In this document: piece after piece, positions 1-20,000 of the stretch | Position numbering within the stretch: position 1 is the first letter of the stretch | Layout: every line of letters starts with the position of its first letter | From: an uncultured virus (IMG/VR IMGVR_UViG_3300043568_001465) | Lineage: Duplodnaviria; Heunggongvirae; Uroviricota; Caudoviricetes | Virus record (IMG/VR): IMGVR_UViG_3300043568_001465 | Strand: one strand, 5' to 3' | Length of the DNA stretch: 20,000 bases | Program-made: the position numbers and the translations under genes | The notes under the pieces: generated by a model | What the model saw: only the letters and a program-made list of their open reading frames with translations | Told to the model about the DNA's origin: nothing | Database searches by the model: none

Positions 1-43
1 TTCATCAGCAACAGATTTTTGTTAAAAATATTTTTTTTGATTA

Positions 44-700
44 ATGATAAAGATAGATAAAGATATAAAAGTTTGGATAACATCCGACACGCATTATTCA
101 CACAAGAATATTTGTAGAGGAACAACTAACTGGAGATTACCTGATGGTTCAAAACCAGAAGAACAAACACGCCCATTTGAGACCATTGATAAAATGAATG
201 CAGCAATCGTCAACAACATTAATAGTGTTGTTGGTCAAGACGATGTGCTAATACATTTAGGTGATTGGTCCTTTGGTGGGTTTGAAAACATCGAGGAATT
301 CTATCATAGATTAATCTGTAAGAATATTCATTTAATATTGGGTAACCACGACCATCACATCGATAGAAATAGGTCCGATATAAAGAAATTATTTACTAGT
401 GTTAGTTGGTTCGAGCAATTCGAATACCAAGGTGAAACACTTGAGTGTATGCATTATCCAATTAGTTCTTGGAACGCGCTTAGAAAGGGTAGAATACACC
501 TTCACGGTCATTGTCATCTACCTAACCATCTAAAGATAAGTAATGGTAGGAGAATGGACGTTGGTTTAGATGGTCATCTAGAGTTCCGACCATATGATTT
601 GCATCGTGAGGTAATCAATCCATTAAAGAGATTACAGATAGGATCTGAGTTAGGTGCATTAGACCACCATATCGATTTATTAGGACACGAGAAACAATGA
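44..700 (+). CDS. Calcineurin-like metallophosphoesterase (phage type)
   Basis: Motifs SDTH, HLGD, GNHD, MHYP and HLHGHCH occur in the canonical order. Confidence 0.9.
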   Translation: MIKIDKDIKVWITSDTHYSHKNICRGTTNWRLPDGSKPEEQTRPFETIDKMNAAIVNNINSVVGQDDVLIHLGDWSFGGFENIEEFYHRLICKNIHLILGNHDHHIDRNRSDIKKLFTSVSWFEQFEYQGETLECMHYPISSWNALRKGRIHLHGHCHLPNHLKISNGRRMDVGLDGHLEFRPYDLHREVINPLKRLQIGSELGALDHHIDLLGHEKQ

Positions 701-870
701 GAGAGTTCCCCAAACCATTAGCCAATATTATGGCTATTTTGGCTGCGTTTACATTAGGTGGATATGTTACCCAAGAGTATATGTTCAACCAACCAGTTGA
801 GGTGTCCCGCTACGTATTAACATTTGTATTCGGGTTTATATTTTATTTGTACGCAAACAAAGAGTCCTGA
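697..870 (+). CDS. Small membrane protein, 57 aa (MREFPKPLANIMAILAAFTLGG...), not in ORF track
   Basis: ATGA overlap with the upstream stop, two hydrophobic segments, and it fills the gap exactly. Confidence 0.7.
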   Translation: MREFPKPLANIMAILAAFTLGGYVTQEYMFNQPVEVSRYVLTFVFGFIFYLYANKES

Positions 871-877
871 TATTTAT
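870..877 (+). promoter_or_regulatory. Putative phage late promoter ATATTTAT-N4-ATG
   Basis: The same 8-mer lies exactly 4 nt before ATG at 882, 9591, 11870 and 14780(-). Confidence 0.65.
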
Positions 878-881
878 TGGT

Positions 882-1142
882 ATGAAATTAATTATCACAG
901 AATCCCAACTATCATTAATCCAAGAATCATCCTACAATGGTTTGTTCGAGGGTGATAGTATCCGTGTAGCATCATTTCATAGAAGAAAGATGCCAAAAGC
1001 GGTTGAAAAGAACGTATTAGCATCTATTTCAAAGCAGGTCCCAGGTAACGCAACCTCATTTAAATTAAGGGCCGGTGAATACAATGATCTCGAAATTAAT
1101 TTATTCGGACAATTATTAGTATTTTTAAGGGGAGATTATTAA
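882..1142 (+). CDS. Hypothetical phage protein with MKLIITESQL-type N-terminus
   Basis: The N-terminal motif is typical of large phage proteins and resembles the start of 9591..9848 (MKYIISEDQY). Preceded by ATATTTAT. Confidence 0.75.
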   Translation: MKLIITESQLSLIQESSYNGLFEGDSIRVASFHRRKMPKAVEKNVLASISKQVPGNATSFKLRAGEYNDLEINLFGQLLVFLRGDY

Positions 1143-1146
1143 TCCA

Positions 1147-1178
1147 TTTGTTTTTCTGGGCTTTTTTATGTATATTTG
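1147..1178 (+). promoter_or_regulatory. Bacteroidota sigma70-type promoter (TTTG ... TATATTTG)
   Basis: TAnnTTTG at 1171-1178 and TTTG at 1147-1150, upstream of ATG 1197. Confidence 0.6.
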
Positions 1179-1196
1179 AGTATCTAAACTTAAAAT

Positions 1197-1595
1197 ATGC
1201 AAAACACACAAGTGCTTATCAGTCCCTACGTATTTCCAGGTTTAAAACTTAACGGATTATCCAAAAAACAGTTTGCATTTCTTAAAAAAGCCGTCGTAAC
1301 AATTACGAGGGAAGAAATTGTTAACATCGTATTAGAAGGATGTGAAGTTACATTAGAACAATTGGTTTCCAGATGTCGTGAACGCGATATTGTTGACGCA
1401 AGAAAAATAACCTGCAAAGTTTTAAAAACAAAGTTTAACTATTCATTAAAATCTATCGGTGATTTTATTGGTGGTAGAGATCACACAACTGTGATTCATT
1501 CTATCACTGAGTTTGATTCATTGTATAGTAACAATGATGCGTTTAAAGCAAAGGCGGATAGAATTCTTGACAAGGTTGGTATTGAGATTAGATAA
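1197..1595 (+). CDS. Stand-alone DnaA C-terminal (domain IV, HTH) protein
   Basis: SRCRERDIVDARK...YSLKSIGDFIGGRDHTTVIHS matches the DnaA domain IV signature. No AAA+ domain is present. Confidence 0.88.
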   Translation: MQNTQVLISPYVFPGLKLNGLSKKQFAFLKKAVVTITREEIVNIVLEGCEVTLEQLVSRCRERDIVDARKITCKVLKTKFNYSLKSIGDFIGGRDHTTVIHSITEFDSLYSNNDAFKAKADRILDKVGIEIR

Positions 1596-1626
1596 AAATA
1601 AAAGTTAGTATAATGTAAAATTACGC

Positions 1627-2145
1627 ATGCAAACAAAAATGATTAAAGTACATCTTAAAGATGGTAAAATTTGTACAGATTTATTTGAAACCCCATCACA
1701 AGCAATAAAAAAATACGGCATAACAAACATCGCGAAACTAGAAGAAGTTAATGATAAAAAACTTATCATCACTAAACCTAGAGATTCGCAAATCATTTTA
1801 GAAGTTAGCAAGCGAACCGAAGAAGATTTAAAGTTATCTAAAGAATGTGGTTACACATTAGCATATACCAAACCATCAATGGATAAAATCTATAGCGGTA
1901 TGGTGTTTGTTGAATCATCTGATAAAAATGTGTTGGTATCAGAATTCCAACGCTTAGAGAAGTTCGATAAACTAGTACATTATCACTGGAAGAACATTGG
2001 TTACAAGCCGGCTAAAACTTGGAAGGTTGCTTTGTATCATAAGAATGCGAAGTTAATCACTAAAGAAGAAGCGGAGAAACAATATGGTAAATTAACTAAC
2101 ACCATCGGTGGTATTGGTTACATCAATAGAACAAAGGCAAAGTAA
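1627..2145 (+). CDS. Hypothetical protein
   Basis: 172-aa ORF in operon context with no recognised motif. Confidence 0.7.
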   Translation: MQTKMIKVHLKDGKICTDLFETPSQAIKKYGITNIAKLEEVNDKKLIITKPRDSQIILEVSKRTEEDLKLSKECGYTLAYTKPSMDKIYSGMVFVESSDKNVLVSEFQRLEKFDKLVHYHWKNIGYKPAKTWKVALYHKNAKLITKEEAEKQYGKLTNTIGGIGYINRTKAK

Positions 2146-2146
2146 T

Positions 2147-2764
2147 ATGAAAATATTAAACCTATATGCTGGCATCGGCGGAAACAGAAAACTCTGGGGT
2201 GATGAACATCAAGTAACTGCGGTTGAATTAAACCCTTTGATGGCAAACATTTACAAGGATTTGTTTCCGAATGATGAATTGGTTATTGGAGATGCTCACG
2301 AATATTTGCGTTTACATTATAAAGAATTTGATTTTATCTGGACATCTCCGCCATGTCAAAGTCACTCATCATTTCGCCATAACATATGTGTTCGCTTTAG
2401 AGGAACCGAAGCTCATTACCCTGACATGAAATTGTACGAGGAGATTATATTCCTTAAACATCATGCACAGGGATTATGGGTTGTTGAGAATGTTAAACCA
2501 TACTATGAACCGCTTATCAAAGGTAATCTTATTCAGCGACATTTGTTCTGGAGTAATTTTGATATCCCAAATATTGAAATGAAGAAGGATGTAATTAGAA
2601 AAGCACAGATACCCGACCTAGAGAAGCATCATGGTTATGATTTATCAATGTACAAGTTACCGAATAAACGTCAAGTGTTAAGGAACTGTGTATACCCAGA
2701 ACTAGGTAAGCACGTATTTGATTCAGCACTTGTTAAAACCGTGGAAAATGTTACCCAAGCGTAA
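2147..2764 (+). CDS. Short C5-cytosine DNA methyltransferase
   Basis: Motif I LYAGIGG, IV SPPCQ, VI VENV, VIII QRHLFW and X LRNCV. The start is moved to ATG 2147, just after the upstream stop. Confidence 0.88.
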   Translation: MKILNLYAGIGGNRKLWGDEHQVTAVELNPLMANIYKDLFPNDELVIGDAHEYLRLHYKEFDFIWTSPPCQSHSSFRHNICVRFRGTEAHYPDMKLYEEIIFLKHHAQGLWVVENVKPYYEPLIKGNLIQRHLFWSNFDIPNIEMKKDVIRKAQIPDLEKHHGYDLSMYKLPNKRQVLRNCVYPELGKHVFDSALVKTVENVTQA

Positions 2765-2969
2765 AAGATTTTTCTTTCACTATTTTAAACAACGTAATTG
2801 TATGAGTATTCACTTTGATAAAAAATGCACACAGGTAGATGACGTTATATGTTTTGTTCCGACCGAAACAAAATGGAATAAAACACAACCTCATTTAGTT
2901 TTGCGTGGGTTTGCACATTCAGTTGAGATTATTCAAGAAGATAACCATACAGTTGCTCACATCCGTTAA
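2748..2969 (+). CDS. Hypothetical phage protein
   Basis: ATG 2748 overlaps the end of the MTase gene. Sequence begins MLPKRKRFFFHYFKQ. Confidence 0.7.
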   Translation: MLPKRKRFFFHYFKQRNCMSIHFDKKCTQVDDVICFVPTETKWNKTQPHLVLRGFAHSVEIIQEDNHTVAHIR

Positions 2970-2978
2970 TACTTTTAT

Positions 2979-3107
2979 ATGAAAAGCAAAACAAAAAAAC
3001 AAAAACCGAAGGTAGAACCAATTAATCCAATTAATTATTCTCATAGAATAAAACTTATGGATCAGTTGCTGATGGATATCGCAATGATGAAAAAACAAAA
3101 AAGATGA
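2979..3107 (+). CDS. Small basic protein, 42 aa (MKSKTKKQKPK...), not in ORF track
   Basis: Fills the gap, and its stop overlaps the next ATG (ATGA at 3104-3107). Confidence 0.5.
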   Translation: MKSKTKKQKPKVEPINPINYSHRIKLMDQLLMDIAMMKKQKR

Positions 3108-3388
3108 AAAAGTTAATTATATTTTTAATGTTATTGGGAGTGGTAACATTAGAGGCAAAACCAAAGTATCGAATAGAAACTTGGTATTTGAATGGACAAA
3201 AACAATACTTAGCACAAAGAAAAGTTTGGGCTAGTACAAATTATTTCCCATTACCCTATAAAATATGGGTATCTGGGGCTTACCCTTTTAATTATCAATC
3301 ACAAGCTGAAGATGTTATTAGAAATTGGGAAGAAAACGAACAAAATAGAAAAAAAAATAAAAAATCTGAATTTATTTATATGAATTAA
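3104..3388 (+). CDS. Hypothetical secreted protein
   Basis: MKKLIIFLMLLGVVTLEA looks like a signal peptide. Confidence 0.7.
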   Translation: MKKLIIFLMLLGVVTLEAKPKYRIETWYLNGQKQYLAQRKVWASTNYFPLPYKIWVSGAYPFNYQSQAEDVIRNWEENEQNRKKNKKSEFIYMN

Positions 3389-3430
3389 AAATTCAGTACT
3401 TATACTGAATTTATTTCAAAATATTTTGTA

Positions 3431-3438
3431 TATTTTTG
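3431..3438 (+). promoter_or_regulatory. Bacteroidota-type -7 box TATTTTTG
   Basis: TAnnTTTG in an intergenic gap 20 nt upstream of ATG 3459. Confidence 0.55.
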
Positions 3439-3458
3439 TGATATAAAAAGTAAATATT

Positions 3459-4109
3459 ATGACTAACACACAATCACACGCGGAAAAAGAATTAGAAATT
3501 CTAGCTGATAACACACCAGACGCTGTTATATTGGAATTTAAGGATGAACTATTGGCGTTGTGTGAAAAGTTTGGTAACAGTGGGCAAAGCGGTGGATCTG
3601 CGCCGTATGTTGCTGGAGCATTATCTTCTGCGGTAAAGAAGTTATGCTTACAACAAACCATCGCGCCATTAACTGGTGAAGATAGTGAATGGTGTGATGT
3701 TACTGAGCAAAGTAATGGTGAAATGTTATATCAGAACAAAAGAAACTCCGCAGTATTCAAAGATGAACAAGGTGTATGGTATCTAGATGCAATTGTATGG
3801 TGTGCTGATACACCTGGTGATAGCGGAAACAATTGGGACAACTTCAGTGGTACTGTTGAAGGCATTAAAAGTAGAGGTTACATTAAAGAGTTTCCATTTG
3901 AACCTAAAACGTTTCGTATCAACGTAACAAGAGAGATGCTTCCATCTGATTGGGACCAAGAACCATTTTATCAAGATAGTGATTATTATATCACATCTGA
4001 GTTTGAGGAAACTGGTATAAGGAGATGGATTCCAGGTGACAAATATCGTTATATCATTAAAGATATGAAGCAATTGGATGAAGTATTTGAATACTATCAA
4101 AAGAAATAA
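3459..4109 (+). CDS. Hypothetical phage protein
   Basis: 216-aa ORF containing GQSGGSA and LYQNKRNSAVFKD segments. Function unknown. Confidence 0.75.
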   Translation: MTNTQSHAEKELEILADNTPDAVILEFKDELLALCEKFGNSGQSGGSAPYVAGALSSAVKKLCLQQTIAPLTGEDSEWCDVTEQSNGEMLYQNKRNSAVFKDEQGVWYLDAIVWCADTPGDSGNNWDNFSGTVEGIKSRGYIKEFPFEPKTFRINVTREMLPSDWDQEPFYQDSDYYITSEFEETGIRRWIPGDKYRYIIKDMKQLDEVFEYYQKK

Positions 4110-4111
4110 CT

Positions 4112-4534
4112 ATGGAAATTAATAATAAGATATTTTACTTTAGTATTAAGAAAGCCAAGGACTGTTTGTTTTCTAGAAGAAACGGCTATCAAGGTATATT
4201 ATTGTTTGGGTATTCAATCTTTCTTAGTATCAAATATATCGAACAAAGAAAAACTGATAAGCGTTTTAATGCTGCGGTGATAGAACCATTATCAAAAAAG
4301 ATACAAGAAGAAATAGACAGACAGGTAGTTGAAGAAGTAACTAACTTAGCTATTCAATATAAAAGATATGTGGAGCATTGGGGTGATCCTATTGACCCTA
4401 TTAATTATAAGTTATATAGTATGGAAACGGACATGCCATGCTTTCATACTGAGAATAGATTATTCACTATAAAGGAGTTTGAATGCCAGCGCTTCAGTAA
4501 TAAAGCATTTAGAGAGATGTGGGAATTAAAATGA
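4112..4534 (+). CDS. Hypothetical protein
   Basis: 140-aa ORF, tightly packed with its neighbours. Confidence 0.6.
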   Translation: MEINNKIFYFSIKKAKDCLFSRRNGYQGILLFGYSIFLSIKYIEQRKTDKRFNAAVIEPLSKKIQEEIDRQVVEEVTNLAIQYKRYVEHWGDPIDPINYKLYSMETDMPCFHTENRLFTIKEFECQRFSNKAFREMWELK

Positions 4535-4540
4535 TAACCA

Positions 4541-4738
4541 ATGAAAACAGCAGTACAGTGGTTAAAAGAACAATATATTGACCGTGGTGAAACAATACCA
4601 TCAGGTGTATTCCAAGAAGCACTTGAAAAAGAAAAAGAGCAGATAATAGATGCGGCAAAGTCCTGTAATTATATTGGTGGTGCAACAAATATAGAAGCCG
4701 AAGAATACTACAACCAAACCTATAACCAAAACAAATAA
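4541..4738 (+). CDS. Small phage protein (KTAVQWL...ALEKEKEQIIDA...AEEYYNQTY type)
   Basis: This pattern is common among small proteins of Bacteroidota phages (recall, not a search). Confidence 0.75.
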   Translation: MKTAVQWLKEQYIDRGETIPSGVFQEALEKEKEQIIDAAKSCNYIGGATNIEAEEYYNQTYNQNK

Positions 4739-4741
4739 CCT

Positions 4742-4987
4742 ATGACACCTAAAGAAGAAGCGAGAAAGGTAACTCTTAAAAACTTAAAAGGGATCAGAGA
4801 TAGTACTTCGCTAGAAACCAGTATAAGAATCGGCATATCAATGGCTGATTATGATAACTGGGACAATGGTGATTACAATGGTGATAGAGATTTAATTAAT
4901 AGACAGGTTGATATTGTTTTATCTAATATTGAAGAATGGGTAAAAAACAATTATATTAATCCAATAAGAAAAAAAGATGAACTATGA
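4742..4987 (+). CDS. Hypothetical protein (MTPKEEA start)
   Basis: 81-aa ORF in an operon. Confidence 0.65.
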   Translation: MTPKEEARKVTLKNLKGIRDSTSLETSIRIGISMADYDNWDNGDYNGDRDLINRQVDIVLSNIEEWVKNNYINPIRKKDEL

Positions 4988-5070
4988 TAAAACAATTTTT
5001 CAAGGATTTTCTGCTTGGCTTAAAAATTGCAGAGGAAAACCGTCACAAATGTCAAATAGGTAAAATATGA
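4984..5070 (+). CDS. Small protein, 28 aa (MIKQFFKDFLLGLKIAEE...), not in ORF track
   Basis: ATGA overlaps at both ends (4984-4987 and 5067-5070). Confidence 0.5.
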   Translation: MIKQFFKDFLLGLKIAEENRHKCQIGKI

Positions 5071-5276
5071 TCTTCATTAAGAATAGGTTCAAGGATAGAT
5101 GTCGATTAGGGATTGGCTCGAGCTTTATTTTTTCTGGGGATTATTGCACGGTGGTTAAAATGGGATATAATGGATTTAAGTACACCAATCAATCCAAACC
5201 CAATGCCGATTGCTATATGGAGTATCAATTTTATTTAAAAACCCCGTCTGCTGCCGGCAGACAATTAAATCGATAA
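5067..5276 (+). CDS. Hypothetical protein
   Basis: 69-aa ORF with a coupled start. Confidence 0.6.
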   Translation: MIFIKNRFKDRCRLGIGSSFIFSGDYCTVVKMGYNGFKYTNQSKPNADCYMEYQFYLKTPSAAGRQLNR

Positions 5277-5280
5277 TAAC

Positions 5281-5388
5281 ATGAAAATTATTTCAACAAT
5301 TGCATTAGTAGCGGTCGCAGGTTGTGTATTAACAGCAATCTATTGGGTTGTTAAAGAGTTACCAATACACAGAGACCTCGAAGAATAA
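5281..5388 (+). CDS. Small single-TM protein, 35 aa (MKIISTIALVAVAGCVLTAIYW...), not in ORF track
   Basis: Fills the gap, is hydrophobic, and stops 1 nt before ATG 5390. Confidence 0.55.
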   Translation: MKIISTIALVAVAGCVLTAIYWVVKELPIHRDLEE

Positions 5389-5389
5389 T

Positions 5390-6205
5390 ATGAGAATTTT
5401 AATAACAGGGACAAATGGTTTTATTGGTAAAAATCTATTAAACGAACTTATAAATAACCATATAATTTTAGAAATAAATGAAGATTATTTTAATTTACCT
5501 AAATGGCATGATGAAATATTTCATTTATTAAAAGATTTTATTCCCGATGTTATATTTCACGTAGGTGCTTGTTCCAATACGTTGGAAACAGATGTTAATT
5601 ACATGATGACCAGAAACTATGAATTTACTCGTTGTTTATCTGAATGGGCAAATGATATGGATAGTAAACTTATTTATTCATCATCCGCAGCTAATTACGG
5701 AACCAATGGTGTACATCCTTCTAACCTATATGGTTGGAGTAAGTATGTTGCGGAACAATTAGTAATTAAAAATGGTGGAATTGCTTTACGCTATTTTAAT
5801 GTGTATGGTCCACTAGAACATAATAAAGGAAAGATGGCGTCAGTTGCATATCAAATGTTACAAAAACAAAAAGAAGGTTTGGATATTAAATTATTTCCAC
5901 TTAAACCTAAACGAGATTTTGTTTACATAAAAGATATTATAAATGCCAACATATTTGCTATGGAAAATTATGAAGAAAATTCTGGTGATTGGTATGAAGT
6001 TGGTAGCGGTATTTCAAGAACTTTTGAAGATGTGCTAGATAATTTAAACATACAATACACATATCATGATGAAAAAGATATTCCTAATGGATATCAGTTC
6101 CATACTGAAAGTAAATCACATAAATGGATGTTTGGTTGGGAATCTAAATGGAATTTAGAAGACGGTCTTAAAGATTATATTTTTAACCTAAAAAATAAAA
6201 GATAA
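5390..6205 (+). CDS. hldD: NAD-dependent epimerase, ADP-L-glycero-D-manno-heptose 6-epimerase-like
   Basis: Motifs ITGTNGFIG, FHVGACSNT, YSSSAANYG, YGWSK, LRYFNVYGP.E..KGKMASV and RDFVYI. Start moved to ATG 5390. Confidence 0.82.
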   Translation: MRILITGTNGFIGKNLLNELINNHIILEINEDYFNLPKWHDEIFHLLKDFIPDVIFHVGACSNTLETDVNYMMTRNYEFTRCLSEWANDMDSKLIYSSSAANYGTNGVHPSNLYGWSKYVAEQLVIKNGGIALRYFNVYGPLEHNKGKMASVAYQMLQKQKEGLDIKLFPLKPKRDFVYIKDIINANIFAMENYEENSGDWYEVGSGISRTFEDVLDNLNIQYTYHDEKDIPNGYQFHTESKSHKWMFGWESKWNLEDGLKDYIFNLKNKR

Positions 6206-6206
6206 T

Positions 6207-6410
6207 ATGAAAACGCTATTTTTAATCTATTGGTTGCTAACAACCATCGCCGGTGTTTATTTGATTATTAAAACCCCACCAGATAGAAAATATCAGGATG
6301 ATGAGTTTTCATTGCTGGATGTTATGGCGTGTATTTTTCCATGTGCATGTATCGCCTGGGCTGTGGTTCCAATGGTATTATTACACAAAGTTAAATTTAA
6401 AAGACCATAA
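6207..6410 (+). CDS. Small two-TM membrane protein
   Basis: Two hydrophobic stretches. Confidence 0.65.
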   Translation: MKTLFLIYWLLTTIAGVYLIIKTPPDRKYQDDEFSLLDVMACIFPCACIAWAVVPMVLLHKVKFKRP

Positions 6411-6442
6411 TAGTTTCATAATCAATTAATTGTGCTTTATTT

Positions 6443-6482
6443 AAAAATATTTTTGTGAAATCAAGAATATTTTTTAGTTTTG
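6443..6482 (+). promoter_or_regulatory. Bacteroidota-type promoter (TAGTTTTG) with AAAAATATTTTT upstream
   Basis: TAnnTTTG at 6475-6482, 18 nt before ATG 6501. Confidence 0.6.
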
Positions 6483-6500
6483 TGTTTTAAATTAAACAAA

Positions 6501-9500
6501 ATGGATTATTTAGTTGATGGTTTAGGATTTGATACAGCAAAGGAACAATATTTTACTAACACCTATGCTTGGCAATATATTATCCCCGACGCAAAGAAAT
6601 CAAAAACCTTTATTGGTAAATCGGGTATAACTAAATACGATGTTAATACTGCAATGGGTGAAGCTTCACCAACAAGAGGAAGACAATTTCATCAATTAGC
6701 GTTATGGGGTTATGAAGCTGATAGAAAATACATAAAGAAAGGAACAACACAAGAACAGGCGATTGAAATAGTGAAAAAAATGGACTATTTCTTCAAGGAT
6801 GATATGGTTGAAATTGGTTGGAATTTAAGACACAATAAAGTAAGTAGAGAGATTGGAACAGAGTTTTATGAAGGTCCATCGGAAACGTGGTTAGAAACAA
6901 TAAAACAAAAATGGAATGAAGCGTTCATTAAAGCAAATCAATTAGTTATAGGTGAAGTTGATGGACAGGATTTAGGTGATATGAGTGTGATGGGTAGTCA
7001 AGGTGTGGTTACCGAACAAATCAACGAGGTATTAAATAAACATAAGAAAGTAAGAGCAATCATTCCTTGTGGATATGGTAAAGGATTTTTAGAATTTAGA
7101 GGTGTATATAAATTTGATAAAGCAAAGAAAAATAAAATCATAGTTTATTATTGCCACAACATACCCGCAACAAAACAATTATCAGTTAAACACGCAGAAT
7201 ATTCTGACGGAACAATCTATCAAGGAACAATGAATAGATATGTTGTTTGTTCTGAAAAGAAATATGTTAAAGGACAAGCGAGTTTTGGTATTGAAAACTA
7301 TTCTGCTACCGATGGAAAGTTAAAAGATATTATTAAAGAAGCGTTATTGTCTAAACAAAGAACGGCGTTTTATGTAAATAATAAAAGTGCTGGTGAGTTT
7401 AATGATACATTTAGAACTATTGCCAATCAAGTAAGATACACAAAAAAACCATTTGCGTTTATTGATGAGGAACAAGAGTTTTGTGGACACATCAGTTCAA
7501 GTAAAACTGATGCTATTTTAAATCCTATTGCTGAATATCAAGTATCATTTACCGCAACTGAAAGACAAAGAGGAACGGATAAAAATGAAGATAGAATTTA
7601 TAATGATGATGTAGAACATTTTGGTGTGGTTGCGATTGAAATTACACCATCAGAAACGATTACCGAAGGAAGAAGTTGTCCGATACATTTTAAAACTATT
7701 GAGGTTTCTGAAAATCATCAACTAATGAGACAGATTGGTGTGAATGGTATTATTGAAAGTGTATTTGGTGATGAGACAAGTGCTGCTGTTAGAGGTAGAA
7801 TGTTAAGAGCGATAGTTTGTTTAGTAAAATCAATTAAAGAAGAAGATAAAACACATCCTTTATTAGTCACCAGTTTAATTGTTGATACAGAGAACGCAAT
7901 TATTTTAATCAATAAACTTATTGAACATGGTATTATACCTAATGACTATGTTGTTGTTAGAGGTTTGAGACAAGATGGGTTAGATGAAACAAAAAGATTT
8001 AATTTATTAGAGAAAGGTATTATGGTTGGTAGTCCTTGGTTGGTGACTGGTATTGACGCTCCTAACATTGATGCTCTTGTACCGACATATGATATGGGTA
8101 GTGAAATCACTGCAACACAATTTATCGGTAGAGGACAAAGACCCGTTGATGATAAAGAATTATCTGTTTATATTCCTATTGATCCAAGTGAAACATTTAT
8201 ACCATCAATGTTGCGTGTCGCTAATAATTTTATATTGGGTGAGAACTCACATAACATCGGTAGAAATACAATATTAGAAGAAGGTGAAGTTATACTTGGT
8301 TCAATTCAAAGAAGAAGAATAACATCTGATATTGATAGAGAGGTTAATATGAATGCGGCTTATAGAAATTATTGGGATAATATCTATAATGATTTAACCA
8401 CTAATGAGATTGGAAGTGCAAGTGACTATTCACATTTTTTACCTTTTGAAGAGGCAAGAGAATATGTAAGGGGATTGGGAATAAAAACCTTAATTGAATA
8501 TGAAGAATATTGTGTCTCAGGAAATAAACCAAATTTTATACCTTCAAATGCTTATAGAGTATATCAAAACGATTGGTTAAGTTGGGGAGATTTTCTTGGC
8601 ACTAAACCTGGTTGGAAAGGAGAATATAAACCATTTGATGTGGCTCGTAAATATGTGTGGTCCTTGAATTTAAAAAACCAAGATGAATGGCAAAGATTTT
8701 CATCGTCAGGAGAAAGACCATTTGATATTCCAGCAAACCCTAAAAGTGTTTATGGAGAGGAATATATTTCAATGTACGATTGGTTGGGTACAAAAAAAGG
8801 TTGGATTGGTTATATGGATTATAATGAACTTGTTAAATATATTAAACCATTGAATATTAAAAGTAATAGTGAATGGAATGACTATTGGAAGAAAAATAAA
8901 AAACCTGATAACATTCCCGCTTGTCCACAAAACATATATAAAGAATGGGTTAGTTGGTATAAGTTTTTAGGTACTAAAGAAAAAGTTCCATATGTTTCAT
9001 ACAAAGAGGCACATAAAATTATATTAAAATTAAAACTTAAATCATTAAAAGAATGGGGAGTATGGAGTAAAACTAATAGACCTGATGGTATTCCATCTAA
9101 CCCACAATTAATTTATAAGAATGATGGTTGGGAAAGTTGGGGTGTGTTTTTAGGAACGGGTGTGATTGCTGATAAGAATAAATCTTTCTTACCATATAAA
9201 AAAGCAAGAAAGGTTATACATTTAGTTGGGCTAAAAACTGCGGCGGAATGGAGAGAGTATTCTTCATCAAATAAAAGACCTTCTAATATTCCTGCGGCAC
9301 CACAACAATATTATCAATCAACAAATGAATGGGTAAGTTGGGGTGATTGGTTAGGTAATGGTGGAATAAACAATAAAGATAAGTATTCAAAAAAAGAAAT
9401 TGATTACGCAAAAAAATTACTTAAAAGTGGAATAACACAAGATGAGGTGAGAGAAAAAACAGGTATGTCAAGACATATGATGTGGAAATTAAGTAGTGAA

Positions 9501-9515
9501 TTAAAAAAGAAATAA
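6501..9515 (+). CDS. SF2 helicase-like protein with five C-terminal integrase-repeat-like units and a terminal HTH
   Basis: Motif I IPCGYGKG, II FIDEEQ, III FTAT, V LVTGIDAP and VI QFIGRGQR. Five repeats of F/Y..A..YV..L.LK...EW......P..IP.NP..Y...W.SW..FLG follow, then the HTH-like GITQDEVREKTGMSRHMMWKL. Start set to ATG 6501. Confidence 0.8.
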   Translation: MDYLVDGLGFDTAKEQYFTNTYAWQYIIPDAKKSKTFIGKSGITKYDVNTAMGEASPTRGRQFHQLALWGYEADRKYIKKGTTQEQAIEIVKKMDYFFKDDMVEIGWNLRHNKVSREIGTEFYEGPSETWLETIKQKWNEAFIKANQLVIGEVDGQDLGDMSVMGSQGVVTEQINEVLNKHKKVRAIIPCGYGKGFLEFRGVYKFDKAKKNKIIVYYCHNIPATKQLSVKHAEYSDGTIYQGTMNRYVVCSEKKYVKGQASFGIENYSATDGKLKDIIKEALLSKQRTAFYVNNKSAGEFNDTFRTIANQVRYTKKPFAFIDEEQEFCGHISSSKTDAILNPIAEYQVSFTATERQRGTDKNEDRIYNDDVEHFGVVAIEITPSETITEGRSCPIHFKTIEVSENHQLMRQIGVNGIIESVFGDETSAAVRGRMLRAIVCLVKSIKEEDKTHPLLVTSLIVDTENAIILINKLIEHGIIPNDYVVVRGLRQDGLDETKRFNLLEKGIMVGSPWLVTGIDAPNIDALVPTYDMGSEITATQFIGRGQRPVDDKELSVYIPIDPSETFIPSMLRVANNFILGENSHNIGRNTILEEGEVILGSIQRRRITSDIDREVNMNAAYRNYWDNIYNDLTTNEIGSASDYSHFLPFEEAREYVRGLGIKTLIEYEEYCVSGNKPNFIPSNAYRVYQNDWLSWGDFLGTKPGWKGEYKPFDVARKYVWSLNLKNQDEWQRFSSSGERPFDIPANPKSVYGEEYISMYDWLGTKKGWIGYMDYNELVKYIKPLNIKSNSEWNDYWKKNKKPDNIPACPQNIYKEWVSWYKFLGTKEKVPYVSYKEAHKIILKLKLKSLKEWGVWSKTNRPDGIPSNPQLIYKNDGWESWGVFLGTGVIADKNKSFLPYKKARKVIHLVGLKTAAEWREYSSSNKRPSNIPAAPQQYYQSTNEWVSWGDWLGNGGINNKDKYSKKEIDYAKKLLKSGITQDEVREKTGMSRHMMWKLSSELKKK
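8436..9360 (+). repeat. Five tandem ~57-aa protein repeats (approximate bounds)
   Basis: Units end in WGDFLGT, MYDWLGT, WYKFLGT, WGVFLGT and WGDWLGN. Confidence 0.85.
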
Positions 9516-9541
9516 GGTTTTGTTTTGATGAGCAATCCTTG

Positions 9542-9567
9542 ACCCTCGGCGAAAGTCGGGGGTTTTT
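9542..9567 (+). terminator. Rho-independent terminator
   Basis: ACCCTCGGC-GAAA-GTCGGGGGT followed by a T run, directly after the helicase gene. Confidence 0.8.
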
Positions 9568-9578
9568 ACATTGAGCGG

Positions 9579-9586
9579 ATATTTAT
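9579..9586 (+). promoter_or_regulatory. Putative late promoter ATATTTAT-N4-ATG
   Basis: Lies just after a terminator and 4 nt before ATG 9591. Confidence 0.65.
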
Positions 9587-9590
9587 AAAC

Positions 9591-9848
9591 ATGAAGTATA
9601 TAATTTCCGAGGATCAATACAAGAAGATAGCCCAGAGCATTAGCGAGATGGGTGAGAACGATATCCATTTAAAGACGGTTATGGCTCACTACGATGCTGC
9701 GGACTTGGAAAGACAAATTGAAATGACCCATGTTATCACCGGAAAGAGGCGAGCCGACCGAAACCGGGTATACAACGCCCTCAGGGAGATGGGATATCTG
9801 GAGATTCTCGATGTCCAATATGAACTAAACATACTAGATATGGAATAA
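9591..9848 (+). CDS. Hypothetical phage protein (MKYIISEDQY-type N-terminus)
   Basis: Monocistronic unit between two terminators, with an N-terminus like 882..1142. Confidence 0.75.
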   Translation: MKYIISEDQYKKIAQSISEMGENDIHLKTVMAHYDAADLERQIEMTHVITGKRRADRNRVYNALREMGYLEILDVQYELNILDME

Positions 9849-9878
9849 CCTCACAAAAATGTGGGGTTATTTTTTTTT
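9845..9878 (+). terminator. Rho-independent terminator
   Basis: ATAACCTCAC-AAAAAT-GTGGGGTTAT followed by a T run. Confidence 0.75.
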
Positions 9879-9904
9879 ACAACATTATTTCCTTATATTA
9901 GTTT

Positions 9905-10252
9905 ATGCATTTACAAAAGATATTGCTCGGGATATTATTCGGGTTATTGGGACAGATTGGTACCTTCATGCAGTTGCAGGGGTCGTATAAGTATGGTTGG
10001 TATGAGAAGTACTATTGGTGGGTTATCTTAGCGAGCGTTCCGCTTGGCTGGTTATATATAAAGTCGGTTAACTATTTCATTGAGGCGTTTGATGGTCAGA
10101 TCTGGCCGTCCAGGTTGATTGGATTTGGCGTGGGAGTAATTGTATTCACCTTGATGTCCATATACCTGTTTAAAGAGCCCTTAAACATAAAGAATGGCAT
10201 TTGCCTGGGTCTTGGATTCACAATCGTATTAATTCAACTATTTTATAAATGA
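9905..10252 (+). CDS. Four-TM membrane protein, SMR/DMT-like
   Basis: Four hydrophobic helices. The C-terminal YLFKEPLNIKNGICLGL resembles the DMT/SMR 'F.E.l' motif. Confidence 0.6.
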   Translation: MHLQKILLGILFGLLGQIGTFMQLQGSYKYGWYEKYYWWVILASVPLGWLYIKSVNYFIEAFDGQIWPSRLIGFGVGVIVFTLMSIYLFKEPLNIKNGICLGLGFTIVLIQLFYK

Positions 10253-10554
10253 GAAGGTTTAAAAAGATAGTAAAAGAATGGAATGAAGCCACAAATGCTG
10301 AGATTATCGAAGGAATCAGGGATAATTTCATCTTTGGCTTCCTAGGAGCCACCATTGTGGTGTTTATATCCACCAGAACCGACATAATGGTTCTCGCGGG
10401 GTATATCTCCTACTACTACTTCATGGGTAGAATCGTCAACCGACCGAAATATGTAACTTCGCTGGGTAAATTAATAGTATTCCCAATACCTTCAGCACTA
10501 GGAGCATTCGCAGGATATAAATTAGCATATATAATTCAAAATTTAATGACATGA
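10249..10554 (+). CDS. Membrane protein
   Basis: ATGA-coupled start and hydrophobic segments. Confidence 0.7.
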   Translation: MRRFKKIVKEWNEATNAEIIEGIRDNFIFGFLGATIVVFISTRTDIMVLAGYISYYYFMGRIVNRPKYVTSLGKLIVFPIPSALGAFAGYKLAYIIQNLMT

Positions 10555-11090
10555 CAAAGCACTATTTAAACTTCTCTATTAAAGATATCAAAGGAGAAGT
10601 ATGGAAAGATGTAATTGGGTACGAAGAACAATACTTAGTATCAAACAAAGGTAGAATAAAATCCAAGAGGTGTATTAGGATAATGAAGTTCGAATCCTTT
10701 GATGGTTATGTAAGGTTAAGAACCTTTAAGAAAGGAATCAAAAAGAACCTAAGGATACATAGAGCAGTGGCAATGGCGTTTATTTCAAACCCAAATAACC
10801 ATGAACAAATAAATCATATCAATGGGATAAAGGATGATAACCGTGTAGAGAATCTAGAATGGTGTCGACCTCTAGATAATAGAAAACACGCCTCTGAAGT
10901 TCTCGGCTTCAAAAATGGAGATATAATGGTTGCACACCTCGACCGGAACGGAACTATACTAGGAGCATATAACACCTTAAATAAAGCCGCCGGACAGTCA
11001 GGCGCATCAAAGGCCACCATTCGCCGATCCTTATATAAAAAACTTCCGACCAGATACGGACATTCTTGGAAAAAAATGGTACTTTTGTAA
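10551..11090 (+). CDS. NUMOD4-HNH homing endonuclease
   Basis: NUMOD4 EVWKDVIGYEEQYLVSNKGRIKS and HNH IHRAVA..F...INHINGIKDDNRVENLEW, with a C-terminal NUMOD1-like HTH. Confidence 0.92.
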   Translation: MTKHYLNFSIKDIKGEVWKDVIGYEEQYLVSNKGRIKSKRCIRIMKFESFDGYVRLRTFKKGIKKNLRIHRAVAMAFISNPNNHEQINHINGIKDDNRVENLEWCRPLDNRKHASEVLGFKNGDIMVAHLDRNGTILGAYNTLNKAAGQSGASKATIRRSLYKKLPTRYGHSWKKMVLL

Positions 11091-11503
11091 AAAATAATGT
11101 TTTAAATCATGGTTCATCCTAGGGAATTGATTGCTGATATATTTGGAATAGATGATTCACTCTTTGAAGTTGGTGATAGATTAGAATATGAGGAAAATGC
11201 GTGGCGTAGATATATGTTTAACAAACCAATGGATGAAATAGGTGTTTATGTTCTTTATAAAGGCGACAAGATAGTTTATATTGGCTTTAGTAAACAACTT
11301 CATATAAGAATTCGAAGTCATTGTTATAATAAAAAAATACAATGGGATATTTTTGAAAAGTACCTAATAGGTTGTGCTCTAATGTCTAGATTCATAGAGG
11401 AAAACCTTATTATATACTATAAACCCACATATAATAACATTAGCAGACCTAATCATTTTATACATTAATTTCCGACCAGATACGGACACTCTTGGAGAAA
11501 AAT
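11044..11503 (+). repeat. 34-bp direct repeat (11044-11077 and 11470-11503) flanking the GIY-YIG gene
   Basis: TTCCGACCAGATACGGACA(T/C)TCTTGGA(A/G)AAAAAT, 32/34 identical. Confidence 0.92.
11109..11468 (+). CDS. GIY-YIG nuclease family protein
   Basis: GVYVLY...IVYIGFSKQLHIRIRSH...IEENLI..YKPTYN. Confidence 0.88.
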   Translation: MVHPRELIADIFGIDDSLFEVGDRLEYEENAWRRYMFNKPMDEIGVYVLYKGDKIVYIGFSKQLHIRIRSHCYNKKIQWDIFEKYLIGCALMSRFIEENLIIYYKPTYNNISRPNHFIH

Positions 11504-11519
11504 TATACTAACATAATAT

Positions 11520-11855
11520 ATGGAAAAGAAACTAGGTAAAATACAATCAGTTAGATTTGGCCACGGAGGTTATCAGGATGCATGCATTGGTATATCTGTC
11601 ACACTTGGTGATAGTTCTTGGAGTGTAGGTGATTTTAAAGGTACATGGGACCCTGAGATGGTTACCCGTAGCGAATATACCAAATGGACAGAAAAAGATA
11701 GAACAATAGGATTCGACGAGACCATGAGATTCGTTTCCAAACTTCTTAAAGAAGCGAAAGTTAATAGGGTGGAAAACCTAAAAGACATTCCAGTCGAAGT
11801 CACCCTTGATGGTATGCTCCTGAAAGAATGGAGAATACTAACCGAAGTGTTATAG
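11520..11855 (+). CDS. Hypothetical phage protein
   Basis: 111-aa ORF starting 3 nt after the duplicated stop codon. Confidence 0.75.
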   Translation: MEKKLGKIQSVRFGHGGYQDACIGISVTLGDSSWSVGDFKGTWDPEMVTRSEYTKWTEKDRTIGFDETMRFVSKLLKEAKVNRVENLKDIPVEVTLDGMLLKEWRILTEVL

Positions 11856-11869
11856 CCATATTTATCAGA

Positions 11870-12562
11870 ATGAAAGTAGAAGCATTATTCATTTCCGATG
11901 TTCACCTCGGGTCCAAAGGTTCCAACGCCGAAGGCGTTCTGGCGCTATTAAAGCAGTATGAACCGCAAACTTTATTCCTTGTTGGGGATATAATCGACGG
12001 CTGGCTCTTAAAAAGAAAGTTCCGTTGGCCACAATCTCACACCAATGTCATCAGGAAAATACTGTCCTATTCCAAAAATAACACTAAGGTAATATATATC
12101 CCGGGGAATCATGACGAATTCTTAAGGGAATATGGTGAATTCAGTTTTGGTAATCTGGAGGTGCATAATGAGTATATCTGGAACAATACATTCATTACCC
12201 ACGGAGATTTATATGATGGCGTAGTTAAACTAAAGTGGTTAGGTATACTAGGTTCCGTCGGATATGATTTCGCCATAACCATCGACCGTACACTAAAATC
12301 GCTGGGGATGAAACGCTCTCTATCTAAATTCCTAAAGAGCAAGGTTAAAGAAGCCGTTAAATTCATTACCTCCTTTGAATATGAACTAATCCGCCAAGCA
12401 AAGAAACATAATTGCGATACCGTTATATGCGGTCATATACACCATCCAGACGATAGAATGGTCGATGGAGTAAGATACCTAAATTCCGGGGATTGGATTG
12501 AAAATAACTCCTATATCACTTATAACAATGGAAAATACCAAGTACATGAATATAAAGGATAA
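11870..12562 (+). CDS. UDP-2,3-diacylglucosamine hydrolase-like (LpxH/YbbF-type) metallophosphoesterase
   Basis: Motifs FISDVHLG, LVGDIIDGW, IPGNHD, THGD, CGHIH and YLNSGDWIE. ATG 11870 is preceded by ATATTTAT-N4. Confidence 0.85.
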   Translation: MKVEALFISDVHLGSKGSNAEGVLALLKQYEPQTLFLVGDIIDGWLLKRKFRWPQSHTNVIRKILSYSKNNTKVIYIPGNHDEFLREYGEFSFGNLEVHNEYIWNNTFITHGDLYDGVVKLKWLGILGSVGYDFAITIDRTLKSLGMKRSLSKFLKSKVKEAVKFITSFEYELIRQAKKHNCDTVICGHIHHPDDRMVDGVRYLNSGDWIENNSYITYNNGKYQVHEYKG

Positions 12563-13268
12563 ACTCACTATAGTGATTCCTTGTAAGAATGAAGAAAAAT
12601 ACATAGGGAGAACTATACTATCCATAGTAGAACAATATGGTATAAATGGTACAAAAGTAATCATAGCAGACGCTAACTCTACTGATAATACTAGGAATAT
12701 ACTATACGAACTAAAATATACCTATAAGGATATTATCAACATAGAAATAATAAATGGAGGTAAAGTCGCTTATGGTAGAAATAAAGGTTCTGATCTTGTA
12801 ACTACCAAATACACACTATTCCTAGATGCTGATGTAGTTCTCCTGAATAGAGATATAATAAACAATAGCATATATAGAATGCAACATGAACACCTTCATC
12901 TTCTAACCTGTAAAATAAAGTCCATAGGTAAGGACATTAGAACCTCACTCGTATTCCATATCTTCAACCCCCTAAACAAAATCATCTCCACTAAAACCCC
13001 CTTCGCAATAGGGACTTTCTTCTTGACCAGAACTGATGAATTCAGAAAAAGAAATAAATTCGACGAGACACTTCAACACTCAGAAGATTACGCCCTGTCA
13101 AAAACCTACAACCCCGCCAACTTTAGAATATCAAAATACTATGTAGGTCAAGACGATAGAAGATTCAAAAAAATGGGATACCTAGGTATGCTTAAACTAG
13201 TAATCCTAAACTATATCCATAGAGATAATCCAGACCATTATAGAAAAGACGTTAACTACTGGGACTAA
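12546..13268 (+). CDS. Glycosyltransferase family 2
   Basis: Motifs LTIVIPCKNEE, IIADANSTD, GRNKG, LFLDAD and SEDY. Overlaps the upstream gene. Confidence 0.9.
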   Translation: MNIKDKLTIVIPCKNEEKYIGRTILSIVEQYGINGTKVIIADANSTDNTRNILYELKYTYKDIINIEIINGGKVAYGRNKGSDLVTTKYTLFLDADVVLLNRDIINNSIYRMQHEHLHLLTCKIKSIGKDIRTSLVFHIFNPLNKIISTKTPFAIGTFFLTRTDEFRKRNKFDETLQHSEDYALSKTYNPANFRISKYYVGQDDRRFKKMGYLGMLKLVILNYIHRDNPDHYRKDVNYWD

Positions 13269-13292
13269 ATTCCTAGTATACTCCAGGTCTTA

Positions 13293-13594
13293 GCGAGGTC
13301 GACCGAAAGGTCGAGCGAGCATATTACTATGACATATCGACCGGATAAATTTTACCCCTATTTTTATTGCGTTTTTAGTACTAATATCCATACCTTTTTA
13401 TCGTACTCATATTTTATGTATGATTGTATGACAAAATGGCTATATTTCCATATATCTGTATTACAAAATGGAAAAGTGGGAAAAAATGTTAATAAGTGGG
13501 AAGCTCTGGGGATTGACCCTTGCGTGACTCACGACCCACTTTCTAAAAATTTCCAGAAATGAGTACACTCGCTCGACCTTTCGGTCGACCTCGT
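13293..13594. repeat. 28-bp inverted repeat pair (13293-13320 and 13567-13594) around a 246-bp spacer
   Basis: GCGAGGTCGACCGAAAGGTCGAGCGAGC on + versus ACGAGGTCGACCGAAAGGTCGAGCGAGT on -. Confidence 0.92.
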
Positions 13595-13640
13595 TGGCGG
13601 CCCGAGTCATACAAATTTTTTCTGAAAGGCGCAAATTAAG

Positions 13641-13649
13641 TTATCCACA
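13641..13649 (+). promoter_or_regulatory. Perfect DnaA box TTATCCACA (single copy)
   Basis: Exact consensus match. Function is unproven. Confidence 0.35.
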
Positions 13650-13754
13650 TCTATACGGGTCATACAACCGGGTCAAGCGAGGACCGTCAGGTCCGAGCGT
13701 AATAGCCGGTCGACAGGTAGTACATTAATTGCTCGCCCTGAGGGGCTCGCTTCC

Positions 13755-13779
13755 GCCCGGCGTCATACGGCTGGGTTTT
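13755..13779 (+). terminator. Possible terminator for + strand transcription
   Basis: GCCCGGC-GTCATACG-GCTGGGT followed by TTT. Confidence 0.45.
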
Positions 13780-13821
13780 ATGATGCGGATCTTATGAAGC
13801 GTTCTTCTTTCGACCGGAAAC

Positions 13822-13846
13822 AAAAAACCCGGTCATACAACCGGGT
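13822..13846 (-). terminator. Probable terminator for the - strand block
   Basis: On - strand: ACCCGGTT-GTAT-GACCGGGT followed by TTTTT, 50 nt after the stop of 13896..14780. Confidence 0.6.
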
Positions 13847-13895
13847 CAAGCGAGGGACTCGAAGAGTCCCGAGCGAATAAGGTAATACGACCGGA

Positions 13896-14780
13896 TTAAT
13901 TTATATCTATGTTGTAGGTAAATCTTTTAGCGTTATGTGTAAATGTGATACGAAGAGTATCTACTGGCGAGGTTGTGTGATGCTCGAAGTATGACGTGAT
14001 ATAATTTGCTATGGGCTTACAGTATTCGCGTTCGAATTCTGGAGAGTCGATTAAGCCGTGCCAGCCGTCAACAGAATAGTGATCCTTAAGGCCGGTCATG
14101 AACGGGGAATCGCCTAGGAGTATTACGCGTACTTCTATATGGATTTGAATATCCAGGACGCCGGCGTCAGACAGGAAGGCGTTAGATCCAGTTCCCTTTA
14201 GTCGTTTTATACTAGTGCTCATAACTGGGGAGCATCCGAAGATTACTTTTTGGGACATGTCCATTCCCGCATACGTCAGGAAGTCGGCGATGTCCATCTC
14301 TATGCGACCGGCTTTCTTTGAGAAGTTATCTAGCGCCTTCTGAACCTTAGCCATTTTTTTATTCCTGGACTCGTTGAACGCTTTAAGGTCATACGCATGT
14401 ATTGTGGCGTTAACAACTAAGGGCGCGTTCTCTATCAGGAAGTCGAAACCTCTCAGTGGAGGAGACGTAAGCGAAACTATTAAATTTTCCTCGTGTCCGA
14501 AAGCGTCTATCCATATTTTTGTTATATACAGGTGGATTGCTTCTATGTCCTTGATGTCATACTTGGTAAGAAGGATTTTCTTTATATTCTCCACGGCGGA
14601 AATTATCAGGGATCCGTCGATGAGGTCCGGTTCGTTTAACAGTGTAAGTATTACGCCGTACCCGTAGGTATTAGCTGTAACATACATTCTATAATTGTAG
14701 GGACCGTCTTCGAATGCTTTCCCGCGGGTGTATTTGTCTAGAAGGTTAGTTACTTCCGAACTATCTAATTTGTTTGCCAT
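13896..14780 (-). CDS. Hypothetical protein, 294 aa
   Basis: Long ORF preceded by ATATTTAT-N4-ATG at 14785-14792(-). No recognised family. Confidence 0.75.
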   Translation of the reverse strand: MANKLDSSEVTNLLDKYTRGKAFEDGPYNYRMYVTANTYGYGVILTLLNEPDLIDGSLIISAVENIKKILLTKYDIKDIEAIHLYITKIWIDAFGHEENLIVSLTSPPLRGFDFLIENAPLVVNATIHAYDLKAFNESRNKKMAKVQKALDNFSKKAGRIEMDIADFLTYAGMDMSQKVIFGCSPVMSTSIKRLKGTGSNAFLSDAGVLDIQIHIEVRVILLGDSPFMTGLKDHYSVDGWHGLIDSPEFEREYCKPIANYITSYFEHHTTSPVDTLRITFTHNAKRFTYNIDIN

Positions 14781-14796
14781 AGTAATAAATATAAAT

Positions 14797-14827
14797 AAAA
14801 AGGGAGTTCTACATGTGCAGAACCCCC
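14797..14827 (-). terminator. Rho-independent terminator
   Basis: On - strand: GGGGGTTCTGCAC-AT-GTAGAACTCCC followed by TTTT, after 14851..15036. Confidence 0.65.
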
Positions 14828-14850
14828 AGTTTACTAACCAAAAACGAATG

Positions 14851-15036
14851 TTACTTCTTGAGGATCTCGTTACGGTATTGCACCGCAGCTCTCTTTGAAG
14901 TTAAGTTTTTTGAGTAACGACTACCATCTTTGATCACACGTACTCTGTAGCTGGTGCCGTCAAAGTAGATGTTAGGTCCCACTGATGCGTAAGTTGTTAC
15001 TGGTTGTTTCTTTTTTGCTGTTCTTTTAGTAGCCAT
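14851..15036 (-). CDS. Small basic protein, AP2-like DNA-binding fold suspected
   Basis: NIYFDGTSYRVRVIKDGSRYSKNLTSKRAAVQYRNE fits a three-strand-plus-helix AP2/integrase-N pattern. It has its own promoter-like TATATTAG (15055-15062 -) and terminator. Confidence 0.6.
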   Translation of the reverse strand: MATKRTAKKKQPVTTYASVGPNIYFDGTSYRVRVIKDGSRYSKNLTSKRAAVQYRNEILKK

Positions 15037-15125
15037 AATATTTGAGTTTATGAACTAATATAACTAAAAGAATCCAAAAAAAGAAGGGGATGTAAAATAT
15101 TTTTTGGGCATTTCTGCCGGTCGTC

Positions 15126-15473
15126 TCAGTCGCTCACCCTGACGGGCTCGCTGTGCTGGAATTCCTGCCGGACCAGCACGTCATGGATTCTTGCCAGTTC
15201 CGTGGTGGTTACTGTATCCAGGGCGATAGTGAAGTATACCTCCCAGTCGTGTGATACACAGTGGATGTCTCCATCAGTGTTAATGCTGACGGCTAGGTAT
15301 GACGCACGGGCGTTGGGATCACCCTCAGTGCGAAGCACCACGTCCGTCTTGTCGAAGACGAATTGACTTCCTTCATTGTATGACGACAGGGTTATATGGA
15401 TATCCTTTATCACCTCCGACCTGAAGCCGGCTACAAGCGCCTGGAGTTTGTCTGCTGCTGGGTTATTTTCCAT
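15126..15473 (-). CDS. Hypothetical protein
   Basis: 115-aa ORF whose 3' end overlaps a GCGA-hairpin copy. Confidence 0.65.
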   Translation of the reverse strand: MENNPAADKLQALVAGFRSEVIKDIHITLSSYNEGSQFVFDKTDVVLRTEGDPNARASYLAVSINTDGDIHCVSHDWEVYFTIALDTVTTTELARIHDVLVRQEFQHSEPVRVSD

Positions 15474-15474
15474 T

Positions 15475-15807
15475 TTAATTATTTAGGATTAATTCGCGAA
15501 TCCTCTTAGCGTCTGAGCTGGAGAAGTTCGTCGCAATGATGTTTGGGTGACCTTGAGCGTGGATGACGATATCACATCCGATAACATTATCAATAATGTC
15601 GACGCTGGTAATGCTAGCGCGCTTCACCTGCGTGCTGTCGACGCCAATTAGCACGCTGTTGCGCCGGCGCCAGGTTACTATGTCACTGGTGATAGTTATC
15701 CTGTGAGGAGTGAGTACTGGTCCCATCCTGGTTATGCTAGAAGAGAACTCCTCGTTTATTACCCGAGGAGTTTCTCTTTCCATTGCTTCAACATCTTCTC
15801 TAGTCAT
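15475..15807 (-). CDS. Bacterial PH-domain-like protein
   Basis: TPHRITIT...I..ITSVDI...IG.DIVI pattern of bPH domains. Start is ATG 15807 or 15813. Confidence 0.55.
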   Translation of the reverse strand: MTREDVEAMERETPRVINEEFSSSITRMGPVLTPHRITITSDIVTWRRRNSVLIGVDSTQVKRASITSVDIIDNVIGCDIVIHAQGHPNIIATNFSSSDAKRIRELILNN

Positions 15808-15826
15808 ATGCAAATAAAGGTTTTTT

Positions 15827-16567
15827 TTATGATATTACAAAACTACTCTTCTCCAATTTCGTTCTGATTTTTTTGAACTTCAAGCCGACAACCACATTGC
15901 CCTCATCTAGGTAACGCATATCGTACGCGTCCCCGTCGATAACCTGGCGTCCCCAAAACTTCTCAGGTACCTGCTCGAATACCACTGCGACCCTGATATT
16001 ATTTTCCAGCGCTAGAATCGCTTTGTCTAGATTCGTCCCGCTGTAGCTAAATGTAAGATCATAGTTAGGGTACTTCTGAATCAACTTAATACGGTTGTCC
16101 ACCTTAGTGTAGTCGTAAAACTGGATATCTGGAAATATCTGAAGTATGTTTTTCCCGCCAGTGTTAAACTGCTCCGGGTTAAGGTCACTAGTGCCGTTCA
16201 GGCGAACGCTGTAACGCATGCCGGCTTTTTCTGCTTTACGTGCGCCGGCTGCTATTTCGTCAACCAGCCACGCCATGAAGAAGTCGCGCTGCTCAAAGAA
16301 CAATTTCGTCTTCTTAATTCGAGCTGCGTTAATAATATTCTTAGTATCGATACGGTTGTGTCCTGATTCGTTCAGGCATAGGCGCGTGCATTCGTCGCTT
16401 CTCATCGGACAAACTTCATACCCGGACATGTCGGCCGGAGCCAGATATAAGATGTAGGTCATTTCGTTATACTTAAGACCTTTAGCCATTTTGGACGAAG
16501 TCGCGACTCCACCTAGGTATGACAAACCAGTTAATTTCTTCGCTTGAGTTTGATTTAAGTACTGCAT
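15827..16567 (-). CDS. GP88-family phage protein
   Basis: ILYLAPAD..G.EVCP....C...CLNESG, VRLNGTSD, FYDYTK, YDLTFSYS, VAVVF and IDGD.YD.RYLD...VVGLKFK. Confidence 0.8.
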   Translation of the reverse strand: MQYLNQTQAKKLTGLSYLGGVATSSKMAKGLKYNEMTYILYLAPADMSGYEVCPMRSDECTRLCLNESGHNRIDTKNIINAARIKKTKLFFEQRDFFMAWLVDEIAAGARKAEKAGMRYSVRLNGTSDLNPEQFNTGGKNILQIFPDIQFYDYTKVDNRIKLIQKYPNYDLTFSYSGTNLDKAILALENNIRVAVVFEQVPEKFWGRQVIDGDAYDMRYLDEGNVVVGLKFKKIRTKLEKSSFVIS

Positions 16568-16632
16568 ATGCTTTTGGTTTAAATGTGATACGAAGTTAAG
16601 AATTTTTTATTAATATCAATAAATATTTTTTT

Positions 16633-16667
16633 AAAAAAACTCCCGCAGGAAATATTCCCGCAGGAGT
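16633..16667 (-). terminator. Rho-independent terminator
   Basis: On - strand: ACTCCTGCGGGAA-TAT-TTCCTGCGGGAGT followed by a T run. Confidence 0.75.
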
Positions 16668-16681
16668 AATACACTATAAAC

Positions 16682-17236
16682 CTAAAAAGCACTCTCTAAT
16701 GATTCGATAAATTGTCTTTGCGTGTTGGTAATACCGAAGTCGATATTGATCGCCACGATTTGTTTATGGGACTTCCAAACAGAAACATCATACATCCCAT
16801 CACCTATTCCGCTGCTGGATACCACGCCACCGTCATACGCCCCCCAAGAGTTCTCACTCAAAGTGAAGCGGCACATCTTCTCATACCACGAGTCGCCTGG
16901 ATCATCGTTATATGAAATCGTGAAGTCGATATCTGGCGCCTGGATTGTTGCTGCTACATCTGGATTCCTGTATGACGCCATATCAAAGATGCCGGCCTGT
17001 CCAGAATCCACTCCGATAGATGCGTGTTTATACCAGCGCTTCTTGGCGCCAACGAAGTCCTGATGCACGGCGATAAGCCCAGTACATCTTGTTCCCCAGT
17101 CGCCAAGATCGGATATAACCGCCTGGACATAGTATGTGCCTGGGAGAACATTTGTAATAACTGACTGACACCAGGTGTCAAGTTTGTAGCAAGGATCGCT
17201 GACCATTACCACATTCGAAAGGGTGATAGTTTTCAT
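16682..17236 (-). CDS. DUF4241-like protein
   Basis: Motifs VSDPCY, IGVDSGQAGIFD and SSGIGDGMYDV. Confidence 0.7.
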   Translation of the reverse strand: MKTITLSNVVMVSDPCYKLDTWCQSVITNVLPGTYYVQAVISDLGDWGTRCTGLIAVHQDFVGAKKRWYKHASIGVDSGQAGIFDMASYRNPDVAATIQAPDIDFTISYNDDPGDSWYEKMCRFTLSENSWGAYDGGVVSSSGIGDGMYDVSVWKSHKQIVAINIDFGITNTQRQFIESLESAF

Positions 17237-17258
17237 TTGTTTTCGTTTTTGATTTATG

Positions 17259-17297
17259 CAAAGATAATTAAATTCTTGAAATCAAGAAATATTTTTT
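17259..17297 (-). promoter_or_regulatory. Bacteroidota sigma70-type promoter (TATCTTTG) with AAAAAATATTT upstream
   Basis: Canonical TAnnTTTG at 17259-17266(-), upstream of ATG 17236. Confidence 0.7.
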
Positions 17298-17634
17298 AAA
17301 AATGCTCTGTACCTGTATGACGAGATTCTGTATACAGCTCGTAGTTATTCAGTTCCGCTATGAAGTTATCCAAGTCCAGTTTAATGGTTCCTTCGGCCCC
17401 ACCGTCATTGAAGTCGGCTGGACTATTATCTAAACAATACCAGAGGAACTCATCTGCAATATTCACTACTTCCGTGTAGTCAATGTCGACAATATTCTTA
17501 TCGCCGTCATACGCATCCACGCTGTTGAACGAATCAAATGAATCACCGCTACCGTAATAGCCAACTTCGATAATTGAAACTGTTGGGTACGCTTCTTTAA
17601 GCGCGTTAAATGTACTTCTTTTGTCTGCTGCCAT
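17296..17634 (-). CDS. DUF6878-like protein
   Basis: YYGSGDS...FNDGGAEGTI pattern and adjacency to a DUF6915-like gene. Start set to ATG 17634. Confidence 0.6.
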   Translation of the reverse strand: MAADKRSTFNALKEAYPTVSIIEVGYYGSGDSFDSFNSVDAYDGDKNIVDIDYTEVVNIADEFLWYCLDNSPADFNDGGAEGTIKLDLDNFIAELNNYELYTESRHTGTEHF

Positions 17635-17653
17635 TTTTTTAGTTATTAAAGGG

Positions 17654-18088
17654 TTAATCAATATAAATTGTGGTTTTTTTACGAACCATTAGTTCAGTTT
17701 CTCTATCAACTGTAATACCTTCTGGGAAGCGCAACTTCGCTGATGACGGCGCTTCACCTAAACCGTTATTCATCCATGACTTCACCTGCAAGTTCTCAAT
17801 CCAGTCCTGCGGGGTAGGAATATACTTCATGTGGTAATCTTCCAGAATATGCAGTTCGCATATATCCTTAACGCTCACCAGACGACCAGCAGAGTTTGTT
17901 ATATACTCACCGTACAGTTCAATCATTACTTCAAAGATGAAGAACATATTGTGCGTTAGTATCCTGTGCCTGTTATCAGGAAAGTACTTCTTGCTGCAAT
18001 CCATCTTGGCGTGAAGTGCAACATAATCTTCTGCTGTGCCACCCCAGCGCTTCGCCGAGGATGTTGCGTGAATTAAAGGTGTAGCCAT
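17654..18088 (-). CDS. DUF6915-like protein
   Basis: MATPLIHATSSAKRWGG..EDY..LH..MD.SK....DNRHR.LTH...ICELHILED....IPT.QDW. Confidence 0.75.
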   Translation of the reverse strand: MATPLIHATSSAKRWGGTAEDYVALHAKMDCSKKYFPDNRHRILTHNMFFIFEVMIELYGEYITNSAGRLVSVKDICELHILEDYHMKYIPTPQDWIENLQVKSWMNNGLGEAPSSAKLRFPEGITVDRETELMVRKKTTIYID

Positions 18089-18126
18089 GTTTTTATTTTT
18101 TTGTAAAAGTAATAAAATATTTGGAA

Positions 18127-18468
18127 TTACAAGATGTCAACAGTTAATTCTTTTCTTCTTTTGGTCCAGGCATCCTGTGCCTTACGCACAGCGTTCTCCT
18201 GGACTGCCGCATTCCTGGGATCAATACTGTCGACATTCCCCAGGGTAATACGAATCCTCGCCTGTTTATCCCAGTTCCTGATTTTGAACTTCACCTCTGC
18301 CAGCCAGTAGTGAGCGTTCCTGTCTTTATAATATTGCTTATATAGAACCATGTCATCAAATCTCAATCTGGAAATCATCCTGTCGCTTTCCAGCAGATCC
18401 ACCAGATACTGTTTCTGGCGGATCTCTGTTTTCAAATTATCAATGTAGTCGTTTGTGTGTTTGCTCAT
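18127..18468 (-). CDS. Hypothetical protein
   Basis: 113-aa ORF in the - strand block. Confidence 0.65.
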   Translation of the reverse strand: MSKHTNDYIDNLKTEIRQKQYLVDLLESDRMISRLRFDDMVLYKQYYKDRNAHYWLAEVKFKIRNWDKQARIRITLGNVDSIDPRNAAVQENAVRKAQDAWTKRRKELTVDIL

Positions 18469-18474
18469 CTTGTT

Positions 18475-18717
18475 TTATTGGAAGATATGACTGTCGGCTC
18501 CGCGCTTCATATCCAGTTTAGTTAGTTGTTCGTAGTAATAATCGTACCAGTCGTCAAAGACATCCTGCGCTTGTTCCGTGTATCTGGTATCCCCAGAATC
18601 CTCATCTTCTACATATAAGGAATCTTCGCTGTCATACTCGCCACGAACCACTAGTTCAAGTTTTGTTGCGGCTTCCGCCAGATTGCTGGCTGCTTCTACT
18701 TCGTTGATATAAATCAT
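18475..18717 (-). CDS. Small acidic hypothetical protein
   Basis: 80-aa ORF, rich in D, E and Y. Confidence 0.7.
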   Translation of the reverse strand: MIYINEVEAASNLAEAATKLELVVRGEYDSEDSLYVEDEDSGDTRYTEQAQDVFDDWYDYYYEQLTKLDMKRGADSHIFQ

Positions 18718-18920
18718 TGTACTTCGAATGTTTGGTTAAAAAATTCTTCGCTTACTATTTTGCGAACCTTATCAATGCCGGCAGGAGAACCGACCAGTTT
18801 GCCGTTCTTCTTGGTGAATACTTCTGCTTCCGCCGGCCAGCCGTATACACCGCCATCCTTTACGAAGCGTAATACCTGCGAGAAGAATTCCTCGTTTGCT
18901 TCTATTTTATATTTCTCCAT
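18714..18920 (-). CDS. Hypothetical protein
   Basis: Start set to ATG 18920 (MEKYKIE), overlapping the end of the upstream gene. Confidence 0.65.
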   Translation of the reverse strand: MEKYKIEANEEFFSQVLRFVKDGGVYGWPAEAEVFTKKNGKLVGSPAGIDKVRKIVSEEFFNQTFEVQ

Positions 18921-19206
18921 TTGCCAATTTTTTAGAAGCCACAAAATCGTAGAACTTAATTTCGTCATACGCACCCATATCAATTTCATCATTGTCGTCT
19001 AAATGAACTGTCTGTCCTTCCACCGCCAAGTTTTCTGGGAGGTATCCAGCGCCTTCAAGTAAACTCTCCGCCGTGATGGAGAAGGTTCCTTCGGTTGACA
19101 ACTCTCCGATAACACCATAGGTGTAAACGAAATCTTTAATGATGTCATAATCAAAAAACCAATTCATAAATGCTTCTCTGTCGATGTATAAGATTTTCTT
19201 TTCCAT
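18907..19206 (-). CDS. Acidic hypothetical protein
   Basis: 99-aa ORF. Confidence 0.7.
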   Translation of the reverse strand: MEKKILYIDREAFMNWFFDYDIIKDFVYTYGVIGELSTEGTFSITAESLLEGAGYLPENLAVEGQTVHLDDNDEIDMGAYDEIKFYDFVASKKLANGEI

Positions 19207-19218
19207 AAGTTTTTAATT

Positions 19219-19485
19219 TTAAGGTTTATTTGTCCAAATAATTTCGCCGGTAGCACCAGCAATGTAAAGTTCCTCCGTTGCTTCGCCTCCGTTTTCATCA
19301 GGGCTAATTTGTTCAGCAGTTTCAAACAGAGTATCCCAATCGTCGCTTAATGTGTCACTACTATTGGTATTACACATCTCAATTACTTTCGCCTTTGCTT
19401 CTTTCAAAGTTTTGGCTTCGATTACAAAATTGTTTCTATACCAAATGGTATGTTTTTGGTCGAGGTGAAATTCAAATTCTGCCAT
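19219..19485 (-). CDS. Acidic hypothetical protein
   Basis: 88-aa ORF with an IEA.T..EA motif common in small phage proteins. Confidence 0.7.
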   Translation of the reverse strand: MAEFEFHLDQKHTIWYRNNFVIEAKTLKEAKAKVIEMCNTNSSDTLSDDWDTLFETAEQISPDENGGEATEELYIAGATGEIIWTNKP

Positions 19486-19533
19486 TGTTATTGTTTTTAG
19501 GTTTTAAAAATGTTTTGTAAAATTAAGAATTTT

Positions 19534-19911
19534 TTATTGAATAGTGATAATCCTGATAAAGATATTTTCCTGATTAATTTGATCCGAGTTAAACGCCTGC
19601 TGGAAGCCGGCTGTCGACCAGATCAATCCCTGCGCTTCTGCTTCTTTAACCCATTCATCATCTGTTGCGTCCAGAATGGATTTGGTTCCCAGATCAATAG
19701 TCGCATACTCATCGTTTGGATGGATTCCATACACGCGTGTATTGTCCAGCAGCGATGCTGCGTGTCTTTTCAGTACTGGTTTAAACACGGCCGAATCCAG
19801 CAGCGTCATGTCCAGCGGCAGTTCATCATTAACAGCAAGCTCAATTAAGGTTTGTCTTAATTCTAATGCAGCACTAAAATCTGCGATTGAGGTTTGAAAT
19901 ATATTATCCAT
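19534..19911 (-). CDS. Hypothetical protein
   Basis: 125-aa ORF. Confidence 0.7.
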   Translation of the reverse strand: MDNIFQTSIADFSAALELRQTLIELAVNDELPLDMTLLDSAVFKPVLKRHAASLLDNTRVYGIHPNDEYATIDLGTKSILDATDDEWVKEAEAQGLIWSTAGFQQAFNSDQINQENIFIRIITIQ

Positions 19912-19925
19912 AAAAGTTTTGTTAA

Positions 19926-19950
19926 GCCCGCCATCATGTCGACGGCGGGC
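19926..19950 (-). terminator. GC-rich intergenic hairpin, possible terminator
   Basis: GCCCGCC...GGCGGGC between two genes, with a weak U tract. Confidence 0.45.
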
Positions 19951-19958
19951 GGGATGAA

Positions 19959-20000
19959 TTAAAATGATATAATTGTGAATGGTACCGGCGGGTTTGATTT
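19959..20000 (-). CDS. 3' end of a gene entering from beyond the window (...KSNPPVPFTIISF*)
   Basis: Open frame to the window edge, ending in TAA at 19959-19961. Confidence 0.45.
   Translation of the reverse strand, partial: KSNPPVPFTIISF

Follow-up and report, generated by a model that had tools for sequence, protein, structure and literature searches.

Hairpins that are read by proteins as single-stranded DNA (ssDNA) are known from few systems, namely the G4-type origins, the ssi signals of IncQ plasmids, the N4 promoters and the REP/RAYT elements. In the IncQ plasmid RSF1010, ssiA and ssiB form inverted repeats of 40 nt, one on each of the complementary strands, and priming takes place on the 3′ side of the hairpin (PMC8567376). 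A review counts as stable DNA mini-hairpins those with tetraloops of the types GAAA, GBAA, GABA and GTTA and those with GNA triloops, and locates them in the priming sites of G4, St-1 and alpha3, at ssiA and in the N4 promoters (PMC13037366). The phage locus described below resembles ssi in a near-identical hairpin pair (el1 and el2) placed on complementary strands as an inverted repeat (PMC8567376), in iterons and an AT-rich segment, that of ssi being an origin and that of el1 and el2 only origin-like, and in a C-G-closed GAA-type loop cap with a conserved single-stranded part beside the hairpin (PMC8567376, PMC13037366); ssi is read solely as ssDNA, which for the phage elements is proposed. 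The locus differs from ssi in that it has no sequence similarity, comprises six elements with differing stems, carries at the hairpin base a tandem G.A clamp that is not described for ssi in these sources, and belongs to a large dsDNA phage in whose examined DNA RepA, RepB′ and RepC were not found. The RepB′ profile PF16793 had no match in G000 or G001, although it gave no match in control genomes either. With the known mini-hairpins GCGNAGC and GCGNNAGC (G4, St-1 and alpha3 origins, N4 promoters), the phage elements share C-G-closed GAA, GAAA and GTTA loops, strand-specific stability from sheared G.A pairs and, as a proposal for the phage, use as ssDNA signals read by phage proteins (PMC13037366); in that review, the known ones have G.A inside the loop only and short stems, whereas the phage elements add a basal G.A module and a longer stem. 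N4 promoters are there given 3-nt loops, whereas the phage loops are mostly of 4 nt and copies occur on both strands. An N4-type promoter, which would have a stem of 5–7 bp with a 3-nt purine loop on the template strand upstream of early genes, was rejected as a candidate, as a 3-nt loop is found in el5 only, both strands are used and five of the six elements do not face a gene start; no N4-type virion RNA polymerase was found in the ∼90 kb examined.

The locus was found in a large uncultured freshwater phage (IMG/VR record IMGVR_UViG_3300043568_001465; the window, i.e. the whole stretch analysed, is 20,000 nucleotides long), where a hairpin cluster occupies the sole long non-coding gap, here called the hub, between two converging gene blocks. 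The phage DNA examined amounted to 90.5 kb, at a genome completeness of just 11–20%. All six hairpins of a preliminary description (el1–el6) were recovered at exactly the coordinates and on the strands reported there, and the strands alternate (+,−,+,−,+,−) as it had said (Table 1).

Table 1. Coordinates of the hub, the hairpin elements and the associated sequence features in the window.
Feature	Coordinates	Strand	Remarks
Non-coding hub	13269..13895		627 bp, last + gene to last − gene
el1	13293..13320	+	G.A-clamped hairpin, loop GAAA; begins 24 nt past glycosyltransferase stop, sense orientation
el2	13567..13594	−	Inverted copy of el1; outer pair A-T
el3	13677..13698	+	G.A-clamped hairpin, 5-bp stem, loop GTCA
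el4	13731..13750	−	G.A-clamped hairpin, 4-bp stem, loop CTCA
el5	13850..13874	+	G.A-clamped hairpin, 7-bp stem, loop GAA
el6	15132..15151	−	Doubtful member; 4-bp stem including G.T, loop GTCA
GTATAC hexamer	13276..13281		11 nt 5′ of el1
GTCATAC heptamer	13606..13612	+	11 nt from el2
GTCATAC heptamer	13659..13665	+	11 nt 5′ of el3; in loop of degenerate hairpin
GTCATAC heptamer	13762..13768	+	11 nt from el4; in loop of terminator-like hairpin 13755-13776
GTCATAC heptamer	13832..13838	+	11 nt 5′ of el5; in loop of terminator-like hairpin 13826-13847
CGACCGG	13338..13344	+	17 nt 3′ of el1
Near-palindrome	13706..13716		CGACCGG (−, 18 nt 3′ of el4) and CGACAGG (+, 12 nt 3′ of el3)
CGACCGG	13888..13894	+	13 nt 3′ of el5; GTAATAC (13882-13888) directly before
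CGACCGG	15117..15123	−	8 nt 3′ of el6; kept in 5/5 relatives, even without el6 hairpin
AT-rich segment	13321..13566		Between el1 and el2; iterons and AAGTGGG copies
Perfect DnaA-box 9-mer	13641..13649	+	Between el2 and el3
Intrinsic-terminator-like hairpin and T-run	13755..13783	+	For + transcripts; G.T on + strand only
Intrinsic-terminator-like hairpin and T-run	13816..13847	−	For − transcripts, ∼50 nt past 294-aa gene

The hub is bounded on the left by the stop codon (13266-13268) of the last + gene, coding for a glycosyltransferase, and on the right by that (13896-13898) of the last − gene, coding for 294 aa. Both arms are transcribed toward it, and gene direction alone accounts for the computed GC skew. 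The hub is the arm border, with a GC content of 0.32 on its left and 0.41–0.47 on its right. Apart from the hairpins, it includes an AT-rich segment with iterons, and two terminators of the U-tract type that face each other. In the AT-rich segment, a 15-nt iteron occurs twice (13425 and 13457, a spacing of 32 nt), each copy carrying the heptamer on the − strand, and three AAGTGGG copies follow (13474, 13494 and 13535); the sole ORF of this segment, of 77 aa, had no family match. The DnaA box does not belong to a cluster, because it is just one of four perfect copies across the 90.5 kb. The injection stop signal of T5-like phages is similar as a large untranslated region, rich in repeats, inverted repeats and palindromes and with DnaA boxes, at the border of differently handled parts; the T5 region, however, forms part of the terminal repeat and its DnaA boxes are ordered and 8 in number (10.1101/866236), whereas the hub has a single box. 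No sign of terminal repeats or of two-step injection was found in this phage. A scan with Rfam 15 gave nothing at the gathering score, the sole match being anti-hemB (20.7 bits vs 49.5, E = 0.094), and a tRNA scan found none.

On the purine-rich strand of each element, an A precedes RCGAG and a purine follows CGAGY, and the G/C stem enclosed by this closure is variable in sequence and length. That the inner stems differ and still pair was borne out, with reservations: seven of eight pairs form in el1 and in el2, because each has one G.G mismatch, and el6 has one G.T pair. el1 and el2 constitute a 26-nt perfect inverted repeat with 248 nt separating the arms, and a cassette of two genes lies between el4 and el6, which are 90% direct repeats; el6 itself lies within the last seven codons of a gene (15126-15473, −) and overlaps its stop, in sense orientation. 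The distance from CGAG to CGAG ranges from 14 to 22 nt with an invariant closure, which indicates that the fold itself is what matters and that the two halves are joined by folding and are not a fixed duplex site. Duplex palindromes bound by a dimeric protein, or a recombinase inverting the 246-bp el1–el2 segment, would both be very improbable explanations. The inverted repeat does enclose a 248-bp segment, and a neighbouring protein of 1011 aa has an integrase-repeat match and a weak resolvase HTH match, but a single duplex-binding protein would not tolerate such variation of stem sequence and CGAG spacing, the closure is a direct and not an inverted repeat, and comparison of the contigs showed the segment in the orientation of the window in four of four contigs with exact flanks and, by alignment, in L087.

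The loops read cGAAAg, cGTCAg and cGAAg, and cGTTAg in relatives, and five of the six (GAAA twice, GTCA twice and GAA) follow the mini-hairpin rule of a C-G-closed G...A loop, el4 with CTCA being the exception. No G.T pair occurs among the 30 paired positions of the el1–el5 stems, whereas the phage's own U-tract terminators do contain G.T. The preliminary description had stated that the fold exists on one strand only, and strand asymmetry was borne out in two independent features: the G.A/A.G closure lies on the folding strand in all six elements and the G...A loops share that strand in five, the complement has T/C mismatches at the hairpin base, and the G.T pair of el6 would read A.C on the opposite strand. 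The DNA parameters of ViennaRNA, which do not model the G.A motif, left the outer pairs unpredicted and gave only −2.3 to −7.8 kcal/mol with a strand difference of only 0.3–2.4 kcal/mol. Beyond what had been described before, neighbouring elements can pair with each other, their closures being mutually Watson–Crick complementary; long-range folds are predicted, and el3 and el4 as a single 80-nt hairpin reach −32.6 kcal/mol vs −19.4 for the two local hairpins.

A further observation was that the hairpins belong to longer composite sites, in which GTMATAC (GTATAC at el1) is followed after exactly 11 nt by the hairpin with its RCGAG/CGAGY closure and 8–18 nt downstream by CGACCGG. The 11-nt spacing from heptamer or hexamer to hairpin is exact in five of the six elements and is kept even beside a degenerate adjoining hairpin, at el2 for instance. 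No CGACCGG follows el2; in the 90.5 kb it occurs seven times vs 1.3 expected. GTMATAC is missing from the 79-kb left arm (0 observed vs 11.7 by Markov expectation), occurs seven times in the hub and 30 times in the 10.6-kb right arm, there about every 350 bp, in both orientations and in all frames. Given this all-or-none distribution between the arms, regardless of orientation and frame, GTMATAC behaves as a DNA-level word.

The elements are far more frequent than background, as the preliminary description had supposed. A pattern search (RCGA, stem of 4–9, loop of 3–5, GAGY, outer base paired) of the 35,774-base contig matched these six only, whereas 300 dinucleotide shuffles of it gave a mean of 0.28 and a maximum of 3; shuffles of the GC-richer 11,266 bases gave a mean of 0.12 and a maximum of 2. 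All copies lie within 1.9 kb; the rest of the 90.5 kb has none, and three contigs of this phage (80.6, 51.1 and 16.9 kb) add no further ones. Five of the 28 strong GC hairpins in the 90.5 kb are in the hub, and among the eight sites of the 90.5 kb that combine two outer pairs and a 2×2 mismatch with a GC stem of four or more pairs, the GA/GA mismatch is confined to el3–el5. Mobile hairpin repeats of REP/BIME or MITE type, spread by an HUH-type single-strand nuclease, have very little to recommend them as a source of this cluster. REP/BIME clusters consist of imperfect palindromes of alternating orientation between converging genes with a short conserved foot word, all of which applies to the phage elements; REPs, which are read as ssDNA hairpins, are present in tens to hundreds of copies in a genome, accompanied by a RAYT gene, whereas the phage elements occupy one locus, not the dispersed sites of REP/BIME copies. 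No HUH, transposase or RAYT-like gene was recognized among the 26 + 65 ORFs scanned, from a genome 11–20% complete. Moreover, the 19-nt core of el1 was found 27 times in 185,579 genomes, each time in DNA of high GC content and without the closure, and in IMG/VR in this phage only, apart from one unrelated single match.

Conservation was examined in the relatives L087–L091, which are strain-level, so that the whole case rests on one strain-level lineage. The hub is conserved above its flanking genes, with identities of 99.5% (L087), 96.0% (L088) and 100% (L089, 102 nt covered), whereas the adjoining 294-aa gene has 95.3%, 91.4% and 89.5%, respectively. The expected retention of GA/GA applied to el1–el5, whose hairpins are unchanged (el1 is identical in L087, and el5 in L087, L088 and L089; the el3 loop is GTTA in L087 and L088), and failed for el6, which forms a hairpin in L087 and L090 and none in L088, L089 and L091, i.e. 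in three of the five covering relatives. Covariation of the outermost pair, reported from the A-T of el2 against G-C elsewhere, gained a second instance in the el2 orthologue of L088, where both outer bases co-change from A-T to G-C. Across 13515-13895, 21 variant sites (from L087, L088 and one RNA-library contig) disrupt none of the 80 stem and closure positions: two are the compensatory el2 outer pair, one is in the el3 loop and 18 fall in the other 301 nt, several abutting element borders (13566, 13674/5, 13728/30 and 13752). By simple arithmetic, the chance of sparing the hairpin positions is (301/381)^19 = 0.011. The hairpins are thus real, non-random, conserved and strand-asymmetric.

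These data also bear on whether the elements are a functionless patchwork of duplications or recombination scars at a module joint, PeSL-like, in which the shared closure goes back to a single ancestral unit. A perfect direct repeat of 25 nt (at 13658 and 13831), the el1/el2 inverted repeat and the el4/el6 repeats around the cassette suit such a history, as do the shifts of diversity, GC content and heptamer use at the hub, two contigs from other samples that stop at ∼13918 where strain divergence sets in, and the lack of the whole junction in distant relatives. We nevertheless consider it improbable. Simple descent would have preserved the stems too, yet these differ while the closure, the preceding A and the 11-nt spacing stay fixed; the absence of disruptive changes, the compensatory change in el2 and the conservation of the hub also argue against it. 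The PeSLs of T4-like phages are likewise repeated composite stem-loops bordering variable cassettes and possible recombination points, but in the parts of the account cited they are dispersed in hyperplastic regions, bear sigma-70-like promoters and are co-oriented with the genes (PMC4122927), whereas the phage elements form one cluster with alternating orientation, a G.A closure and no promoter consensus. A PeSL identity was rejected, there being a single cluster and four promoter-like sites in the region vs a shuffle mean of 6.4, none consistently placed beside the elements.

A stronger competitor, though still an unlikely one, holds that the G.A hairpins are RNA stem-loops that block 3′ exonucleases, mark processing or bind a protein, the hub being transcribed from both sides with three strong hairpins per direction beside one U-tract terminator per strand. 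Where genes converge, conserved hairpins at their ends usually turn out to act as RNA, and stable RNA motifs commonly include tandem G.A loops and GAAA tetraloops. With RNA parameters the G.A strand is more stable by 2.1–5.6 kcal/mol (el1, −14.9 kcal/mol on the + strand vs −9.3 on the complement), with the outer bases paired in all six. Like Rho-independent terminators or 3′ stabilizers, the elements are GC-rich stem-loops right after converging genes; el1 and el6, just past and across a stop, are both sense, and two terminator-like hairpins lie within the hub, adjoining el4 and el5. RNA-library contigs span el1 (13194-13344) and el2–el4 (13510-13775), and the elements may thus occur as RNA too, but RNA libraries can contain DNA. 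The GNRA rule of RNA, on the other hand, fits GAAA only and not GTCA, GTTA, CTCA or GAA, and the conserved non-Watson–Crick closure and the lack of G.U in the el1–el5 stems (0/30) set the elements apart from terminators, this phage's own using G.U. A U-tract on the G.A strand is present in none of the six, in agreement with the earlier view that they are not simply terminators at transcript 3′ ends, and an intrinsic terminator was rejected, no T-rich tract lying within 0–2 nt of the hairpin. Read on the opposite strand, both el4 and el5 precede a second hairpin, which bears a T-run (weaker in L088 in the case of 13755..13783), and three of the six elements (el5 on the + strand, el4 and el2 on the − strand) lie past the terminator-like hairpin that serves their own strand. 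Also counting against RNA are the constant distance of 11 nt to a heptamer that behaves as a DNA word, even beside a degenerate hairpin, the two further pairs of converging genes in the 90 kb, which overlap by 4 nt each and have no hairpins, and the folding of 13500-13785, which is no better than that of shuffles (z = −0.45).

On balance, we lean toward DNA over RNA as the folded molecule, in view of the loop rules, the lack of G.T, the placement behind terminators and the 11-nt heptamer spacing; the loop and closure rules likewise seem to suit stable DNA mini-hairpins better than RNA tetraloops. Of the proposed ssDNA structural element, its reality, conservation and asymmetry thus stand; ssDNA is only the likelier form of the folded molecule, with RNA-library contigs covering el1–el4 and RNA energies also favouring the G.A strand. 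The reading that we prefer, with a probability of roughly 40%, is that the hairpins are ssDNA signals in a hub that works at the level of DNA, where they may serve in priming or delimit the arms. We infer that they fold in vivo as DNA and that a protein gives them a function. They would be the foldable parts of composite DNA sites, at a hub dividing two compartments of a large phage genome. When the hub becomes single-stranded, the purine-rich strand would fold into a very stable hairpin, owing to a GNA or GNNA loop closed by C-G, a stem of Watson–Crick pairs only and a clamp of two G.A and two outer pairs, and the complement, with T/C mismatches at the base, would fold weakly. A putative protein would read the heptamer and the hairpin foot and then act at the site, with three signals available per strand because the orientation alternates.

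By analogy with ssiA/ssiB of IncQ plasmids, the elements would most likely serve for priming or loading in a strand-specific manner at a segment that resembles an origin; as a second option they would signal a pause or a boundary between the arms. Because el1 and el2 both have their 3′ sides turned toward the AT-rich segment with iterons, priming 3′ of the hairpins would run outward in both directions. An origin at the hub would entail head-on collisions, because both arms are transcribed toward it, and no initiator or primase gene was recognized in ∼90 kb of a genome 11–20% complete. Converging transcription should also yield positive supercoiling, which opposes cruciform extrusion. Further points against this reading are the lone DnaA box, the el6 hairpin, which some relatives lack, the CGACCGG word, which is missing at el2 and elsewhere stands at varying distances, the small strand difference under DNA parameters and the competing pairing between neighbouring elements. 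The full proposal, an undescribed strand-specific DNA signal made of a tandem G.A clamp, a G...A loop and a heptamer at 11 nt, acting as border and as priming or pausing hub between a heptamer-free and a heptamer-rich compartment, is tentative and on present evidence doubtful.

Origins, priming sites and compartment borders of giant phages are almost unknown. The split of GTMATAC between the arms is a separate puzzle that points to arm-specific DNA handling. Should the elements act as RNA, they would be a modest addition to the known 3′-end stem-loops. If they act as DNA, they would bring a new structural rule, in which a tandem G.A clamp and a G...A loop keep a constant distance to a heptamer, and the hub would offer a concrete locus at which to seek the machinery by which this abundant, uncultured phage of fresh water replicates or handles its DNA.

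The window belongs to an IMG/VR virus contig of 35,774 bases which is rated only 11% complete and so comes from a large phage. Window and contig differ at eight positions (17492, 17588, 17627, 17643-17645, 18520 and 18525), all outside the hairpin finding described here. Merging this contig with a second one of the same phage (80.6 kb; one mismatch in 25,226 shared bases) gave a 90.5-kb working sequence, in which positions left of the window are negative. Genes on the + strand end at a family-2 glycosyltransferase (stop at 13268) and genes on the - strand run from 13896 onward, and the two converging blocks enclose a non-coding gap of 627 bp (13269-13895), hereafter the hub. Here (13200-13900) the GC content steps from ~0.32 in the left arm to 0.41-0.47 in the right arm; as relatives of the right-arm GP88-like gene show 0.30-0.36, the right arm of the present phage is unusually GC-rich. 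The two other converging gene pairs in the merged sequence (-29844 and -4527) merely overlap, sharing 4 nt, and have neither intergenic DNA nor a hairpin, which indicates that convergence alone does not require such a hub.

Recognised genes encode a tail fibre, sugar and DNA modification enzymes, thymidylate synthase, a helicase-like protein of 1011 aa and homing-type endonucleases; no polymerase, primase or HUH nuclease was among those recognised in the 90.5 kb of this incomplete genome. A search of public phage records found nothing similar at the DNA level in either mode, near or distant, and the 1011-aa protein matched Xanthomonas and Stenotrophomonas jumbo phages weakly. The last gene on the - strand, adjoining the hub, encodes a 294-aa protein without a Pfam family, PHROG family or Atlas match; its matches to PDB sequences all had E ≥ 0.018, and its model (pLDDT 67) found no Foldseek match at E ≤ 0.001. 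Two free-standing homing-type endonuclease genes (one NUMOD4 plus HNH, one a weak GIY-YIG match) lie ~2 kb upstream of the hub and are followed by an Mre11/SbcD-like metallophosphoesterase gene, and further left a 216-aa protein matches Tad3, a Thoeris inhibitor family (Table).

Six hairpins, each closed at its foot by tandem G.A pairs (RCGAG/CGAGY, the closure), had been placed at and beside the hub in the preliminary description, and every one of their coordinates proved exact (el1-el6, Table). The elements were surveyed by regular expression and hairpin censuses; the stems, being of unequal length, were not structurally alignable with MAFFT. The pattern matches in the 35,774-base contig were these six only; 300 dinucleotide shuffles averaged 0.28 and never exceeded 3, which puts the six above shuffled background. 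Three other contigs of the same phage (80.6, 51.1 and 16.9 kb) contain no additional copies. Five of the 28 strong GC hairpins in 90.5 kb fall within the 627-bp gap. Eight sites in the 90.5 kb combine outer pairs and a 2x2 mismatch with a GC stem; el3-el5 are among them, and they alone carry G.A/A.G. The statement that the stems stay paired needs correction: el1 and el2 each contain one G.G mismatch and el6 contains a G.T pair; el6 also lies within the last seven codons of a gene. For el1-el5 the hairpin observation stands confirmed, while for el6 it is weak.

Table. Positions of hairpins and selected genes in window coordinates
Feature	Position	Strand	Remark
el1	13293-13320	+	G.A-closed hairpin
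el2	13567-13594	-	G.A-closed hairpin
el3	13677-13698	+	G.A-closed hairpin
el4	13731-13750	-	G.A-closed hairpin
el5	13850-13874	+	G.A-closed hairpin
el6	15132-15151	-	G.A-closed hairpin
Intrinsic-terminator-like hairpin with T-run	13755-13776	+	faces 13826-13847
Intrinsic-terminator-like hairpin with T-run	13826-13847	-	faces 13755-13776
132-aa protein gene	1197-1595	+	PF08299, E = 5e-18
216-aa protein gene	3459-4109	+	PF25185, E = 1.3e-23
Homing-type endonuclease gene	10551-11090	+	
Homing-type endonuclease gene	11109-11468	+	
Metallophosphoesterase gene	11828-12562		

The elements are embedded in a recurrent context. Read in the G.A orientation, an A precedes all six and a purine follows; GTCATAC or its complement stands exactly 11 nt 5' of el2, el3, el4 and el5, and GTATAC at the same distance from el1. 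CGACCGG (seven copies in 90.5 kb, 1.3 expected) lies 8-18 nt downstream of el1, el4, el5 and el6, with one mismatch at el3 and not at all at el2. Together el1 and el2 form a 26-nt perfect inverted repeat around AT-rich sequence that contains two 15-nt iterons and, three times, AAGTGGG. A second set of hairpins in the hub has heptamers as its loops, and two of these are the facing terminator-like hairpins with T-runs (Table). As direct repeats, el4 (13731-13751) and el6 (15132-15152) are 90% identical; the segment they bracket, which holds both terminator-like hairpins, el5, the 294-aa gene and a 61-aa gene, could be a cassette border.

The heptamer GTMATAC (GTCATAC or GTAATAC) is absent from the 79-kb left arm, where maximal-order Markov expectations of 4.5 and 7.2 add up to about 11.7; with both orientations counted, the hub has seven copies and the 10.6-kb right arm has 30. 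The copies occur in both orientations and all reading frames without strand or frame bias, and the heptamer is likewise enriched in the related phage loci L222, L224 and L253 (1.9-2.7 per kb vs 0.28 per kb over 151 loci). GTMATAC thus behaves as a DNA-level word whose domain has the hub as its border. At L224:5511-5532 lies an intergenic 7-bp hairpin with GTAATAC in its 8-nt loop, of the same type as the hub hairpins that have the heptamer as their loop.

Relatives of the 294-aa protein were retrieved by protein search at 54-93% identity, and five metagenome loci with 87-95% identity to it served for comparison. The G.A closure persists at the syntenic junction: L087 retains all six elements, L088 el2-el5 and L089 el5, the only changes within them being a loop base of el3 and a double change of the el2 outer pair from A-T to G-C. 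The el6 hairpin is absent in three of the five relatives. The 21 variant sites in 13515-13895 comprise this compensatory pair, the el3 loop base and 18 in the other 301 bases; several directly adjoin element borders, and none of the 80 stem and closure positions is disrupted, for which our own arithmetic gives a chance of ~0.011. Hub identity is 96-100%, compared with 89.5-95.3% for the flanking 294-aa gene. That the elements are non-functional debris of duplication is accordingly improbable. Among more distant relatives, 80 loci were compared through the glycosyltransferase and 80 through the GP88-like protein; the junction is not kept and the elements are missing, with scattered weak regex matches only (six loci of L013-L086; eight in 683 kb of L222-L298). 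In other samples, two contigs (80.6 and 4.2 kb) stop at an identical base, ~13918, just inside the 3' end of the 294-aa gene; since strain divergence starts there, the shared stop probably reflects a variable region that broke the assembly rather than the end of a genome.

Several identities were rejected. The hairpins are not intrinsic terminators: a U-tract is lacking in all six, though ordinary terminators occur elsewhere in the phage. Nor are they a known RNA family, since with Rfam the region 12800-15600 yielded nothing beyond an anti-hemB match below threshold; ARAGORN found no tRNA, and 13500-13785 folds no better than shuffles, disfavouring a discrete hub sRNA. Dispersed REP or MITE repeats were dismissed on the lack of further copies in the phage contigs and of closure around the el1 core elsewhere: its 19 nt have 27 single matches in high-GC bacterial DNA, none closed, and in IMG/VR occur at five loci of the present phage and in one unrelated match. 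A degenerate pattern (closure plus CGACCGG) matched at least 120 stretches in IMG/VR; those with any stem (38 of 126 among the matches listed) lie in DNA of GC 0.52-0.79 and were judged chance. No contig shows an inversion of the el1-el2 segment, and fixed duplex sites are disfavoured because the stems are unlike one another and the CGAG-to-CGAG spacing varies from 14 to 22 nt. The probability left by the other readings is shared by duplex binding, a switch and mobile repeats.

The cumulative GC skew peaks at the hub but flips inside a nine-gene inverted block (-29844 to -20389), so that it tracks transcription, and the peak was discarded as a replication signal. Four perfect DnaA-box 9-mers occur in 90.5 kb (-18129, -4832, 13641 and 23708), the one at 13641 being single in the hub, without a cluster. 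A 132-aa protein (Table) carries the DnaA C-terminal helix-turn-helix domain. The RepB' primase family search gave no match, its control being equally silent. An origin between converging operons would be unusual, which complicates an origin reading, as does the lack of a recognised replication protein in the 90.5 kb.

We tentatively regard the elements (probability about 0.4) as composite DNA sites whose purine strand is predicted to fold as single-stranded DNA and would serve in priming or loading, or would signal the border of the arms. Several observations were counted for DNA: the loops of five of the six elements follow the cGNAg/cGNNAg mini-hairpin rule; G.T pairs occupy none of the 30 paired stem positions of el1-el5, whereas the phage's terminators do use them; three of the six sit behind a terminator-like hairpin of their own strand; and the 11-nt heptamer spacing persists where the neighbouring hairpin is degenerate. 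So was the geometry of el1/el2, which matches ssiA/ssiB; according to PMC8567376 these lie inverted to each other on complementary strands, and priming takes place 3' of the hairpin. The el3 loop variant, GTTA, is the loop that PMC13037366 gives for the St-1 and alpha3 priming hairpins.

It is less likely, though by no means negligible, that the elements act as RNA stem-loops. Under RNA parameters the G.A strand is the more stable by 2.1-5.6 kcal/mol and its outer bases pair, which DNA parameters leave unpaired; el1 and el6 lie at gene ends in sense orientation; and RNA-library contigs cover el1 and el2-el4. Such contigs are absent over 13345-13509 and 13776-13834 (run X17: 12400-13425), which, coming from one study, cannot show absence. 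One begins at 13510, shortly past a TG-extended -10-like word that lies a few bases away, and ends at 13775, adjoining a terminator-like hairpin, contigs being unable to show transcript ends; these gaps and ends were not counted as evidence. Closures of adjacent elements complement each other by Watson-Crick pairing, el3 and el4 can fold together as a single hairpin of 80 nt, and larger folds resembling junctions are predicted, all of which complicates the question of DNA or RNA.

By likeness, the closest known kinds to the proposed composite DNA sites would be ssi signals and DNA mini-hairpin priming or promoter sites. The chief interest of the finding lies in the double G.A design, the exact spacing of the heptamer and its all-or-none split between the two arms.
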